Shown piece after piece: positions 1 to 64,000 of a DNA stretch of 64,000 nt. Numbering within the stretch: position 1 is the first letter of the stretch; the number at the start of each line of letters is the position of its first letter. The DNA comes from Candidatus Dormiibacterota bacterium. Lineage in GTDB: Bacteria > Chloroflexota > Dormibacteria > Dormibacterales > Dormibacteraceae. Under the pieces are notes generated by a model. That model had not been told where the DNA came from, made no database searches, and saw nothing but the letters and a program-made list of their open reading frames with translations. Both the position numbers and the translations under genes were made by a program. The stretch lies in the NCBI GenBank assembly GCA_035280285.1, contig DATEGC010000077.1, positions 1,027 to 65,026 on the forward strand. Reading direction: 5' to 3'.

Positions 1-304
1 TGTCGTACTTCTGGTCGATGAACAGCTGCATGTTCTTCTGGTAGTCGGTCGGCTGGTTCGACTCGATCACCTTCGCCTTGACGCAAAGGCTCGCGTCATT
101 GACCGCGTCCTGGACGCCCTGCCACGCGTTGGCGTTGAACGACTTGTCGGACAGTTTGCCGACGTCGGTGACCAGGCCGACGTTGTAGGTCTTGCTGCAG
201 GTGGTGCCGGTGCCTGTGGTGCCTCCACACGCCGCCACCAGCACTGCCGTACAGACCAGGGCTGCTGTGGTCATCACGCCGGTGAGACCCCTAACTCGAA
301 CCAT
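1..304 (-). CDS. BMP-family (PnrA/Med-like) ABC transporter substrate-binding lipoprotein, N-terminal part; gene continues beyond window start
   Basis: Minus-strand translation from ATG 304..302: MVRVRGLTGVMTTAALVCTAVLVAACGG (signal peptide plus LVAAC lipobox) then NVGLVTDVGKLSDKSFNANAWQGVQDAV, a BMP-family signature. GGGGGAA SD upstream. Missing from the ORF track because it is open at the window edge. Confidence 0.8.
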   Translation of the reverse strand, partial: MVRVRGLTGVMTTAALVCTAVLVAACGGTTGTGTTCSKTYNVGLVTDVGKLSDKSFNANAWQGVQDAVNDASLCVKAKVIESNQPTDYQKNMQLFIDQKYD

Positions 305-475
305 ATGGTTCCCCCTTGTGGTTCTCAGGAGGCCGTGCACGCGGACACACACCCTCCATCACTTGCCGCCCTCTTCCCAATTCGTACTCGGGGCGAGAGT
401 GCGCCGGCGGCGAGTGCGGCCAATACGGCCTATTCGCTACTCCGCTTGAAACTATCAACGCGTGGAGCGGCCAAG

Positions 476-1195
476 TCAAGTCGAAGCCCCAGCCGCGTGC
501 AGAGCGTCGAGCGTAGCCGGCAGTTCGGTGATGCTCGAGATGCGCTTCCAGCCCTCTTTCGGCAGCTCGTCCTCGGGCACCTGCTCGTGCTCCCAGGTGA
601 CCTGGTAGGGGATGTGCACCGCCCGCCCGCCGAGGCTCACCACAGGCACAACGTCCGAGCGGAGCGAGTTGCCGACCATGACGAAGTCCTCTGGTTTGAT
701 CCCCCGCCGCTTGAAGACGCCGCGGTAGGAGCCGGCGTTCTTCTCGCTCAGGATCTCGACGCCGTGGAACAGATCGCCGAGGCCGGACTGCGCGAGCTTG
801 CTCTCCTGGTCGAACAGGTCGCCTTTAGTGATGAGGACCATGTCGTAGCGCCCGGCCAGCGTGCGCAGCGTGTGCTCGACACCTTCAAGGAGCTTGGTCG
901 GTTCCGTGAGCATCCGCTTGCCCCAGCCGAGGATGACCTGTATGTCCTCGGTGGGGATGCGGCGCTGGGTGATCTCGATGGCGGTCTCGAGCATCGAAAG
1001 CGTGAAGGACTTGATGCCGTAGCCGTAGATGCTGAGGTTCTTCATCTCCGTCTCAGCCAGCAGCTTGTCGACGTCAGCCTCCGGTGCATGACCCTTCAGC
1101 AGGTCCCGAAACTCACCCTGCGTGACGTGAAATCGGATCTCGCTGTGCCAGAGCGTATCGTCGCCGTCGAACCCCAGCACCCGGACAGCCGGCAT
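476..1195 (-). CDS. HAD-superfamily hydrolase
   Basis: 239 aa ORF; motif I FDGDDTLW (DxDxT), ITKGD and VGNSLRSD motifs typical of HAD phosphatases. Confidence 0.8.
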   Translation of the reverse strand: MPAVRVLGFDGDDTLWHSEIRFHVTQGEFRDLLKGHAPEADVDKLLAETEMKNLSIYGYGIKSFTLSMLETAIEITQRRIPTEDIQVILGWGKRMLTEPTKLLEGVEHTLRTLAGRYDMVLITKGDLFDQESKLAQSGLGDLFHGVEILSEKNAGSYRGVFKRRGIKPEDFVMVGNSLRSDVVPVVSLGGRAVHIPYQVTWEHEQVPEDELPKEGWKRISSITELPATLDALHAAGAST

Positions 1196-1273
1196 AGCGA
1201 CGAACGATTATCCGGTTTGTCTGACTCCTGGCGTCTGGATCAGCGTCCGGCGCAGACCGCCATCCACGGTGCG

Positions 1274-1468
1274 CTAAATCGACCCGCGCACTGTCGCGTA
1301 GCCGACCGCAGCGTCGCCCAATACGCCCTTGGGCGCGATCGGCGCCGCCTCCGTGTAGTCGGACGCGTACGGGTGCACCAACTTTCCCAAATCGGTCGTC
1401 TCGACCGACCGTCCCGGAACGATCACCTGTGTCCACCGGTTCGTCGTGACGAACGCCACGCTGCTCAC
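1274..1468 (-). CDS. small hypothetical protein (64 aa)
   Basis: GTG start preceded by GAGGAA SD; third-codon positions are mostly G/C as in neighbouring genes; no recognisable motif. Confidence 0.35.
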   Translation of the reverse strand: MSSVAFVTTNRWTQVIVPGRSVETTDLGKLVHPYASDYTEAAPIAPKGVLGDAAVGYATVRGSI

Positions 1469-1541
1469 GGTTCCTCATCGGTTCTACGTGTGAACGGCCG
1501 CTTGTGTTACGGCCGGGAGTGCGGCGGCAAATAATTACCGC

Positions 1542-2150
1542 GTGCACCAGGTCCGGCTCGAGTCCGTCCGCCGCAAATCAGGCGGCCGGATTCATCTGAC
1601 CCCTAGGGTCCCCCGTTCCGGACCCGTCACCACTTTGTGCGACCAGACGCTCGAAGGCGGCTCCTACTCGGCCGTCGACGGCGCGGCCAATTGCGCCAAC
1701 TGCATTCGACGCTCGCACGACCAGGCGCGCATCTCAGGCGCGTTCTTCGCCCAGGAGGAGGGCTCCGAGCTCCTCCGCCTGTCCCTGGAGCAGGCACAGG
1801 CGCGACCGCGCAAGCCCGACCTGCGCGTGCTGCCGCACCCGGCGGAGAAGGAGAAACCGGTCGTGTGGCCGGCCCCCAAGCCGCCGCCGGAAGCGACCCC
1901 TGACCGCGTCGGCGAACTGGTTACGCGCGGGTTCAAGCCGGCCGGGGAAGGTGTCTGGCGCAGCCCGCGGGGCGTGATCGTGCGCATGCGCAAACACGGC
2001 AAGGAATGGAGCTTCGCCGAGCTCGTCTACGAGGGCTCCGTGGTGGCGACACGCGTTGAGGGCGGCGTTCGCATCCGGGCTGCGGACGTGGAAGTCGCAC
2101 CGGCGGACGACGGATACGAAGTCCAGATAAAGAAAAGGGCCGGGCAGTAG
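1542..2150 (+). CDS. hypothetical protein (202 aa)
   Basis: ORF fills the gap between flanking genes and ends just inside a strong hairpin. Has a Cys pair (CANC) and a Pro/Lys-rich linker; no family recognised. Confidence 0.5.
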   Translation: MHQVRLESVRRKSGGRIHLTPRVPRSGPVTTLCDQTLEGGSYSAVDGAANCANCIRRSHDQARISGAFFAQEEGSELLRLSLEQAQARPRKPDLRVLPHPAEKEKPVVWPAPKPPPEATPDRVGELVTRGFKPAGEGVWRSPRGVIVRMRKHGKEWSFAELVYEGSVVATRVEGGVRIRAADVEVAPADDGYEVQIKKRAGQ

Positions 2151-2158
2151 CCCGGCCC
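2137..2158. terminator. bidirectional hairpin between convergent genes
   Basis: GGGCCGGGC-AGTA-GCCCGGCCC perfect 9-bp stem between the convergent genes 1542..2150 (+) and 2176..3201 (-). Confidence 0.55.
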
Positions 2159-2175
2159 TCGACGGACGCTCGCTG

Positions 2176-3201
2176 TCAGCTCGCCTTGCTGGCGAAGTCG
2201 TTGGTGTACGTCTCGCTCAGGTTGGCTGACTTGCCCTTGTACTTGGAAACGTAGGTCGACTCGATCTTCTGCACCGTTTCTGGACCGCCCGTCGGCATCT
2301 TGCAGTCGGTACCGAAGATCTGCAGCTGGTTCTGCAGCGCCTGGATGTAGAGGTCGCGTGTCGGCTTGAGGTAGTCGGCGGGCATCTTGTCCGCGATCTC
2401 CGCCGCGCTGTGCGACTTCATCCACTTCAACGTCTTGACGTAAGCGTTGACCAGCCGCTGCGCAGTGTCCTTGTTGCCGTTGACCCAGCTGTTCTGCGCA
2501 AAGATGCCAATGAATGGGTAGTCGCCGCCGAGCGCTTTGCGGGTGTCGGCGGGCGTCAGCAGGCTGATCAGGATCTTGCCCTTGCCGCTCGTCGTAAGAC
2601 GTGTGATCGTCGGCTCCGTCGTCATGCCCGCGACGATCTTCTTCTGGTCGATGGCGGCGATGAACGTGTCGCCCGCTCCGACCGGGATGTAGTGAGCGCT
2701 GGTGGGGTCTACCCCCGCGACCCCCAGCAGTGCCTGGCTGAGCACGTGGGTGCCGGAACCGAGGTCGGTGACGCCGAGGTTCTTGCCGGCAAGGTCCCTC
2801 GGACCCGAGATGTTGGTCTGCGAGGCGTCGACGACCTCAGCTTCGCCGGGTGCGATGCCGAACTGGCAGATGGTTTCGATCTTCTTACCGAGGGTGTTGA
2901 GTTCCCACGGATGCGAGTACGCGCCCGAGCCGGCGTCCACGTTGCCGGCTATCACCTCGTCCTCGGACGCCTGGCCGGACCCTTCGTCGATCAACGTCAC
3001 ATCGAGGTGCTGTTCCCTGAAGTAGCCGAGCGCCTCGGTCAGCTTGTTCGGCAGATAGATCTGCTTGCTCAGGCCGCCGACCATTAGCTTGAGCGACACG
3101 GTTTGCACGGTCGTGCCGCTGCCACCTCCCGAGCTGCCACAGGCAGTGACCACGATCACTGCCGCAATCGCCGCCAGGACTCGCTTGCCACCAAATCGCA
3201 T
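2176..3201 (-). CDS. ABC transporter substrate-binding lipoprotein, NMT1/THI5-like (NitT/TauT family)
   Basis: Start moved to ATG 3201, which has a GGAGG SD (gaaggaggaaatccgtATG). MRFGGKRVLAAIAAVIVVTACGSS gives a signal peptide plus lipobox. Last gene of the ATPase-permease-SBP operon. Confidence 0.85.
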   Translation of the reverse strand: MRFGGKRVLAAIAAVIVVTACGSSGGGSGTTVQTVSLKLMVGGLSKQIYLPNKLTEALGYFREQHLDVTLIDEGSGQASEDEVIAGNVDAGSGAYSHPWELNTLGKKIETICQFGIAPGEAEVVDASQTNISGPRDLAGKNLGVTDLGSGTHVLSQALLGVAGVDPTSAHYIPVGAGDTFIAAIDQKKIVAGMTTEPTITRLTTSGKGKILISLLTPADTRKALGGDYPFIGIFAQNSWVNGNKDTAQRLVNAYVKTLKWMKSHSAAEIADKMPADYLKPTRDLYIQALQNQLQIFGTDCKMPTGGPETVQKIESTYVSKYKGKSANLSETYTNDFASKAS

Positions 3202-3215
3202 ACGGATTTCCTCCT

Positions 3216-4151
3216 TCAGATCTTTACCTCGGTGGCGACGGGCGGCCGCCACGTGATGAGGCGGTTCTCGAGCGCTGTGATCAACGTCTCTGCCACCAGC
3301 GCCATGGCAGCGAGCAGAGCCATGCCGGCGAACACGCCGGCGGTATCGAAAAGGTTCTTGGACGAGTAGATGAGCTCGCCCACTCCCTGAGTCGCGCCGA
3401 ACAGCTCGCCGACGACAGCGCCCACCAGGGCGAGTCCGAAGCTCGTATGCAGGCTGGCGATGATCCAGGACAGCGCCGAAGGCACGATGATCTCGCTGGT
3501 CAGCTGGCGGTTGTTCGCGCCGAGGATGCGAGCGTTCGCGACCAGGTTGCGATCAACCTCTCGCACGCCCTGGAATGCGTTGAAGAAGACGACGAAAAAG
3601 ACGAGCACGGACGCCGTCGCGATCTTGGACTTGATGTCGAGGCCCAGCGAGATCGCAAACAGCGCCCCCACGACCACGCGCGGGATCGCGTTTGCTCCCT
3701 TGATGTAGGGACTCAGGACATCGGAAAGCAGGCGGTTGCGTCCAAGCACGACGCCAAAAACAACTCCGAGGATGGAGCCCACCACGAAGCCGCCGACTGT
3801 CTCTTCCATGGTGACGAGGACCTGCTGCCCCAGCGGTCCAAGCTCGGTTCCATCTTTGATCCAGTGCCACAGGGTTTGTGCGATGTCGCTCGGCTGCGAC
3901 CAGAAGAACTTGTCGATGAGGCCGAGGTGCCCCACCCGCAGCTCCCAGTCGTGCCCGGTGGGAAAACGCGCGGCGAGCTCCCAGCCGCCGAGGATGATCA
4001 CCGCGACGGCGAGGCGCAGGGCGTTGACGTTGAGGCGATAGCGCTGTCCCTGCCGCCGTCGTCTTGCCGCAAGGTCAACCGGGGGCCTGGCGGCCAGCGC
4101 GTCGCGAGCCCGCGGGAGCACCCTAAGCCGCGCCGCGTTTCTGACGTTCAT
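3216..4151 (-). CDS. ABC transporter permease (NitT/TauT family)
   Basis: 311 aa, multiple hydrophobic segments, BPD-transporter-like core; overlaps the upstream ATPase gene by 29 nt (operon). Confidence 0.85.
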   Translation of the reverse strand: MNVRNAARLRVLPRARDALAARPPVDLAARRRRQGQRYRLNVNALRLAVAVIILGGWELAARFPTGHDWELRVGHLGLIDKFFWSQPSDIAQTLWHWIKDGTELGPLGQQVLVTMEETVGGFVVGSILGVVFGVVLGRNRLLSDVLSPYIKGANAIPRVVVGALFAISLGLDIKSKIATASVLVFFVVFFNAFQGVREVDRNLVANARILGANNRQLTSEIIVPSALSWIIASLHTSFGLALVGAVVGELFGATQGVGELIYSSKNLFDTAGVFAGMALLAAMALVAETLITALENRLITWRPPVATEVKI

Positions 4152-4926
4152 AGCTCACCAGGACTTCGTCGCGAAGGTCGTTCCAGATCTCCTCGTAGAT
4201 CTGCGAGAACTTGGGCTGAAAGCGGATCTCGGCCACGTTGCGCGGACGCGGCAGGTCCACCTTGTAGTTGCTCTTCACCGTGCCTGGGCCGGCCGTGATA
4301 ACGAAGACGCGGTCACTGAGGGAAATCGCTTCCTCGAGGTCGTGTGTCACGAATACAACCGTCGTCCGGCTCCCTGACCACAAGCCGAGCAGCTCGTTCT
4401 CCATCAGGTTGCGGGTCTGCACGTCGAGCGCACTGAACGGCTCGTCCATGAGCAGGATCCGCGGCCCGTTGATCAGGCTCTGCGCCAACGCGACGCGCTT
4501 GCGCATTCCGCCCGACAGCTGGTAGGGATAGCGATCTTCGAAACCGGCGAGGCCAACGCGAGCGATCCATTCGCGGGCACGATCGCGGGCTTCGCGGGTC
4601 GAAACGCCGTGATAGCGAGGGCCGGCGGCGACGTTTTCGAGCACCGTCTTCCAGGGGAAGACGGCGTCTGACTGGAAGACATACCCGATGCCGTCGATGA
4701 TTCCGTTCACCGGCCTGGCATCAACCTGCACCTCTCCGTCGCTCGCCGGCTCGAGGCCCGAGATCAAGGCAAGGGTGGTCGACTTGCCGCAGCCGGTCGG
4801 ACCGACCACGGCGCAAAACTCACCGGACTCGACGGTCATGTTCAGGTCGCGCAGGGCGATGAAGACCGCACCGGACGGTGTCAGGAAACGCTTGGTGACA
4901 CCACGGAGCTCTATGGCTGGAGTCAT
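4123..4926 (-). CDS. ABC transporter ATP-binding protein (NitT/TauT family)
   Basis: Walker A GPTGCGKST, signature LSGGMRKR, Walker B LLMDEPFSALD. Start placed at ATG 4926 (MTPAIELRGV, a typical N-terminus); the GTG at 4956 from the ORF track is an alternative. Confidence 0.85.
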   Translation of the reverse strand: MTPAIELRGVTKRFLTPSGAVFIALRDLNMTVESGEFCAVVGPTGCGKSTTLALISGLEPASDGEVQVDARPVNGIIDGIGYVFQSDAVFPWKTVLENVAAGPRYHGVSTREARDRAREWIARVGLAGFEDRYPYQLSGGMRKRVALAQSLINGPRILLMDEPFSALDVQTRNLMENELLGLWSGSRTTVVFVTHDLEEAISLSDRVFVITAGPGTVKSNYKVDLPRPRNVAEIRFQPKFSQIYEEIWNDLRDEVLVSYERQKRGAA

Positions 4927-4970
4927 CTCCTCGCACTGTGCGGTGCGTCCGACCACCGTTCAAGGCATGA

Positions 4971-5006
4971 GGTCGTTGTGGCCTTTTTGGTCGTTTTGGT
5001 CAACGG
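4971..5006. repeat. four tandem 9-bp units in a divergent intergenic region, possible operator
   Basis: GGTCGTTGT / GGCCTTTTT / GGTCGTTTT / GGTCAACGG, contiguous, between the ABC operon (-) and the CitA-like kinase gene (+). Confidence 0.4.
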
Positions 5007-5045
5007 CCGGCCGCCGTTGTTGGGACTAGGATCACAAAAGAAGCC

Positions 5046-6626
5046 TTGAAAAGCCGGCTGCCGCTCGCCTACCAGATCCTCGTCTTCCAGGTCGGGATCA
5101 TCTTGCTGTCCGCCCTGATCGGCGCCGCCGCCGCCGTGTGGCAGGCCAGCCAGGAACTGGACCGGCAGTCGGAGCAGCGCTCGCTCGCCATCGCCGAGTC
5201 GGTCGCCGTCAGCGATTCCATACAGCAGGCGTTGCTCGCGAACGATCCCGACGGCACGATCCAGCGCACAGCCGAGACGATCCGGCACTCGACCGGCGCG
5301 AGCTATGTGGTCGTGACGGATGCAAGAGGCATCCGTTACTCACACCCGAACCCGGTGCTCATCGGCAAACCGGTCGACGAGGATCCCTCGTCGGTGCTGG
5401 CCGGCCACACATGGGTCGGCGTCCAGCGAGGGACCTTGGGCGTATCGGCGCGAGGCAAAGCGCCGATCTTCAACCAGGGTCACGTCATTGGCATGGTCTC
5501 AGTCGGATTCCTCGAGCCGCCGCTGGGCCAGCGCGTGCTCGGCGAGCTGCCCGGTTTCGCGACGACCCTCTTGCCGTCGCTTGCGATCGGAGTCATCGCC
5601 TCGTGGCTGCTCGCCTGGCGTTTGAAGCGGCAGACCTTCGGCCTCGAGCCTTATGAGATAGCCGGCTTGCTGGAGGAGCGCGAAGCGAGCCTGCAGAACA
5701 TCCACGAAGGCGCGATCGCGACCGACCGCGACGGCACCATCACGCTTGCCAACGAGGAGGCGAGACGCCTGCTATCGCTTCCCGCCGACTGCGTCGGCCG
5801 CAAAGTCACGCAGGTGCTGCCTCAAGGCCGGCTGCTGAAGTTTCTCTCGGGCGGCTTGAAAGACGAGGACGAAGTGTTGCTCGCGGGCGAGCGGGTGTTG
5901 ATCGCAAGCCGGCGCGCGATCCTTTTGCGCGGGCGCGAGATCGGCCATGTGGCCACGCTGCGGGACACCAGGGAGCTCACCGGCCTGGCGCGCGGCCTGG
6001 GCGTCGACAGCCTGACCGACGCGCTGCGTGCGCAGGCGCACGAGCATGCAAACCGCCTGCACACGATCGCGGGCTTGATGCAGGTCGGCCGGATCGAAGA
6101 AGCGATGAAGCTCATCGCCCAGACCTCCGGTCTGCATCAGGAGCTGACCGAGTCGCTGCTCGAACGGGTCGGCGATCCAGTGCTGGGCGCGCTGCTGCTC
6201 GCCAAAGCCGCGATCGCGTTCGAGCGAGGCGTGGAGCTTCGCGTCAGCGACGACACAGTGATGACGGGCAGCGCGCTCGACAGTGAGGACTTGATCACGC
6301 TGCTTGGCAATCTGATCGACAACGCGCTCGACGCCGCAGCGACATCAACCGAGGAACGATGGGTGAGCGTGTCCGTCAACGAGCACGACGACGAGCTTGT
6401 GATCCGCGTGCACGACTCGGGGCCCGGGATCTCTGCTGGGGTTGACGGACAGATCTTCCAGGAGGGCTTCAGCACCAAGGCCGGACCGAACCGCAAGCGG
6501 CGCGGATTTGGCCTTGCCCTGGTGCGCCAGGTCGCGCGCCGAAACGGCGGCGAGGTAGGCGTCGCGAACGAAGGCGGCGCGAAGTTCACCGTCCGCATCC
6601 CGATCAAGGTGGCGGCAGGCCGGTGA
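5046..6626 (+). CDS. sensor histidine kinase, CitA/DcuS family
   Basis: 526 aa, TTG start. N-terminal TM, periplasmic PAS/Cache-like domain (GIRYSHPNP, GTLGVSARGKAPIF), second TM, cytoplasmic PAS, DcuS/CitA-type dimerisation region (HEHANRLHTIAGL) and ATPase domain (DNALDA, DSGPGI, GFGLAL). Confidence 0.85.
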   Translation: MKSRLPLAYQILVFQVGIILLSALIGAAAAVWQASQELDRQSEQRSLAIAESVAVSDSIQQALLANDPDGTIQRTAETIRHSTGASYVVVTDARGIRYSHPNPVLIGKPVDEDPSSVLAGHTWVGVQRGTLGVSARGKAPIFNQGHVIGMVSVGFLEPPLGQRVLGELPGFATTLLPSLAIGVIASWLLAWRLKRQTFGLEPYEIAGLLEEREASLQNIHEGAIATDRDGTITLANEEARRLLSLPADCVGRKVTQVLPQGRLLKFLSGGLKDEDEVLLAGERVLIASRRAILLRGREIGHVATLRDTRELTGLARGLGVDSLTDALRAQAHEHANRLHTIAGLMQVGRIEEAMKLIAQTSGLHQELTESLLERVGDPVLGALLLAKAAIAFERGVELRVSDDTVMTGSALDSEDLITLLGNLIDNALDAAATSTEERWVSVSVNEHDDELVIRVHDSGPGISAGVDGQIFQEGFSTKAGPNRKRRGFGLALVRQVARRNGGEVGVANEGGAKFTVRIPIKVAAGR

Positions 6627-7312
6627 TTCGCACCCTAGTGGTGGACGACGACTACCGCGTTGCCGAGCTTCACTGCGCGTACGTGGAGCGAGTGCCGGGG
6701 TTTCAGGTCGCAGGCCGTGCGCACACCGGAAGCGACGCGCTTGCAGACGTGGAGCAGCTGCAGCCGGAGCTCGTGCTGCTCGACATCTACCTGCCCGACA
6801 TGTCAGGCCTCGAGGTGCTGCAGCGCCTGCGCGAAGACGAAAAGACACCAGTCGACGTGATCGCGATCACTGCGGCGCGCGACGTGGACAGCCTTCGCGC
6901 GGCGATGCGCGGCGGCGTCGTGCATTACCTGATCAAGCCGTTTCTGTTTCCGACCTTCGAAGAGAAGCTGCTCTCGTACGCGGCGGCGCGCGACAGGATG
7001 CGCAAGCTGGCAAACGCCGAGCAGGGCGACGTCGATCGCATCTTCGGAGCTCTGCGCAGCAGGCATAAGGAGACCCTGCCGAAGGGACTATCCGACGCCA
7101 CGCTGGAGCTCATCGTGCAAGCCCTGGCCGGCTTCCAGTCGGGGCTCCCGGCGGCCACGGTCGCCGAACAGGCAGGCGTGAGCCGCGTCACCGCGCGCCG
7201 CTACCTGGACCACCTGTGCCAGCTCGGACGCGCCGAGGTGACGATGCGCTACGGCACGCCGGGCCGGCCCGAGCATCGGTATCGACTCGTCCGGAGCGTG
7301 GTCGGGAGCTAG
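6623..7312 (+). CDS. response regulator, CitB/DcuR family
   Basis: Receiver domain (VVDDD, LLDIYLPDMSG, IKP) plus C-terminal HTH; GTGA overlap with the kinase gene. Confidence 0.85.
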   Translation: MIRTLVVDDDYRVAELHCAYVERVPGFQVAGRAHTGSDALADVEQLQPELVLLDIYLPDMSGLEVLQRLREDEKTPVDVIAITAARDVDSLRAAMRGGVVHYLIKPFLFPTFEEKLLSYAAARDRMRKLANAEQGDVDRIFGALRSRHKETLPKGLSDATLELIVQALAGFQSGLPAATVAEQAGVSRVTARRYLDHLCQLGRAEVTMRYGTPGRPEHRYRLVRSVVGS

Positions 7313-7380
7313 TCAAGACGGGCTCCGCTGGCGGCACCGCCTGGAGGCCAGACCCCCGACTCGAATTCACTGACGTATTC

Positions 7381-7398
7381 AGTGGGTCGAAACCCACT
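7381..7398. terminator. hairpin between convergent genes
   Basis: AGTGGGT-CGAA-ACCCACT. An overlapping alternative hairpin CACTGA-CGTAT-TCAGTG lies just upstream. No clear U-tract. Confidence 0.35.
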
Positions 7399-7430
7399 AA
7401 ACACTAATTACCGCTGGAAGTCAAGCCTCA

Positions 7431-8456
7431 TCAGGCGGAGACGGTTGGCTTCGCGCCCCCGGCGGGCAGAGTCACGATCTCGCCCCGGTTGGCCTTGAAC
7501 TCGTAGAGGTCACTGTCGGCGCGGGCGAGCAGAGAGACGACGTCGTCGGAGCGGCGGAGCTCGGCCACCCCGACCGCGAAACGGATCCCCTGCCTGGCCG
7601 CTTCCAGCTGGATCTCGCCGATCTTGGCGCGCGCCTGCTTAGGGCTCATCTCGGGAAGGATGCAGACGAACTCGTCGCCTCCATAGCGCACCACGGCATC
7701 ATCAGCCCGAAGACCTTCCTTGAGGGCGTGCGTCAGGCCGCGCAGAATCGCGTCACCGCTCTTCCGGCCTTCCTTGTCGTTTGCCTCGTCGAGCCCGTCG
7801 ATGTCGATGAAGGCGATGGTCAGCGGCGAGTTGTGGCGGCGTGCGCGCGCTATCTCGCGCTCGGCGACGGAGATGCCGGCCGCCCGTCTCAGCACGCCCG
7901 TCAGTTCGTCGAAAGCAGACTTCTCTCGCAGGCCGAAGAGCGCTTTCGTGCTCATCGAGATCAGGTCCTTCGGCCTCAGGCCGAGGTCCGACGCCAGCAG
8001 CAACCTGACCTGGGCCTCGCGCAGGCGGCGCGCCTGCACGAACGTGCGCCCGAACAACAGGAGCCAGATTCCGAACAGGAGTGGAAGCACAGCCAGGGCG
8101 ACTATCAGCGCGGCGTCCAGCGCAGACGAGACGTAGATGGCGGTGAAAGGGATGGGCACGCCGCGCTCTGGCTTGCTGTTCGAGCCGCCGGACGCGGTCG
8201 ACGTGGCGCCGCCGCCCCGCGCACCGGCCCCACCTCCCGTCACTCCCTGGGCCGGACTGGAAGCCGCGCTGGGCAGGGTTCCGGGTGTGGCCAGGCTGGG
8301 GACCGACGGGGTCGCCAGCGCGCTCGGGAGCGATGGCGTCGGCAGCGCTGTCGGCAGCAATGTTGGAGCTGGCAGCGGGAGCGGCAGCGGCAGGGCGAGA
8401 AAGCTCGCCGTGACGACGCCAAGAACTGCCTGGAGCGGGCCTCGGAGGGCCGTCAT
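7431..8456 (-). CDS. diguanylate cyclase (GGDEF domain) with Pro-rich extracytoplasmic N-terminus and one TM
   Basis: RYGGDEF active-site motif and a DxLT-type motif (DELTGVLRR). N-terminal signal-like segment, then low-complexity LP/PS repeats and a TM helix. Confidence 0.85.
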   Translation of the reverse strand: MTALRGPLQAVLGVVTASFLALPLPLPLPAPTLLPTALPTPSLPSALATPSVPSLATPGTLPSAASSPAQGVTGGGAGARGGGATSTASGGSNSKPERGVPIPFTAIYVSSALDAALIVALAVLPLLFGIWLLLFGRTFVQARRLREAQVRLLLASDLGLRPKDLISMSTKALFGLREKSAFDELTGVLRRAAGISVAEREIARARRHNSPLTIAFIDIDGLDEANDKEGRKSGDAILRGLTHALKEGLRADDAVVRYGGDEFVCILPEMSPKQARAKIGEIQLEAARQGIRFAVGVAELRRSDDVVSLLARADSDLYEFKANRGEIVTLPAGGAKPTVSA

Positions 8457-8542
8457 CTCACATCCCCACCTTCATTATCAACGTCTGTCCGGCGGAAATC
8501 TCGTTCTTCAGCCGACAAACCATGTAAACGCGTTCTATCCTC

Positions 8543-9226
8543 ATGGAGATGACCGGAGACATGGAACGTGCTCTTGGCGCGCTGAAGGACTTCACGCGCC
8601 GCGACATCCTCCTCCGCTTTTACGCCGACCGTAAGCCGCGGAGCGTAGAGGACGTCGCCCGGGAAGCGGGGGTCCATCGTTCGGTGGCCTTCGAGCACCT
8701 GGAACGCCTGGTCGCCCTCAGCTACCTCGAAGTCGCCCACCGCCGCGGCTTGCCCGGCAAGCCCGCCAAGATCTACAAGCTCACTGGCGGGCCCGTGCAG
8801 ATCAGCCACCCGATGCGCCGCTACGACGTCGTGGCTGAGTCGCTGGGCCGCGCCTTCGACGAGCTAGGCGACGTCGGCAGTCACGCTGTTAGGCGAGCGG
8901 GACGGAACTTCGGGGAGTCGATCGCGCAACCTGGCGCGAAGACCGTGATGAAAGGGCTCGAGCCGATGCTGGAGATGGGCGCGGAATACGAGACGGAGCG
9001 GGGCGGCATCGTCGAGTGCACCAACTGCCTGTTTGCCGAGGTCTGTCGCCGCGCGCCGGTGATCTGCCGCTTCCACGCAGGCATCATCGAGGGCCTCCTT
9101 CTGCACACCGAGCTGAACGTCAGCGTAAAGGCGCTGGGGTTCCGGGACCCATACGGCTGCGCGTACATGGTTCAGGAGAACGTGCTCGCGCAAGACTTCG
9201 AGGAGCAGCGGGCAGCCGAGCGCTAG
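8543..9226 (+). CDS. ArsR-like winged-helix transcriptional regulator (COG2345-like) with C-terminal Cys-rich domain
   Basis: N-terminal wHTH (SVEDVAREAGVHRSVAFEHLERLV); C-terminal CTNCLF..VC..APVICRFHAGIIEGL motif typical of this regulator family. Confidence 0.7.
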   Translation: MEMTGDMERALGALKDFTRRDILLRFYADRKPRSVEDVAREAGVHRSVAFEHLERLVALSYLEVAHRRGLPGKPAKIYKLTGGPVQISHPMRRYDVVAESLGRAFDELGDVGSHAVRRAGRNFGESIAQPGAKTVMKGLEPMLEMGAEYETERGGIVECTNCLFAEVCRRAPVICRFHAGIIEGLLLHTELNVSVKALGFRDPYGCAYMVQENVLAQDFEEQRAAER

Positions 9227-9531
9227 GCCGGCGGCAGAAACATCCCGGCGAGCACGCGCTCGCCCTCGCCTGACGCGGTGAGGGTCACGACTGGCCCCGA
9301 GACCTCGTAGTCGATCCACGCGCAGCATTCGCGCTCGAGGTCGATCAGCTGTAGGAGCGCGTCGGCGGCGCCAGGCTCGGCGCGAAGCCGAACCCCGCCG
9401 GGCACGCGCTGGCGATGGAGGAGCCCGCTGGCAAACAGCTTTCGCCACGCGGCCCCGCGATCTTTGAGATCAGCGGTGCCGAGCGTGCACATGATCCGCC
9501 GGGTATCGCTCATGCAAGCAATCAAGTCCAC
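9223..9531 (-). CDS. small hypothetical protein with CC motif
   Basis: 102 aa ORF convergent with the regulator; ERECCAWIDY motif. The true start may be an internal Met (MSDTRR or MCTLG). Confidence 0.45.
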   Translation of the reverse strand: MDLIACMSDTRRIMCTLGTADLKDRGAAWRKLFASGLLHRQRVPGGVRLRAEPGAADALLQLIDLERECCAWIDYEVSGPVVTLTASGEGERVLAGMFLPPA

Positions 9532-9566
9532 AGGCGTGGTTCGTATTCCCGACCTATGTTTGCCGC

Positions 9567-10217
9567 GTGAAACTGGTCGCAGAGTCGTTCGCGTGGCCTT
9601 TTCGCACGCGGGGGCGGTCCAGTTGGGCGCTGGGCCTGATCGCGGTCCTCCTTCTGCCCCTGCTGTTCATCCCATTGCTCGGGTACGCCGTCGCCGCGAC
9701 GCGAGCCGCGGAGGACGATCCCTCGGCCGGACCGCCACCGTGGCACCTCGGCCTGAGACTACTGTCGGACGGAGTCTGGACCTCAATCGCCGTTCTTGTC
9801 ATGGTCCTACCGTTCGCGCTGTTGCTCAACCCGCTCGCCGGCTTGTTGCGCAGCACATCGCTCCAGGAGCCTTACGCGCATGTGGTTGCGCTTTTCATCC
9901 TCGCCCTTCCGTGGGGAGTGGTCGCATTGCTGCACATGCCGCACGCAACTGCGCGGTTTGCCGCCGGCGGCCGACCGAGCGACCTCATCGATGTCCGCGC
10001 ATCACTGCGCGGGGTGCGCCAGGACTTCGTGACCTGGAATGTGGCCGCCGCCGCGATCGTCACCGGTTGGGCCGTCGGGCTCGCGTGCGTCGGTTTGGTC
10101 TGCGTCGGAATCGTGCCCGGCATCTTCTACGCCATCCTTGTGAGCGCACATGCCTCCGCGACGCTCCACCACCCGGATTCGCGTCCACCCGCTGGGCGAC
10201 ACCGCGCTCCTCGCTGA
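9567..10217 (+). CDS. integral membrane protein (DUF4013-like)
   Basis: 216 aa with 4-5 hydrophobic segments; pattern WPF..R....W..G (WPFRTRGRSSWALG) resembles DUF4013. Confidence 0.55.
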   Translation: MKLVAESFAWPFRTRGRSSWALGLIAVLLLPLLFIPLLGYAVAATRAAEDDPSAGPPPWHLGLRLLSDGVWTSIAVLVMVLPFALLLNPLAGLLRSTSLQEPYAHVVALFILALPWGVVALLHMPHATARFAAGGRPSDLIDVRASLRGVRQDFVTWNVAAAAIVTGWAVGLACVGLVCVGIVPGIFYAILVSAHASATLHHPDSRPPAGRHRAPR

Positions 10218-10806
10218 GCTCGGCTCGCGTCTCGACACCGCTGTCAACACCCGCGCGATCGCCCTCGCTGCCGCGCTCAAGAAGAGGCGCGGCGTGCGCC
10301 AGGCGGTGGCGGGGGCGGCCAGCGTCACAGTGCAGTTCGACCCCGACCAGATCACGCACGACCTGCTCGCGGCGTCGATTCGCCGCCTCGCCACCAAGCG
10401 TCCACCGATGGAAGAACCTGGGCGCCTGCATCGCATCCCTGTCGTGTATGACGGGCCCGATCTCGAAGCCGTCGCGTCGGCGCTTCACCTCTCGTCGGAG
10501 CGGGTGAAGGACCTTCACTGCCGCCCGATCTACCGCGTGTTCCTCGTCGGTTTCGTGCCCGGATGGGCGTATCTAGGTCTGCTGCCGGATGAGCTCGTCC
10601 TGCCGCGGCGAGCAGTTCCTCGCACACAGCTGCCTGCCGGTTCGGTAGCCATCGCCGGCCAGATGACGGGCATCTATCCGCTGGCGACGCCCGGAGGATG
10701 GCACCTCATCGGGCGCACGTCGGTGAAGCTCTTCGTGCCGGATTCCGACCCGCCTGCCCTCTTTCGCGCGGGCGACCGGGTGAAGTTCTTTCCGATCAGA
10801 GAATGA
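10150..10806 (+). CDS. pxpB: 5-oxoprolinase subunit B (allophanate hydrolase subunit 1 / KipI family)
   Basis: IRVHPLGDTALLAEL N-terminus, YRVFLVGFVPGWAYLG, IAGQMTGIYPLATPGGWHLIGRT are family hallmarks; ATGA overlap with pxpC. Confidence 0.85.
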   Translation: MPPRRSTTRIRVHPLGDTALLAELGSRLDTAVNTRAIALAAALKKRRGVRQAVAGAASVTVQFDPDQITHDLLAASIRRLATKRPPMEEPGRLHRIPVVYDGPDLEAVASALHLSSERVKDLHCRPIYRVFLVGFVPGWAYLGLLPDELVLPRRAVPRTQLPAGSVAIAGQMTGIYPLATPGGWHLIGRTSVKLFVPDSDPPALFRAGDRVKFFPIRE

Positions 10807-11729
10807 CCGCAGCGCTTCGGGTCAAGGACCGCCCTGGCCTGTTCACCACCATCCAGGACCTGGGCCGGCCGCATGCGATCACGTCTGGCGTGCCGCCTGG
10901 CGGCGCGATGGACCGGTTTGCACATTCGGCGGCGAATCTGATCGTCGGCAATGAGCGGGGCGCCGCCTCGCTCGAATGCACGCTCACGGGGCCTGCGCTT
11001 CTTGCCGAGAGCGACTGCGTGATCGCGATCACGGGGGCGGATTTCGACCCCCACCTGAACGGCGCGCCGGCTCCCATGTGGACGCCGATCGAGCTTCACG
11101 CCGGGGACCAGATGGCGTTCGGCGGCCGGCGAAGGGGCGCGCGCGCGTACATCGCGGTGGCCGGCGGAATCATCGGTGATCGCTGGCTCGGGTCGATGTC
11201 GACCTACGTGCTGGCCGGCCGGGGCGGGATGCACGGCCGGGCCCTGGTCGCGGGGGACCTGATCTCGTGCGGCGAACCCTATGGCTCGCCTGTCGCCGGC
11301 CGCCCCATCGCTCTGTCCCTTTACGACGGCCACACCCTGAAGGTCATCGACGGGCCGCACATCGATCGCCTTCCGCCTCCGGCTCGTGGATCACTCCTGA
11401 GCTCCGTCCTTCACGTCACCCCGAAATCGGACCGCATGGGCTACCGGCTCGAAGGCCCGTCACTGGAGACGGCCGGCGAAGAGCTGCTGTCCTTCGGCCT
11501 GGTCGCGGGGGCGGTGCAGCTGCCTCCCGGTGGGCAGCCGATCTTGCTTATGGCAGATCACCAGACCGCCGGCGGCTACCCCGTCGTAATAAACGTGGTC
11601 AGCGCCTCGATGCCGGTCGCGGCCCAGCTGGCGCCGGGCGACGAGCTGCGTTTCGAGTCGACGACGATCGCGGCCGCCCTCGAGGCACGCACTGCTCAGC
11701 GGGCGGCACTCGAATCCTTGACCAGCTGA
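10803..11729 (+). CDS. pxpC: 5-oxoprolinase subunit C (allophanate hydrolase subunit 2 / KipA family)
   Basis: Start set at ATG 10803 (MTAALRVKDRPGLFTTIQDLGRP); SDRMGYRLEG and TAGGYPVV motifs. Confidence 0.85.
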   Translation: MTAALRVKDRPGLFTTIQDLGRPHAITSGVPPGGAMDRFAHSAANLIVGNERGAASLECTLTGPALLAESDCVIAITGADFDPHLNGAPAPMWTPIELHAGDQMAFGGRRRGARAYIAVAGGIIGDRWLGSMSTYVLAGRGGMHGRALVAGDLISCGEPYGSPVAGRPIALSLYDGHTLKVIDGPHIDRLPPPARGSLLSSVLHVTPKSDRMGYRLEGPSLETAGEELLSFGLVAGAVQLPPGGQPILLMADHQTAGGYPVVINVVSASMPVAAQLAPGDELRFESTTIAAALEARTAQRAALESLTS

Positions 11730-12199
11730 TTGATCCACTCGATGTGCTCGGCGTAATGGTCGTACGTGTTGCCGGCCACCCAGTCGACCACAGGCCGGTC
11801 GTCCGTCTCGCTGCGCGGGTCGCGCGGCTGGTAGTGGTTGTACGGAAGCTGCAGCTCGGCGTCGCTCATCCTGCCGAGCAAGTGCATGAGCGCCGCATGC
11901 GCATCCCGGAAATACGCCAGCGCCTGCTCCGGAGTCTTGTCACGGTGCAGCGCCCATACCGCATCGTTGAGGGCGTCAGTCTCCTCGTCGACACCCGGAA
12001 CTCCCATCGCGGAGCGCCTGTCGCTGCCGTCCAGAAGGGCGAGGAGCGAGTGCTCCCACGCGCCGATGTGAACGAGGTGATCCTTGACCGCCCATCCGTC
12101 TGGCCCCGATATGGACAGCCCGTGCGGGCCGAGCGAATCGACGAGAGCGTTGAGCTCGGCCCAGCCCTTCTCGATTGGCGCGACGACGCTGTTCAACAC
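11696..12199 (-). CDS. ClbS/DfsB-family (DinB-like) four-helix-bundle protein
   Basis: Start set at GTG 12199, preceded by a GGGGGGAG SD one nt after the peroxiredoxin stop. GWAVKDHLVHIGAWEH and NTYDHYAEHIEWI motifs. Confidence 0.75.
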   Translation of the reverse strand: MLNSVVAPIEKGWAELNALVDSLGPHGLSISGPDGWAVKDHLVHIGAWEHSLLALLDGSDRRSAMGVPGVDEETDALNDAVWALHRDKTPEQALAYFRDAHAALMHLLGRMSDAELQLPYNHYQPRDPRSETDDRPVVDWVAGNTYDHYAEHIEWINQLVKDSSAAR

Positions 12200-12200
12200 T

Positions 12201-12683
12201 TCACTCCCCCCTGGCAATCCGCTTCGCCTCTTCGACCACGGCGTCGTAATCGGGCTGCGGCTTCTCGCGCGAGGTGATCCACGTCCACCGGATAACACCG
12301 TTCGAATCAATGATGAAGATCGTGCGGCGGGCCATCCCCGAGTAACCGGGAACGTCGTCGCGACGAACCCCATAGTCGGTCACCATCTTCCGCTCGAAAT
12401 CTCCGATCAGGTCGAACGGGAGTCCGCCCAGCTCTTTGGCGAATGCCTGGTGCGAGAAGACCGAATCGACGCTGATGCCGTAGATGCCGACGCCGTTGGC
12501 AAGCGCGTCGTCGTTCCGTGACCGAAACTCGGTCAGCTCCATCCTTCAACCACCGGTGAAATCGAGGACGTAGAACAGGAAGACGAGGGCGCGGTACTTC
12601 TGGAGGGCGCTCTCCAGAGTCAGCTCCTCTCCGCTCGTGGTCGGCAGCTTGAACTCGGGGGCCTTGTCCCCCACCTGCAGCAC
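12201..12683 (-). CDS. peroxiredoxin (AhpC/TSA, BCP/PrxQ-like) with in-frame TGA at the peroxidatic Cys position; candidate selenoprotein
   Basis: GTG 12683: MLQVGDKAPEFKLPTTSGEELTLESALQKYRALVFLFYVLDFTGG-[TGA 12548..12546]-RMELTEF...ARRTIFIIDSNGVIRW. One frame throughout. The T-x-x-(C/U) motif is intact, and there is no other Cys in the protein. Confidence 0.7.
12519..12535 (-). promoter_or_regulatory. putative bacterial SECIS hairpin
   Basis: UGACCG-AGUUU-CGGUCA begins 11 nt after the UGA; the apical loop, with G in second position, starts 19 nt after the U of the UGA. Confidence 0.4.
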
Positions 12684-12708
12684 GCGAAGAGTCTATTTCT
12701 TCCCTTGC

Positions 12709-13512
12709 CTACTGTTTCTCCAGGATGTACCACCCGGAGCGCGTCGCGCCGGTGATCGCGTAATCGTTCGCGAGTGATCCGCCCAGAGCGCGCCGCAGCG
12801 CGAGGCGCCACTCGTGCGCAAGCCGGGGCTTAGTGCTGCGGAGCCCGACAATGTCGTCAGGCACCTGACATATAAGGACGCGAGCCGTCGAGTCCTCCTG
12901 CACTGGCTCACCCTCGGGGCCGACGGAAAGGATCGCATCGCTCCCCCAATCGCGCAGCTTGTCGGCGTCTGGCTCGGCGAGTTCCCCGGCCGCGGCAGCC
13001 ACCGCGCGATGCGAATCGAGTCGCCATCGAATCAGGAGGCGGTCGGACTCGTCGCCTGTGTTGATGCCGTCGCGCATCTCGCCATAAAAGTCGACCAGGT
13101 ACTCCGGCGCTTCGGCTCCGAGCTTGGTCAGGTTGAAGTACGCGTTGCGCCGGACCAGGGGGTCAGTCGTCCATTCCATGACCTTCACGTCGCGCGCCAG
13201 GCACCAGCGGCGCTGGTGCTGCTTGAGGTCGAAACCAATGCCTCGCGCATCGCTGCCTGGCAGCACTCCCAGGATGTGGGAGTGCATGTGAAGCTCATGT
13301 GGCGGCGCTCCGCCGAGCCAGCCGACGAGTCCACCGATCATGCGGCCCTCCACGAACGCGCCGGCGAGGTAGTTGCCCGAGTGCGCGAGCGCCTTGAGGA
13401 TGTCCGAGCTGATGGGCGGCTCGTCAACCGGCCGTCCCCAGACCACGGCGAACAGCTCCGCCATCCGGCGCACGTCGTCCAGCTCGCTCAGCTCTGCGAT
13501 TTCGGCCTTCAC
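12709..13512 (-). CDS. GNAT-like acetyltransferase-fold protein (COG3375-like)
   Basis: Conserved part starts at VKAEIAELSELDDVRRMAELFAVVWG. HILGVLPGSDARGIGFDLKQHQR and MEWTTDPLVRRNAYFNLTKLG resemble this family. The ORF-track N-terminal extension overlaps pxpA and was rejected; start uncertain (GTG 13512 or ATG 13464). Confidence 0.6.
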   Translation of the reverse strand: MKAEIAELSELDDVRRMAELFAVVWGRPVDEPPISSDILKALAHSGNYLAGAFVEGRMIGGLVGWLGGAPPHELHMHSHILGVLPGSDARGIGFDLKQHQRRWCLARDVKVMEWTTDPLVRRNAYFNLTKLGAEAPEYLVDFYGEMRDGINTGDESDRLLIRWRLDSHRAVAAAAGELAEPDADKLRDWGSDAILSVGPEGEPVQEDSTARVLICQVPDDIVGLRSTKPRLAHEWRLALRRALGGSLANDYAITGATRSGWYILEKQ

Positions 13513-13639
13513 GCGAAGCCCAGGCGCCCGCCTGTCATGAGCGAGGCACCCTGCACGACAAGCCAGCGGCCGGTCAGGCGCGCCGCGCCGACCAGCACGG
13601 GCGTGGACACCAGCTTCAGGGCGAGCGCGCCGGTCGCGC

Positions 13640-14317
13640 TCACCGGACGAGTGGTGCCGTCTCGATCCCGGCGTCGCGGAGCGCCGCGCGCACGGCGGCC
13701 GCCAACTGGCCGGCGCCTTTCGTGTCGCCGTGAACGCAGATCGTGTCGTACCGCCCTGACCGCGCGAGCGCCACCGCCTGCTCAGCGGCCACGGGAGCGG
13801 TGAGAATCGCGCCTGCCTGGCCGCGCGGAGCAAGGCTGCCATCGGGCAGCATCAGGCGGTCGGCGAAGCCTTCCCGGTAGGCGGGGATGCCGGCCCGACC
13901 GGCCGCCGCCTCGATCTCGAACCCCGGCTGGCCCACCACTCCGACGCCATGGGCGCTGGCGACTCGCGCGAGAGCATCAGCCGCGCCGGGATCGCGCTGA
14001 CAGCGGTGATAGAGAGCTCCATGCGGCTTGACATAAGCGATGGGAACGACGGCCGCGAGCCCGGCGATCTGGAAGGCGATCAGCGCCTCGATCTCGTCGG
14101 GACCGATCGACCTGTCGACGCGACCGAAACCTGCGCGGTCGTCATAGCCGGGGTGCCCGCCAACCTCGATCCCCAGCTTGCGACACCGCCACGCGGTCGC
14201 GATCGTGATCGACGCCGACCCCGCGTGGACGGCGCACGCAACGTTCGCGCTGTCGACACTCGCGAGGATCGCCTCGTCCTCATCGGCTCCCTCGCCGATG
14301 TCGGCGTTGACGTTCAT
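13640..14317 (-). CDS. pxpA: 5-oxoprolinase subunit A (LamB/YcsF family)
   Basis: Start set at ATG 14317 (MNVNADIGEG); ACAVHAGSA and VKPHGALY motifs. Confidence 0.85.
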   Translation of the reverse strand: MNVNADIGEGADEDEAILASVDSANVACAVHAGSASITIATAWRCRKLGIEVGGHPGYDDRAGFGRVDRSIGPDEIEALIAFQIAGLAAVVPIAYVKPHGALYHRCQRDPGAADALARVASAHGVGVVGQPGFEIEAAAGRAGIPAYREGFADRLMLPDGSLAPRGQAGAILTAPVAAEQAVALARSGRYDTICVHGDTKGAGQLAAAVRAALRDAGIETAPLVR

Positions 14318-14363
14318 TAGCAACCTGGACTTGCTGACCAGATCGTCACCGGTGAGGCCAGGT

Positions 14364-14855
14364 TCAATGGCCGGTGTGGCCGTGCAGCAGTTCGGTCGCA
14401 TGCTCCAGGACGGGCAGCACCGCTTCAAGAGATTCAGTCGCACCCTTCATGCTGCCGGGCACGTTGAGGATCAGCGAATGGCCGCGCACGCCGGCGATGC
14501 CACGCGAGAGAGCCGCCATGGGTGTGCTTCCCGAGCCGGTGCGCCGCATCAACTCTCCGATGCCGGGCACCTCGTAGTCGATCAGCATGGCCGTCGCCTG
14601 CGGCGTGACGTCGCGCGGCCCGAGGCCTGTTCCGCCGGTGGTCACGATCAGGTCGGCCCCGGCCACGACCGCGGCGACGATCGCATCGCAAATTCGTTCC
14701 TGCTTGTCGGGCACGACCTCTGGCCCGGAGACATCGAAGCTCGCGTTGACGAGCAGGTTCTGCAGCGCCGGCCCGCTCACATCGTCACGTGTCCCTGCCG
14801 AGACTCCGTCGCTGACTGTGATCACGTGTGCCCGGCGAGTCACTCCCGCTTCCAT
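14364..14855 (-). CDS. MogA/MoaB-family molybdenum cofactor biosynthesis protein
   Basis: 163 aa; VITVSDG and [17 protein letters not shown] motifs; overlaps the moaC stop. Confidence 0.85.
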
Positions 14856-15310
14856 GTCCCTGAGCGGCCGCCCGATTTCTCGAGCAGACGGACCGCTTCG
14901 ATGTAGACGCCGCGCTCGACGCTTTTAGTCATGTCGATCAGCGTGAGACCCGCGACCGCGGCGGCCGTCAGGGCTTCCATCTCGACTCCGGTCTGGCCCA
15001 CGACCCGAGCCCTGGTGAGCACGCGTATGCCGCCGTCCACGAACTCGAAATCGACCGTGACGCTTGTCAGGGGCAGGGGATGAGCCAGCGGAATCAGCTC
15101 CGGCGTGCGCTTTGCGGCCATGATCCCGGCCACGCGGGCGACCTGTAGAGCGTCGCCTTTTGCAGTTCCCCCACGAACCGCGCGCACTGTCTCCGGCGAC
15201 ATGCGCACGAAGCATTCGGCGGTCGCTTCCCGCACAGTGGCGAGCTTGTCCGCGACGTCGACCATGCGCGCTGCACCCTTGTCGTCGAGGTGCGTTAGGC
15301 GCTTCGCCAT
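14840..15310 (-). CDS. moaC: cyclic pyranopterin monophosphate synthase
   Basis: [53 protein letters not shown] are all MoaC hallmarks. Confidence 0.9.
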
Positions 15311-15323
15311 GGAGCATCAGGAT

Positions 15324-16037
15324 ATGCGCATGCCCCGCACAGACGGTGTGCTGTTCGATTACGGCCGCACGCTGGTCACGTTCACCTACCCGACGCGGGA
15401 GCTGCTTCAGGTCCTCCATGACTTCCGGCCGCGTATCGAGGCGGCTCTCGGAGTTCCGGCGCCTGAGGCCGAGACCATCCTCCACGAGGTACTGATGCCG
15501 CTCGAGGAGTACATCGACACCATGAGCGAGGACGAGGTCGACTACATGAACGTCTATCGCGACACGTGGCAGCGGGCGGGCATGAAGCTGCCCGACAGGC
15601 TCCTGCACGAGATCCTCGACGCCGAGCAGCAGTGCTGGGACCGCGCGGTGGAGATCGACCCCGATGCGTTCGAGGTGCTGGGTTCGATAGGCGCGCGCGG
15701 GATCATGCGTGGCGTGTGCTCGAACGCGCCCTTTCCGCCGGCGATGATGCGGCGCCAGGTAGAGCGCAACGGCATCGCCACCCGCGTCGACGCGGTCGTT
15801 TTCTCGAGCGAGGTCGGCCGTCGCAAGCCGGCACCGGAGCTGTACCAGGCCGCGCTCGACGCCATCGGCACCCGGCCGCAGCGCACCCTGTTCGTCGGCG
15901 ACCGTGTGCGTGAGGATTACGAGGGCCCGCGCGCGATCGGCATGCGTGCGGTGATCGTCATCGCACACGCCGAGGACGAGCCGCGCAACGGAGTACCGAC
16001 GATCGCTACGCTCGCCGAGCTTCCAGCGCTGCTGTGA
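15324..16037 (+). CDS. HAD-superfamily hydrolase (haloacid dehalogenase-like)
   Basis: LFDYGRTLV motif I variant, CSNAP motif II, FVGDRVREDYEG motif IV. Start ambiguous among ATG 15309, 15324 (GGAG 9 nt upstream) and 15330. Confidence 0.7.
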   Translation: MRMPRTDGVLFDYGRTLVTFTYPTRELLQVLHDFRPRIEAALGVPAPEAETILHEVLMPLEEYIDTMSEDEVDYMNVYRDTWQRAGMKLPDRLLHEILDAEQQCWDRAVEIDPDAFEVLGSIGARGIMRGVCSNAPFPPAMMRRQVERNGIATRVDAVVFSSEVGRRKPAPELYQAALDAIGTRPQRTLFVGDRVREDYEGPRAIGMRAVIVIAHAEDEPRNGVPTIATLAELPALL

Positions 16038-16288
16038 AGGAGCCCCAGAACGAGCCCAAGAAGAGACCGGGCTTTTTCTGGCTTCTGTTCTACGGCCGCC
16101 CACGGCGCGGCTTTCCATGGCTGCTGGGATACGTCCTGGCAGCGGTCCTGGCGTTTTCGGTCGTCTTCGCGATCCCAGGAGCCGCGGATGCCGCGCGAGC
16201 AATCGCACCCTGGTTGCTCCTCTTGGCGATGGGTTTCGCGCTTGCGTTTGCGGTTTTTGCCGTGGTGAGGCCGCGCCGCCGGCCCTGA
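16034..16288 (+). CDS. small membrane protein (84 aa, two predicted TM helices)
   Basis: GTGA overlap with the HAD gene stop; two clear hydrophobic helices; G/C-rich third positions. Overlaps the 3' tail of larB antisense, so it may be real or a shadow. Confidence 0.4.
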   Translation: MKEPQNEPKKRPGFFWLLFYGRPRRGFPWLLGYVLAAVLAFSVVFAIPGAADAARAIAPWLLLLAMGFALAFAVFAVVRPRRRP

Positions 16289-17043
16289 GCCGCCCGCGCC
16301 GCGATCAAGACTGCCGCCGCCCCCGCACCGACTCCGTTGTCGATGTTGACGACGACCAGGCCGGTCGAGCACGACTGGAGCATCGTCGTCAGCGCCGCCT
16401 CGCCCGCGCCTCCGCGTCCATAGCCGGTCGATACCGGTAGGCCGATCACCGGAATGTCGATCAAACCCGCAACCAGCCCGGGCAGCACGCCGTCCATCCC
16501 CGCCGCGACGACAAGGGCGTCAGCGCCCCATTCGAGCACCGCCGCCAGCGGACCGACGAACCGGTGCAGGCCTGCGACTCCGAGGTCCGCATCTAGCCGC
16601 GACTCGATTCCGCACGCCTCGACCACCATGCGCGCCTCGTCGGCGACCGGGATGTCGGAGGTGCCGGCGGTGAGGATGGCGACCCTGGCACCGACGAGTT
16701 CAGCTGAGAACCCCTCGCGCAGCACGCGCGCCGAGGCGTGATAGGGGATGACGCTCATTCCTGCCCCATCGGCCGCTTCTCGGAGCGCCGACTCATGCGC
16801 CTCGGTCAAGCGGCTGGCCAGCCCCTGCCCGTGACGGTCGGCCATGGCGAGCACCAGGCGCGAGGTCTCGCGGGGTGACTTGCCGGCAGCCAGGATCACT
16901 TCTGGAATGCCGCGGCGAAGGTACCGCCCCAGATCGAGGCGCGCCCGCCCGCCGAGCTCGTCCAGCTGCATTCGCCGCAGCTCGGCGATGGCTTGGTCCT
17001 CACTAAGCTCGCCGGCGACCAGCCGACGCAGCAGGTCTCTCAA
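16090..17043 (-). CDS. larB: nickel-pincer cofactor biosynthesis protein LarB (PurE-like)
   Basis: Start TTG 17043 overlaps the stop of the upstream gene (TTGA). LDLGRYLRRGIPEVILAAGKS, ILTAGTSDIPVADEA and VVAAGMDGVLPGLVAG motifs. Carries a roughly 70-aa low-complexity C-terminal tail beyond the usual family end. Confidence 0.75.
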   Translation of the reverse strand: MRDLLRRLVAGELSEDQAIAELRRMQLDELGGRARLDLGRYLRRGIPEVILAAGKSPRETSRLVLAMADRHGQGLASRLTEAHESALREAADGAGMSVIPYHASARVLREGFSAELVGARVAILTAGTSDIPVADEARMVVEACGIESRLDADLGVAGLHRFVGPLAAVLEWGADALVVAAGMDGVLPGLVAGLIDIPVIGLPVSTGYGRGGAGEAALTTMLQSCSTGLVVVNIDNGVGAGAAAVLIAARAAQGRRRGLTTAKTANASAKPIAKRSNQGAIARAASAAPGIAKTTENARTAARTYPSSHGKPRRGRP

Positions 17044-17501
17044 AGCCCGAGCAGCACTTCGCGCATGCGCTGCCAGTGCGTCCCGGCCCAGTAGATCCGG
17101 CCGCAGTCGGGGCACTCGGAATAACGCGACTGCGTGCGCCGGACGTAGGGCGGCACGCGCTCGGCGACCACCGCAGGCACGCGCGCCTGGAGCTCGGAGT
17201 TGCACTCGATGCACCGCGTCAACGCTTCCTTGAGCTCCAGCCCGAGCTCGGCGAAGACCTGGCGCAGCTGCTCGGTCACTTCGTCGTCGCGGATCAGGAT
17301 TGCGCGCACGACTCCGGTCTGGATCACGCGCCGCTTGGTCAGATCTCGGTCGCGGGTGAGCAGCACCCGGTTCTCGGCCGCGGCCTCGCGAACGAGCTCA
17401 GAATCATCGATCCGCGCGTGGTACGCCGCGTCGTAGCCGAGCGCGCGCAGCCATCGCGCGAGCCGCCCGACGTTGCAGTCGGCGAGAAATCGGGGCCTCA
17501 A
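17040..17501 (-). CDS. Mut7-C RNase domain protein (DUF82, PIN-like plus Zn ribbon)
   Basis: FLADCNVGRLARWLRALGYD N-terminus and C-terminal CIECN...CPDCGRIYWAGTHW zinc ribbon. Confidence 0.75.
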   Translation of the reverse strand: MRPRFLADCNVGRLARWLRALGYDAAYHARIDDSELVREAAAENRVLLTRDRDLTKRRVIQTGVVRAILIRDDEVTEQLRQVFAELGLELKEALTRCIECNSELQARVPAVVAERVPPYVRRTQSRYSECPDCGRIYWAGTHWQRMREVLLGL

Positions 17502-17527
17502 CGAAGCAATCTTAGAATCGGGCTCCA

Positions 17528-17800
17528 GTGACGACCTTCGATGAGTTGATGGCGAAGCTGCGAACTGAGGCGAGTGGCTGCTATTCGTGGTCGAACGGAC
17601 CTGGCGATCGCTACGCGCCGCACAGCCACAACTACGAGAAGGTCCTTTACTGCGTCGAGGGCTCCATCACGTTCGTGCTCGAGAACGAAGGCCGGCTCCT
17701 GGAGCTGAAGCCCGGAGAGCGCATGGTGCTGGCCGCGGCGACCATGCACTCCGCGGTGGTAGGGCCGTCCGGATGCACGTGCATCGAGGGTCACCGCTGA
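17528..17800 (+). CDS. cupin-domain protein
   Basis: 90 aa; HSHNYEKVLYCVEGS and MHSA resemble the cupin metal motifs. Confidence 0.65.
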   Translation: MTTFDELMAKLRTEASGCYSWSNGPGDRYAPHSHNYEKVLYCVEGSITFVLENEGRLLELKPGERMVLAAATMHSAVVGPSGCTCIEGHR

Positions 17801-17842
17801 CTTCGTCTGACCGAGCGTCGCGGCGTAATATGGGTCGCTGCG

Positions 17843-18187
17843 ATGAGCATCATCGAGTTCATCCGCGACCGGGCCCGTTTCTACAACTGCCCGGTCTGTG
17901 GGCGGAGCCTCAAAGGCTGCGACGTCCAGGTCCTCAGTCACGAAGACGAGAGCTTCCGGCTGCAGGTCACGTGCGCCCAGTGCCAGGTGACGTTTATCGT
18001 CGTGCTCGCGATCGCCGGTGGAGCGCTGACCGAGATCGAGGCCGAGGCGGAATCGGCGACTGACCCCGCCGGGTCGGTTGCTGAGCCCATCAGCGTCGAC
18101 GAGATCCTCGACCTCCACCTGTACTTGAAGAGCTTCCAGGGCACCCTCACGGAGCTGATCCACCAACCCGATCCGAGCCGGGGTTAA
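17843..18187 (+). CDS. hypothetical zinc-ribbon protein
   Basis: CPVCG...CAQCQ Cys pairs followed by an acidic tail; no family recognised. Confidence 0.5.
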   Translation: MSIIEFIRDRARFYNCPVCGRSLKGCDVQVLSHEDESFRLQVTCAQCQVTFIVVLAIAGGALTEIEAEAESATDPAGSVAEPISVDEILDLHLYLKSFQGTLTELIHQPDPSRG

Positions 18188-18188
18188 C

Positions 18189-19280
18189 CTGCGCCGGATA
18201 TATCTGGACGACGCCGGCTCGGCGCCGGTCCTGCCCGAAGTCCTGAATGCGCTGCGCACCGGCGTGGAGGGCAACCCGTCGAGCCCGCACACGGAAGGCC
18301 GGGACGCTCGACGCGCGCTTGACCAGGCGCGCGACGCTTGCGCCGCCGTCCTCGGGGCGAAGCGCACGGAGATCACGTTCGTGTCCTCCGGCACCGAGGC
18401 GATCAACCTTGCACTGTTCGGAGCCACGCGAACCGGACGGATCGTGACCTGGGCCGCGGAGCATCAAGCGGTCCTCGCCGCGGCTCGGCGCCTGCAGACG
18501 CTTGGGCGCGATGTGCTCATCGCGCGAGTGGACGCAAGCGCGCGGGTGGACGTGGACGCGGTCACGCCCGGCACGGCGCTGGTCTCGGTCGGGCTTGCCA
18601 ACAACGAGGTGGGCACCGTCCAGCCGGTGGCGGACGTCATCCAGCGAGCGCACGACGTGGGAGCGCTCGTGCACGTCGATGCGTGCGCGGGCCCGCAGTG
18701 GGTTCCGATTCCTGCGGGCGCCGACCTCATCTCATTCAGCGGCCACAAGTTGGGCGCCGGCCGCGGAGGTCTCCTCCTGGTGCGCGACGGCGTCAGAATC
18801 GAGCCGCTGCTTTTCGGTGGCCCGCAAGAGTACGGCCGGCGTGCGGGTAACGAGGACGTCGTGTCCGCCGTGGCGATCGCCGCAGCGCTGAATGCTGTGT
18901 CGTCGCCCCGTCGAGAGGCTCACGCGCGCACCGCGGCCCGTCAGAGCGCGGCGCTACGAGTGGCTCTCCTCGAGCTCGGGGCGACGTTGACCGGCGCAGA
19001 GCCCCGACTGCCCAACTTCGCCAGCGGCGCGTTCGTCGACCGGCGCGGCGAGGACATGCTGCTCGCCCTCGACCTTGCGGGCGTCGCTGTGTCTAGCGGT
19101 TCGGCGTGTGCGTCGGGATCGCTCGATCCGTCGCACGTCCTGCTCGCGACGGGCCTGAGCCTCGAGCAGGCGCTAGGCAGCCTGCGCCTGACCACCACAT
19201 ACGAGACTACCGACGAAGACGTTGCGCGCGCCTCTGAAATCCTGCGCACCGTGCTCGGCCGAGTCCCCACCCGTGGCTAG
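18189..19280 (+). CDS. cysteine desulfurase (NifS/IscS-like, class V aminotransferase)
   Basis: SFSGHKLGA (PLP lysine), SSGSACASG (active Cys), GNPSSPH. The conserved N-terminus IYLDDAGSAPV lies upstream of the first canonical start (GTG 18264), so the start is provisionally CTG 18189. Confidence 0.8.
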   Translation: MRRIYLDDAGSAPVLPEVLNALRTGVEGNPSSPHTEGRDARRALDQARDACAAVLGAKRTEITFVSSGTEAINLALFGATRTGRIVTWAAEHQAVLAAARRLQTLGRDVLIARVDASARVDVDAVTPGTALVSVGLANNEVGTVQPVADVIQRAHDVGALVHVDACAGPQWVPIPAGADLISFSGHKLGAGRGGLLLVRDGVRIEPLLFGGPQEYGRRAGNEDVVSAVAIAAALNAVSSPRREAHARTAARQSAALRVALLELGATLTGAEPRLPNFASGAFVDRRGEDMLLALDLAGVAVSSGSACASGSLDPSHVLLATGLSLEQALGSLRLTTTYETTDEDVARASEILRTVLGRVPTRG

Positions 19281-19977
19281 CGTCGAGGAAGAGCTCGCCG
19301 AGCGCCTCGCCCGCGGCGAGGAGGTAGTGCTGGCGACCGTGATCAAGCTCGATGGCGAGCCACCCTCGCAACCTGGCGCCAAGCTCCTGATGACTCGGGG
19401 CGCGCCGGTCGCGGGCACTCTCGGATGCAGCGAGTTCGACTCCGCGGCGATTGCCGACTCGGCCACCATCGCCGAGGCTGGCGCGCCTCAGCTGCGCACC
19501 TACCGCCACGACCTCGGCTCGATCCAGGTTTACCTGGAGCCGTACAAAAAGATGCCGACGCTGGTCGTTTTCGCCGCCACGCCGGTGGCGCGGGCCCTCG
19601 TGCGCTGGGCGCCCGAGCTCGGTTTCCGCCCGCTGCTCGCGGAGGCGGCCGCGGACCTGCCGGCGTCGCTTGCGGGCGACGTGTACGTCATTCACACCAA
19701 CCACGACGCCGAAGATCTGGTGCCGGCCCTCGAGGCGGTGCTGCCGCGCAACCCGCGCTTCATCGGCCTTGTCGGCAGCCGGCGGCACACCGGTCATCAC
19801 CTCGAGGCGCTCCGCGCCAAGGGGGTGCCGGACAGCGTGATCGCGCGCATCCAGAGCCCGGTCGGGCTCGACATCGGGGCGCGGACGGCGCAGGAGATCG
19901 CCCTCTCGATCCTCGCGGGGCTGGTCGCCGTCCGGCATGGCGCGCATGGAGGCTGGAAACAGACAGCCCACACCTGA
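19273..19977 (+). CDS. XdhC/CoxI-family molybdenum-cofactor insertion chaperone
   Basis: GTG 19273 overlaps the desulfurase stop (GTGGCTAG). ATVIKLDGEPPSQPGAKLL, GTLGCSEFD, and a Rossmann-like LVVFAATPVARAL with SPVGLDIGA. Confidence 0.8.
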   Translation: MASVEEELAERLARGEEVVLATVIKLDGEPPSQPGAKLLMTRGAPVAGTLGCSEFDSAAIADSATIAEAGAPQLRTYRHDLGSIQVYLEPYKKMPTLVVFAATPVARALVRWAPELGFRPLLAEAAADLPASLAGDVYVIHTNHDAEDLVPALEAVLPRNPRFIGLVGSRRHTGHHLEALRAKGVPDSVIARIQSPVGLDIGARTAQEIALSILAGLVAVRHGAHGGWKQTAHT

Positions 19978-19994
19978 CGGACGCTTAACACGAA

Positions 19995-20022
19995 CTGAGA
20001 TCGAACCGCGCCACCCCATAAT
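19995..20022 (+). promoter_or_regulatory. putative promoter (-35 CTGAGA, 16-nt spacer, -10 CATAAT) 8 nt before the GTG start; possible leaderless mRNA
   Basis: The same architecture is conserved upstream of the paralogous kinase gene; no SD before the start codon. Confidence 0.3.
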
Positions 20023-20030
20023 CACGTGCC

Positions 20031-21710
20031 GTGTCGATCGCGGCCGGGACGAGGCTGGGGCAGTACGAGGTTCAGGACTTCATCGGGCAGGGGGCCATGG
20101 GCCTGGTCTATCGCGCGTACCACCCGGACCTGGAGCGAACCGGCGCCGTGAAGGTTTTGCAGGCGATCACACCCGACCCTGACGCCGTCGCACGCTTCCG
20201 CCACGAGGCGCAGGCCATCGCGCAGCTGCGGCATCCGAACATCGTCAACGTCTACGACTTCGGCACGTTCGACGGAACGCCGTACATGATCGTCGAGTAC
20301 ATCCCCGGAGGCAGTCTGGCGGCGAGGATGGCGGACACCCGCCTCGACCGCGCCACCATGCTGAAGTACCTGCGCGGCATTGCCGCGGGACTCGACTACG
20401 CGCACCGTCACGGCGTCGTGCACCGGGACGTCAAGCCGGCAAACGTGCTGCTGACAGCCGAGGACACGCCGGTTCTCGCCGACTTCGGGCTGGCCAAGCT
20501 GCTCCAGGGCTCGTCCTTGAAGTCCATGACCGGAGTCACCACCGGCACGCCCGCGTACATGGCTCCGGAGCAGGTGACAGGACACCAGGTCGGGCCGGCG
20601 GCCGATCGCTATTCGCTGGCCACCATCGCGTATGAGATGCTCACCGGCCTCATCCCTTTCGACGGCGAGGCGCTGATGGAATTGCTATACGCGCAGGTCC
20701 ACCGCGAGCCGCCGCCACCCAGCTCGCGTGAGCCGTCCCTGAGCTCCTCGATCGACGCAGTCGTCATGCGTGGTCTGGCCAAGGACCCCGAAGCGCGTTG
20801 GGAGTCGTGCGCCGCTTTCGTCGACGCGCTGGCCGCGGCGCTCGAAGGCCGGACGACCCCGGTGGTAGAGCGGACCGTCGTCATGGCGCCACGGCTCGCG
20901 TCGACCGTACCGATGACGCACGACGAGGTCGCCAGGCGGGTGGCCGCATACACGATGGAGGCGCCCGGCCGTGTGGCTCAACCTCCTCCGACTCCGGCAC
21001 CCATACCGGCGCGCCGGCCCCACAATTCGCGCAAGCGCCTGATCGCCGCGATGGCGTCGGTAGCAGTCTTGATCGTGCTGCTCGGCACCTGCGGGCTGGT
21101 CGCACTTTCCCAGCCGACGCTGACGTTGTCCAGCGTCACGGTCGCGCCCGGCGAAGACGTCGTCATCATCGCGACGCGCGTCCCCGCCAATACCAACGGT
21201 CAGATCGAGCTGTACAGCGCCGTGCACACCTTCCCGTTCCGTGCCGACGGCAGCGGCAAGGTCGCGATCGGGATCACGGTCCCACGCGACATCGGCCTAG
21301 GGGACCACCTCGTGAAGCTCTGCTACAGCGGCTCGTGTCACGCCCAGCAGACACTGCATGTCGCGGCGCGCTCGGCGCTCGCCACGCCCTCGGCATATCC
21401 GAGCGCCTCTTCCACGGCCACGTCCCACCCGCCAAGCCCGAGCCCAACCGCAACTCCGGCGATGTCGGTCCTGAAGTACTACGTCAAGCCCGGAGACACC
21501 GAGACCGTTGGTGGCCTCCGCGTTCCGGGGTCGACCGTCGTCATCTATTTCGTGCAGGGCAAGACCGAGGTTCAGCTCGGCACGGCGCCGGTATCCGGGG
21601 GTCAGTTCACGACGACGGTGAGGATTCCCTCGAGCGCATCCACAGGGCCGGCCGCGATCCGGGCGTGCTACACGGGGGGCTGCGCCTACGCGACGATCAG
21701 CGTCAGCTAG
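20031..21710 (+). CDS. Hanks-type Ser/Thr protein kinase with one TM and an extracellular two-module domain
   Basis: GQGAMGLVY, VKV (Lys), HRDVKPANVLL, DFGLAK, GTPAYMAPE. TM LIAAMASVAVLIVLLGTCGLVAL. Two C-terminal modules of roughly 90 aa, each ending in a paired-Cys motif. Confidence 0.9.
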   Translation: MSIAAGTRLGQYEVQDFIGQGAMGLVYRAYHPDLERTGAVKVLQAITPDPDAVARFRHEAQAIAQLRHPNIVNVYDFGTFDGTPYMIVEYIPGGSLAARMADTRLDRATMLKYLRGIAAGLDYAHRHGVVHRDVKPANVLLTAEDTPVLADFGLAKLLQGSSLKSMTGVTTGTPAYMAPEQVTGHQVGPAADRYSLATIAYEMLTGLIPFDGEALMELLYAQVHREPPPPSSREPSLSSSIDAVVMRGLAKDPEARWESCAAFVDALAAALEGRTTPVVERTVVMAPRLASTVPMTHDEVARRVAAYTMEAPGRVAQPPPTPAPIPARRPHNSRKRLIAAMASVAVLIVLLGTCGLVALSQPTLTLSSVTVAPGEDVVIIATRVPANTNGQIELYSAVHTFPFRADGSGKVAIGITVPRDIGLGDHLVKLCYSGSCHAQQTLHVAARSALATPSAYPSASSTATSHPPSPSPTATPAMSVLKYYVKPGDTETVGGLRVPGSTVVIYFVQGKTEVQLGTAPVSGGQFTTTVRIPSSASTGPAAIRACYTGGCAYATISVS

Positions 21711-21818
21711 CGCCAGTTCTGGTCGTCGCCTGTTAATTGTGTCCCGGTTCCGTTAAGCGTCACGACCTCCGCAAAAGTCCCGCGCGCACGCAATGAATCA
21801 ACGTTCGGTTAAGAGCAC

Positions 21819-21846
21819 CTGAGCCAGACAAAGCGGCCCGCATAAT
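21819..21846 (+). promoter_or_regulatory. putative promoter (-35 CTGAGC, 16-nt spacer, -10 CATAAT) 9 nt before the TTG start
   Basis: Paralogous to 19995..20022. Confidence 0.3.
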
Positions 21847-21855
21847 CAAGGGCTC

Positions 21856-23712
21856 TTGTCGATCGCGCCGGGAACGAGGTTGGGGCAGTACCAGGTCCAG
21901 GATTTCATTGGCCAGGGAGCCATGGGCCTGGTTTACCGCGCCTACCATCCCGACCTCGAGCGGACCGGCGCAGTGAAAGTCATGCAGGCCATCACTCCCG
22001 ACGCTGAGACCGTGGCCAGATTCCGCCATGAGGCGCAGGCGATCGCGAAGTTGCGCCACCCCAACATCGTCGACGTCTATGACTTCGGCGAGTTCCAGGG
22101 AACGCCATACATGATCGTCGAGTACGTGCCGGGTGGCAGCCTGGCGGAGCGAATGGCGCACGGCGCGCTGAATCGATACGCGGCGCTCAAATACCTGCGC
22201 GGGATCGCGGCGGGACTCGATTACGCGCACGCGCACGGCATTGTGCATCGCGACGTAAAGCCGGCCAACGTCCTGCTCACCACCGAGGACACGCCCGTCC
22301 TCGCCGACTTCGGTCTGGCCAAACTGCTGCAGGGCTCTTCTCTCAAGTCGATGACAGGCGTCACGACCGGAACGCCGGCATACATGGCGCCCGAGCAGGT
22401 GGCGGGCCGTCAGGTCGGGCCCGCTGCGGACCGCTACTCGCTGGCGACGATCGCGTACGAGATGCTCACCGGAGTCATACCTTTCGACGGCGAGGCCTTG
22501 ATGGAGCTGCTGTACGCGCAGGTCCATCGCGAGCCGATGCCGCCGAGCGCGCGCTACCCAGACCTCGGACCCAAGGTCGACGCGGTCATCATGCGGGGAC
22601 TCGCAAAGGACCCAGCCGCCCGGTGGGAATCCTGCGCCGCCTTCGTCGACGCGCTGACGACTGCGCTAGGCGAGCCACTGCCCGCGGCCGCGCCGGCGCC
22701 GGCCTCGGCAAAGACCATGGTCATGGCACCGCCGATGCCTTCGACGGTCCCCTTCGTGGCCGCGGCTGCCATCGCCGATCGAGGAGTGGCACGGCCGCGA
22801 CAACCGGCCACGGTCGCGGTGGCGTTCCCGTCTCCGCCGGAGGCTCCCGCGACGCTCGTTGTGGCATCCCCCGTGACACCCAGGCTCCGCGTCACCCGGC
22901 GACGGACGGCGATCGGGCTGGCCGCAGTGCTGATCCTTCTACTCGTGATGGGCGTTTGCGCGGTCGCTGGGCAGGCGACGACGCTATTCCTGAGCCCGAG
23001 CACCACCGCCCCAGGGGACATCGTCGACGTGATCGCGGATCATGTCCCGGCCCACCAGGCAGGCTTGATCGAGCTGCACAGCGTCGTGCACACGTATCCG
23101 TTTCGAGCCAACGCGAACGGCGGCGTGAACGTCTACGTGACCGTGCCCCGAGACATCGTGACCGGCGACCACACCGTGAGGATCTGCTGGAGCGACACGT
23201 GCCATGCCTCGGCCACGCTGCGCGTGGTCTTGCCGGTTGCCCTGGCGTCCCCTTCGTCCCAACCGGCTCCAGGCGCGAGCCCGACTTCGGGTGTCTCACC
23301 CAGCCCAGGCTCGACTCCCATCACGAGATCGTCGCCCACCCCAGCGTCGACACCACGCCCGACCTCGACCCCGCAAGCGACGCCGCCGCCGCCTAGCCCG
23401 ACGCCAACCCCGCCGCCTGACCCCTGCCCAACGTCAACCTCTGCGCCTTACATCACGACATCCGGCGGCTCAGCTCTTGTGCCGCCAGTGACGGTCAACG
23501 GCAACAATTTCACGCCGAACAAATCGGTGAGGGTGGACTTCTACTTCCCGAGCACGGCCAAAACGCCCGAGATCACGAAGTACGCGACGGTGGTGTGCAA
23601 CGGTGCTTTCACAACGCAGTTCACCCCGAACACGCTGGACATTGGTACCGGTCTGGTGGTCTCAACTGACGCGGTCGGCCGCAGCGCCAGCAAGACGGTG
23701 AACGTCTCCTAG
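21856..23712 (+). CDS. Hanks-type Ser/Thr protein kinase, tandem paralogue of 20031..21710
   Basis: Kinase domain nearly identical in protein sequence to the upstream kinase; TM AIGLAAVLILLLVMGVCAVAG; related extracellular module plus a long P/S/T-rich linker and a second module. Confidence 0.9.
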   Translation: MSIAPGTRLGQYQVQDFIGQGAMGLVYRAYHPDLERTGAVKVMQAITPDAETVARFRHEAQAIAKLRHPNIVDVYDFGEFQGTPYMIVEYVPGGSLAERMAHGALNRYAALKYLRGIAAGLDYAHAHGIVHRDVKPANVLLTTEDTPVLADFGLAKLLQGSSLKSMTGVTTGTPAYMAPEQVAGRQVGPAADRYSLATIAYEMLTGVIPFDGEALMELLYAQVHREPMPPSARYPDLGPKVDAVIMRGLAKDPAARWESCAAFVDALTTALGEPLPAAAPAPASAKTMVMAPPMPSTVPFVAAAAIADRGVARPRQPATVAVAFPSPPEAPATLVVASPVTPRLRVTRRRTAIGLAAVLILLLVMGVCAVAGQATTLFLSPSTTAPGDIVDVIADHVPAHQAGLIELHSVVHTYPFRANANGGVNVYVTVPRDIVTGDHTVRICWSDTCHASATLRVVLPVALASPSSQPAPGASPTSGVSPSPGSTPITRSSPTPASTPRPTSTPQATPPPPSPTPTPPPDPCPTSTSAPYITTSGGSALVPPVTVNGNNFTPNKSVRVDFYFPSTAKTPEITKYATVVCNGAFTTQFTPNTLDIGTGLVVSTDAVGRSASKTVNVS

Positions 23713-24992
23713 AAGACTTCCGCGGCGAGCAGGTCGTCCAGCGTTTCGCGGCGGCGCATCACACGAGCCTCGCCCTCGCGCACCATCAGTACTTCCGGTC
23801 GCGGCATCCCGTTGTAGTTGCTCGCCATGGCCAGGCAGTACGCGCCCGCCGCCGGGACTGCGATCACATCGCCCGGTTGGAGCCTGGGCATAGCGACGTC
23901 CATGATCAGGATGTCGGTCGACTCGCAGTATTTGCCGGCGATGGTCACCTTGCCATCCGTCGCACGGTCGGGGCCTGACGCAAGGAAGGCTTCGTACCGC
24001 GCGCCGTACAGCTTGGGCCGGATGTTGTCGCCCATTCCGCCATCGACCGCGACGTAGCGGCGCACGCCCGGTATGTCCTTTATCGAACCGACCGTGTACA
24101 GAGCCATGCCCGCGGGTCCCGCGATCGAACGGCCTGGCTCCACGACCAGCTCCGGCACATTCAGATCCCGACGCGCGCAGCCGGTCACCAGCGCGTGCCG
24201 AACCGTCTCGACGAAATGGCGCGGCGTGGGCGGGTCGTCATTGTGTGTATACGCGGTGCCCAAGCCGCCGCCGGCGCCGAGCTTGCGCGGCTCGAATCCG
24301 AGTCCGTCCCGCAGCTCCACCAGCAGGCCGAGCATGATCTCCATCGCGTCTTCGTAGGCGCGCAGGGCGAAGATCTGCGAACCGATGTGCGAGTGGAGCC
24401 CCACAAGCTCGAGCTTGGGATGCTTCAGCGCTGTTTCCACCGCGCGACGCGCCGCCCCCGATTCAATTGAGAAACCGAACTTCGAGTCGAGCTGTCCGGT
24501 CGAGATGTGGTCGTGAGTGTCCGGCTTCACCCCCGGCGACAGCCGCAGCATGACCGGCGTGCGCGATCCGTCGGGCACGACATCGCGGAGGAGATCGAAC
24601 TCGTGCTCACCGTCGATGACGATGGTCGCGCCGGCGCGGTGCGCGGCCTCGAGGTCGGCGACGCTCTTGTTGTTGCCGAGGAAGTGGAGGCGCTCCCGCG
24701 GAAAGCCCGACTTCAACGCCAGGTGGAGCTCGCCCTCCGAAACGACGTCGAGGCCCAGTCCTTCGTCCGCGATCACGCGTAGGAACTGCGGTGAGGCGAA
24801 GGCCTTGGCCGAGTACAGGACCTGGCCCGCGCCGCCCATAGCCGCCATGTATTCCGACGCGCGCTGGCGAACCGTCGCTTCGTCGTAGACGTACAGCGGC
24901 GTTCCATGCCGGCTGGCCAGCTCGACCAGGTCACAGCCGCCCACCTCCATGTGGCCGGCAGCGTTGACCCGGTACGTGACCGGGAGAAGCAA
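23709..24992 (-). CDS. lysA: diaminopimelate decarboxylase
   Basis: 427 aa; TPLYVYDE, YSAKAF (PLP Lys), HSHIGSQ, EPGRSI, CESTD motifs. Confidence 0.9.
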   Translation of the reverse strand: MLLPVTYRVNAAGHMEVGGCDLVELASRHGTPLYVYDEATVRQRASEYMAAMGGAGQVLYSAKAFASPQFLRVIADEGLGLDVVSEGELHLALKSGFPRERLHFLGNNKSVADLEAAHRAGATIVIDGEHEFDLLRDVVPDGSRTPVMLRLSPGVKPDTHDHISTGQLDSKFGFSIESGAARRAVETALKHPKLELVGLHSHIGSQIFALRAYEDAMEIMLGLLVELRDGLGFEPRKLGAGGGLGTAYTHNDDPPTPRHFVETVRHALVTGCARRDLNVPELVVEPGRSIAGPAGMALYTVGSIKDIPGVRRYVAVDGGMGDNIRPKLYGARYEAFLASGPDRATDGKVTIAGKYCESTDILIMDVAMPRLQPGDVIAVPAAGAYCLAMASNYNGMPRPEVLMVREGEARVMRRRETLDDLLAAEVF

Positions 24993-25001
24993 CCTAGATC
25001 G

Positions 25002-25244
25002 CTAGTTCGGAGATCCGCAGGAGCAAGCGCCGCCGCAGCTGCAACCACCGCCGCTCGACTCGCTGGAGAAGTCGGAGAACGACGATGTGTCGCCGCCGCT
25101 GGCGAAGGCGAAGCTCGAGACTAGGACCCGCGTCTTGGTCGACTCGCACGCTGGGCACACCTGCGCGCTGTCGCGCTCGGCGAACCGGGTCAGAACTTCG
25201 AACTTCTCGGCGCAGCTCTCGCACCGATACTCGTAGATGGGCAT
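25002..25244 (-). CDS. FmdB-family zinc-ribbon protein
   Basis: MPIYEYRCESCAEKFEV...CPACES (CxxC..CxxC) with a Ser/Gly/Cys-rich tail, as is typical for the family. Confidence 0.75.
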   Translation of the reverse strand: MPIYEYRCESCAEKFEVLTRFAERDSAQVCPACESTKTRVLVSSFAFASGGDTSSFSDFSSESSGGGCSCGGACSCGSPN

Positions 25245-25866
25245 CCCAGTGAACGATTCTAAGTTGTCTTTACTCGCGCGGTTGATCTCGGAATGGCCCG
25301 GACTGATCGGGGAACCTGCCGAGGACCTCGTCGAGGATTCGCTCGTCCTGCTCGATCACCTCGGCGACGCCCACCGAGTCGTCGACGTCGGGTCCGGAGG
25401 GGGATTGCCTGGCCTGCCACTGAAGCTCAGCCGCCGGGATCTGGCGGTGACGCTGGTCGAGGCAGACCAGGCGAAGGCGGCTTTCCTCGTCCAGGCCTGC
25501 GCCCGGCTCGATCTGCCAGACGTCGAGGTTGTGGCGCGGCGCGCCGAGGAGGTCGGCCATGAGGCTCGCTACCGCGAGGCATTCGATGTTGCCGTGGCGC
25601 GTGCCGTCGCGCCGATGCCGGTGCTGGTCGAGCTCTGCCTGCCGCTGGTTCGCGTCGGCGGGAGGCTGCTGGCTCAGAAGACAGAGCGGGAAGACCTGAC
25701 CGCGGCCACCCATGCCATCGAGGTTCTCGGAGGATCGGTGGAGACGATCGCGCCCGCGCCGTCGCCCGCACGTCGCTCGGGCATTGTCGTGGTGGTGGCG
25801 AAAACACGCCCCACTCCCGCCTCGTATCCGCGCCGCCCAGGGGTCCCGAATCGCAAACCGCTCTGA
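25237..25866 (+). CDS. rsmG: 16S rRNA (guanine527-N7)-methyltransferase
   Basis: DVGSGGGLPGLPL SAM motif, VTLVEADQAKAAFL, ARAVAPM. The start overlaps the divergent FmdB start by 8 nt, so it is uncertain. Confidence 0.8.
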   Translation: MGIPVNDSKLSLLARLISEWPGLIGEPAEDLVEDSLVLLDHLGDAHRVVDVGSGGGLPGLPLKLSRRDLAVTLVEADQAKAAFLVQACARLDLPDVEVVARRAEEVGHEARYREAFDVAVARAVAPMPVLVELCLPLVRVGGRLLAQKTEREDLTAATHAIEVLGGSVETIAPAPSPARRSGIVVVVAKTRPTPASYPRRPGVPNRKPL

Positions 25867-25872
25867 AATAGG

Positions 25873-25901
25873 AACGGCGCGGGGCTCGAACCCGCGCCGT
25901 T
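25873..25901. terminator. bidirectional hairpin between rsmG and pstS
   Basis: AACGGCGCGGG-GCTCGAA-CCCGCGCCGTT, an 11-bp perfect stem. Confidence 0.6.
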
Positions 25902-25918
25902 ACCGGACCGGGTGAAAG

Positions 25919-27013
25919 TTAGCTGAGGATCGGCGAGCCTCCAGCCTTGATCGTCTTGAGGTTGGTCAGGGCGAGCTGCTGCACCGCGGTCGGAAGCGAC
26001 GCGTACTGCAGGTCCTGGCCATCCGTCTGACCCTTGGTCACAAGCCACTTGAACAGGTAGACGACGGCCTTGCCCTTTGCCGAATCGCTGTAAGAGGTAT
26101 AGAGAATCGCCCAGCTGAAGGCTGCGATTGGATAGCACGTGTCGCATGCGGCGTTGGTGATCGAGAAGTCTGTGGGGCTAACGCCGGGCTTGGTCGCGGC
26201 GGCCGCGGTCGCCCCTTCGACACTGGCCTGCACAAACTTGCCGTTCGCGTTCTTTAATGCGGCTTGCTTCATTCCGGTCTGGATCACGTAGGCGAGCTCG
26301 ACGTAACCGATCGCTCCGTTGGTCGAGCTGATCGCCTGGGCGACGGCCTGGTTGCCGCTTGCGCCGGTGCCAGTCGGCCAGCTGATCGACTTGGCCGGGC
26401 TACCGGTTTTCGACTTCCAGTCCGGTGAGATCTTGGCCAGGTAGTCGGTGAAGTGATACGTGGTGCCGCTGCCGTCGGAGCGGTGCACGACCGTGATGGT
26501 TTTGTTCGGGAACGTGGTGCCCGAGTTGAGCGCGGCGATCTTCGCGTCGTTCCAGTTCTTGATGTTGCCCAGGAAGATGCCGGCCAGCGTGTCACCGTCG
26601 AGGTTCAGGCTGCTCACGCCCGGGACGTTGAAGGCGATCGAGATAACGCCAAGCGTGGTCGGAATTTGCGTCAATGCGTCAGCGCCGCCCGCCGCAGTGA
26701 TCTCGGCGGACGACATCGGCACGTCGCTCGCGCCGAAGTCGACAGTCTTGGCCTGGAACTGCTTAATGCCGGCGCCGGAGCCGATGGCCTGGTAGTTCAC
26801 CGTGACCTGGGGGTACTGCGCCGAATAGTCGGCGAAGGCCTTCAGATAAAAAGGACCCGGAAACGTCGCTCCCGCCCCGGTGAGGCTGCCCGTTCCAACA
26901 TCGACAGGTGACGGCGAGGTGGTTGCGGCGCCGTTAGCGCCACAGGCGGTCGCCACCATGGCGGCGATTCCGCCCATGAGCGCCAACCGCGCGATTGATG
27001 AAGGTTGAAGCAT
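25919..27013 (-). CDS. pstS: phosphate ABC transporter substrate-binding lipoprotein
   Basis: Signal peptide plus lipobox (MVATACG); GAGATFPGPFY, YQAIGSGAGIKQF, VHRSDGSGTT motifs; AGGAGG SD. Confidence 0.9.
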   Translation of the reverse strand: MLQPSSIARLALMGGIAAMVATACGANGAATTSPSPVDVGTGSLTGAGATFPGPFYLKAFADYSAQYPQVTVNYQAIGSGAGIKQFQAKTVDFGASDVPMSSAEITAAGGADALTQIPTTLGVISIAFNVPGVSSLNLDGDTLAGIFLGNIKNWNDAKIAALNSGTTFPNKTITVVHRSDGSGTTYHFTDYLAKISPDWKSKTGSPAKSISWPTGTGASGNQAVAQAISSTNGAIGYVELAYVIQTGMKQAALKNANGKFVQASVEGATAAAATKPGVSPTDFSITNAACDTCYPIAAFSWAILYTSYSDSAKGKAVVYLFKWLVTKGQTDGQDLQYASLPTAVQQLALTNLKTIKAGGSPILS

Positions 27014-27052
27014 CTATCCCTCCTGATTCGCTCCGAACCGGTGATGCCAATC

Positions 27053-27096
27053 ACGGTACGGACGGCTCTTTAAGGAGGGGTTATGGGCCGCTTAAG
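27053..27096 (-). promoter_or_regulatory. putative Pho box array and -10 element for pstS
   Basis: On the minus strand: CTTAA-N6-CATAA-N6-CTTAA (exact 11-bp phasing), then 11 nt, then TACCGT (TAnnnT). Mirrors the array upstream of pstB. Confidence 0.5.
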
Positions 27097-27101
27097 CCTG
27101 C

Positions 27102-28166
27102 GTGTCCCGAACTCGCTCATATACTCCGGCCGTGATCTGGCGACGCGGAGCTGACGACTCGGTTCAACCCGAGCCGGCGCGGCCAGACGCCTTCGGGGAG
27201 ATGCTCGAGGCGGCGCCGATCATGGCCATCCTGCTCGACGCCGATTTCCGCGTCCTGCGCGCCAACAATGCCGCGCGTGACTTCTTCGACATTGATCCTT
27301 CACGGCTGCCTGCGAGCCTGGTCGAGGTCACGCTCGAATCGCGCCTCTTCGAGATAGTTGCCGGCCGCGCGCAGCGGACCGAAGCGCAGCTCGTCCATCA
27401 CCGACGCACGGTGGAGACCCATCTCGTCGCCGGTCCTGGCACAGGTCAGTGGATCCTGTTCCTACTCGACATCAGCGAGGTGCGCCGTCTGGCGACGGTC
27501 AGACAGGAGTTCGTGGCCAACCTGGTACATGAGCTGAAGACGCCCATCACATCGCTGCGCCTCACGGCCGAGAGCCTGCTCGGCGACCCACAGCCAAGGG
27601 ACCGCCGCCGGTTTGCGGACCGTCTCGTCGGCGAGGCCGATCTGATCAGCAAGATCATCGACAACCTTCGCCAGCTCGGCGACATCGAGACAGGCCTGAT
27701 GGCTGTCGACCTGTCCCGCTTCGAGCTCGGAGAGCTCGTCACCGACAGCATCGCCCGCCTGGGCATCGTCCGCCCCGTCAACGCCGCGATCCCAGAGGGC
27801 CTGGTCATCGAGACCGACCGCGCGAAGCTCGTCCAGGCCCTCGACAACCTGCTCGACAACGCAGCCAAGTTCTCTCCGCCTGGCACCGCCATCGACGTCG
27901 AGGCGGGGGTGACTGACGGCGAGCTCGTGCTCAGCGTGCGCGACCGCGGGCCCGGCATCTCACCTGAGCACTGGAGCCGCGTGTTCGAGCGCTTCTACAA
28001 AGTAGACCGCGCGCGCCCCCGCGAATCCGGCGGGTTCGGTCTCGGCCTCGCCATCACGAAGCACCTGGTCCAGGTGCTTGGCGGCAGGATCTGGACCGAG
28101 ACGGCTCGGGAGGGCGGCCAGGTCTTCTACATCGGCCTGCCGAGCAAAGTCTTAACCGACCGATAA
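27102..28166 (+). CDS. phoR: PhoR-like sensor histidine kinase without transmembrane segments
   Basis: PAS-like N-terminus, HisKA H-box FVANLVHELKTPITSL, ATPase motifs DNAAKFS, DRGPGI, GGFGLGLAI. No hydrophobic helix. Start uncertain because it abuts the Pho box array. Confidence 0.8.
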   Translation: MSRTRSYTPAVIWRRGADDSVQPEPARPDAFGEMLEAAPIMAILLDADFRVLRANNAARDFFDIDPSRLPASLVEVTLESRLFEIVAGRAQRTEAQLVHHRRTVETHLVAGPGTGQWILFLLDISEVRRLATVRQEFVANLVHELKTPITSLRLTAESLLGDPQPRDRRRFADRLVGEADLISKIIDNLRQLGDIETGLMAVDLSRFELGELVTDSIARLGIVRPVNAAIPEGLVIETDRAKLVQALDNLLDNAAKFSPPGTAIDVEAGVTDGELVLSVRDRGPGISPEHWSRVFERFYKVDRARPRESGGFGLGLAITKHLVQVLGGRIWTETAREGGQVFYIGLPSKVLTDR

Positions 28167-28195
28167 ATTCCGCTTAATCCAGACGAGCCTATTCT
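28151..28195 (+). promoter_or_regulatory. putative Pho box array and -10 element for pstB-phoU-phoB-pstCA
   Basis: CTTAA-N6-GATAA-N6-CTTAA (11-bp phasing), then 12 nt, then TATTCT; overlaps the phoR stop codon. Confidence 0.5.
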
Positions 28196-28205
28196 GGATC
28201 GGGGA

Positions 28206-29048
<843 letters not shown>

Positions 29049-29052
29049 GCAC

Positions 29053-29715
29053 ATGCCACGACTGACATTTGAAAGAGAGCTCGCCAGTCTGCGCGAGGCA
29101 TTGGTGCGGATGGGAACCCTTGTCGAGTCGCAGATCGAAGCGGCGCTCGACGCGCTGCGGCGGCGGGACGGGGCGGCGGCGGAAAAGGTTCGGGCGCAGG
29201 ACCACTACCTGAACGAGCTGTTCCGCCAGATGCGCGAGCAGGTCTTCATGGTCATCTCCACGCAGCAGCCGGTGGCACGAGACCTGCGTTACCTGATGGG
29301 CCTGCAGTACATCGCGACCGAGCTGGAGCGGATGGGCGACTACGCGGTCCGCATCGCCCGCATGACCGGCACGCTGGTCGGGCTGCCCGACCGTCCGCTG
29401 CGCGCGGAGTTCGGCCTGATGGGCGAGCTCGCCATCGGCCAGGTGCACGACATCCTCGAGGCGCTCATCGACCAGAACGAACCCAGGGCTCGCGAAGTCG
29501 CCGGCCGGGACAACGAGATCGACCGCCTCTACCACCGCGTTTTCGAGGACCTGGTCAAGGAGATGGGCAACGGAAAGGCGGATACCGACGATGCGCTGCG
29601 CGATGTGACGCTGCTGCTGGTCGCGCACAACCTCGAGCGCATCGCGGACCGCGTCACCAACGTGGCGGAGGACATCGTCTTTCTCGAGTCCGGACAGGTG
29701 GTCGAGCTGGGATGA
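29053..29715 (+). CDS. phoU: phosphate signalling complex protein PhoU
   Basis: 220 aa with two PhoU repeats (ELERMGDYAVRIA, NLERIADRVTNVAEDI). Confidence 0.9.
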   Translation: MPRLTFERELASLREALVRMGTLVESQIEAALDALRRRDGAAAEKVRAQDHYLNELFRQMREQVFMVISTQQPVARDLRYLMGLQYIATELERMGDYAVRIARMTGTLVGLPDRPLRAEFGLMGELAIGQVHDILEALIDQNEPRAREVAGRDNEIDRLYHRVFEDLVKEMGNGKADTDDALRDVTLLLVAHNLERIADRVTNVAEDIVFLESGQVVELG

Positions 29716-30446
29716 CGCGCGCCAGCGCCAACGGCAGCGCCGGCCGCGTGCTGGTGGTGGAAGATGACGAGGGCATCAGGGAGATGCTCAAGTACAACCT
29801 CGTCACGGCTGGGTTCTCGGTCCATGAAGCAAGTGACGGGGCGTCAGGCCTGCGCACCGCGCGAACCGCGCGACCGGACCTGATCCTGCTCGACCTGATG
29901 CTGCCTGGCATGAGCGGATTCGACTTCTGCCGCGCCCTGCGCAAGTCGAGCCGGGTCCCCATCATCATGATCACGGCCAAGGACGCGGAGGTCGACAAGA
30001 TCGTCGGCCTCGAGCTCGGCGCCGACGACTACATCACCAAGCCGTTCTCCGTCCGCGAGGTGCTCGCGAGGGTGAACGCCGTGCTCCGCCGGGCATCGCC
30101 TGAGGCGAACGAGCCCAAGTCGGTGCCCGAGCGAGACGCGATCGGCGACTTCACCATCGACCGCGCCGCCCGCCGCGTGGTGCTCCGTGAACGAGACGTG
30201 AAGCTGACCGCGCGCGAGTTTGACCTCCTCTCTTACCTGCTCGCCCACCCGGCGCGGGTCCACACGCGCGACGTCTTGCTCGAGAACGTGTGGGGCCACG
30301 AGTTCTCAGGCGACCGCAAGACGGTCGACGTTCATGTGCGATGGCTGCGAGAGAAGTTCGCCGGCGTGGCTCCATTCGAGATCGTGACCGTACGCGGCAT
30401 CGGCTATCGGCTCGACCGCAAGCCTTCCAGCGAAGGCGCGGCGTAG
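29712..30446 (+). CDS. phoB: OmpR-family response regulator, PhoB/PhoP-like
   Basis: VLVVEDDEGIR, LILLDLMLPGMSG, ADDYITKPF; winged-helix C-terminus (VRGIGYRL); ATGA overlap with phoU. Confidence 0.85.
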   Translation: MTRASANGSAGRVLVVEDDEGIREMLKYNLVTAGFSVHEASDGASGLRTARTARPDLILLDLMLPGMSGFDFCRALRKSSRVPIIMITAKDAEVDKIVGLELGADDYITKPFSVREVLARVNAVLRRASPEANEPKSVPERDAIGDFTIDRAARRVVLRERDVKLTAREFDLLSYLLAHPARVHTRDVLLENVWGHEFSGDRKTVDVHVRWLREKFAGVAPFEIVTVRGIGYRLDRKPSSEGAA

Positions 30447-30450
30447 GCGC

Positions 30451-31404
30451 ATGGCCGTCGGGCTAGGTGCCGGAACGGCCGACACCAGGGCGGCACCGCG
30501 ACCGCGCGACGGCTTTCGCGAGGTGGTCGCGATCGTCGGGAGCGCAGTACCCGCGGTGCTCGTGCTGATCGTCCTCACCCTCCTGCAGCAGGCGCGGCCG
30601 TCGATCGAGCACTTCGGCCTGCGCTTCTTGATCGCGACCGATTGGAATCCCGTCACCGAGAGCTTTGGCGCCCTGCCGGCGATCTTCGGCACCGTCGCCA
30701 CTTCCTTCATGGCGCTCGCCCTGGCGCTGCCCGTCGGCGTGGCCGTGGCGGTGATTCTGGCCGAGCCAGGCCACTCCACCCTCCGAGGCGTCATCGGCAC
30801 CGGGATCGAGCTGCTGGCGGCCATTCCCAGCGTGGTCTATGGAATCTGGGCCCTGTACGTGTTGGCGCCGTGGTCTTACGAGCACGTCGAGGTGCCCCTG
30901 TCTCAGCACGTCGCGTTGATCGGCTGGCTGCAGGAGCCGGCCGTCCGCGGCCTGTTCAACGCCGCCCTGGTGCTGGCGGTGATGATCCTGCCCACCCTGA
31001 CCGCCATTTCCCGCGACGTCGTCAAAGCGGTGCCCCGTGGCCTCAAGGAGAACGCGGTCGCGTTAGGGGCGACGTGGTGGGAGACGACGTGGAGGGTCAT
31101 CTTGCCCTCGGCCCGGGCCGGCATCTTCGGCGCCACCATCCTCGGCCTCGGCCGCGCCCTTGGCGAAACGATCGCGGTGACGATGGTGATCGGCAACCAG
31201 TACCAGATCCCGCACTCGATCTTCCAGCCCGCCTACACCCTGGCAAGCATCATCGCGAACGAGTTCAACGAAGCGACTGGGACGATCTACCCGGCGGCGC
31301 TTGTCGAGCTCGGCCTGGTACTCATCCTGGTCACGCTGGCCGTCAATATCATCGCCCTTCTCCTCGTTCATTCGACCTCGCGCGAGGCGCGGTTGACCGC
31401 ATGA
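30451..31404 (+). CDS. pstC: phosphate ABC transporter permease PstC
   Basis: 317 aa multi-TM protein; EAA-loop-like LGATWWETTWRVILPSARAGI. Confidence 0.9.
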   Translation: MAVGLGAGTADTRAAPRPRDGFREVVAIVGSAVPAVLVLIVLTLLQQARPSIEHFGLRFLIATDWNPVTESFGALPAIFGTVATSFMALALALPVGVAVAVILAEPGHSTLRGVIGTGIELLAAIPSVVYGIWALYVLAPWSYEHVEVPLSQHVALIGWLQEPAVRGLFNAALVLAVMILPTLTAISRDVVKAVPRGLKENAVALGATWWETTWRVILPSARAGIFGATILGLGRALGETIAVTMVIGNQYQIPHSIFQPAYTLASIIANEFNEATGTIYPAALVELGLVLILVTLAVNIIALLLVHSTSREARLTA

Positions 31405-32273
31405 ACCGCAACCTCCGCAGGCGTTACGCAAGCCGGGCCTGGCTCGGCCTCATGTATCTGTTGACGGCGCTGGCGCTCATCCCGCTCGGCCTGGTTCTCT
31501 GGTTCACGGCCGCCAAGGGTCTGCCTTCGGTGATCCACCCGGAGTTTTTCTTCAACGTCGAGCTCCCGCCATGCGAGCCATCCTGTCCGGAGGTGCTCAA
31601 GGCGGGCGTCGCGCACGCGATCGTGGGCACCGCGATCATGGTCGGGCTCGCATCGCTGATGGCGATCCCACTGGGCATCCTCGCCGGCATCTACATGGCC
31701 GAGTACGACGTCGCCCGTTGGTCAGCCTGGGTCCGGCTCGCATGCGACGTGCTGGTGGGCACACCGTCGATCGCCGTCGGACTTTTCGTCTACGCGTTCC
31801 TGGTGGTCCCGTTCCACCACTTCTCCGCGTTTTCGGGTTCGGTCGCGCTGGCCGTCCTCATGCTGCCGATCGTGGCCCGCACCACTGAAGGCGCGGTGGC
31901 GCTGATTCCCAACGGACTACGGGAATCGGGGCTGGCACTGGGCCTGCCTCGCTGGCGCATCTCCCTCCAGCTGATCGTGCCCGCGGCCGCGCCGGGAGTG
32001 ATCACGGGTGCGCTGCTGTCGGTCGCCCGCGCCGCCGGCGAGACCGCGCCGCTGCTGTTCACCGCGTTTGGCGCCCATCTCCTGGTGTGGAGTCCTAACA
32101 CCGCGATGCAGGCGCTGCCTCTGACCGTGTTCCGGTACGCGTTGCTCCCCTACAAGTCCCTGCAGGCGCAAGCATGGGGCGCGGCCCTGGTCCTGATCAT
32201 CATGGTGCTCGGCATCAATCTGCTCAGCCGCTGGGTGCTGCGGCGGCAGATCGCGCTGGCCGGTCAGCTCTAG
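31401..32273 (+). CDS. pstA: phosphate ABC transporter permease PstA
   Basis: Start at ATG 31401 (ATGA overlap with pstC): MNRNLRRRYASRAWLGLMYLL. LGLPRWRISLQLIVPAAAPG EAA loop. The longer ORF-track version is a frame shadow over pstC. Confidence 0.9.
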   Translation: MNRNLRRRYASRAWLGLMYLLTALALIPLGLVLWFTAAKGLPSVIHPEFFFNVELPPCEPSCPEVLKAGVAHAIVGTAIMVGLASLMAIPLGILAGIYMAEYDVARWSAWVRLACDVLVGTPSIAVGLFVYAFLVVPFHHFSAFSGSVALAVLMLPIVARTTEGAVALIPNGLRESGLALGLPRWRISLQLIVPAAAPGVITGALLSVARAAGETAPLLFTAFGAHLLVWSPNTAMQALPLTVFRYALLPYKSLQAQAWGAALVLIIMVLGINLLSRWVLRRQIALAGQL

Positions 32274-32494
32274 GCGCGAGATGTCTCGCGTCCTCATTGA
32301 TTGGAACCTACGCGACTCCAAGACCTGGCGATCGAAGAGGTCCGCTAGATCCGCGTGGGGATCGAACTCCGCGTCGCCGGTCTTGTTAAAGAACTCGACC
32401 GCGCTGCGATTGGCCGTTAAACTCACTCGGGACGTCAGTTTCGCCGCGCAGGGACCCCGCACGCCCAAACGTTTTAGCTGACGAAGGAGCAACC

Positions 32495-32917
32495 GTGGCA
32501 ACAAAGATCTTGGAAATTGCGGATGTGAACGTGATCAGGGCTGCGGGCGGGGTTGTGATCCGCAAGTCCCGTTCCAGCGAGACCGAGATCGCGGTCATCC
32601 ACCGCCCCGCGTACGACGATTGGACCTTGCCGAAAGGCAAGGTCGAACCCGATGAGTCGCCCGAGGACTGCGCGCTGCGCGAGGTGCGGGAGGAGACAGG
32701 ACTTCGGTGCATGCTCGGCAGGGCTCTCGGGTGCACTGCATATGTCGACCGCCGCGGCCGGGACAAGGTTGCGTGCTACTGGGTGATGGAGGTCAAAGGC
32801 GGCCGATTCAAGCCGGGGATCGAGGTCGACAAACTACTGTGGCTGCCTGTGGAAGACGCGGTGAAACGGCTGACGTACGGCCGAGACAAGACGCTGCTCA
32901 TGCAGCAGGACCTGTGA
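32495..32917 (+). CDS. NUDIX hydrolase
   Basis: Nudix box GKVEPDESPEDCALREVREETG; GAAGGAG SD before the GTG start. Confidence 0.85.
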   Translation: MATKILEIADVNVIRAAGGVVIRKSRSSETEIAVIHRPAYDDWTLPKGKVEPDESPEDCALREVREETGLRCMLGRALGCTAYVDRRGRDKVACYWVMEVKGGRFKPGIEVDKLLWLPVEDAVKRLTYGRDKTLLMQQDL

Positions 32918-32941
32918 CAGAGAGCCGGTAAACTCGACCGC

Positions 32942-33730
32942 GTGCAGACACTGACGCACGTGGACCCGCTGGTCGTCGCCGGAGTCCAGCTTCGTTCTCG
33001 GCTCTTTCTGGGCACCGGCAAGTACACCACCGACGAGTCGATGCTCGCCTCTTTGGAGGCCTCGGGCTGCGAGCTCGTCACCGTCGCTCTGCGCCGCCTC
33101 GACCTCGACGACCCGAAGAAGAAGACGATCCTCGACGTGATTGACTGGAAGCGCTACCGCATCTTGCCGAATACAGCGGGGTGCCGCACCGCGGACGAGG
33201 CGATCCGCATCGCACGCCTGGCGCGGTCGATGGGTCTTTCCGACTGGGTCAAGCTCGAGGTCATACCTGATCCGCGCTACCTCTTTCCCGACCCTGAGGA
33301 GACGCTGAAGGCCACGCGCGTGCTGGTGGACGAGGGCTTCAAGGTCCTGCCCTACATCAACGCCGACCCGGTGCTCGCGCGCAAGCTCGAGGAAGTTGGC
33401 AGCGTGACGGTCATGCCACTGGGCTCGCCGATCGGCTCCGGCCAGGGCCTGCAGACCCTGGAGCAGATTCGCATCATCATCGAGGAGGCGCGCGTGCCGG
33501 TCGTCGTCGATGCCGGCATCGGCGTGCCTTCCGACGCCGCGCTCGCCATGGAGCTGGGCGCGGACGCCGTCCTCGTCAACACCGCGGTTGCGCTCGCGAA
33601 CGATCCCGCTCTCATGGCCGAGGCGATCAAAGAGGGCGTCGAGGCCGGGCGCAAGGCGTACGTGGCAGGCCGGATTCCGAAGCGCAGCGAAGCCAGCCCG
33701 AGCTCACCGACCGAGGGCATTTCCGTTTGA
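32942..33730 (+). CDS. thiG: thiazole synthase
   Basis: [42 protein letters not shown] motifs. Confidence 0.9.
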
Positions 33731-33809
33731 GGAGGGACTCCCCCCTCGAGGCGCGGCGCCCGGCAGAGCCGGATCGCGGCGCACCCTCCTGTCCGAGATA
33801 GCCAGGCCG

Positions 33810-34322
33810 GTGGCGATGGCGATTGTTGCAAGCGCTGACGCCGGCCTGCGCGCGGCAGCTCGAGCAACCGTGTTGCAGCTGCGCGCTCCACACCTTCTCG
33901 TATCCGACCTGGAACGCGAGGCCGCTCGATTGGTCGTCTCGTCGCCGATTCCAGTCCTCGTGAGTGCGCGGTGCGACGTGGCCCTGGCCACCGGCTCCGC
34001 TGGCGTGAATCTGCCCGAGCGCGACATCCCGACGCCCGAAGCCCGCACGCTGCTGGGCCAACGATTGTTGGGCCGTTCGATCCATTCGCTCGACAGCGCC
34101 GTCGCGGCCGAGCGCGACGGGGCTGACTTCGTGATCTTCGGCCCGGTCTGGGAGAGCTCCACTCATCCGGACGTCCCGCCAGTCGGAATCGAAGCGCTGG
34201 CGCGGGTCGCTGCATCAGTGGCCATTCCAGTGCTCGCCATCGGCGGCGTGACCGAGGAGCGGATCCCAGCCGTTCACAAGGCGGGTGCGGCGGGTTATGC
34301 CGCCATCATGCTTTTCCAGTGA
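33810..34322 (+). CDS. thiE: thiamine-phosphate synthase (short form)
   Basis: VLQLRAP, GVNLPERDIP, GRSIHS, GADFVIFGPVWES, PVLAIGGV. Start at GTG 33810 or ATG 33816; the upstream part of the track ORF overlaps thiG in another frame. Confidence 0.7.
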   Translation: MAMAIVASADAGLRAAARATVLQLRAPHLLVSDLEREAARLVVSSPIPVLVSARCDVALATGSAGVNLPERDIPTPEARTLLGQRLLGRSIHSLDSAVAAERDGADFVIFGPVWESSTHPDVPPVGIEALARVAASVAIPVLAIGGVTEERIPAVHKAGAAGYAAIMLFQ

Positions 34323-34528
34323 TCGCGCTGCAGATCAACGGCAGGCGCGTGGAGCTGCACCAGACCATGCCCCTGCTCGAATACCTTCAGCAGCTCGACG
34401 TCGATGCGCGCGCTGTCGCGGTCGAGCACAACGGTGAGATCATCGAGCGCGCGTCCTACGCATCCGTCGTGCTGCGCGACGGTGACCAGGTCGAGATCGT
34501 GCGCATGGTTGGTGGCGGACTGCAGTAG
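34319..34528 (+). CDS. thiS: sulfur-carrier protein ThiS
   Basis: 69 aa beta-grasp pattern (INGRRVEL, VEHNGEII, DGDQVEIVRMVGGG); GTGA overlap with thiE. Ends GGGLQ rather than GG. Confidence 0.75.
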   Translation: MIALQINGRRVELHQTMPLLEYLQQLDVDARAVAVEHNGEIIERASYASVVLRDGDQVEIVRMVGGGLQ

Positions 34529-34566
34529 GCCCCACGAAATCGCGGCAAAGCCTCTTCGGGGGATTT

Positions 34567-36048
34567 CTAACTTCGCGCCCTGATCGCCGCTTCCGCCTCT
34601 GCCCTCTCGTCCCACGGTTCAGAGCCGTGGGCGGTCCGCATTGAGCGTTCGTGTCCCTTACCGGCGAGCAAGACGGTGTCGCCAGGCTGCGCCACCTCAA
34701 TCGCGCGGCGGATCGCCGCGCGGCGATCGATCACGACCTCGTAGTCGCGTCCCGGCGCGCGGCCCATGACGCCGGACTGCACGTCGCGCGCGATCTCGGT
34801 CGGGTCCTCGGTCAACGGGTCGTCGGTCGTGATGATGAAGAAGTCGGCGAACTCCGCCGCGGCGCGGCCCATGCCAGGCCGATCGTGGTCTGAGCGCGCA
34901 GTGGAGCCGAACACCACAATCAGCCGCCCGCGCGTGAACGGTCGCAGCTCGGCCAGCGCGCTGGCCAGCGAGCCCGCAGCGTGAGCGAAATCGATATACA
35001 CGCGGAACTCCTGGCCGAGGTCGACTGGTTCCAGCCTGCCGCGCACGCCTTCGAAACCCGCTAGCCCGCGACCGACGTCCTCGACCGCCACGCCCAGGGC
35101 AAGACAAACGCCGGCGGCGCACAGCGCGTTGTAGATGTTGAAACGGGCAGGCACATTGAGAATGACCTCGGTCTCTCCCATCGGTGTCTTCATCCGAAAC
35201 CTCGAACCCGAGCCCGTGATCGCGAGGTCCAGTGGATGCAGGTCAGACGCCGTGGTGAGACCGTATGTCCAGCGCCGCGCGATCGGACGCCGCGCGAGTC
35301 GCTCGAAGCTCGGGTCATCTCGGTTCAGCACCGCGGTCTTCTCGACGCCCTTGTCCGCGGCGCGCGAGGTGAGGTCGATAAGGCGAGCTTTCGCTTCCAG
35401 ATAGTCCTCCCACGTGGCGTGGTAGTCGAGATGGTCGCGACCCACGTTGGTGAAAGCGGCGACGTCGAAATCACACGCGTGAACCCGCTCCTGGACCAGC
35501 GCATGCGATGTGCTTTCGATGACCGCGCAAGCGGCGCCGGCCTCGACCATCCGCGCCAGCCACCCCTGGACCTCGGGGGCCTCGGTCGTCGTCTGCCCGG
35601 TGGCGTTGTCCACCTCGCGGCCGCTCACCTTGAAGGCGACAGTGCTCATCGCGCCGGCCACGATCCCGCTCGCCTGCAGCACGTGCTCGGCCATGTGCGT
35701 CACCGTGGTCTTGCCGTCGGTGCCGGTAATGCCGGCGAGCTTCAGCCTCCGCGAAGGCCGTCCGTAGAACTCGGCCGACAGCTCGGCAAGACCGACTCGC
35801 GTCGAAGGCAGGTGGAGGACCGGAATCCCCGGGCGCACCTTCACGTAGCGCTCGATGGCGACCGCAGCAGCACCCGCGCCGACCGCATCGTCCGCGTACG
35901 CGTGGCCGTCGACGTGCAGCCCTTGCACGGCGACAAAGAGGTCGCCGGGTGCGACGCGGCGGGAGTCGTAGGCGATGCCTGTGACTTCCACGTCGCCGTC
36001 GCCCTCGACCACCGCACCCGCCCCGCGGGCGAGGTCTGCGAGCTTCAT
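34567..36048 (-). CDS. murE: UDP-N-acetylmuramoyl-L-alanyl-D-glutamate--diamino-acid ligase
   Basis: Start at ATG 36048 (MKLADLARG). GITGTDGKTT P-loop, TSHAL, DFAH. DDPL occupies the DNPR specificity position. The 775-aa track ORF is extended by a shadow over folP. Confidence 0.85.
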   Translation of the reverse strand: MKLADLARGAGAVVEGDGDVEVTGIAYDSRRVAPGDLFVAVQGLHVDGHAYADDAVGAGAAAVAIERYVKVRPGIPVLHLPSTRVGLAELSAEFYGRPSRRLKLAGITGTDGKTTVTHMAEHVLQASGIVAGAMSTVAFKVSGREVDNATGQTTTEAPEVQGWLARMVEAGAACAVIESTSHALVQERVHACDFDVAAFTNVGRDHLDYHATWEDYLEAKARLIDLTSRAADKGVEKTAVLNRDDPSFERLARRPIARRWTYGLTTASDLHPLDLAITGSGSRFRMKTPMGETEVILNVPARFNIYNALCAAGVCLALGVAVEDVGRGLAGFEGVRGRLEPVDLGQEFRVYIDFAHAAGSLASALAELRPFTRGRLIVVFGSTARSDHDRPGMGRAAAEFADFFIITTDDPLTEDPTEIARDVQSGVMGRAPGRDYEVVIDRRAAIRRAIEVAQPGDTVLLAGKGHERSMRTAHGSEPWDERAEAEAAIRARS

Positions 36049-36072
36049 TAACAGTCTGAGGATAATCGCGTC

Positions 36073-36930
36073 GTGATCGCTGAAATCGGCGGCAACCGCT
36101 TCGAATGGGGCGCCCGTACTTACGTCATGGGAATCGTCAACGTCACGCCCGATTCGTTCAGCGGCGACGGGCTCGGTGGTGACGTGGACGCAGCAGTCGA
36201 GCAGGGCGTTCGCATGGCCAGCGAGGGAGCGGACATGATCGACGTCGGCGGTGAGTCCACGCGTCCAGGGCACGTCCCCGTCACGGCAGCCGAAGAGATC
36301 GCTCGCACCGAGACCGTCGTGCGGCGGCTCGCGCGGGGGTCCGGCGTCCCAGTGTCGATCGACACATATAAGGAAGAGGTAGCCGAGGCAGGAATCGCGG
36401 CCGGCGCAACCATCCTCAATGACGTATGGGGGCTGACGCGGTCTCCGGGAATCGCCGTGCTCGCCGCAAGGTCCGGCTCCGGCCTGGTCTTGATGCACAA
36501 CCAGGACGGGACCGAATACTCCGGCGACCTCATGGAGGAGATCAAGCGCTTTCTTGCCGCGGCTACCGCCCGTGCCATCGCCGCGGGCGTGCCGAAGGAA
36601 AGAGTGATCATCGATCCCGGCATCGGCTTCGGCAAGACAGCCGAGCAGAACTGGGAGGTGATGCGTCGCCTCGACGAGCTGAAGGAGGTCGGTCAGCCCA
36701 TCCTCGTCGGCACCTCTCGCAAGTCGTTCATCGGGAAGCTGCTCGACCTGCCAGTCACGGACCGGCTGGAGGGGACGACCGCCACGGTGGTGGGGGCTGT
36801 GCTGCGAGGGGCGGACATCGTGCGTGTGCACGACGTGAAACAGATGGTGCGTGCAGTGCGCGTCGCCGACCATATGCGCCGCCCCGGGCGCCATTCAGGT
36901 CGCCGCCCCGGGCATCAATCAGGTCGTTGA
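36073..36930 (+). CDS. folP: dihydropteroate synthase
   Basis: MGIVNVTPDSFSGDG, DVGGESTRPG, SIDTYK, DPGIGFGK, GTSRKSF. Confidence 0.9.
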   Translation: MIAEIGGNRFEWGARTYVMGIVNVTPDSFSGDGLGGDVDAAVEQGVRMASEGADMIDVGGESTRPGHVPVTAAEEIARTETVVRRLARGSGVPVSIDTYKEEVAEAGIAAGATILNDVWGLTRSPGIAVLAARSGSGLVLMHNQDGTEYSGDLMEEIKRFLAAATARAIAAGVPKERVIIDPGIGFGKTAEQNWEVMRRLDELKEVGQPILVGTSRKSFIGKLLDLPVTDRLEGTTATVVGAVLRGADIVRVHDVKQMVRAVRVADHMRRPGRHSGRRPGHQSGR

Positions 36931-37343
36931 CGCGGATTTATCTCGGGCTCGGTTCAAACCTTGGGCCGCGCCAGCGCAACCTCAGCGCCGCCCGACGCCG
37001 CCTACGCCACAAAGGTGTGCACATCATCCGTCAAAGCGGCGTTATCGAGACCGAGCCATGGGGCCTCACAGACCAGCCGAAGTTCTTGAACCAGGTCCTG
37101 GAGGCGGAATGGAGCGGCACGCCGCGCCAGCTGCTCCGCGTGGCCAAACAGGTCGAGCGCGAGGGTGGGCGGCGACCGTCGCGGAGGTGGGGTCCGCGCG
37201 TGATCGACATCGACATCCTTCTCTTCGGCGCCGAGCGCGTCTGGTTTCGGGACCTCGTCATCCCGCACCCGCACATCGCGGAACGGCAATTTGTGCTCGA
37301 GTCGCTGGCGGAGCTGGGGGTTACGCCGGCCGGGCGTTGGTGA
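36927..37343 (+). CDS. folK: 2-amino-4-hydroxy-6-hydroxymethyldihydropteridine diphosphokinase
   Basis: TTG 36927 overlaps the folP stop (TTGA). IYLGLGSNLG, RWGPRVIDIDILLF, IPHPHIAERQFVL. Confidence 0.85.
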   Translation: MTRIYLGLGSNLGPRQRNLSAARRRLRHKGVHIIRQSGVIETEPWGLTDQPKFLNQVLEAEWSGTPRQLLRVAKQVEREGGRRPSRRWGPRVIDIDILLFGAERVWFRDLVIPHPHIAERQFVLESLAELGVTPAGRW

Positions 37344-38040
37344 AGCGGTAGCCGATTCCCGGCACGGCGAGGATGTAGTAAGGACGCGAGGGCTGCGTCT
37401 CGATCTTGCGGCGGAGGTTGCGGATGTGCACGTCGATGACGCGCGTTTCGATCGGGTACTCGTAGCCCCAGATGGAGTTCAGGATCTTCTCCCGGCTGAG
37501 CACTTTGCCGGCATTGCTCGCAAGGAACGTCAACAAGTCGAACTCAGTGTGGGTCAGCTCGACCTCTTTGCCTGACTTGTACGTCCGGCGCTCGTTCACG
37601 TCGATGACCAGGTCGCGGAACTCGAGCCGGCTGCGCATCGCCTCGGCGTTCTCTATGCGTGCACGGCGCAGGTGCGCCGCCATCCGCGCCACCAGCTCGC
37701 GCAGGCGCAGCGGCTTGGTGACGTAATCGTCGGCCCCGATCTCAAGCGCGACGACGGCGTCGATCTCGTCGGAGCGCGAGCTCATCATGATCACGGGCAC
37801 CACTGGGTCCATCTTGCGCAGCTCACGGCAGACATCGAAGCCGGCCGCGTCGGGAAGCGTGACTTCGAGCAGGACGACGTTAGGCCGCGCGTGCTCGACC
37901 TGGCGGAGGGCTTCCGAGCCGGCGTCGGCCTCCACCACCTGGTAGCCGTCTTGCTCGCACACCTGCCTGATCTCCCGGCGGGTTACTTGATCGGGCTCGA
38001 CGACCAGGACCTTGCGGGAGGACTCCGCCACAGCCATCAT
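37321..38040 (-). CDS. OmpR-family response regulator with Glu at the phospho-acceptor position (atypical, orphan)
   Basis: The receiver reads VLVVEPDQ ... NVVLLEVTLPDAAG ... DDYVTKP, with the Glu codon at 37866..37864 where the Asp is expected. Intact winged-helix output (VPGIGYRF). No adjacent kinase. Confidence 0.85.
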   Translation of the reverse strand: MMAVAESSRKVLVVEPDQVTRREIRQVCEQDGYQVVEADAGSEALRQVEHARPNVVLLEVTLPDAAGFDVCRELRKMDPVVPVIMMSSRSDEIDAVVALEIGADDYVTKPLRLRELVARMAAHLRRARIENAEAMRSRLEFRDLVIDVNERRTYKSGKEVELTHTEFDLLTFLASNAGKVLSREKILNSIWGYEYPIETRVIDVHIRNLRRKIETQPSRPYYILAVPGIGYRFTNARPA

Positions 38041-38066
38041 TCAATCCTAACGCCTCTGAAGGATTG

Positions 38067-39080
38067 TTAGGGAATGTTTCGTTTCAGGCCCCGAATGAAC
38101 GCCCTTGTTTTGCGTTCGATGGCCAGCACCCTGGCTCCGACGGGCGAGATGACCAGCTCCCATGCGCCCGCGTAGGCGACCTCCTCGCCGCCGAACTCGG
38201 CCTTGAAGAAGCCGAGGCCGTGCCACGGGTGGCTGGGGCCTGCCTTCGGTGGCGGGATCCCCCAGAGGTCGAAGTCCTTGCATCCGGCGGTGGCCGCGGC
38301 GGAGATCGCCGACCACCAGGCGAGGTCGTTGCCCATCAACTCGGGCTGCGCCCCACTCCGCCCGGCGAAAAGGCTGTAAGCGCGACCTGCGTGCCGGGCG
38401 ACGAGGACGGTGGCCAGCGGCCGGCGGGTCTGTGGCGCGTAGGCGGTGTACGTCCGGCACCAGGTGAGAGTGTTCAGCAGCAACTCGTAGTAACGCCGGT
38501 CCGGAAGGTGGATCGACACGCGACGCTCTACCGCGGCGGACTGCCGCGCCAGTTCCGCGGCCTCCTTGCCCTCCTCGACCACCACTCCTCGCTTGAGGCC
38601 GGCGCGGATGTTGTAGCGGCGGCCGTGACGGAACGTCTTCAGCAGTTCCTCGGGAGGACGCAGCAGGACGATGCGAGTGTGCTGCGGCTGCGTCGACGGC
38701 ACTGGAGTGAAACCGCGCTCTTTCATCTCCTCGCCGAAATCCTTTGGCGCATCGGGCTCCACCACCAGGCGCGCGATCCCACCAGCGCGCGCCCATGCGA
38801 CCAGCCCGTCAATGGCTTCGGGCGTGGCGGGCACGGGTCCACGAGGCACGTACGCCTCGTGCGTGCGCCGAACAGATCGGACCTGGACGCTTGCCATCGC
38901 CGAGCCCGAGGGAAAGCGAACGCGCTCGAGGTTCCATCCGGCGTGCGATTGCACCACGCCCCACGCCCACGATTGCAGCAGCGGCGCGGGAGACGCACGT
39001 TCCTCGAGCTCTACGTCCCAGCGCTGCTCGTCAGCGGTCACGGTGCATTGCCTCCAGGTGCGCAACGTCGTTGACGCCAC
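38067..39080 (-). CDS. FemAB-family peptidoglycan interpeptide-bridge aminoacyltransferase
   Basis: 337 aa; LLQSWAWG, GRRYNIRAGLK, YSLFAGRS, DLWGI, FKAEFGG are typical of FemX/FemAB proteins. Confidence 0.8.
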   Translation of the reverse strand: MASTTLRTWRQCTVTADEQRWDVELEERASPAPLLQSWAWGVVQSHAGWNLERVRFPSGSAMASVQVRSVRRTHEAYVPRGPVPATPEAIDGLVAWARAGGIARLVVEPDAPKDFGEEMKERGFTPVPSTQPQHTRIVLLRPPEELLKTFRHGRRYNIRAGLKRGVVVEEGKEAAELARQSAAVERRVSIHLPDRRYYELLLNTLTWCRTYTAYAPQTRRPLATVLVARHAGRAYSLFAGRSGAQPELMGNDLAWWSAISAAATAGCKDFDLWGIPPPKAGPSHPWHGLGFFKAEFGGEEVAYAGAWELVISPVGARVLAIERKTRAFIRGLKRNIP

Positions 39081-39645
39081 CGATCACCCAGCGTCCGCTG
39101 CGCTGCTCGATCAGTGAGATGGAGGCGTTCTGAATGCGGAATGGAAAGAGGCCGCGGCTGGCGCGACCAACTATGCGATGGAGCGCGACCTGGATCACGC
39201 CACCGTGCGTGACGACCAACACGCCGCCGTTGGGATGGCGGCGGAGGATGTCCTCGAACGCGGCCTCGACCCTGGCGTCGAAGAGCGAGGCACCCTCGCC
39301 GCCCGGCACGACGTCCCAGTCGGGCTCATCGACCCACTCCGCCCATGCTTCGGGGTAGTGAGATGCGATTTCCTCCGTGCGAAGCCCTTCCCACTCGCCG
39401 AGATAGATCTCGCGAAGCCCACTGACAGCGACCGGCTCGAGCCCGAGAGCCGCGCCGATGACTTCGGCCGTTTCGAAGGCGCGCTTCAGGTCGCTTGCGT
39501 AGAGCGCGGCGAACGCTCTGCTCGACAGGCGCGCCGCCAGCAGCACGGCCTGGCGGCGACCGTCAGCGGAGAGCGGAGGGTCGAGCTGGCCCTGAATGCG
39601 GTGCTCGCGATTCCAGGTCGACTCGCCATGACGGATGAGGACCAG
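39031..39645 (-). CDS. histidine phosphatase family protein (phosphoglycerate mutase-like)
   Basis: The catalytic RLVLIRHGESTWN (RHG at 39633..39625) is in frame upstream of the first canonical start (GTG 39546). The frame is open up to 39780. Start provisionally CTG 39645. VVTHGGVI motif downstream. Confidence 0.7.
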   Translation of the reverse strand: MVLIRHGESTWNREHRIQGQLDPPLSADGRRQAVLLAARLSSRAFAALYASDLKRAFETAEVIGAALGLEPVAVSGLREIYLGEWEGLRTEEIASHYPEAWAEWVDEPDWDVVPGGEGASLFDARVEAAFEDILRRHPNGGVLVVTHGGVIQVALHRIVGRASRGLFPFRIQNASISLIEQRSGRWVIGGVNDVAHLEAMHRDR

Positions 39646-39821
39646 GCGCGCTGGCTCGGGACGAGTCGGAAGTTGGGCCGCGTCCCCCTCGGGCTCCGGA
39701 ACCTCCGTGGTGTAGCCGACGCCGGTCTCAGGCGGCTCCGGGCGCGCGGGTCTGATCTCGGTGCCTATACTAACTTTCTCTTAGACCACGATCGGGCCCG
39801 TCCGATCTCAGGAGAAGACCG

Positions 39822-41378
39822 TTGCAATCGCACGGCACGCTCGCCGAAATTCCCCTTCGTTCGCTTTTGGAATCCGCTCAGGGTGAGCGGTCCACCGGTA
39901 CCCTTGTCGTCCGGAATGGAAATGGCGAGTCGGCCTCGCTGTACTTTCTCTTTGGGCATCTCTTTCACGCCCAGGGCAACGGGAAGTCAGGCGATGAGGC
40001 GGTGGTCAACGCGCTCCACTGGACCAAGGGCGACTTCGAGTTCGACGCCAAGGCGAAGCTGCCGGCGGATGAGACTGTCAAAGCGGGCATCCCGGAACTG
40101 GTGCACGCCGCCGACGCGGCACCAAAGCCGGCTCCCGCAGAGTACAAGCCTGAGCCGGTGGCTGAGCGACCAGTGGAGCCGTCCGCAGAGCGACCAGCGC
40201 CGCAAAACGAGCGAAAAGAGCATGCTGACTCGGAGAGAAAAGTGGAAGCACCACAACCAAGGCGTGGCGTGAAGCACCGCCCGCAGCCAAAGCATGGTCG
40301 CGAACCAATTCCGGTGCCGGCGGGCCAGATCCTGTACGACTCGCTGAAGACATCGTTTGTCGACTTCCCGCGTCTGCTGACAACGCTGGAGCGCGAAGGC
40401 TACACCGGGTACGTTCGGCTGCTGACGGACGAAGCCTCCGGACTGATCCTTTTTCGCGAAGGCTCCGCGCTGGAGTGCATGTACGACGGCGCGGCAGAGG
40501 CCAGCAGCCTCGTCCTCGGCAAGCAGGCACTGCAGCGCTTCAACGACGATGTAACCGCTGGGCACGGCGTGCTCGACGTCGTCGGTCTGTCGCCGGAGCT
40601 GATCGACGGCCTGTACGAGCTCACTGTCTCGCGGCCCATGTACACGGAGCTGTACGCCGGTTGGGTAGACATGAAGGCGCTGCTCAATTTCTTGAGCGAG
40701 CGAAAGCTGAGCGGCAGTGTGATGGTTCGCTCGGGTGGCGGTACCGGGGTGATCATTCTGGCCGCGGGTGACCTCGCGGGCGCTTACACGAGCGAGTCGC
40801 GCGACATCGCGGACAAACCCGACCGCGTCCTTGCCCTTTGTGACGACCCTAACGCGATGATCGAGGTCAAGTCCGCGGACGCGACGCCGCATCCGCCGCT
40901 CGACGTCGACGAGGTGGTTGGAGCGCGAGCGCGGCCGGCTCCGGCACCTTCGTTTTCACCACCGCCGCAGCAGCAGCCCGAGCCGGTGGCTCAGACCAAC
41001 CCCACCATTCCCGTGATGCCGACGGTACCCGTCATGACAACCATCCCCGCCGAACCGCCGACGGCGCAGATCCCCACGGGAGGATTCTCGAACTATCCCC
41101 AGCCTGGGCAGGCTGCAGTCGCGCCGACCACGCCACCGCGCCCGTCCGGCGGCCTGGACTGGACGTTGATCGTCGCCGAGCTGCAGGCGATGGCCGAAGA
41201 CGCGCTCGGAAACCGGGCACGCAAAGTGAAAGACATCCTGGGCGCCGCGGATCCATCACAGGCCGGCATCGAGGCTGCGATCGATCAGATTCCGAGCATC
41301 TCGCTCCTGTTTGTCGATTCGTCGCGCCTGGAGCAGCTGGCGCAAGAGATGAGGGCGCGGTTCAAGTCCCACTTCTAG
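39822..41378 (+). CDS. DUF4388 (PatA-N-like) domain protein with long Pro/Glu-rich linkers
   Basis: GTLAEIPLRSLLESAQGERSTGTLVV...LYFLFGHLFHA...ALHWTKGDFEF matches the DUF4388 pattern; a second related module lies around GYTGYVRLL. Confidence 0.65.
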   Translation: MQSHGTLAEIPLRSLLESAQGERSTGTLVVRNGNGESASLYFLFGHLFHAQGNGKSGDEAVVNALHWTKGDFEFDAKAKLPADETVKAGIPELVHAADAAPKPAPAEYKPEPVAERPVEPSAERPAPQNERKEHADSERKVEAPQPRRGVKHRPQPKHGREPIPVPAGQILYDSLKTSFVDFPRLLTTLEREGYTGYVRLLTDEASGLILFREGSALECMYDGAAEASSLVLGKQALQRFNDDVTAGHGVLDVVGLSPELIDGLYELTVSRPMYTELYAGWVDMKALLNFLSERKLSGSVMVRSGGGTGVIILAAGDLAGAYTSESRDIADKPDRVLALCDDPNAMIEVKSADATPHPPLDVDEVVGARARPAPAPSFSPPPQQQPEPVAQTNPTIPVMPTVPVMTTIPAEPPTAQIPTGGFSNYPQPGQAAVAPTTPPRPSGGLDWTLIVAELQAMAEDALGNRARKVKDILGAADPSQAGIEAAIDQIPSISLLFVDSSRLEQLAQEMRARFKSHF

Positions 41379-41405
41379 GCCGGGCGGTGGTAAACCCTTA
41401 ACAGG

Positions 41406-43091
41406 GTGGGTTGCGTTTCGAATTTTTCGCGCCTAGCCTCGAGCCAGGTGCGTCGGCTCGGGGGTGGGAGCCGCGGGAGGAGGGTGGGCCCGCAAACGGT
41501 ACGGCTATTTTTCGCCGTCGGGCTCGCGCTGGCCATCCTCATCCCGCTCGCCGCATGCGGCGGCGACCCGCCCCAGATCGTCGACTACTCCCCCCAACGC
41601 AACACCGTCGACGTGTCCACCGCGGCTCCGATCCGCATCACCTTCGACCACGACGTCGACCGAGCCTCGGTCGAATCACGCCTCCACCTGTCACCCCCCG
41701 CCACCGGGTCCGTGCGCTGGATCAGCGGCCGGCAGCTGTTCTACGACCACACGACCCTTCGTACCAGCACCGCGTATGAGGTGATCCTCGAACCCGGTTA
41801 CCGCGACCCGACCGGCAACACCTACACCCTGCGGCACCACTGGCGGTTCACCACGGAGAGTCCGCCGGCGTTGTTCGGGTCGAGCCCCGCCAACGGCGAC
41901 GTTGACGTCGATCCCTCGGCGTACCTGACGCTTGACTTCACTCGCGGCATGAACCCCGCAACTCTGCAGAGCGCGCTGTCCTTCAGCCCGGCGGTTCCTT
42001 TCGACGTGCGCCTCGATCCGGCCGATGCCCGCCGCGCAGTCGTCGCGCCGTCGCAGCTTCTCTCTGCGAACACGAACTATCAGCTCCTGCTCAACACGGC
42101 GGCGCTCGACGTCGACGGCAACCAGCTCGGCCGAGCCCAGCTGGTGAAATTCATCACCGGCGCCCTCCATCCGCTTCGCCACTGGGTCGCCTTCGCCACG
42201 GAAACGGCCGACGGCACGCCTGGTGGCCTCTGGATCGTCAATGAGCGGGGCTTCCCACGCGAGCTCTTCAACACGAGCGCTGTGCGCGCGTACAGCTGGT
42301 CCCCCGGAGGGGAGTCGCTCCTGATCCAGGGGCCGGACGAAGTCTGGTGGCAGTTCACCCCCGGCGCCGGCGCAACGCAGCTGCCGTTCAAGGCGCCATG
42401 GGCGGCCTCCCTGGCCAGTGGCCTGGGCTTTCTCTACATCGACGACAGGTCGACGTTGCGCAGGCAGGACACGAGCGGGAACGATGAGACCATCGCGCCG
42501 GACATTGCCGAAGCCGCCGTCGCGCCCAACGGATTGCGCATCGCGTTCATCAAGGCCACGACCAACGTCAACGAGATCTGGGGTTACGATGTCGGGCTGC
42601 GCGCCCGTTACGAGCTCGCAGTCGACTCCGGTCCGGTCAGCTCCGTGGCCTGGGCACCGGCCGGTAACCGGATCGCATACCTCCGCCACGACCTGACCTC
42701 GTCCAGCCTTCGGGTGCGCAACCTCATTGGCGCGGCGGCGACCAACACGCTTGTCAGCGGAGACATCGGCCGGCCCGCGTGGCTGCCCGACTCCACGCAC
42801 CTCGTCTTCTCGGCGGCACTGGCCACGCCTACCGGCGATGTGCGCAAGGCTTTTCTCATCAACGTCGTCTCGCCGCCCGCGGCCATCAGCCTCGCATTAG
42901 GCCTGCCCTCTGACCCCACCATCGAGGTTTCGTCGCCGGTTTCCTCCCCGGACGGTCACCAGATCGCCTTTTTGAGCGCCAACCAGGTCTGGTTGATGAA
43001 CGCCGACGGAACCCGCCCGACGGCCCTGACCAGGCAGGACCCCGCGACGTTTCCCTATTCCTGTCGCGCGGTGGCCTGGACGCCGAGCTGA
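41406..43091 (+). CDS. lipoprotein with Ig-like (SbsA/Big_5-type) domains and a TolB-like beta-propeller
   Basis: Lipobox LAAC; two repeats of the form SPxNGDVDV...ITFD; C-terminal WSP/WAP repeats (YSWSPGG, VAWAPAG, PAWLPDS, SSPDGHQIAF). Exact start uncertain. Confidence 0.65.
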   Translation: MGCVSNFSRLASSQVRRLGGGSRGRRVGPQTVRLFFAVGLALAILIPLAACGGDPPQIVDYSPQRNTVDVSTAAPIRITFDHDVDRASVESRLHLSPPATGSVRWISGRQLFYDHTTLRTSTAYEVILEPGYRDPTGNTYTLRHHWRFTTESPPALFGSSPANGDVDVDPSAYLTLDFTRGMNPATLQSALSFSPAVPFDVRLDPADARRAVVAPSQLLSANTNYQLLLNTAALDVDGNQLGRAQLVKFITGALHPLRHWVAFATETADGTPGGLWIVNERGFPRELFNTSAVRAYSWSPGGESLLIQGPDEVWWQFTPGAGATQLPFKAPWAASLASGLGFLYIDDRSTLRRQDTSGNDETIAPDIAEAAVAPNGLRIAFIKATTNVNEIWGYDVGLRARYELAVDSGPVSSVAWAPAGNRIAYLRHDLTSSSLRVRNLIGAAATNTLVSGDIGRPAWLPDSTHLVFSAALATPTGDVRKAFLINVVSPPAAISLALGLPSDPTIEVSSPVSSPDGHQIAFLSANQVWLMNADGTRPTALTRQDPATFPYSCRAVAWTPS

Positions 43092-44320
43092 GCCCGCGCC
43101 ACCACGTCCTCGAACAGATCCTGCAGCCGGTCCGCGGTGCGGGTCCACGAGAAGCGTTGCGCCAGGAGGCGGCCGCGCCGTCCCATCTGCTGAGCTAGCT
43201 CCGGGTCGTCGAGCAGCCGGCCGATCCGCGCTGCATACAGCGGCGCTTCGGGGCCGTCGATGAGATAGCCGCTCACCTCGTCGCGGACCACTGACCGCAG
43301 GCCGGACACCCCCGATCCGACGATTGGCCGGCCGCACGCCTGCGCTTCCAGTCCCACCAGTCCGAACGACTCGCTGTAGGAAGGCATCACGCACACGTCG
43401 GCCGCCGAGTAGAAGTACGGCAACTCGTGGTGCGCGACCGACCCGAGAAAATCCACGCGATCGCGTACGCCCGCCTCGGAGGCGATCCCCTTCAGGCGCT
43501 CCTTCTCGCTCTCGGCGTCGTCCTCGCTGTCCTCGCCAAGAATCACCAGGCGCACGTCCTCGTGGTCGCCGTCGCGGATGAGAGCAAGGGCGCGGATCGC
43601 GATCTCGACGCCTTTGAGACGCTCGAGCCGGCCGACGAACAAAAGCAATCGGCCAGACTCATAACCGATCTTCCGCCGCGCTTCCGCGCGGTCGATCGGC
43701 CGGAACATCGCGAGGTCCACGCCTGGCGGGACTACAACCACGCGCTCGGGGTCGGCGCCGTAGGAGTGCACAAGCTCGGCGCTTTCATCCGCCGTCGATG
43801 CGATGAGGAGGTCGGCCTGCTGCGCGATCTCGCCCTCGACGCGGATCCGAAGGGCGGGTTCCGGTCGAGCCCCGGCCGCAAGCGTTCGGTTCTTGACCAG
43901 CCCCAAAGTGTGAGCGATGTGCGCCCATCCGGCGGCGAGTTGTGGCCGCAGGACGCAGGCGACCTCGCCGGAGAGCCAGTAGTGCGAGAACAGCAAGTCA
44001 TAGACAAGGGCTTCCCGAGCGGCGAAAGCGAGGATGCGCGAGGCAAACCCCGGAACCTCGTTGTACAGCGAATACTTGTCCAGGCCCGGTCCTGCAGGAA
44101 GGTAGATCACGCGCGAGAGTGCAGCGAGGGGCTCGACGTCCGGATCGTCCGGCGACTGCTTGCGAGTGAAGATGTCCGTCGCAATGCCACGCTCACTGAA
44201 CGCGGTCGCTACTTCGTGGACGTACACGTTGAGCCCGCCGTTGGCGTTCCGGCCCAGAGAGGCCGTGGGCGAAGTGTGCATGGAGATGACCGCGATCCGC
44301 CGTGGGCTGCGGTCGGACAT
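43055..44320 (-). CDS. family 4 glycosyltransferase (MshA-like)
   Basis: Start at ATG 44320 (MSDRSPRRIAVISMHTSP). GGLNVYV, and an EX7E region (SYSESFGLVGLEAQACG). Confidence 0.85.
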   Translation of the reverse strand: MSDRSPRRIAVISMHTSPTASLGRNANGGLNVYVHEVATAFSERGIATDIFTRKQSPDDPDVEPLAALSRVIYLPAGPGLDKYSLYNEVPGFASRILAFAAREALVYDLLFSHYWLSGEVACVLRPQLAAGWAHIAHTLGLVKNRTLAAGARPEPALRIRVEGEIAQQADLLIASTADESAELVHSYGADPERVVVVPPGVDLAMFRPIDRAEARRKIGYESGRLLLFVGRLERLKGVEIAIRALALIRDGDHEDVRLVILGEDSEDDAESEKERLKGIASEAGVRDRVDFLGSVAHHELPYFYSAADVCVMPSYSESFGLVGLEAQACGRPIVGSGVSGLRSVVRDEVSGYLIDGPEAPLYAARIGRLLDDPELAQQMGRRGRLLAQRFSWTRTADRLQDLFEDVVARAQLGVQATARQE

Positions 44321-44494
44321 TAGATGAGTTGCGTCAGCCACGGTATGCCGATCTCGCGTCAAGCCAGCGCCTGGTAACGCAGCAGAAGCCGGAACGAGAG
44401 ACCGGCGAGCAAGAGCCCACAACCACATAAACCTACGCGGCCAGGAGGTATTCCCGCCAAGCCGGCGCTTCCCGGCTGGATATGATTTGGCTGG

Positions 44495-45073
44495 ATGCGC
44501 CTGATCAACAGAAGATCCTCCTTGGGACTGCTTCTGGCCTTGGGGATTCCGGGGCTGTTCACCCTCACCGCCCTCACCACGCTGGCGGACACATCGCCGT
44601 CACCGGGCGCCAGCCCGAGCGCGACTCTCCCCGGCGACCCGGCCAAGGGCGCCACCCTGTACGCCCAGAACTGCACGACCTGCCACGGAGCAAGCCTGGA
44701 GGGCGGCATCGGGCCGGCGCTCAATCCGATCGAGAAGCTGCCGGGTGTGTCGAATTCCCTCGATCCGACATTTCTCATCGACATCATCACGAATGGCCGG
44801 AACCCACAGGCTGGCGATCCGCGACAGACCGCGATGCCGGCGAAGGGCGGCAACCCGAAGCTGGCCGACCAAGACGTGAAGGACCTTGCCGCCTACATCA
44901 TCGAGCAGAACTCTATGCCGCCCGGTAGCGCACCACTCTCGCCGGGTGAGCTCGCAAAGCGCACCATCCTTTGGGTGAGCATCGGCATCATCGCGCTGGC
45001 CTTCATCACTTACCTGCTCGCTACGTACAACATGCGATGGATCGCGCGCCGCGCGGCAGCGCGACACAAGTAG
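44495..45073 (+). CDS. membrane-anchored class I cytochrome c
   Basis: Signal peptide, haem motif CTTCH, distal Met (QTAMPAKGG), C-terminal TM anchor (ILWVSIGIIALAFITYLLA). Confidence 0.8.
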   Translation: MRLINRRSSLGLLLALGIPGLFTLTALTTLADTSPSPGASPSATLPGDPAKGATLYAQNCTTCHGASLEGGIGPALNPIEKLPGVSNSLDPTFLIDIITNGRNPQAGDPRQTAMPAKGGNPKLADQDVKDLAAYIIEQNSMPPGSAPLSPGELAKRTILWVSIGIIALAFITYLLATYNMRWIARRAAARHK

Positions 45074-46269
45074 CCTCAGCGGGCACCGCACCGCCGCTCT
45101 ACCCCACTCCCGTTGGCGGCTCGCCCCGAGTCCTGATTCTGTTCAGCGACACGGGCGGCGGTCACCGCGCCGCGGCCCGCGCCCTGACCGACGCGCTCAA
45201 GCTGCTCGACCCGTCCTGCGTGGTGACCGTCGCCGACCCGCTCATCGGGCAAGGGCCGCTGGTGGTGCGCCGGCTCGCGTCGCTCTACTTGCCGGTGATC
45301 AGCCGCTCCCGCGCGGCATGGGGCGCCGTCTATCACTCGAGCAACACGCAGCCGACCTTTGCAGCGATCCGGGCGGTGTTCGGACCTCCAGTGCGGAGAG
45401 TGCTGCGCCAGCTGCTGCAGCGGCACGATCCCGACGTCGTTTTGTCGGTGCATCCCCTCCTCAACCACGTCGCGCACCAAGCCATACGCAAGAGTGGACG
45501 ACCGCGCGCCCTCATGACCGTGATCACCGACCTGGTCGACTTCCACCGCGGCTGGACGTTCAGCCAGGCGGACCTGGTAGTTGCCCCCACGGAGGGGGCG
45601 CGGAGGGTCGCGCTGAGGCGTCGCGTGCCGCCTGCCCGGGTGAGGCTCCTTGGCCTGCCCGTCGACCTCCGGTTCCGGCCGCCTGCGCCTGGTGAGAAAG
45701 AGGCGCTGCGCCGCCGCTTCGGCCTTGACGAGCACCGATTCACGGTCCTGGTCATGGGAGGCGCGGCCGGCGTAGGTCACCTCGCAGCTCAGGTTCGGGA
45801 GCTGGCCCTCGAGCCGCATCCGTGGCAGCTCGCCGTCGTGTGCGGGCGCAACGAGAAGCTGCGCCGTCGCCTGGCCGAGCTGGAGGTCGCGACACCGATG
45901 CTGGTGCTCGGCTTCGTGGACTACATGCCGGAGCTCATGCGCGCGTGCGACCTCGTGGTCACGAAAGCAGGTCCCGGCGCGATCGCCGAGTCACTGGCGA
46001 CAGGCCTTCCCCTCGTGATCACGGGCTTTCTGCCCGGTCAGGAGACCCCAAACGTCGAGTTCGTGGTCGCGTCTCGCATCGGCGCCTTCGCGCCGAAAGA
46101 GTCGGACCTGCTCGATGAGGTCCGGGTGATGGCGGAAGGCGGTCCGACATGGCGTGAGATGTCGCGCAACGCGGAGGAGCTCGCCCATCCGTACGCCTCT
46201 TCCGATATCGCCCGTGAGTGCCTGCTGCTCGCCGCCCGCTACAGGGCCTCGGTGCAAGCGAGCCTGTAG
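45037..46269 (+). CDS. family 28 glycosyltransferase (MGDG synthase / UgtP-like)
   Basis: RVLILFSDTGGGHRAAARAL N-terminal signature and C-terminal VTKAGPGAIAESLATGLPLV. ATG 45037 overlaps the cytochrome c gene end by 37 nt. Confidence 0.8.
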   Translation: MDRAPRGSATQVASAGTAPPLYPTPVGGSPRVLILFSDTGGGHRAAARALTDALKLLDPSCVVTVADPLIGQGPLVVRRLASLYLPVISRSRAAWGAVYHSSNTQPTFAAIRAVFGPPVRRVLRQLLQRHDPDVVLSVHPLLNHVAHQAIRKSGRPRALMTVITDLVDFHRGWTFSQADLVVAPTEGARRVALRRRVPPARVRLLGLPVDLRFRPPAPGEKEALRRRFGLDEHRFTVLVMGGAAGVGHLAAQVRELALEPHPWQLAVVCGRNEKLRRRLAELEVATPMLVLGFVDYMPELMRACDLVVTKAGPGAIAESLATGLPLVITGFLPGQETPNVEFVVASRIGAFAPKESDLLDEVRVMAEGGPTWREMSRNAEELAHPYASSDIARECLLLAARYRASVQASL

Positions 46270-48824
46270 GGACACAGCCGGCAGCGCCGCCTCTCGGGCC
46301 TGGCCTCGAAGCGGCCCGCCCTGATTCCCTCCGCCACTTCCGATCCCTCGACCTCAGCCTCCCGCATCAACCCTTCGATTTTGTCCATACGCACAGTCTC
46401 GCCCGACGCCAGGTACACCACCTCGAGCTCGATGGCATCGAGCTTCAGCGCGGACGTCGCGCCGAGCGCGTACAGGGCGACCTGCAGATCGCGCCGTCGT
46501 CGCGCGATGGGCCGGCCGCTCTTGTAATCGATGATTCGCCAGCCGTGCTCGGTGCGGTCGACCCGGTCAATCACGCCGCGGAGCTTCCAGCCGTCCAAGG
46601 CAACATCGAATGCCTGCTCCAGAAACGTGGGGACGGAGTCGAACCCGCCGCGTGCCCTGTATGCCTCGAGCTCAGCCGCGCCATTGCGCTTAAACGCGGG
46701 CGCCCGCCGCGGGTCGGGGAACGGAGTTGTCTTCCACACCTGGTCGTGGATCGCCTTCAGCCTCGCCCCACTCAGCGCGCCCCCGTCACGTCTCAGCTCG
46801 CAAGCCCGCCGCAGCACCTCGTGCAGGATCACCCCGTGCACGGCTTCGGCGCTCTGGACCACAGGAAGCCGCTGCACGTGCCGGTACCAGTACTGTCGTG
46901 GGCACTCGCGATAGGCGGCGATCGCGCTGTACGACAGCTGGACCTCGCGGGCACCGTCGTTGGTCGTGACAAGCGGCTCGGGCGCGGAATTTGACGCGAA
47001 CTGTCGATCGACAATCGTGCGTGGTCCCGCGCCTCGCACCTCGGCGAGAAAGCGCGACTCGCGCCAGCGGCGTCCCCCCTCGTAGTGGGTCGCGCGCGTG
47101 AGGTAGAGACGGCTCTTTGCCCGCGTCATCGCCACATACAGCAGCCGCCGTTCCTCGGCGATGACGTCCTGGCGGCCGCGCACCAATGGTTCGAGCACGG
47201 ACGGAGGCAGCTCGAATCGGGGCGACCGTCCGGATTGAGGCAGGCGACCCTCGACGAGTGACGGCACGAAGACCGCCTCGAACTCCAGCCCTTTCGACTG
47301 GTGGATAGTCATTACCTGGATCGCGTCGCCAGTTTCGACGTCGTCCAGGCTCACGGGGACGTCATCCTCACCCGACAGCAGCACCAACTCCAGGTGCCTC
47401 ATGTACGCGTCGAGCGAGTGATCAGCCGATGTCTCGCAGAAGTCGGAAATCGCCTCCGCGAACCGGCTGACGGTTGACGTGACGGGATAGCGCGACTGCT
47501 CCATCAGATCGAAGAACAGATCGCGCACATCGAACTCCCTTGCCGCGTTCGCAAGTCGCTCCAGCATTGGCCGCAAACCGGCGGCGGCCGGCCGAGCCAG
47601 TGCGACCAGGTCGGTCCGGTCCCGGACCACGCGGAGCATCGCGATCAGGTCTTTGATCTCCGGCCGGTCATAGAAACCGTGACCACCTATGACGATATGT
47701 GGCAGACCTTTAGCGTCCAGGGCCATGGCGATGGGGCGTGCGATCGCGTTGGTGCGGCAGAGCACGGCGATGCCCGACGGAGGTGTGCCCTCCTCGATCA
47801 GGCGCTCCGCCTGGCGCCCGATCGCGGCCGCCTCCGAGGGGCCGTCCGCGCACTCCCACGCCTCGACCGCAGGTCCGCGCACATCCGACCGCAGCTGCTT
47901 TGCCAGCCGGTCCGGATTGTTGGCGATCACCGAAGCAGCAGCGGCGACGATGCGCCGTGAGCTCCTGTGATTGCGGCCGAGGGTGATGCTCTGCCCGCGT
48001 GGGAAGCTGCGCAGGAATCGCTCCAGGCTCGCCCGCGAAGCCCCACGGAATCGGTAGATGGACTGGTCGTCGTCGCCGACCACGAAAGGCTCTCTACCGG
48101 CCGCGATGAGCTCGATCAGCCGTTCCTGCGCCAAGTTCAGGTCCTGGTATTCGTCAACGAGCACGTGCGGGTACCGAGCCGTGTACTTCCTCGCCACCCC
48201 AGGAAACATCTCGAGCAGCCGCACCGCGAGCAGCAGCAAGTCGTCGAAGTCCAGGTAATGCTGGCGCCGGCATTCCCTCTCGTAGGCCCGGAACAGCTTC
48301 ACACATGCCCGCATGAGGTCAGCGCGCTCGACATCGTCCGCGGAAGATGCCCAGGCTTGCAGCCGCTCGATGGGAACCAGCTCCTGCTTCATGCGCTCGA
48401 GCATCTGCAGCAGAGGCGTGACCAGGTCATCCGGGCGTTCGTCACCGGTCAGTGCGGGATCGCCGATCCCCCACATCCGCTCGCGCGCGAGGATCCAGCG
48501 ATCGGCGCCCGTCAGGATGCGGAAGCTCGGCGGAACCCCGACCGCCCTCCCGTCCTCGCGCAGCCAGCCCAGGGCGATCGAATGAAACGTGCCCACGGCC
48601 GGGGCCGAAGCCTGGATCAGCTCTTCGATGCGCTGGCGCATCTCGGCTGCGGCGCGATCGGTGAACGTCATGACCAGGATCGAGGCCGGCGATACCCCGC
48701 TTGCGACCAGGAGGCCGAAGCGCTCCGCGATCACCGCCGTCTTGCCGGTGCCGGCGCCGGCCACAACTCGCACCGGTCCACCGCCAAGCATTGCCGCTCG
48801 CTGCTGCTCGCGACCCAATTTCAT
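46239..48824 (-). CDS. UvrD/PcrA-type helicase fused to a PD-(D/E)xK nuclease with a Cas4/AddB-like Cys cluster
   Basis: Walker A GAGTGKT, VDEYQD, TIHQSKGLEF. C-terminal nuclease (IDYKSG) with C...CxxCxxxxxC (YRECP ... CRLCPYRLAC). Confidence 0.85.
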   Translation of the reverse strand: MKLGREQQRAAMLGGGPVRVVAGAGTGKTAVIAERFGLLVASGVSPASILVMTFTDRAAAEMRQRIEELIQASAPAVGTFHSIALGWLREDGRAVGVPPSFRILTGADRWILARERMWGIGDPALTGDERPDDLVTPLLQMLERMKQELVPIERLQAWASSADDVERADLMRACVKLFRAYERECRRQHYLDFDDLLLLAVRLLEMFPGVARKYTARYPHVLVDEYQDLNLAQERLIELIAAGREPFVVGDDDQSIYRFRGASRASLERFLRSFPRGQSITLGRNHRSSRRIVAAAASVIANNPDRLAKQLRSDVRGPAVEAWECADGPSEAAAIGRQAERLIEEGTPPSGIAVLCRTNAIARPIAMALDAKGLPHIVIGGHGFYDRPEIKDLIAMLRVVRDRTDLVALARPAAAGLRPMLERLANAAREFDVRDLFFDLMEQSRYPVTSTVSRFAEAISDFCETSADHSLDAYMRHLELVLLSGEDDVPVSLDDVETGDAIQVMTIHQSKGLEFEAVFVPSLVEGRLPQSGRSPRFELPPSVLEPLVRGRQDVIAEERRLLYVAMTRAKSRLYLTRATHYEGGRRWRESRFLAEVRGAGPRTIVDRQFASNSAPEPLVTTNDGAREVQLSYSAIAAYRECPRQYWYRHVQRLPVVQSAEAVHGVILHEVLRRACELRRDGGALSGARLKAIHDQVWKTTPFPDPRRAPAFKRNGAAELEAYRARGGFDSVPTFLEQAFDVALDGWKLRGVIDRVDRTEHGWRIIDYKSGRPIARRRRDLQVALYALGATSALKLDAIELEVVYLASGETVRMDKIEGLMREAEVEGSEVAEGIRAGRFEARPERRRCRLCPYRLACTEAL

Positions 48825-49117
48825 GAGCGCGTCGCACGACCGATTCGCACCCGCAGCACGCGCACCTTGCGGCCAAGGTCGGGTCGGTTGAGCCGGGCGA
48901 GTATGGTCTCGGCGTCGAGTCTCAGCTGATGCGCCAGAGCGGGGTTGGACGTGGTGACGAGCAGGGTGCCGGACTTCACCTCGACCTCGTCACACAGCAT
49001 CGCCACGTCGGGTCCGACGAGATGCCGAAACGCACGCGCCACCTGCAGGCCTATGAGGCGTGCTCCACCGGGCTGGCGGCGCACGATCCTCGGCAGGATA
49101 TTGCCCAACTTATCCAC
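48821..49117 (-). CDS. dciA: DUF721 / DciA-like protein
   Basis: GTG 49117 overlaps the recF stop (GTGGATAA). LGNILPRI...VGPDVAMLCDEVEVKSGTLLVTTSNPALAHQLRL fits DUF721; canonical position after recF. Confidence 0.7.
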   Translation of the reverse strand: MDKLGNILPRIVRRQPGGARLIGLQVARAFRHLVGPDVAMLCDEVEVKSGTLLVTTSNPALAHQLRLDAETILARLNRPDLGRKVRVLRVRIGRATRS

Positions 49118-50195
49118 AGGGTTGAATCCTGCCCTCGGTGACCGTCCAGACCATCGATTTGGCAATCAATTCGGGGGGAAATGGGCCGGCTTCGACCGAG
49201 GTCACGATCACCTGCCCGGCCAGCGCAACCCTGCCTAGCAGCGCCGCCCTGCGCTCGCCGTCCAGCTCCGACAGGACATCGTCCAGCAACAGCACCGGCC
49301 GCTCGCCCGTGCGCCTTTCGACCAGCGCCGCCTCGGCCAGCTTCATGCTCACCACGGCGGTCCTTTGCTGGCCCTGGGATGCGTAGGAACGGGCCTCCTG
49401 ACCGTCCAAGGTCACCCGCAGGTCATCCCGGTGGGGGCCGACGCTGGTGGAGCCTCGCCTCAGGTCTTCGGCCAGGGAGTTATTCACAGCTTCGGCGAGG
49501 TTTTCCGGAGGTCCTTCGTAGGCGATTTGCAGGCGCTCACCGCCCGCAATCTCGCCGTGGCTGCGGGCTGCCTGCGGCGCCAGCTCGCTCACCGCCCGCG
49601 CCCGCGCGGATGCGATCTCAGTTCCAACCTGGACGAGTTCCTGGTTCCAGGCCTCGAGCGTGTCCTCGCCACCTTCACCGGCGGCGATTCGCTTGAGCAG
49701 GCTGTTGCGCTGCTCGAGGACCCGGCGGAGGCGGGCGATTGCGCGCGCGTAACCAGGCTCCACCTGGACGAGCATCTGATTCAGGAAGCGGCGCCGAAGC
49801 TCCGGACCGGCCTTGACGAGACCGAGGTCGTCCGGCCAGAAGAGCACGGCGCGAAAGTTTCCCGGCAGGTCAAACGCGCGCTTCCGTGCGCCGTCGACCT
49901 CAATGGTCCGCCGCGCCCGCTCGTCTTCGACATCGAGCGCGATCGAAATCTGGCGGCGCGCAACTCCCGCCTCGATCTCGGCTTCGATGCGCGACCCGGG
50001 TCCGACGGGACCCACCAGCTCCAGCTCCCGACGCGCCCGCGGGGATGAGGACAGGGCGAGCATGGCCACCGCCTCCAGGAGGTTGGTCTTGCCTTGCCCG
50101 TTAGCGCCGATGAAAACGTTGACGTCCGGTCCCGGCGAGAGGTCCAGCCGGGAGTAGTTGCGGTGGTTGCGGAGGCGCAGGTGACGAAGGCGCAA
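49110..50195 (-). CDS. recF: DNA replication and repair protein RecF
   Basis: LRLRNHRNY, GANGQGKTNLLEA, SQGQQRT, LLLDDVLSELD. Confidence 0.9.
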   Translation of the reverse strand: MRLRHLRLRNHRNYSRLDLSPGPDVNVFIGANGQGKTNLLEAVAMLALSSSPRARRELELVGPVGPGSRIEAEIEAGVARRQISIALDVEDERARRTIEVDGARKRAFDLPGNFRAVLFWPDDLGLVKAGPELRRRFLNQMLVQVEPGYARAIARLRRVLEQRNSLLKRIAAGEGGEDTLEAWNQELVQVGTEIASARARAVSELAPQAARSHGEIAGGERLQIAYEGPPENLAEAVNNSLAEDLRRGSTSVGPHRDDLRVTLDGQEARSYASQGQQRTAVVSMKLAEAALVERRTGERPVLLLDDVLSELDGERRAALLGRVALAGQVIVTSVEAGPFPPELIAKSMVWTVTEGRIQPCG

Positions 50196-50207
50196 GCAGC
50201 CTTCGCC

Positions 50208-51353
50208 TCAGGACATGGCCACCCGCACGGGCATGATCACGTATAGGTAGTGCTCCTTGCCCGGCGGTCGCATCAGCCCCGGACTGAGAGGTCCGTCGAA
50301 CAGCAGCTCAACCTCATCCTCCCCAATAACTCCGAGGGCATCCAGGACGTAGCGGGCGTTGAAAGCAATCTGGATATCGGAACCATCGATGGCCGCGGCC
50401 ATGTCGGCCTTGCTGTCGCCCACCTCATTCGTGGTGGCGGAAAGTGTGAGCGCTCCGGCCTGGGCCTTGACACGGATGACGTTCGCGCTGTCACGAGCAA
50501 ACAGCGACACGGCACGTACCGTCTGAGTCAGCTGGCTCGTCGACACCCGGACGGTGGTCGAGCTCTTGCTGGGGATAACCTGTGCATAGTTTGGATACTT
50601 TCCGTCGATAAGCCGCGAGGTCAACTCGGAGCTGCCTGCGCGGAAGAAAACCTGGTTGCGGGCTTTGGAGATGATCACATCCACCTTTCCCGGCTCGCCC
50701 TTCAGCACTCTCGCCAGCTCGGCCAGCGCTCGCGCCGGCACGATCAGGCTCGCCTCCAGGTCGGTCGGTCCCGCGGCGGCCAGCTTGCGGACCGCCAGCC
50801 GGTGTCCATCCGTCGCGGCGAGGGTCAAGCCGCCGCCCTGGACCTGTACCAGCACCCCGGTGAGCACGGGTCGCGCTTCGTCGGTGGAGGCTGCCATCTG
50901 GGTCTGCTCCACCGCTCCGACGAGATCGTCCAGCGCCACCTCGAGCCTGTCACCCTCATCGGGCCGCGGTCCGGGGGGAAACTCCTCGGCCTCGATGCAC
51001 TTGATGTGGGTGTCGAAGCGCGCGCACCGAAGGTTCAGCGATTGGGTCGCCGCGTCGAGCGTCAGCTCCAGGACTTCGTCCGGCAGCGTACCCACGAAGT
51101 CGGTAAGCAGCCTGGCCGGTGCAGTGGTCGAGCCCTCGGCCGCCACCTCGGCGGGGACTACTTTGCGAATTCCGATCTCCAGGTTCGTGGCCGTGAGTGC
51201 CAGGCCTTCGGACGTGGTTTCGATCAGGATGTTGTTCAGGATCGGGAGCGTGGTCCGGCTGGAAATGGCCCGCGAGACGACCTGCAGCGCCTGGCCCAAC
51301 ACTGCCGGTCTGCACGTCACGTTCATTTGAGCTGCAAGAACCTTGGCATTCAC
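50208..51353 (-). CDS. dnaN: DNA polymerase III beta sliding clamp
   Basis: 381 aa; TLPILNNILIE, three-domain length, position after dnaA. GTG 51353 has a GGGGGA SD (ATG 51326 is an alternative). Confidence 0.9.
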   Translation of the reverse strand: MNAKVLAAQMNVTCRPAVLGQALQVVSRAISSRTTLPILNNILIETTSEGLALTATNLEIGIRKVVPAEVAAEGSTTAPARLLTDFVGTLPDEVLELTLDAATQSLNLRCARFDTHIKCIEAEEFPPGPRPDEGDRLEVALDDLVGAVEQTQMAASTDEARPVLTGVLVQVQGGGLTLAATDGHRLAVRKLAAAGPTDLEASLIVPARALAELARVLKGEPGKVDVIISKARNQVFFRAGSSELTSRLIDGKYPNYAQVIPSKSSTTVRVSTSQLTQTVRAVSLFARDSANVIRVKAQAGALTLSATTNEVGDSKADMAAAIDGSDIQIAFNARYVLDALGVIGEDEVELLFDGPLSPGLMRPPGKEHYLYVIMPVRVAMS

Positions 51354-51597
51354 AACTGTTGTCCCCCGTTGATAGAGATTCTCTTAATTGAAGTCATCCG
51401 TAACCGATAACAGTAAGCGCTGTGTGGACTGTGGATGTCGAGATCATTTACAGATCGAAATGAGCCGTGGATAAGCTCTGGGGAAACAAGTTACAGTCCG
51501 CACCCTGCTGTTGAATCGGTGGGGAGGAAGTGACCGCCACCCGTCCATCCCATCCTGATCCCAAGGCGGTTTTCCAAACCTGTGGACAGCGCCTTCG
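51354..51597. other. DnaA-box cluster between dnaA and dnaN (second oriC module)
   Basis: TGTGGACTG 51423, TGTGGATGT 51430, CGTGGATAA 51466, TGTGGACAG 51581; relatively AT-rich stretch at 51371..51420. Confidence 0.55.
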
Positions 51598-52977
51598 TCA
51601 CTGCGCGTAGAGCTTTTCGCGGATGGATTGAACCTCGTAACGCAAGCGTTCGTCTTCCTTCAGCTCGTTGGCGATCTTTTCAATGGAATGCAGTGCCGTC
51701 GTGTGGTCCCGCCCTCCAAACGCCTTCCCAATGGCGGGCAAAGACGATGGCGTTTCCTCACGGACGAGGTACATCGCGACCTGGCGGGGGAACACGATGT
51801 GCTTGTCGCGTCGCTTGCCCTTCATGTCCTCGAGCGTGACGTTGTAGTAGTCGGCGACCAGCAACTGGATCCGTTCGACGTTGATTGGCTTGCGGGTCCC
51901 GGCCGGGATGATGTCGGAAAGCAGGCGGGCCGCCTCCTCCTCGTCGACCGGCCTTTGATGCACTGCGGCAAAAGCCTGCACCCTCGTCAGCGCGCCTTCC
52001 AGCTCGCGGATGTTGCGCTGAACCTTGTGAGCGATGAAGTTCAGCACTTCCTCGGGGATGAGGCTGTCGTTGCTGCCAAGCTTGGAACGCAGGATCGCGA
52101 GGCGAGTCTCGAAGTCCGCAGGCTGGATGTCGGCGATGAGACCCCACTCGAACCTCGAGCGGAGCCGGTCCTCCAGTGTCGGGATCTCTTTTGGCGGACG
52201 GTCCGACGAGATGACGATCTGCTTGTTGATCTCGTGCAGCGCATTGAAAGTGTGGAAGAACTCTTCTTTCGTGCGGTCTTTACCGGCGAGGAACTGCACG
52301 TCATCGATGAGCAACACGTCGACCGTGCGGTACTGGTGCCGGAATTCGCCCATCCGCGCGGTGGCGATGGAGCTGATCACCTCGTTGGTGAACTGTTCGG
52401 AGGTCAGGTAGACCACGCGCTTGCGCGGAAAGCGGTCGTGCACCTCGTGACCGATGGCGTGCATGAGATGCGTCTTGCCCAATCCCACGCCTCCATAAAG
52501 GAAGAGAGGGTTGTAGCTGTCGCCAGGCGCTTCCGCGACTGCTTTGGCGGCGGCGTGCGCGAACTGCGAGTTGTGGCCGACGACGAATGATGAAAATCGA
52601 AAACGCCCATTGAGCTCCGAGGGGGCGATGGCCGGGGCCTCGACCTCAGGCTCGGCCCCGTTATTGTGTCCATTCTCGGCGGTGTGGTCGTCGTCGTCAC
52701 CCTCGAACAGCGCGTGCGCAGGCCGGTGTCCGGAAGGAGCGATCACAAAATCGATATCAACTTCAGAGCCGGTGACCGCCTGCAGCGTCTCCTGAATCAA
52801 GCCCGAGAACCGGTCTTCCAGCCAGTCCTTCGCGAGCTTGCTGGGCACGCCGATGCGAAACGTGCCGCCGTCCGCGGATACGACCGATGTGTTCTTGAGC
52901 CACATGTCATAGGTGCGCTTGGCGAGTTGAAAGCGGAGCTCCTCCTGCACCTGTGACCAGATCTGGTCCTGGTTCAC
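51598..52977 (-). CDS. dnaA: chromosomal replication initiator protein DnaA
   Basis: GTG 52977 with a GGAGG SD. GGVGLGKTHLMHAIG, LLIDDVQFL, RSRFEWGL, and a domain IV box (AFGGRDHTTALHS). Confidence 0.95.
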   Translation of the reverse strand: MNQDQIWSQVQEELRFQLAKRTYDMWLKNTSVVSADGGTFRIGVPSKLAKDWLEDRFSGLIQETLQAVTGSEVDIDFVIAPSGHRPAHALFEGDDDDHTAENGHNNGAEPEVEAPAIAPSELNGRFRFSSFVVGHNSQFAHAAAKAVAEAPGDSYNPLFLYGGVGLGKTHLMHAIGHEVHDRFPRKRVVYLTSEQFTNEVISSIATARMGEFRHQYRTVDVLLIDDVQFLAGKDRTKEEFFHTFNALHEINKQIVISSDRPPKEIPTLEDRLRSRFEWGLIADIQPADFETRLAILRSKLGSNDSLIPEEVLNFIAHKVQRNIRELEGALTRVQAFAAVHQRPVDEEEAARLLSDIIPAGTRKPINVERIQLLVADYYNVTLEDMKGKRRDKHIVFPRQVAMYLVREETPSSLPAIGKAFGGRDHTTALHSIEKIANELKEDERLRYEVQSIREKLYAQ

Positions 52978-53499
52978 CCCATCCCCTCCTCTCCCGAGCC
53001 CACATCGCTGTGGATTTGATCTGTCACAGCTGTGGAGTGCAGCCGCGGCCACTGCGGAAAACCTGTGGACAATCCAGGATCAACTTTTCGGTGGGCAACA
53101 GTCGCGCTCAGTCCCGGCCAGCCCGCTGCGAACCGTGCTGCCGGCGACCGCGGATTCAACCGAAGCTCTTCGAGCATGAGCTCCGCCTCCTTGGTGCCTG
53201 TGGAAAAGAGCGGAGGGGATTTCCACAAGCTGGCGGGTGCCGACCCGTCGAAATCCACTATCCGGTCATTCCCGAAATATGGAAGCGTCGCTGTACGACT
53301 AAATATTGCCTACTTGTAGGATTTGGTGGAATTTATCAGCGTGATCTGATCTGCAACGTTGGCTTGTCGAGTGGTGCTGTTGCTTCCGGGCGCGCAATAT
53401 AACACTGGCCTGTGGATACCGCAAGGCACATAACTCATGCGATGAAGTGACATCGCCGGTATCACAAGCCGACTTGTTTTCGTCCGCTACACTGGCCCG
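52978..53499. other. oriC region upstream of dnaA (DnaA boxes plus AT-rich unwinding candidate)
   Basis: TGTGGATTT 53009, TGTGGAGTG 53031, TGTGGACAA 53064, TGTGGAAAA 53199, ATTTCCACA 53219, AAATCCACT 53251, TGTGGATAC 53411. AT-rich 53268..53345 stands out against the GC-rich background. Lies between dnaA and rpmH. Confidence 0.7.
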
Positions 53500-53631
53500 A
53501 TCAAAAGGACCTACCAACCGAAGAAACGGTACCGCCGGCGGGTGCATGGTTTTCTGCGCCGGATGAGCACGAAGGGCGGGCAGCGGGTGCTCCGAAGCCG
53601 GCGTCGCAAAGGGCGAGAGCGACTGGCCTAA
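53500..53631 (+). CDS. rpmH: 50S ribosomal protein L34, with ATC at the initiator position
   Basis: (ATC)[42 protein letters not shown] is an unmistakable L34. The frame opens at 53446 and contains no ATG/GTG/TTG before the conserved KRTYQP. Not in the ORF track. Confidence 0.8.
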
Positions 53632-53651
53632 CCGCCCTGCTCGCGGGGCGG
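53632..53651 (+). terminator. hairpin between rpmH and rnpA (possible attenuator)
   Basis: CCGCCC-TGCTCGCG-GGGCGG immediately after the rpmH stop. Confidence 0.3.
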
Positions 53652-53659
53652 GCGTTCAA

Positions 53660-54019
53660 ATGAAACGATCTGCCCGGCTACGCAGGCGCGCCGACTTCCA
53701 GTCGGCTATTAGCGGCAAGCGGTTTCATTTCGGTCGCGCCCTGGTCGGCTTCGCCGTGCCCAGCCAAGGGCCGGAGAGCAGGATCGGCGTCACAGTGAGC
53801 AGGGGGGTCAAGAGCTCAGTTGACCGCAACCGTGCCCGCCGTCGTCTCCGCGAGGCCGCTCGCGATGGCCTGCTCGGACCTGATTCGCCGCTGCGCCATG
53901 GGGGAATACGATATGACGTGGTCCTGATCGCCCGCCCGGCGGCGCTCGAGGTCTCGTTCGCCGACCTGGCGGCCGAGCTGAGCGTGGCTGCGCTCAGGCT
54001 CTCCAAATTCAAGCTATGA
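53660..54019 (+). CDS. rnpA: ribonuclease P protein component
   Basis: 119 aa basic protein; RLRRRADF, and the RNR motif region [13 protein letters not shown]; position after rpmH. Confidence 0.85.
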
Positions 54020-54225
54020 CGAAGCTGCTCTTACTTTTGATCCGTGGTTACCAGCGCACCCTGTCGAGAATCCTGCCGCCCAGCTGCCGCTACTACCCTT
54101 CCTGCTCGCATTACACCTACGAGGCGGTCGAGCGGTACGGCTGGTGGAAGGGCGGCCGGATGGGCGCCGCGCGCATCGCCCGCTGCCACCCGTTTGCCAG
54201 GGGCGGCTACGACCCGGTGCCCTGA
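54016..54225 (+). CDS. yidD: membrane protein insertion efficiency factor YidD
   Basis: [35 protein letters not shown]...[14 protein letters not shown]; ATGA overlap with rnpA. Confidence 0.9.
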
Positions 54226-54240
54226 GAGGAGACACCCGCC

Positions 54241-55158
54241 ATCTTTCTGAGCTCCCCATTCGACATCTTTCTGCCCCTGCAGGACGCCGGGCAGTGGCTC
54301 CTGACCACGATCTACGGCGTCGTCGCGGGCGTTTCGATCTTCCAGGTGATTGGGGCATACGGCGTGGCGATCATCGCCATGACGATCCTCATCCGTCTGA
54401 CGCTCGCACCGCTGCAGCAATTCCAGCTGATCACTCAGCGCAAAACGATGGCTGAGCAACGCAAGCTCGCCCCCCAGGTCGCGGAGCTGCGCAAGAAATA
54501 CAAGAAGGACATGCAGCGCCAGAACCAGGAGATCATGAAGATGTACCAGGAGCACGGCGTCAACCCGCTGGGCGGGCTGGTCGGCTGCCTGCCGCTGATC
54601 GTGCAGATGCCGATCCTGAGCGCGCTTTACTTCGTCTTCAGATTCCGGGCTCCGGCGCTCCACATGCCGACGCACTTCCTATTCGTGCCCAACCTCAACG
54701 ACATCCCGACTCAGCACGGCCTGTTCGCGATCCTTGGCCTGGCCATCCCCACGGCCGGATACCTGATCTTTCCGCTTCTGGCGGCGGTGACCACTTACAT
54801 CCAGGCCAAGATGATGCAGATGCCGCCCCCGCCCAACCCGACCGACCAGGAGCTGCAAACGCTACAGATCCAGCGCAGCATGGTGTTCATCTCGCCGCTG
54901 ATGATCGGGTACTTCGCTCTGACGGTGCCCGTCGCCCTGGCGCTTTACTGGTTTGTCGGGAACTGCGTCGGTATCATTCAGCAGAGCTTCGTCGTCGGGT
55001 GGGGGAACCTGCTTCCGGCGCGCTTCAGGACTGTTGCCGGAGGCGCCCCGTCAGCACAAAACAACAAGATGCCAAGCAACAAGCTGGCTTTCGACAACCC
55101 ATCGAGCAACCCGAAGCCTGGGCGGCACGGCCCGAAACCGAAGAAGCCGAAAAGATGA
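54241..55158 (+). CDS. yidC: membrane protein insertase YidC (short form), probable ATC start
   Basis: The YidC core (GVAIIAMTILIRLTLAPL, LAPQVAELRKKYKKD, GCLPLIVQMPIL) is preceded in frame by a conserved-looking FDIFLPLQDAGQWLL segment. GAGGAG SD sits 9 nt before ATC 54241. The first canonical start (GTG 54346) falls just before TM1. Confidence 0.8.
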   Translation: MFLSSPFDIFLPLQDAGQWLLTTIYGVVAGVSIFQVIGAYGVAIIAMTILIRLTLAPLQQFQLITQRKTMAEQRKLAPQVAELRKKYKKDMQRQNQEIMKMYQEHGVNPLGGLVGCLPLIVQMPILSALYFVFRFRAPALHMPTHFLFVPNLNDIPTQHGLFAILGLAIPTAGYLIFPLLAAVTTYIQAKMMQMPPPPNPTDQELQTLQIQRSMVFISPLMIGYFALTVPVALALYWFVGNCVGIIQQSFVVGWGNLLPARFRTVAGGAPSAQNNKMPSNKLAFDNPSSNPKPGRHGPKPKKPKR

Positions 55159-55177
55159 CGGCAAGGAGTGAGCGAAC

Positions 55178-55825
55178 TTGAGATCCGCCGAAGGACGCGG
55201 ACGGACCCTGGACGAGGCGGTTGACGCGGCGCTGATCGAGCTCCAGGAGAGCCGACGCAACGTTGACGTGAAGATCCTCAGCGAGACTGTCGAGGAGACG
55301 GTGGTCGAAGTCACGGTGATCGACCAGACGGCGCCGGCGCCGGCTTCGGCCTCTCGGCCGATCGACGGCAAGGCCGAGGCGGCTAAGAACCTGGTCGAGG
55401 GCCTCTTGAAGCACATGGGCGTCCGGGCACAGGTCAGTGTGCGGCCGAGCGCCGATCCGATCACCCTCGACATCAGCGGCCGCGACCTGGGGGCGCTGAT
55501 CGGTTGGCGTGGCGAGACCCTGCGTGCTCTGCAGGCAGTGACGAATGTGATGGTCGGCAAGCATCTTGCCGAGGGCGAGCGCGTCATCGTGGACGTCGAG
55601 CGCTACCGTCAGCGGAGAGAGCACACGGTCCGCGAGATCGCCATGCGCGCCGCGCGCCAGGTCAAGATGACCGGCGACGCGATCACCCTCGACGCTATGC
55701 AGCCGTTCGAACGGCGAGCCATCCATCTGGCCCTCGAAGGCGATCCAGAAGTGACCAGCTCGAGCATCGGCGAGGAGCCCGAACGCCGCGTCGTCGTGGG
55801 TCCGCGCAAGCCGGCTGAGGACTGA
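55178..55825 (+). CDS. jag: Jag/KhpB RNA-binding protein (Jag-N, KH, R3H)
   Basis: TTG start with AAGGAG 9 nt upstream. GRTLDEAVDAALIEL (Jag_N), IGWRGETLRALQ (KH), RRAIHLAL (R3H). Confidence 0.85.
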   Translation: MRSAEGRGRTLDEAVDAALIELQESRRNVDVKILSETVEETVVEVTVIDQTAPAPASASRPIDGKAEAAKNLVEGLLKHMGVRAQVSVRPSADPITLDISGRDLGALIGWRGETLRALQAVTNVMVGKHLAEGERVIVDVERYRQRREHTVREIAMRAARQVKMTGDAITLDAMQPFERRAIHLALEGDPEVTSSSIGEEPERRVVVGPRKPAED

Positions 55826-55835
55826 CGGCGACTCG

Positions 55836-56120
55836 ATGGCCGCCCGGCACCCGCACCGCGGCGCCGCGGAGCGGATCCGGAAGGCGATTGCGCTGGTCAA
55901 CTCGGTCGCGGACGAAGCCGGCGATGAAGAGATCACTCCGACCGAGATCGCGGAGGCGATCCGTGACTGCCTGGAGCTGGGTGAAGTCGATAAGGCGCCC
56001 AATGTGCGCCGCTACTTGGGTGAGGCGCTCGACGCGGTGTCGGACGGTATGCCGGCCGACTTCGTCGCCATGACCCTGTACGCAGCACTCGGGGCTTTGC
56101 GCGAAGGCGCAAGTAATTAG
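55836..56120 (+). CDS. small acidic hypothetical protein
   Basis: 94 aa ORF that fills the gap between jag and the peptidase gene; no motif recognised. Confidence 0.45.
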   Translation: MAARHPHRGAAERIRKAIALVNSVADEAGDEEITPTEIAEAIRDCLELGEVDKAPNVRRYLGEALDAVSDGMPADFVAMTLYAALGALREGASN

Positions 56121-56142
56121 CGCTTCTATACTTTCCCCTCCC

Positions 56143-57414
56143 ATGGGCTCGCAGCATCGCCTTCACGCACTGCCCGGCGGAGCCCGATTGGTGACCGAGG
56201 CGATGCCCCAGCGTCAGTCGACCAGTGTCGTCTTCATGTTCGGTGGTGGTTCGCGGCTCGAGGATGACCGGCTGGCCGGTGTCTCGCATTTCATCGAGCA
56301 CCTCTTCTTCAAGGGCACCAAGCGGCGCCCGTCGTCGAAGGAGATCGCCGACGCGATCGAAGGCGTCGGCGGATTCGTCAATGCATCTACCGATAAGGAG
56401 CTCACCGCGTACTGGACGCGCGTACCGTCCGAGCACATGGCGCTGGGCTTCGACGTCCTGTTCGACATCGTCTCGAACTCCCGTCTCGACCCGGCCGACA
56501 TCGAGCGCGAACGCATGGTCATCCTCGAAGAGCTGCGGATGTACCAGGACCAGCCCCAGGACTATGTTCAGAACCTCTTCGAAGAGCTGATCTGGCCCGG
56601 CCACCCCCTCGGTAGGGACATCGCCGGCACGCAAGAGTCGGTTTCACAGCTCAGCCGGGACGATATCTTCGAGTACGCCGACGCCCACTACCGGCTGGCG
56701 GACCTGGTCATCGGCGCGGCCGGCTCACTGGACGAACGTGAGATCCTCGAGGTCGTTTCGGGCGGGCTGCCGTTGCGGCGCGATCCTGACGGCGTGCTGC
56801 CCGCGGCCTCGCCGGGACCGGTCGACGGGCCGAAGGTGCTGGTCAGGCGCCGCGAGACGGAGCAAGCGCACATCTGCCTCGGCACTCGCGCGTTCAGCTA
56901 CTTGCATCCTGATCGACACGCGCTCGACATGCTGAACACGGTGCTCGGCGAAGGCATGAGCTCGCGACTCTTTCTGAACATCCGCGAGCGCCTGGGACTC
57001 GCATACGACGTGCACAGCTTCACGCAGAAGCACCGAGACACTGGATACTTCGGCGTCTACATCGGAGTCGATCCGAAGAAGGCGGTCGATGCGGTCAATG
57101 CCGTGATGGTTGAGCTGCGCAGCCTGGGCGAGACCGAGGTCGCGCCGGAAGAGCTGGTCCGCGCGAAAGAATTCACCAAAGGCCGCCTGCGCCTCGAGCT
57201 GGAGACAACCAACGGCGTCGCGTTCTGGCTCACCTACCAAGAGCTGCTGCTGGGCCAAATCAAGACAATCGACGAAGAGCTGGCACAGGTCGATGCGGTG
57301 ACCGCCGCCGACGTCAAGCGCGTCGCGGACGAGGTGCTGCGCGGCCCGGTCCAGATGTCGGTGATCGGTCCGTTTGCGCGCGACAGCGCCTTCCGGCTCG
57401 CGATCGGCGCTTGA
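56143..57414 (+). CDS. M16-family zinc metallopeptidase (pitrilysin-like)
   Basis: Inverted zinc motif HFIEH (HxxEH) followed by the downstream Glu region (ERMVILEE). Confidence 0.85.
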   Translation: MGSQHRLHALPGGARLVTEAMPQRQSTSVVFMFGGGSRLEDDRLAGVSHFIEHLFFKGTKRRPSSKEIADAIEGVGGFVNASTDKELTAYWTRVPSEHMALGFDVLFDIVSNSRLDPADIERERMVILEELRMYQDQPQDYVQNLFEELIWPGHPLGRDIAGTQESVSQLSRDDIFEYADAHYRLADLVIGAAGSLDEREILEVVSGGLPLRRDPDGVLPAASPGPVDGPKVLVRRRETEQAHICLGTRAFSYLHPDRHALDMLNTVLGEGMSSRLFLNIRERLGLAYDVHSFTQKHRDTGYFGVYIGVDPKKAVDAVNAVMVELRSLGETEVAPEELVRAKEFTKGRLRLELETTNGVAFWLTYQELLLGQIKTIDEELAQVDAVTAADVKRVADEVLRGPVQMSVIGPFARDSAFRLAIGA

Positions 57415-57421
57415 AATCGCG

Positions 57422-58066
57422 CTAGGCGGCCGCCGGACGCGTGGAGCCTACGAAGACGCTTCCGGTTTCGAGAGCCGGCATCTTCGCGTAGATGTTGCCG
57501 AAGCTGCCGATCGGCCAGATCCTGAACCACGCCTTGCCGTCGATCCGGTCGCGGCTGATCGGACCGAAGAAGCGCGAGTCCTGGGAGCGGTTCCGGTTGT
57601 CGCCCATAACGAAGTAATCGTTGGGCGGAATAACTGAACCATCACCCTGGCTCCATGGAGCCGGGTTGTTGTCGTTCGTCCACGCCTCCGGCAGGTACGG
57701 CTCGTCCAGCCTGTGACCGTCGATGTAGACGACCCCGCTGCGGATCATGAGCCGCTCGCCCGGCAGCGCGATGACGCGCTTGATGAAGTCGGTGGAGTTG
57801 TTCGTGGGCGGCCGCAGGATGATGATGTCGCCGCGCTGCGGTGGATGGAGTCGGTAGTCGATCTTGTTGGCGATCAAGTAATCGTTGTCGTCGAGCGTCG
57901 CCCACATCGAGAGGCCCTCCACGTGGACTGCCTGAATAACAAAGCTGATCCCTATGTAAAGGATGACTGCCAGCACGACGACCTCGGCAACCTCACGCAG
58001 CAGCGACGAGGTCGCGGAGCGTTCAGTCGAGGCGGCGCCAGCCGCAGGTTGGTGTTGGGCCGCCAT
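57422..58066 (-). CDS. lepB: signal peptidase I
   Basis: N-terminal TM, GLSMWATL (Ser box), FIKRVIALPGE (Lys box), VMGDNRNRSQDSR. Confidence 0.85.
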   Translation of the reverse strand: MAAQHQPAAGAASTERSATSSLLREVAEVVVLAVILYIGISFVIQAVHVEGLSMWATLDDNDYLIANKIDYRLHPPQRGDIIILRPPTNNSTDFIKRVIALPGERLMIRSGVVYIDGHRLDEPYLPEAWTNDNNPAPWSQGDGSVIPPNDYFVMGDNRNRSQDSRFFGPISRDRIDGKAWFRIWPIGSFGNIYAKMPALETGSVFVGSTRPAAA

Positions 58067-58071
58067 GCGTT

Positions 58072-58914
58072 TTAGGAGACGAGCTTAACGCAGACCCGTT
58101 CCAGCTCTTCGCGGCTCGAGTAACGCAGCTCCATCGTGCCTCGCCTGAGGCTTCCGGTGAGCTTGACCGGCACGCCGAGGCTGGATTCGATGTCGGCGGC
58201 GATCGCGCGCAGCTCCGCGGACGATTGACCGTGACGTCGGCGGCGCGGCCGGTACGTCCGCACCCAGTTCTCTGTCTGCCTGACGGACAGATGCTTTGCA
58301 ATCACGACCTTCAGGCCTTGCTCCTGCGCGACCAGGCTTTCCAGTGCGATCAAGGCGCGGGCGTGGCCGGCGGTTATGACGCCGGCCGCAACGGCCGACT
58401 GCACCGCGGGACATCCGCTCAGCAGACGCAGCGATTGCGTGACCGAGACACGATGCTTGCCCAGACGCTGCGCTACTTCCTCATGCGTCAGGCCGAACTC
58501 CTCGATGAGCCGGCGCAGGCCTCGCGCTTCTTCGATGGGATCGAGGTCGGTGCGCTGCAGGTTCTCGATCAGCCCGAGGACCAGCTGCTCGTCATTGCCC
58601 GTGTCGCTTCGCACGACGGCGGGGACGGTCTGTAGACCCGCCAGTCTCGCGGCCCGCCAGCGTCGCTCGCCGGCGATAAGCTCGTAACCATCGGCCAGCG
58701 GCCGGACGAGCAGGGGCTGCAGAATGCCATGCAGACGGATCGACTCCGCGAGCTCGCCGAGCGGCTCGGCATCGAACCGTGAGCGCACCTGCTGGCGCGA
58801 AGGGCGGATCTGGTCGATGGCGATCATCTGCGGCACTAAGGCCTCCCCTGCGCGCGACATTGGGATCAGGGCGTCGAGTCCGCGACCGAGTCCGCGGGGG
58901 CGAGGTTGGCTCAT
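58072..58914 (-). CDS. parB: chromosome partitioning protein ParB/Spo0J
   Basis: Start at ATG 58914 (ATGA overlap with parA): MSQPRPRGLGRGLDALI. GILQPLLVRP, IAGERRWRAA, ENLQRTDL, plus an HTH. Confidence 0.9.
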   Translation of the reverse strand: MSQPRPRGLGRGLDALIPMSRAGEALVPQMIAIDQIRPSRQQVRSRFDAEPLGELAESIRLHGILQPLLVRPLADGYELIAGERRWRAARLAGLQTVPAVVRSDTGNDEQLVLGLIENLQRTDLDPIEEARGLRRLIEEFGLTHEEVAQRLGKHRVSVTQSLRLLSGCPAVQSAVAAGVITAGHARALIALESLVAQEQGLKVVIAKHLSVRQTENWVRTYRPRRRRHGQSSAELRAIAADIESSLGVPVKLTGSLRRGTMELRYSSREELERVCVKLVS

Positions 58915-59726
58915 CGTTCCAGCAGCTCCTTCGCGAGCGCGCGGTATGCGACCGCGCCTCGGCACGTGGGGTCGTATTCGATGACTGACTTGCCGTGACT
59001 GGGCGCTTCGCTCAGCCGAACGTTGCGGGGGATCAGCGTCTCGAGCAGATGGTGCGGGTGGGTGCGCCTGACTGCCTCGAGCACATCCCATGCCAGAGTC
59101 GTCCGCGCGTCGAACTGCGTCATCAGGATGCCGGCGATCGCCAGTTTGGGATTGAGGCGAGAGCGCACCAACTGGTGCGTGTACATGAGGTGACGCAGGC
59201 CTTCCAGCGCGAAGTACTCGCATTGCGTCGGAATGAGCATGCTGGTCGCGGCGACCAGCGCGTTCAGAGTCATGAGGCCGAGCGATGGGGGACAGTCCAC
59301 CAGCACGAGCTCGACTCCAGGTGGAGTTGACTCCAACGCCCGGCGGAGCAGACCCTCCCGCCCGTCGACTGACGCCAGCTCGATCTCGGCGCCGGCCAGG
59401 TCGATGTGCGAGGGCACAAGGCTGAGGCCACTGACCCTGGTCGATTGCATGACCTCCTTGACGGCGGCCTCGCCTGTAAGGAGGTGATACACGTTGAGCC
59501 GCGCTCGGGCCGAGTCGAGGCCCAGGCCTGAGGTTGAGTTGGCCTGCGGATCAAGGTCGACAAGCAACGTCGAATGGCCGACCTCGGCCATGGCGGCCGC
59601 CAGATTGATCGCCGTGGTGGTCTTGCCCACGCCGCCCTTCTGATTCACCACGGCGACCACAGGAGGTGCCGTGGTCGCCAAGATGTTGGGCTTGGCGTCG
59701 CTTGCCGGTGCTACATCTGGGGTCAT
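58911..59726 (-). CDS. parA: chromosome partitioning ATPase ParA/Soj
   Basis: Start at ATG 59726. Deviant Walker A NQKGGVGKTTT, LLVDLDPQAN, VLVDCPPSLG. Confidence 0.9.
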   Translation of the reverse strand: MTPDVAPASDAKPNILATTAPPVVAVVNQKGGVGKTTTAINLAAAMAEVGHSTLLVDLDPQANSTSGLGLDSARARLNVYHLLTGEAAVKEVMQSTRVSGLSLVPSHIDLAGAEIELASVDGREGLLRRALESTPPGVELVLVDCPPSLGLMTLNALVAATSMLIPTQCEYFALEGLRHLMYTHQLVRSRLNPKLAIAGILMTQFDARTTLAWDVLEAVRRTHPHHLLETLIPRNVRLSEAPSHGKSVIEYDPTCRGAVAYRALAKELLER

Positions 59727-59772
59727 TGAGCGGAATTCTATGTCTGGTGGAGCGGATTGAACAGCCAGGTTG

Positions 59773-60759
59773 TTAAGGCTGGGCGGTGATCGCGGCCCGG
59801 CGCCGATTGGTCCAGATTGCGTAGGCAGAGACCGCGACCAGCGCCGCCTCGACCAACACGGCGCCGTTGAGCAAGCTGCCGCCAAGGCCGACGCCAACCA
59901 ACAGGTTGTAGGTGACATGGCATGTACACGAAGTGGTGGTGTTCGTGTATTTGCGGAGCAAGCCCAGCCCAAGCGCGATCGCCAGGACGGCCGCAGTGTC
60001 CAGCGACAGGGCGTATTGGGTGTGTATGGAGGTGAACAGCAGCGCCGTGGCGACAAGTCCGATGCGGGGCTGTAGGGCTCCTCGGAAGAGCAGCTCCTCG
60101 CACAGCCCGGGCACGATGGCGAGGGCGATGATTCCGACCGGACCCCCGAGCTGGCCAAAGACGTGGTTGGTGGCTTCGTCGATACGGCGTGCGATGCCAG
60201 GCGTCCAGGCATGGCCCAGGCTGTCGATTCCCTGCGCGAAGGCGAAAAACACGCCTGCCGCCGCGAGGGCGAGGACGACCTGCCACCAGACAGGCACGAC
60301 GAACCCGAGCCGGCGACTCGTGTCGGGCAGCTCGCGGCGGATGAAGAGACCGACGCCCACGAGCGCGAAGACGAGGAACGGCGCTTCCTGATAGAGCAGG
60401 TCGGCGAGCGTGAGCGGCGGCAGCGATTGGGCAGTGGCCAGGACGTCGGTCAACGAGATCACGGCGACGTCGGTGCCGAGCAGGATCACCGTCAGGGCGA
60501 GCGCGAGGGCGTGCACCGGGTTGTCCGCCTCGATCGGCAGCCAGCGTTCGATGCGCCGGCGGACCGGCCGGGAGGCGATCGCGGCGGCGGCGAGTCCAGT
60601 GGCCATGACGGTCGCATCGAGGGCGCGCTGGAAGCCAGGAGTGGAGGCCGGCACCAATATGCCTGCTCCGAAGAAGTCCGCCGCTCCGAGGAGCGCCACC
60701 AGGCCGCCGGCGATGCCGGACAGGATCTCGGCCGCGAGATTTGCCCATCGTTTGCCCAC
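59773..60759 (-). CDS. CPBP-family intramembrane glutamic endopeptidase (CAAX protease/Abi)
   Basis: Multi-TM protein with EELLFRG and a downstream FTSIH motif; start uncertain. Confidence 0.75.
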   Translation of the reverse strand: MGKRWANLAAEILSGIAGGLVALLGAADFFGAGILVPASTPGFQRALDATVMATGLAAAAIASRPVRRRIERWLPIEADNPVHALALALTVILLGTDVAVISLTDVLATAQSLPPLTLADLLYQEAPFLVFALVGVGLFIRRELPDTSRRLGFVVPVWWQVVLALAAAGVFFAFAQGIDSLGHAWTPGIARRIDEATNHVFGQLGGPVGIIALAIVPGLCEELLFRGALQPRIGLVATALLFTSIHTQYALSLDTAAVLAIALGLGLLRKYTNTTTSCTCHVTYNLLVGVGLGGSLLNGAVLVEAALVAVSAYAIWTNRRRAAITAQP

Positions 60760-60839
60760 GGCGACGTTGGCCGTAACGACCAGCGGCAGCGGTGTCAGCT
60801 CAAACAGCGCGGTCGAGGCGTCGAGGGGGAGGTGAAGCG

Positions 60840-61643
60840 TCAGCCGGTCTTGTCGCCTTTGTCGGCCTGGGCCGGCGCGCCTCCGTCACCGGCGCCCAGC
60901 AGCGGGCGGATCAACTCAAGGGGTAGCGGCAGGATGATCGTCGTGTTCTTTTCCGAGCCGATCTCGACCATCGTCTGCAGGAACCGAAGCTGCAGCGCGC
61001 CCTGCTGCGAAGAGATCACGTGGGCGGCGTTGGCCAGGGTTTGCGAGGCCTGAAACTCGCCATCGGCGTTGATGATCTTCGCCCGCTTCTCGCGTTCGGC
61101 CTCGGCCTGCTTGGCCATCGCCCGCTGCATCGTGGCCGGGAGCTCGACGTCTTTGATCTCGACCACCACGACCTTGATCCCCCACGGCTCGGTCTGCTCG
61201 TCGATGATCTTCTGCAGGTTCTGATTGATCTTGTCTCGCTCGGCGAGGAGCTCGTCCAGCGTCGACTGGCCCAGCACTGCGCGCAGCGTCGTCTGCGAGA
61301 TCTGCGAGGTTGCGTTGATGTAATTGAGGACCTGCACCACGGCTTTGCGCGCGTCGACGACCTGAAAATAGATCACCGCGTTGACCTTGGCGGTCACGTT
61401 GTCGTTGGTGATCACCTCCTGCGGCGGCACCTCCAGGGTGATCGTGCGCAGGTCGATCTTTACCAACCGGTCGACGCCGAACGGGATGATGAAGAAAAGC
61501 CCGGGTCCCTTGAGCGCGATCAGACGGCCCAGCCGGAACACGACGCCACGCTCGTACTCGGCCGCTATCCGCAGGCTCGAGAAGACTGCGATGAGGACGA
61601 TGACCACGATCACTCCGATGAAGATCAGCGTCCCCGCGTCCAC
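60840..61643 (-). CDS. SPFH/band 7 (stomatin-like) protein
   Basis: N-terminal TM, EYERGVVFRLGR, TLEVPPQEVITNDN, LGQSTLDELLAERD, Ala/Glu-rich coiled coil. Confidence 0.9.
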   Translation of the reverse strand: MDAGTLIFIGVIVVIVLIAVFSSLRIAAEYERGVVFRLGRLIALKGPGLFFIIPFGVDRLVKIDLRTITLEVPPQEVITNDNVTAKVNAVIYFQVVDARKAVVQVLNYINATSQISQTTLRAVLGQSTLDELLAERDKINQNLQKIIDEQTEPWGIKVVVVEIKDVELPATMQRAMAKQAEAEREKRAKIINADGEFQASQTLANAAHVISSQQGALQLRFLQTMVEIGSEKNTTIILPLPLELIRPLLGAGDGGAPAQADKGDKTG

Positions 61644-62962
61644 TACTTCTTCTCCTTTGCCTGTCCGTTAGCACGCGCGACCTCCAGCTGCAGCCCCTTG
61701 CGACCCACGACCCGCACGGGTGACCCGGCCGGAATCGGCGTGGCCGCGCTCGCCTTCCACAGCGCGCCCTGGACAAAGACTAGACCTTCGGGAGCGAGCT
61801 CTTCGCGCGCCTCACCCAGAGCGCCGAGCATGCTGTCGGCTCCCGACAAGGCGGGCTGCCGCCGCGCGGCCCACACCTTGCGGATGAAGAACGCAAAAAA
61901 CGCCAGCGTGACCGCGGCAGTACCCACCGAAACCACGGGATTCACGCCCAGCCCGATGGGGCCCGTGTTGATGAGAAAGGCCATCCCGAGCAGCAGGGCG
62001 AAGACTCCGCCGACGGAGAGAAAGCCGTGTGTCGAGGCCACGAGGTCGGCGATGAAAAGGATGAGCGCGAGCACCATCAACAGCGCGCCGGCGATGTTCA
62101 CGGGGAGATTTGCGAGGGAGATTATCGCCAGCACGGCGGCGAGGCCGCCGATGACGCCGGGCAGGATCAAGCCCGGATTGGATAGCTCGGTGATGATGCC
62201 GTAGCCCGCGACGATGATCAGCAGCGCGGCGATCGTGGGATCGATCAGCGCGTTGAGGAAGACCTGCCAGAAGGGCATCTGGTTGTCGTCGATGACCGCG
62301 TTGAGCGAGTGAATGACCAGACTGCCGTTGGTGCGTGGCACCGAACGGCCGTCGACCTCGTTGAGGAGCGTGCGGATATCGGCGGCTTCGAGGTCCGCGA
62401 CGTGCAGCTGGACCGCCTGTTCGGCGCTGATGTTCACGCTGTTGCGCACCGCGTCCTCGGCCCAATCGGCGTTGCGGCCGTGTATGGAGGCAAGATTGCG
62501 CACGCGAGTGACTGCGTCGTTCAGAACCTTGGCCCCGAGGTCGCCGGTCAGGTTCTCGCCCGTGGCCTGAATCGGATGAGCGGATCCGATGTTGGTGCCG
62601 GGGGCCATGGCGAGCACATCCGCGGCCTGGGCGACGAAGAGTCCGGCTGACGCTGCTCGCGCTCCGCTGGGATAGACGTAGACGACGACCGGCACCGTGC
62701 TGTTGAGGAGGCTGGTCACGATCTCGTCCATCGAGGTGGAGATTCCGCCGGGGGTGTTGATGACCACCAGGAGCACGTCGGCGCGGTCCGACTCAGCGCG
62801 GTTGACCGCGTTCTGGATGTACGCCGACATGATGTTGTTGATGTCGCCGTTGAGATCGGCCTGCTCGACGTGGGGCGAGGCGGCCCTGGCGTTCAGCGGC
62901 AGCATGGCCGCGGCCAGGGCAAACGCCACCCACCCCAGACGGAGCGCCACCAGCGCACGCAT
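61643..62962 (-). CDS. NfeD-family membrane-bound serine protease (ClpP-class)
   Basis: Start at ATG 62962 (signal peptide MRALVALRLGWVAFALAAA). INTPGGIS, GARAASAGLF, multi-TM middle and a C-terminal OB-like domain. Its stop overlaps the SPFH start (TAGTG). Confidence 0.85.
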   Translation of the reverse strand: MRALVALRLGWVAFALAAAMLPLNARAASPHVEQADLNGDINNIMSAYIQNAVNRAESDRADVLLVVINTPGGISTSMDEIVTSLLNSTVPVVVYVYPSGARAASAGLFVAQAADVLAMAPGTNIGSAHPIQATGENLTGDLGAKVLNDAVTRVRNLASIHGRNADWAEDAVRNSVNISAEQAVQLHVADLEAADIRTLLNEVDGRSVPRTNGSLVIHSLNAVIDDNQMPFWQVFLNALIDPTIAALLIIVAGYGIITELSNPGLILPGVIGGLAAVLAIISLANLPVNIAGALLMVLALILFIADLVASTHGFLSVGGVFALLLGMAFLINTGPIGLGVNPVVSVGTAAVTLAFFAFFIRKVWAARRQPALSGADSMLGALGEAREELAPEGLVFVQGALWKASAATPIPAGSPVRVVGRKGLQLEVARANGQAKEKK

Positions 62963-63045
62963 GCTCCGAGTATGGCAACCCCATGTAAAACGTGGAACAT
63001 CACCCCCGCCCAGAGGTCCTGAAAGGCGGGCGTAGAATCGGTCGA

Positions 63046-63654
63046 ATGGGGGCGCAGCCGGTTCAGCCGGACGCTGACGAGAGCGCATTGCGTGATCTGC
63101 GCAAACAGGCCCGAGCCGCGCCGCCGCTCGACGAAGACGAGGAGGAAAGCCTGTTAGCGAAGGCTGCCGCCGGCGACAGCGCGAGCCTCGACCGCCTGGT
63201 CGCAGCCAACCTCGGCCTGGTGATCCGGCTCGCCGAAAGTCGCGAACACATGGTCCTGTCCGCGGCCGACCTGGTGCAAGAGGGTTCCATCGGCCTGGTT
63301 GAAGCCGTGCAGCTGTTCGCGGTCAGTGGCCAGGAGCATTTCGCAGCCTTTGCCGAGCGCAAGATCGGTGAGCAAATGGACGCTGCGATCGCGGCCGAGA
63401 CCGCGGCAGTGCGTGATGCCGAGCTGCTGGTCAACGCCGCCAACGACTACGAGCGGATCGAGCTGGTCCTGCGTCGCGAGCTGAACCGTCCGGCGACCGA
63501 GAAAGAGATCGCTGAAAAGCTCGAGTGGACGGTCGACCGGACACGCTACGTCGCCCAGGTCGTGGCCGAGGCGCGGCGCCGTCACGACGAAGAACTGCTG
63601 GCGTACATCGACCCCGACGCGGTTGATGTCGACGACACTGTCGACGGCGAATAA
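63046..63654 (+). CDS. sigma-70-like protein with regions 2 and 3 only (no region 4)
   Basis: LVAANLGLVIRLA and DLVQEGSIGLVEAVQLF match region 2.1/2.2; RELNRPATEKEIAEKL matches region 3. The protein then ends in an acidic tail. Start is ATG 63046 (TAGAAT 7 nt upstream) or GTG 62992. Confidence 0.6.
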   Translation: MGAQPVQPDADESALRDLRKQARAAPPLDEDEEESLLAKAAAGDSASLDRLVAANLGLVIRLAESREHMVLSAADLVQEGSIGLVEAVQLFAVSGQEHFAAFAERKIGEQMDAAIAAETAAVRDAELLVNAANDYERIELVLRRELNRPATEKEIAEKLEWTVDRTRYVAQVVAEARRRHDEELLAYIDPDAVDVDDTVDGE

Positions 63655-64000
63655 CGCGCTGAACCGCACACCTCTCTACGACCGTCACGTCGCCCTTGGC
63701 GCGCGCATGGTCGATTTCGGCGGTTGGGTCATGCCACAGCAGTACACCTCGATCCGCGACGAGCACTTCGCCGTGCGTGAAGCGGCGGCCTTGTTCGACG
63801 TCTCGCATATGGGCCGGCTGCTGTTCACGGGTCCCGGGGCTGAGGCATACCTGCAGCGATTGGTGACCAATGACGTCGCGTCCCTCGAGCCAGGTCACGC
63901 CGTCTACAGCCAGATGTGCCAGGACGGCGGCGGCATCATCGACGACCTCGTCGTGTATCGCCAGCCGGGCAACGAGTTCCTGGTCGTGGTGAATGCGTCC
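63626..64000 (+). CDS. gcvT: glycine cleavage system aminomethyltransferase, N-terminal part; gene continues beyond window end
   Basis: ATG 63626: MSTTLSTANNALNRTPLYDRHVALGARMVDFGGWVMPQQYTSIRDEHFAVREAAALFDVSHMG. Open to the window edge, hence absent from the ORF track. Confidence 0.85.
   Translation, partial: MSTTLSTANNALNRTPLYDRHVALGARMVDFGGWVMPQQYTSIRDEHFAVREAAALFDVSHMGRLLFTGPGAEAYLQRLVTNDVASLEPGHAVYSQMCQDGGGIIDDLVVYRQPGNEFLVVVNAS

Follow-up and report, generated by a model that had tools for sequence, protein, structure and literature searches.

The question raised by this locus is whether an in-frame TGA inside a peroxiredoxin (Prx) gene ends translation or is read as an amino acid, and if it is read, as which one. 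In the window, by which we mean the whole stretch of DNA analysed (64,000 nucleotides), the list of open reading frames breaks the peroxiredoxin on the minus strand into an N-terminal part of 45 aa (12546..12683) and a C-terminal part of 113 aa (12201..12542), and the initial annotation had joined them across the TGA into one candidate selenoprotein gene. Our analysis leads to the same answer. It is highly probable that the locus encodes one 160-residue peroxiredoxin of the BCP/PrxQ type with selenocysteine (Sec) at UGA codon 46, which makes it a candidate of the selenoprotein family called “Prx, TxxU”.

Translation of the minus-strand frame from the GTG at 12683 gives VLQVGDKAPEFKLPTTSGEELTLESALQKYRALVFLFYVLDFTGG, then the TGA (12548..12546), then RMELTEF and the rest of the protein up to the stop at 12203..12201, so the frame proposed at the outset holds from end to end. 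The complete AhpC/TSA gene (12201..12683, minus strand) has 160 codons before the stop, the Sec codon among them, and the in-frame TGA (12546..12548, minus strand), the predicted selenocysteine codon, occupies residue 46, the peroxidatic position, in the motif T-G-G-U. We searched the joined 160-residue product with Cys put in at the TGA. It turned out that it covers positions 1-123 of the 124 positions of Pfam PF00578 (AhpC-TSA) with E = 9.5e-32 and a score of 110 bits against a cutoff of 26, that is, a full-length thioredoxin-fold domain. The top PDB match is the BCP of Aeropyrum pernix (2cx3; E = 8e-26, residues 2-157), and in this alignment the TGA column falls on Cys49, the peroxidatic Cys of 2cx3 in FFPAAFSPVCTKEL. 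The same column is occupied by Cys in the nearest full-length relatives (35-42% identical). The claim that the TGA sits where the peroxidatic Cys belongs is therefore supported by the structure-derived sequence and by the Cys homologues alike, and the product carries the peroxidatic residue of T/S-x-x-C at the start of helix alpha-2 provided that the UGA specifies Sec or Cys.

The other active-site residues are also in place. Thr43, at position -3 from the TGA, is invariant across the family, and the active-site Arg120, which aligns with K-R of 2cx3, is found in all of the complete sequences (129/129). It had been pointed out that neither half of the gene contains Cys and that the conserved Arg lies downstream of the TGA, and both observations extend to the family: Cys is absent from 124 of the 129 complete proteins, and no Cys is conserved in any of them, so residue 46 is the sole possible redox centre. 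A resolving Cys, which belongs to the 2-Cys subtypes and not to the whole family, is lacking, and this places the protein in the 1-Cys/1-Sec type. The Pro of the PxxxTxxC motif is replaced family-wide by Val at position -7 (FYVLDFTGGU). This Pro is likewise missing in one Cys homologue (P0148).

To describe how the TGA is distributed, we collected a set of 135 sequences, namely the window and 134 other loci, drawn from about 50 MAGs at species level and from 80 metagenome contigs. All 135 carry TGA at the peroxidatic column, and none has Cys or Trp encoded there. Nearly all of the 134 loci are from Candidatus Dormibacterota or from soil metagenomes. A scan with one genome per species gave about 50 loci with 75-87% identity across residues 1-157; these come almost entirely from Candidatus Dormibacterota MAGs, the older entries being labelled Chloroflexi and a few probably being mis-binned. 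Besides, a metagenome scan for which the most divergent relative (P0010-type) served as seed, with 10-kb flanks, added 80 more loci, every one with TGA. The sequences form two subclades, FTGG-U-R[T/M]EL and FTPG-U-KTEL, which are 57-63% identical in protein.

At the protein level, hundreds of close relatives turned up among 5.8 billion proteins searched, and nearly all of them, as in the window, are called as C-terminal fragments of 110-117 aa. When 1.84 billion cluster representatives were searched exhaustively, the peroxiredoxin family proved to be a single cluster at 50% identity. Even the nearest full-length relatives of the TGA clade share no more than 42% identity with it, and the site is occupied by Cys in all but one of those aligned; the distant homologues from other phyla carry TGT or TGC at the TGA column. 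Thus the in-frame UGA is paired with Cys of non-selenoprotein homologues, and it recurs in TGA-containing orthologues elsewhere with coding conservation on both flanks. Three “full-length” JGI proteins display W at the site, but their DNA reads TGA; the Trp is consequently a gene-calling artefact of genetic code 4, and Trp readthrough as suggested by these entries was rejected.

Taken by itself, the window contains one in-frame stop in an otherwise intact gene, which is what a pseudogene or a one-base sequencing or assembly error would look like. With the relatives in hand this explanation keeps almost no probability. The same TGA is found in 134 independent assemblies from many studies without other lesions, so that, with the window, 135 independently assembled sequences make an assembly or sequencing error very unlikely, and the sequence divergence among the assemblies excludes a shared systematic artefact. 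No frameshift or further stop was found in the TGA-containing relatives compared. Pairwise dN/dS is 0.141 over the 44 codons upstream of the TGA and 0.154 downstream of it, with dS about 0.93, which means that purifying selection of the same strength (dN/dS about 0.15) is visible on either side, and the gene order is conserved as well. The initial annotation had argued from the tight packing of the neighbouring genes that this is not a decaying pseudogene, and the shared TGA, the absence of additional disabling mutations, the equal dN/dS on the two sides and the conserved gene order all agree with that view.

If the gene is real, it could still be made as two chains. According to this explanation, a 45-aa peptide ends at the UGA, translation restarts at a YUG at codon +4, and the two chains form a protein of Prx fold that is not catalytic. 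The sequence UGAAGGA does hold a Shine-Dalgarno-like AAGGA located 5 nt before the codon +4 YUG, and gene callers predict products of 111-113 aa with an ATG or TTG start. Nevertheless, 117 of the 135 sequences carry CTG and not TTG at codon +4, just 10 have ATG as codon +2, and there is no conserved restart codon since neither start is present in 36 of the first 54 loci; the Shine-Dalgarno-like sequence is weaker (AAAGA) in the second subclade. On the 5' side, the distance from the TGA to a GTG or ATG start is exactly 45 codons in each of 131 loci.

The codons directly behind the TGA bear on the same point. Codon +1 is Arg or Lys, codon +2 is mostly Thr and is written with four synonymous codons (ACC 78, ACG 20, ACT 12, ACA 7), and codon +3 is always Glu (GAG 130, GAA 5). 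These three codons agree with the Prx consensus C-[RT]-x-E-L and vary synonymously, as translated codons do, which indicates in-frame translation right past the UGA, before any restart at codon +4 could begin. Moreover, a split product would lack any redox residue, which fits poorly with the retention of the catalytic Thr and Arg, and the conserved hairpin described below would be left unexplained. Two separate chains are therefore very improbable. Judged from the pattern of substitutions, the UGA is decoded in frame, with both flanks evolving as coding sequence of the same frame. A reassignment of the genetic code was considered and ruled out, because no codon serves more often than TGA as an ordinary stop: 27 of the 56 genes in the window end with it, and it is the peroxiredoxin's own stop in 75 of 132 loci.

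We then asked what signal could accompany such decoding. Downstream of the UGA lies a SECIS-like hairpin with the conserved core GACCG-AGUUU-CGGUC (12520..12534, minus strand), which starts 11 nt after the UGA. The initial annotation gave it as a 6-bp hairpin, UGACCG-AGUUU-CGGUCA at 12535..12519, beginning eleven nucleotides after the UGA. The hairpin itself stands, and the window copy does have one extra U-A pair that extends it to 12519..12535, but the spacing needs correction, because the 6-bp version starts 10 nt after the UGA and the distance of 11 nt applies to the 5-bp core. The statement that the loop begins 19 nt after the U of the UGA and has G in second position proved accurate, and this geometry fits the rules for bacterial SECIS (bSECIS) elements. 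These rules ask for a loop of 3-9 nt, a stem of 4-16 bp, a distance of 16-37 nt from the UGA and a minimum free energy of -7.5 kcal/mol or lower, with a G within the first two loop positions that is usually followed by G or U (PMC13188914). The window copy can be drawn with a 7-bp stem and a 3-nt loop or with 6 bp and a 5-nt loop, its spacing is 16-17 nt and its energy is -8.4 kcal/mol, all within these limits. It also agrees with the description in a structural study of SelB, in which SECIS elements have a stem of 6-8 bp and, some 20 nt past the UGA, a conserved G (PMC4605307).

Each of the 134 relatives has five canonical stem pairs, with the core GACCG-AGUU(U/C)-CGGUC, and the loop A-G-U-U is invariant, while the sixth pair (U14-N30) is formed in only 92 of 134. 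RNAalifold keeps the hairpin. Two stem changes were seen, one A-U to G.U and one double change from A-U to U.G, and the pairing is kept in both; since the stem is almost invariant, the support from covariation amounts to this one double substitution and one wobble change. The energies of the copies range from -6.1 to -9.3 kcal/mol, and of the 54 relatives tested all have bSECIS geometry and 29 pass the energy cutoff of -7.5 kcal/mol. The hairpin by itself is weak evidence, because 9.6% of random positions in the window (66% GC) pass the bSECIS model, or 0.8% when the hairpin's own spacing is required. A larger SECIS structure was rejected: the 81-nt fold is no stabler than its shuffles (z = 0.14), and the sixth pair is not conserved. 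Rfam, its SECIS families included, returned no match at the gathering threshold for the whole window, nor at E <= 10 for 12350..12750. Given the background pass rate, the 81-nt fold and the Rfam result, we place the evidential weight on conservation rather than on fold prediction.

The conservation is seen most clearly at synonymous sites. Codons -2 to +10 (12516..12554, minus strand), which read GGT GGT TGA AGG AYN GAG YTG ACC GAG TTY CGG TCN MGG, have a dS of 0.50, compared with 0.92-0.94 in the remaining gene. Within this zone single codons are nearly fixed (GGT 50/50, ACC 49/49, GAG 50/50, CGG 50/50 and TTT 42/50), whereas the same amino acids are written with 3-6 codons each elsewhere in the gene. 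Outside the zone the gene seldom uses the frozen codons: Gly is usually GGC, Arg is usually CGC (here AGG/CGG) and Phe is usually TTC. The frozen zone marks a constraint at the RNA level that overlaps the coding sequence. The TGA in 135 of 135 sequences together with the frozen synonymous sites is far beyond chance. The hairpin core was found nowhere else in the 1.17 Mb of fetched DNA, and a scan for a second in-frame TGA with coding signal on both sides gave, besides the peroxiredoxin, only antisense-frame or gene-boundary artefacts.

The remaining question is which amino acid is inserted. The evidence so far shows in-frame decoding and a conserved recoding signal, not the identity of the residue, and the UGA might be read through with a residue other than canonical Sec: either Cys, brought by a Sec-like tRNA-Cys(UCA) together with a SelB-like factor, or Cys, Trp or Arg by near-cognate decoding stimulated by the hairpin. 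Cys-inserting systems with such Sec-like tRNA-Cys(UCA) exist. If Cys were inserted, however, TGC or TGT would do equally well, yet neither occurs in any of the 135 sequences at a dS of about 0.9. Trp or Arg would leave the protein with no redox-active residue although its catalytic Thr and Arg are invariant. The geometry of the hairpin and its G-U loop, in turn, match SelB-type SECIS elements. We consider readthrough with a residue other than Sec unlikely. That the TGA is kept across such divergence, with no TGC or TGT, is best explained by selection for selenocysteine.

Readthrough without Sec could also draw on the genomic record of the phylum. We searched for tRNA-Sec with ARAGORN (the window, L001-L052 and the 80 metagenome loci) and for the selenium genes by tblastn with SelA, SelB and SelD of E. 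coli, and found no selA, selB, selD or tRNA-Sec in the window and 164 fetched loci, 1.17 Mb that consist of Prx neighbourhoods only. This null result is uninformative, because such neighbourhoods are a small part of each genome. In the literature search, no paper was found that joins Dormibacterota with selenocysteine, selenoprotein or selD, and selenium is not mentioned in two Dormibacterota genome papers, so that selenium use in this aerobic phylum has no literature record that we could find. Selenoproteins are rarely retained by aerobic bacteria, and the bacterial ones occur mostly in anaerobic pathways (2026 review, PMC13188914). Dormibacterota are described as aerobic, slow-growing heterotrophs or oligotrophs of soil. 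Should canonical selABCD be missing, Dormibacterota may use another way of decoding UGA, such as a tRNA with UCA anticodon and a factor of its own that would insert Cys or some other residue, or suppression programmed by the hairpin. Because the search for the Sec machinery covered Prx neighbourhoods only, we leave a slender probability for this, a little below that given to a residue other than Sec. If it were true, it would be a new kind of recoding device, lineage-wide and placed at the catalytic residue of an enzyme.

With selenocysteine as the preferred reading, the following mechanism can be proposed. During elongation, a SelB-type factor carrying Sec-tRNA(Sec) would bind the hairpin and deliver Sec at the UGA, outcompeting release factor 2. 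In the folded protein, the selenolate at the start of helix alpha-2 would be activated by Thr43 and Arg120 and would reduce peroxides, being converted to selenenic acid. The lack of cysteine in these proteins suggests a 1-Sec mechanism, in which the peroxiredoxin would act as a 1-Cys-type (1-Sec) enzyme and be recycled by an external thiol reductant.

The genes around the peroxiredoxin are conserved too. Directly upstream lies a gene of 267 aa (12709..13512, minus strand; gene call in L001), 25 nt from the Prx start, which holds this place in 50 of 53 loci. It had been called GNAT-like, and a similarity to Pfam Acetyltransf_1 does exist, but it scores 19.5 bits and remains under the cutoff of 20.7, so the gene is better described as weakly GNAT-like. 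Downstream is a DUF1706 (ClbS-like)/DinB_2 gene (11696..12199, minus strand), the GTG start of which comes 1 nt past the Prx stop (TGA-A-GTG). Both the junction and the ClbS-like assignment given before are borne out, with Pfam scores of 56 bits for DUF1706, 43 bits for DinB_2 and 29 bits for MDMPI_N, and a DinB/DUF1706 gene follows the peroxiredoxin in 40 of 53 loci. Farther upstream, a LamB/YcsF gene of the 5-oxoprolinase subunit A type (13640..14317, minus strand; Pfam annotation of L001) is present in 49 of 53 loci. On the other side, convergent CT_C_D and CT_A_B genes for 5-oxoprolinase B/C-type subunits (10150..11729, plus strand; also from the Pfam annotation of L001) are present in 47 and 49 of 53 loci, respectively. 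Generally, the conserved order is moaC, a MoCF-biosynthesis gene, LamB/YcsF, the 267-aa gene, Prx, usually DinB/DUF1706, and the convergent CT_A_B/CT_C_D pair. The DinB/DUF1706 protein has weak similarity to mycothiol-dependent enzymes, and one may speculate that this gene and the 5-oxoprolinase neighbours link the peroxiredoxin to the metabolism of low-molecular-weight thiols.

These results have a direct consequence for annotation, since the full gene is missed in public databases. Hundreds of entries are truncated to about 111 aa, TMC81117.1 (“redoxin domain-containing protein”) among them, and in a few others the protein looks “full-length” but has an artefactual Trp as its catalytic residue. 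A corrected annotation gives back a conserved antioxidant enzyme to an abundant, uncultured soil phylum. If Sec is confirmed, a selenoprotein is kept by every member of a clade of slow-growing aerobes from soil, with zero reversions to Cys, contrary to the rule that aerobes rarely retain selenoproteins, and this would imply a maintained Sec machinery and a requirement for selenium. With its 15 nt and its nearly constant sequence, the hairpin 11 nt behind the UGA would then be a compact natural SECIS and is for now a candidate for one. The enzyme type is already known, and no new principle is involved unless the Sec machinery proves to be absent. These genes may already be contained in the recent BSepDB resource.

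Compared with known systems, the hairpin resembles the bSECISearch consensus and the SelB-bound SECIS of the fdhF type in being a small hairpin after the UGA, with G-U on the 5' side of the loop, the G about 20 nt away and a stem of 5-8 bp. It differs from the consensus in lying at the short or weak end, with a spacing of 16-17 nt that equals the minimum of the model, and in being unusually invariant across the clade.

The protein resembles the BCP/thiol peroxidase of A. pernix (2cx3, 2cx4, 4gqc), with agreement in length and in the Thr/Ser, peroxidatic and Arg columns. The A. pernix enzyme has the peroxidatic Cys49 and, five residues on, a resolving Cys54, whereas the window protein has the predicted Sec in the place of Cys49, Thr in the place of Cys54, and no Cys anywhere. 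Another likeness is to PrxU of Eubacterium acidaminophilum (NCBIfam NF040737), an experimentally characterised peroxiredoxin with Sec at the peroxidatic position, where Sec is predicted here. Membership in PrxU itself was rejected, because the window protein scores 54.7 bits against the NF040737 cutoff of 270 and only part of the 233-position model is aligned.

The closest known system is “Prx, TxxU” (PF00578 / COG1225 Bcp), a recognised selenoprotein family (PMC9312934, PMC13188914), and the earlier remark that peroxiredoxin-like selenoproteins are a known class is thus well founded. The window clade was set against this family by motif and description and not by alignment with the reference WP_011365628.1, and on this basis they have in common the AhpC/TSA fold, Sec (here predicted) in place of the peroxidatic Cys in T-x-x-U, and an intragenic SECIS hairpin (here a candidate) after the UGA. 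Unlike the canonical PxxxTxxU of that family, the window family has Val for Pro (V-L-D-F-T-G-G-U). What further sets the window clade apart from “Prx, TxxU” is that it is isolated, that every member found has TGA, predicted to encode Sec, and that its host phylum is described as aerobic.

The predicted selenocysteine (Sec) peroxiredoxin gene, Prx (window 12201..12683, minus strand, in-frame TGA at 12548..12546), is embedded in a gene cluster of 5-oxoprolinase type (window 10150..14317) that is conserved and recurs in the related loci L002-L052. In this cluster, a LamB/YcsF gene occupies one flank of Prx, the convergent CT_A_B and CT_C_D genes occupy the other, and the molybdenum-cofactor genes MoaC and MoCF_biosynth are also present. 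About 6 kb from Prx there is a further gene pair (window 18264..19977, plus strand), in which an Aminotran_5 gene, of the cysteine desulfurase/selenocysteine lyase class, overlaps an XdhC/CoxI-family gene. Judged by the Pfam labels in the L001 gene table, this pair could be connected with sulfur or selenium mobilisation, or with molybdenum-hydroxylase maturation.

According to the record titles, six loci (L011, L015, L022, L032, L038 and L042) carry a Dormibacterota-type Prx with the same gene order, yet a single soil MAG catalogue assigns them to Verrucomicrobiia, Acidoferrum, Sulfotelmatobacter, Eisenbacteria or Baltobacterales. Such labels probably reflect mis-binned contigs, not horizontal transfer.

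Generally, the SECIS-like hairpin, which starts 11 nt after the UGA, has the core GACCG-AGUU(U/C)-CGGUC. Only in the family member from L134 (848-1318) is the stem altered by a double change, to GUCCG...CGGGC, with an A-U pair turned into U.G, and the same changes swap two amino acids (Thr to Ser and Ser to Ala), as is expected if the pairing, not the protein sequence, is under preservation. Besides, RNAalifold predicted a weak 5-bp stem, YUUCA / UGAAG with the 8-nt loop CNGGUGGU, which encloses the UGA itself (window 12544..12561, minus strand) and occupies the equivalent position in all relatives. In 131 of 135 sequences (the window and 134 related loci, all with TGA at the peroxidatic column), GGT encodes the Gly directly 5' of the UGA, while the usual Gly codon is GGC. 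This preference may reflect an influence of codon context on decoding, or it may form a piece of the recoding signal.

Some peroxiredoxins in public protein collections look "full-length" and carry W as the catalytic residue, because JGI gene calls read the TGA as Trp. P0001 (L084, 326-805), P0010 (L085, 335-826) and P0060 (L086, 324-806) were called in this way from short contigs, and it turned out that the DNA at the catalytic codon is TGA in all three. The Trp apparently comes from JGI gene calling under genetic code 4. In alignment A1, which joins Prx with homologues from the cluster-representative search, the more distant Prx representatives P0211 (106 aa) and P0263 (113 aa) share 34-38% identity with P0001 and are also truncated, with the first residue just past the peroxidatic column. 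They may represent independent Sec-containing Prx lineages, or mere fragments.

Follow-up and report, generated by a model that had tools for sequence, protein, structure and literature searches.

Where does translation of the ribosomal protein gene rpmH begin in this bacterium, and with which codon? Few features of translation in bacteria are as conserved as the choice of start codon. In the window (the whole stretch of 64,000 nucleotides that was analysed), the rpmH frame opens directly after a TGA stop codon and spans 53446-53631. Between this TGA and the conserved core of the protein, no ATG, GTG or TTG was found in frame; the earliest canonical codon of the frame in the list of open reading frames is GTG at 53542, which is codon 15 and lies within the L34 core. 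The translation matches the Pfam family Ribosomal_L34 (PF00468) with E = 7.6e-18 and 64.6 bits against a curated cut-off of 25; the match covers positions 2-43 of the 44 positions of the model, and the first matched residue directly follows the ATC. The preliminary description had recognised an unmistakable L34 with ATC in the position of the initiator methionine and no canonical start, and the translation, the list of open reading frames and the Pfam match bear it out. The gene lies between dnaA on the minus strand and rnpA-yidD-yidC-jag, a gene order common to the related loci (Table 1).

Table 1. Coordinates of the features of the rpmH region in the window, with the evidence for each
Feature	Coordinates	Strand	Evidence and remarks
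rpmH (bL34) coding sequence	53500..53631	+	43 codons and TAA, ATC start; Pfam, codon constraint, NCBI nr entry
ATC initiation codon (near-cognate, AUC)	53500..53502	+	conserved column, upstream in-frame stops
In-frame TGA closing the rpmH frame, 57 nt 5′ of the ATC	53443..53445	+	read from sequence
-10-like hexamer TACACT (inferred promoter)	53488..53493	+	invariant in the clade of the window; none called by the sigma-70 scan
G+C-rich GGCCCG between TACACT and ATC, A of ATC at predicted +1	53494-53499	+	sequence
Inverted repeat GTGAYA-N7-TATCAC, operator-like, in the -35 region	53447..53465	.	alignment
dnaA, divergent from rpmH	51598..52977	-	comparative start GTG at 52977; column GTG 38, TTG 12, ATG 4
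Hairpin CCGCCC-tgctcgcg-GGGCGG, after the stop of rpmH and before the ATG of rnpA	53632..53651	+	read from sequence; not called a terminator
rnpA (RNase P protein), ATG start	53660..54019	+	column of relatives GTG 36, ATG 9, TTG 7, ATC 4
yidD, ATG overlapping the rnpA stop	54016..54225	+	column ATG 49, GTG 9
yidC, proposed start ATC 54241-54243	54241..55158	+	start column of 56 loci
jag/khpB (Jag_N, KH, R3H), TTG start	55178..55825	+	domain matches, start column

Relatives were collected by a scan with the DnaA protein of the window, one genome per species, which yielded 65 loci of Candidatus Dormibacterota with DnaA identities of 65-96%, and Acidobacteria and Anaerovibrio as outgroups. This phylum, to which the window belongs, was formerly called AD3, and 'Chloroflexi bacterium' is the label on its older records. 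Many projects, assemblers and sequencing platforms contributed to the assemblies, which include two contigs of long-read size (785 and 884 kb; L054 and L055). The rpmH gene was located in 59 of the Dormibacterota loci and, together with the window, gave 60 sequences, in which the codon aligned with the methionine is ATC in 56 and ATG in four, and ATT or ATA in none. As judged from this column, the ATC of rpmH is more than a chance occurrence. In the outgroups, the rpmH start is TTG in the same column in Anaerovibrio and ATG one codon upstream of it in Acidobacteria (M-P-KRTFQP).

The possibility that an error of sequencing or assembly, or an SNP of the strain, stands in place of a true ATG, which would take only a single-base difference and could appeal to the ATG of four related loci (L030, L033, L053 and L065), is negligible because ATC recurs in 56 of 60 rpmH genes from many independent assemblies. 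In a neighbour-joining tree of DnaA, the four loci with ATG group together in a clade of their own, whose leader differs, and the nearest relatives of the window (92-96% DnaA identity), where an ATG would have pointed to an error, have ATC in every case. A decaying pseudogene, with L34 supplied by a second intact copy somewhere beyond the 64 kb of the genome that are visible, can likewise be set aside as having practically no probability: none of the 60 sequences has a disrupted frame, the great majority of the substitutions are synonymous, the synteny dnaA-rpmH-rnpA-yidD-yidC-jag is conserved, each locus has one L34 match only, and the strong purifying selection on the copy in the window makes the question of a second copy moot. 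Neither a change private to the window nor a disruption of the frame nor a relaxation of constraint, as would mark an assembly artefact or a pseudogene, was found in rpmH.

The distribution of constraint along the frame indicates where translation begins. Across the 60 sequences, the amino acids of codons 2-19 are invariant or near-invariant despite abundant synonymous change, as expected of purifying selection on L34; the third residue, for example, is always arginine, yet six different codons encode it. Upstream of the ATC, positions -1 to -5 hold 10-14 different residues, stops included, and no conservation is found. In most of the loci with ATC, the frame contains no canonical start between the ATC and the first stop upstream of it, and in eight loci an in-frame stop lies only 12 nt (L003, L007, L009, L037 and L048) or 15 nt (L028, L032 and L034) on the 5′ side of the ATC, with no other near-cognate codon between the stop and the ATC; in four of these eight, the stop is inside the -10 box itself.

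These patterns make it very improbable that the ATC is an internal isoleucine codon, with translation starting either upstream of it (at another non-canonical codon, or from an upstream open reading frame through recoding) or downstream at GTG 53542 to produce an L34 of 29 residues. The frame in the window is indeed open for 18 codons on the 5′ side of the ATC and contains further ATC codons at 53452 and 53461, and gene callers of the Prodigal type give an extended (50-60 aa) or truncated (30 aa) L34 in relatives. However, an upstream start is contradicted by the close in-frame stops, by the contrast between unconserved residues before the ATC and near-invariant residues just after it, by the placing of the Shine-Dalgarno (SD) sequence for the ATC in those clades that have a leader, and by the mini-ORF ATG-AAG-TGA (53441-49), which is not conserved as an open reading frame. 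As for a downstream start, selection at the protein level acts strongly on codons 2-14, and codon 15, being GTG in just 32 of 60 sequences, cannot serve as the start of rpmH in general; in 27 of 60, it is no start codon at all. The aligned codons show that the coding constraint of rpmH is sharply bounded at the ATC, that initiation must occur there, and that the ATC is maintained by selection across the phylum.

The explanation preferred here, to which a probability of roughly 85% may be attached, is that rpmH is a functional gene that starts at AUC, presumably with the initiator fMet-tRNA, and that this start is selected throughout the phylum, with an SD sequence in most members and with loss of the leader in the lineage of the window. 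The AUC start would date back to the base of Candidatus Dormibacterota, or to a point close to it, and selection would have kept it since. The ordinary initiator fMet-tRNA would read AUC with a mismatch at the third position, giving a protein that begins Met-Lys-Arg-Thr. A good SD sequence would assist initiation at AUC in the basal lineages and in most of the others, whereas in the lineage of the window the entire 5′ leader would have been deleted, placing the conserved -10 box 6 nt before the AUC and making initiation in that clade dependent on the 5′ end of a leaderless mRNA.

The upstream regions of rpmH fall into several arrangements on the DnaA tree. All basal lineages have GAGGT, GGGAG or AGGAG approximately 7-10 nt before the ATC. 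In a large derived group, GGTACACTACCGCG-GTTC precedes a leader of 35-46 nt that contains GGGGGA or GGGAGA and is followed by the ATC; among the leadered relatives as a whole, an SD sequence (GAGGT, GGGAG or GGGGGA) is found approximately 7-10 nt on the 5′ side of the ATC. The clade of the window, together with L014, L022 and L026, has TACACT, exactly 6 nt (GGCCCG, GGCGCG or ACCGCG) and then ATC, and the hexamer is invariant in the 20 rpmH sequences with a 6-nt gap (19 loci and the window). The clade of the four ATG loci has TACACT, 10-12 nt with no SD sequence, and then ATG. The clade with leaderless geometry kept ATC while this other SD-less clade took ATG.

The TACACT box at 6 nt from the ATC and the lack of an SD sequence, both pointed out in the preliminary description, are confirmed: the 20 nt that precede the ATC of the window contain no SD sequence, and no SD-like run of purines separates the box from the ATC. 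The possibility of a leaderless transcript, also raised there, agrees with the conserved geometry and with the comparison of clades. In the SD-bearing relatives, the same box, with ACCGCG, is located 35-46 nt upstream of the ATC. Since the box and the G+C-rich discriminator of the window match those of the leadered relatives, the leader appears to have been deleted cleanly, which would leave the A of the ATC at the predicted +1 position. The window has two of the features of leaderless genes, a -10 element 6-8 nt before the start and no SD sequence, but has AUC in place of the 5′-terminal AUG or GUG. Folding predictions leave the first 17 nt or so, counted from the ATC, unpaired (z = +1.2 against shuffles). 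In the window, thiG, folP, moaC and others likewise have a -10-like box 6-10 nt ahead of a canonical start and no SD sequence, as do the genes of a cytochrome c, a Ser/Thr kinase and an M16 peptidase; therefore, leaderless or near-leaderless mRNAs seem to be common in the window. Judging by this geometry, the rpmH mRNA in the lineage of the window most likely begins with 5′-AUC and is leaderless.

Other possible signals around the start were considered. No -35-like hexamer accompanies TACACT, and a scan with the sigma-70 consensus calls no rpmH promoter. In place of a -35 hexamer, a conserved half-site, GTATCAC, is present; the right arm of the operator-like inverted repeat lies 22 nt on the 5′ side of the -10 box, and the 22-nt spacing between the right half-site (GTATCAS) and the -10 box is kept in the leadered clades. 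A conserved block at 53382-53428, considered as the rpmH promoter, is better read as the divergent promoter of dnaA with a DnaA box. Coupling of rpmH to the mini-ORF was also rejected, as its ATG or its stop is absent in L002, L022 and L026. RNAalifold predicts no pairs in the SD-bearing leader, and the search for known RNA families near rpmH returned just a spurious sub-threshold match.

The efficiency of such a start is a separate matter from its position. A cell needs as much L34 as it has ribosomes. Initiation at AUC in E. coli reaches 1-2% of the level of AUG, and the product has an N-terminal methionine (bioRxiv 10.1101/063800). A demand for L34 at the level of ribosomes is a poor fit with a start codon of that strength. 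It is somewhat doubtful, on the arrangement of the upstream elements, that in the lineage of the window an abundant ribosomal protein would be started efficiently on a 5′-terminal AUC without an SD sequence and from a truly leaderless mRNA, and this SD-less, apparently leaderless form of rpmH would be surprising if true. To our knowledge, efficient initiation on a 5′-terminal near-cognate codon without an SD sequence has been seen in no bacterium. The sister clade that has no SD sequence and switched to ATG argues that SD-less initiation may favour AUG even in this phylum.

A second gene of the same operon has a start of the same class. Open from the yidD stop onwards, the yidC frame has a conserved N-terminus that precedes the first canonical start, GTG 54346, use of which would drop 35 conserved N-terminal residues of YidC; an SD sequence, GAGGAG, is located at 54226-54231, 9 nt on the 5′ side of the ATC at 54241. 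Among 56 loci, the column of this codon, before xLSSxFDxFxPI, contains ATC in 29, ATA in 10, ATT in five, ATG in two and GTG in two, so that ATC, ATA or ATT (AUH) is found in 44 of the 56. The column is unlike an ordinary isoleucine codon, because ATA makes up 23% of its AUH entries as opposed to 2-3% of internal isoleucine codons. The codon is strictly ATC in rpmH and varied among ATC, ATA and ATT in yidC. The ATC of rpmH is thus best regarded as real biology rather than as a sequencing error, being phylum-wide, of a type common to yidC, and in a leaderless-type position in one lineage.

Elsewhere in the window, the open frame of a desulfurase (18159-19280) matches Aminotran_5 from residue 14, and its first canonical codon is codon 35, 21 codons later; the frame of a phosphatase on the minus strand (39780-39031) matches His_Phos_1 from residue 46, and its first canonical codon is codon 78, 32 codons later, such that the catalytic RHG belongs to the part of the domain that opens before the first canonical start. 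The canonical starts of phosphatase relatives are spread over several columns; the candidates in the window are ATA, ATC or CTG. The earlier statements that yidC, the desulfurase and the phosphatase share the peculiarity of rpmH thus hold, in that conserved N-termini or domains begin before the first canonical start in all three, and a usable canonical start is missing in at least four of approximately 50 genes of the window (rpmH, yidC, the desulfurase and the phosphatase). The AUH start of yidC and the need of at least two further genes of the window for a non-canonical start suggest that the phylum tolerates AUH far more than model bacteria do.

That tolerance has limits. Eight other neighbouring families, including dnaA, dnaN, recF, yidD, jag and a peptidase gene, start canonically in all or almost all loci; in rnpA, canonical codons (chiefly GTG) predominate, with ATC in four of 57 loci, and one further surveyed family has ATC or ATT in two of 48. 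Only rpmH and yidC are predominantly AUH in the neighbourhood of dnaA. Taken at the level of start columns and open frames, non-canonical starts are a real and unusually frequent trait of the lineage as a whole, gene-specific rather than general. The preliminary description had left a choice between systematic use of ATC, CTG and ATA starts in this organism and base errors in the assembly; the occurrence of ATC in 56 of 60 rpmH genes disposes of the errors, and the use of such starts stands as a lineage-wide trait but not as a general one.

What purpose the AUC might serve is a matter on which two explanations are less easily dismissed than those above. One is that the translation machinery is altered throughout the lineage, in IF3, in the anticodon or modification of the initiator tRNA or in the P-site of 16S rRNA, in a way that makes AUH efficient, so that the ATC of rpmH would be neutral or nearly neutral and would have no regulatory role. 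This possibility is entertained tentatively, with the odds somewhat against it. It would account for the at least four genes of the window that have no usable canonical start and for the retention of ATC by a highly expressed ribosomal protein gene despite the lack of an SD sequence in the clade of the window. It does not predict that 10 of the 12 surveyed families should be canonical in all or nearly all genomes, that rpmH should be fixed for ATC and never drift to ATT or ATA, or that an SD-less clade should have reverted to ATG. A scan of the window and of 60 loci found no tRNA genes, and no homologue of IF3 (infC) or IF1 was found in the window or in the related loci. An alteration of the machinery is compatible with the preferred explanation, in which rpmH starts at a selected AUC, and would refine it.

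The other is that a weak AUC has been selected as a regulatory device like the AUU of infC, by which the translation of rpmH and yidC would track the ratio of IF3 to ribosomes or the maturity of the 30S subunit. The conservation is gene-specific and phylum-wide, with a codon that is fixed while its neighbours vary, and the AUH trait is common to two genes of one operon. There are precedents in the AUU starts of infC and pcnB (bioRxiv 10.1101/063800) and in defects of 30S assembly that relax the scrutiny of non-canonical starts by IF3 (PMC6868393). Nevertheless, the logic by which such feedback would act on L34 is hard to see, the AUC was lost to ATG in one clade without obvious consequence and there is no conserved RNA structure in the rpmH leader; a regulatory device is considered unlikely on balance. 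Under the preferred explanation of a selected AUC start, IF3-sensitive tuning of the expression of rpmH and yidC, like that of infC through its AUU, might be proposed as a candidate purpose, and such a proposal is speculative.

Database annotation has already accommodated this start in part. An exact look-up found that NCBI nr contains a 43-residue protein, MKRTYQP...RERLA, for the contig of the window itself, along with many L34 entries of 43-44 residues for metagenome-assembled genomes of Dormibacterota (for example, HEX9362295.1); since these begin with methionine at the position of the ATC, the NCBI annotation evidently calls ATC as the start. In contrast, L34 records of ENA and JGI are over-extended to 48-60 residues (50 in the example MLRYTGA-I-KRTYQP) or cut short at 30 residues (VHGFLRR). 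In the NCBI annotation of the same contig, yidC starts at GTG 54346 and would be truncated according to the present analysis, the desulfurase starts at CTG (MDDAGSAP) and the phosphatase at ATA. No description of an AUC-initiated rpmH and no link of Dormibacterota to start-codon usage was found in the literature. The ATC of rpmH is already implicit in database annotation, and its description in the literature was not found.

The distribution of this start beyond the phylum was surveyed by scanning a metagenome collection for ATC-KRT[YF]QP, a non-lysine codon, and HGF at the spacing of L34; the non-lysine codon leaves out Dormibacterota, which always have Lys8. Nearly all of the 41 loci obtained have ATG, GTG or TTG 1-3 codons upstream or a long open upstream frame. 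The only convincing ATC start among the 41 is in L114 (AAGGAGAGAGT-ATC, with no nearby canonical start); L084 is ambiguous. By this survey, the ATC-initiated rpmH appears to be essentially specific to Dormibacterota.

The AUC of rpmH could serve as a natural system for studying how IF3, the initiator tRNA and 70S initiation discriminate among start codons, and allows one to ask whether weak starts serve regulation in genes beyond infC. If the leaderless 5′-AUC is true, it implies a lineage-specific relaxation of start-codon selection, whether in IF3, in the initiator tRNA or in the P-site of 16S rRNA, and such relaxation would also explain AUH or CUG starts in several percent of genes (yidC, the desulfurase and the phosphatase). 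On the practical side, gene callers restricted to ATG, GTG and TTG mis-call rpmH and truncate yidC and other genes, with effects on protein catalogues, on completeness estimates based on marker genes, and on structure predictions for a widespread uncultured soil phylum. A re-survey of start codons anchored by homology would be suitably extended across uncultured phyla.

Among known systems, the closest likeness is to two genes of E. coli, infC and pcnB, which are its two confirmed non-canonical starts and both have AUU (bioRxiv 10.1101/063800). As in rpmH, a near-cognate AUH codon is conserved in place of AUG, would be read by the initiator tRNA, and is a weak codon kept by selection; infC additionally resembles rpmH in its role in the translation apparatus and in having an SD sequence before its AUU, as most Dormibacterota have before the AUC. 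The differences are that the genes here are rpmH and yidC, that the codon of rpmH is AUC, that it is fixed throughout a phylum and almost absent elsewhere (one or two candidates in 41 matches), and that the rpmH of the window has no SD sequence or leader, unlike infC. Autoregulation dependent on IF3, which defines infC, would be a candidate feature in rpmH. The AUC of rpmH is a near-cognate start that is both real and conserved, alike in kind to the AUU of infC but in a new gene and a new context. The sporadic AUH and CUG starts of leadered mRNAs, such as those of Caulobacter crescentus and those allowed by NCBI code table 11, belong to the same near-cognate class and are helped by SD sequences, but they are scattered and species-specific, whereas rpmH has the same codon in the same gene across the phylum.

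The form of rpmH in the window also invites comparison with leaderless mRNAs. Those of bacteria (Actinobacteria, Deinococcus and Caulobacter; cI of lambda) similarly have a -10 box 6-8 nt before the start, no SD sequence and an unstructured 5′ end, but the known ones start with AUG (or GUG in mycobacteria), whereas the rpmH mRNA of the window is predicted to start with 5′-AUC. Mammalian mitochondria have a single tRNA-Met with a modified wobble base. Their leaderless mRNAs have a 5′-terminal AUH codon, as predicted for rpmH, and differ in belonging to an organellar system with that single modified tRNA-Met and a different genetic code. For leaderless mRNAs, E. coli requires AUG, mycobacteria accept AUG or GUG, and mammalian mitochondria use AUC, AUU and AUA; in every bacterium tested, translation was very poor when a leaderless mRNA carried a near-cognate codon at its 5′ end, and AUC and further near-cognate codons severely lowered expression of a leaderless reporter in Caulobacter (PMC8459731).

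The start of yidC is most likely ATC 54241, to judge from the alignment and from an SD sequence, GAGGAG, at 54226-54231. The NCBI record for this contig begins at GTG 54346 (270 aa), and ENA records of relatives begin at other internal start codons (278 and 282 aa); because these starts are internal, the public YidC records are missing 35 conserved N-terminal residues. Relatives carry AUH (AUA, AUC or AUU) or ATG at the start column, the alignment position of the orthologues' start codon. Among the loci found by DnaA scan, L003, L012 and L002 are exceptions: the column holds AAC or an ACN codon, or the sequence cannot be aligned there, and no near-cognate codon was evident in these three. For the desulfurase and phosphatase genes (see table), the NCBI records call putative starts at CTG 18204 and ATA 39768, respectively, and the ENA versions are truncated forms.

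Geometry of the leaderless type recurs in the window: a -10-like hexamer lies 6-10 nt upstream of the start codon, with no SD, in thiG, folP, moaC and the genes for a Ser/Thr kinase, a cytochrome c and an M16 peptidase, which suggests that leaderless or very short-leader mRNAs are widespread in this genome.

Upstream of rpmH, the inverted repeat lies at the expected -35 position and may be an operator-like site or degenerate DnaA boxes; the spacing of its right half-site to the -10 box is retained even in the SD-bearing (leadered) clades. On the dnaA side, the block conserved in the window clade (relatives with TACACT, 6 nt, then ATC) is probably a divergent dnaA promoter carrying an autoregulatory DnaA box, GTATCCACA, which falls within the 17-nt spacer and matches TTATCCACA at eight of nine positions. 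The longest dnaA orf opens at GTG 53052, and the comparative start is GTG 52977 (V-NQDQIW), 25 codons downstream, in a column occupied across relatives by GTG (38), TTG (12) and ATG (4). Beyond rpmH, the hairpin might modulate the expression of rnpA relative to rpmH.

Features of the window and of one metagenome contig
Feature	Position	Strand	Detail
Class-V aminotransferase/desulfurase	18159-18264	+	conserved domain residues precede any canonical start (ATG, GTG, TTG)
Histidine phosphatase	39546-39780	-	as above, including RHG motif
thiG	32942		
folP	36073		
moaC	15310		
Ser/Thr kinase	20031		
Cytochrome c	44495		
M16 peptidase	56143		
dnaA start region	52975-53052	-	
Window-clade block	53382-53428	-	TTGCGG, 17-nt spacer, TATATT
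DnaA box	53411-53419		
Inverted repeat	53447-53465		GTGAYA-N7-TATCAC; right arm 22 nt upstream of rpmH -10 box
Hairpin	53632-53651		CCGCCC-tgctcgcg-GGGCGG between rpmH stop and rnpA ATG; no T-run
yidC start region	54226-54346		
L114 L34 gene	266-400		contig ORMF010437282.1; ATC start after AAGGAGAGAGT

Within loci L001-L065 of the DnaA scan, rnpA starts with ATC in 4 of 57, and orthologues of the orf at 57422-58084 start with ATC or ATT in 2 of 48; therefore gene families whose starts are otherwise canonical acquire an AUH start now and then. The ATC-start trait of L34 may extend to a neighbouring lineage, represented by the metagenome match L114, in which no canonical start lies near the ATC: it belongs to a lineage of non-Dormibacterota type, and its L34 has His8 and agrees with the Dormibacterota protein at about 28 of 44 positions.
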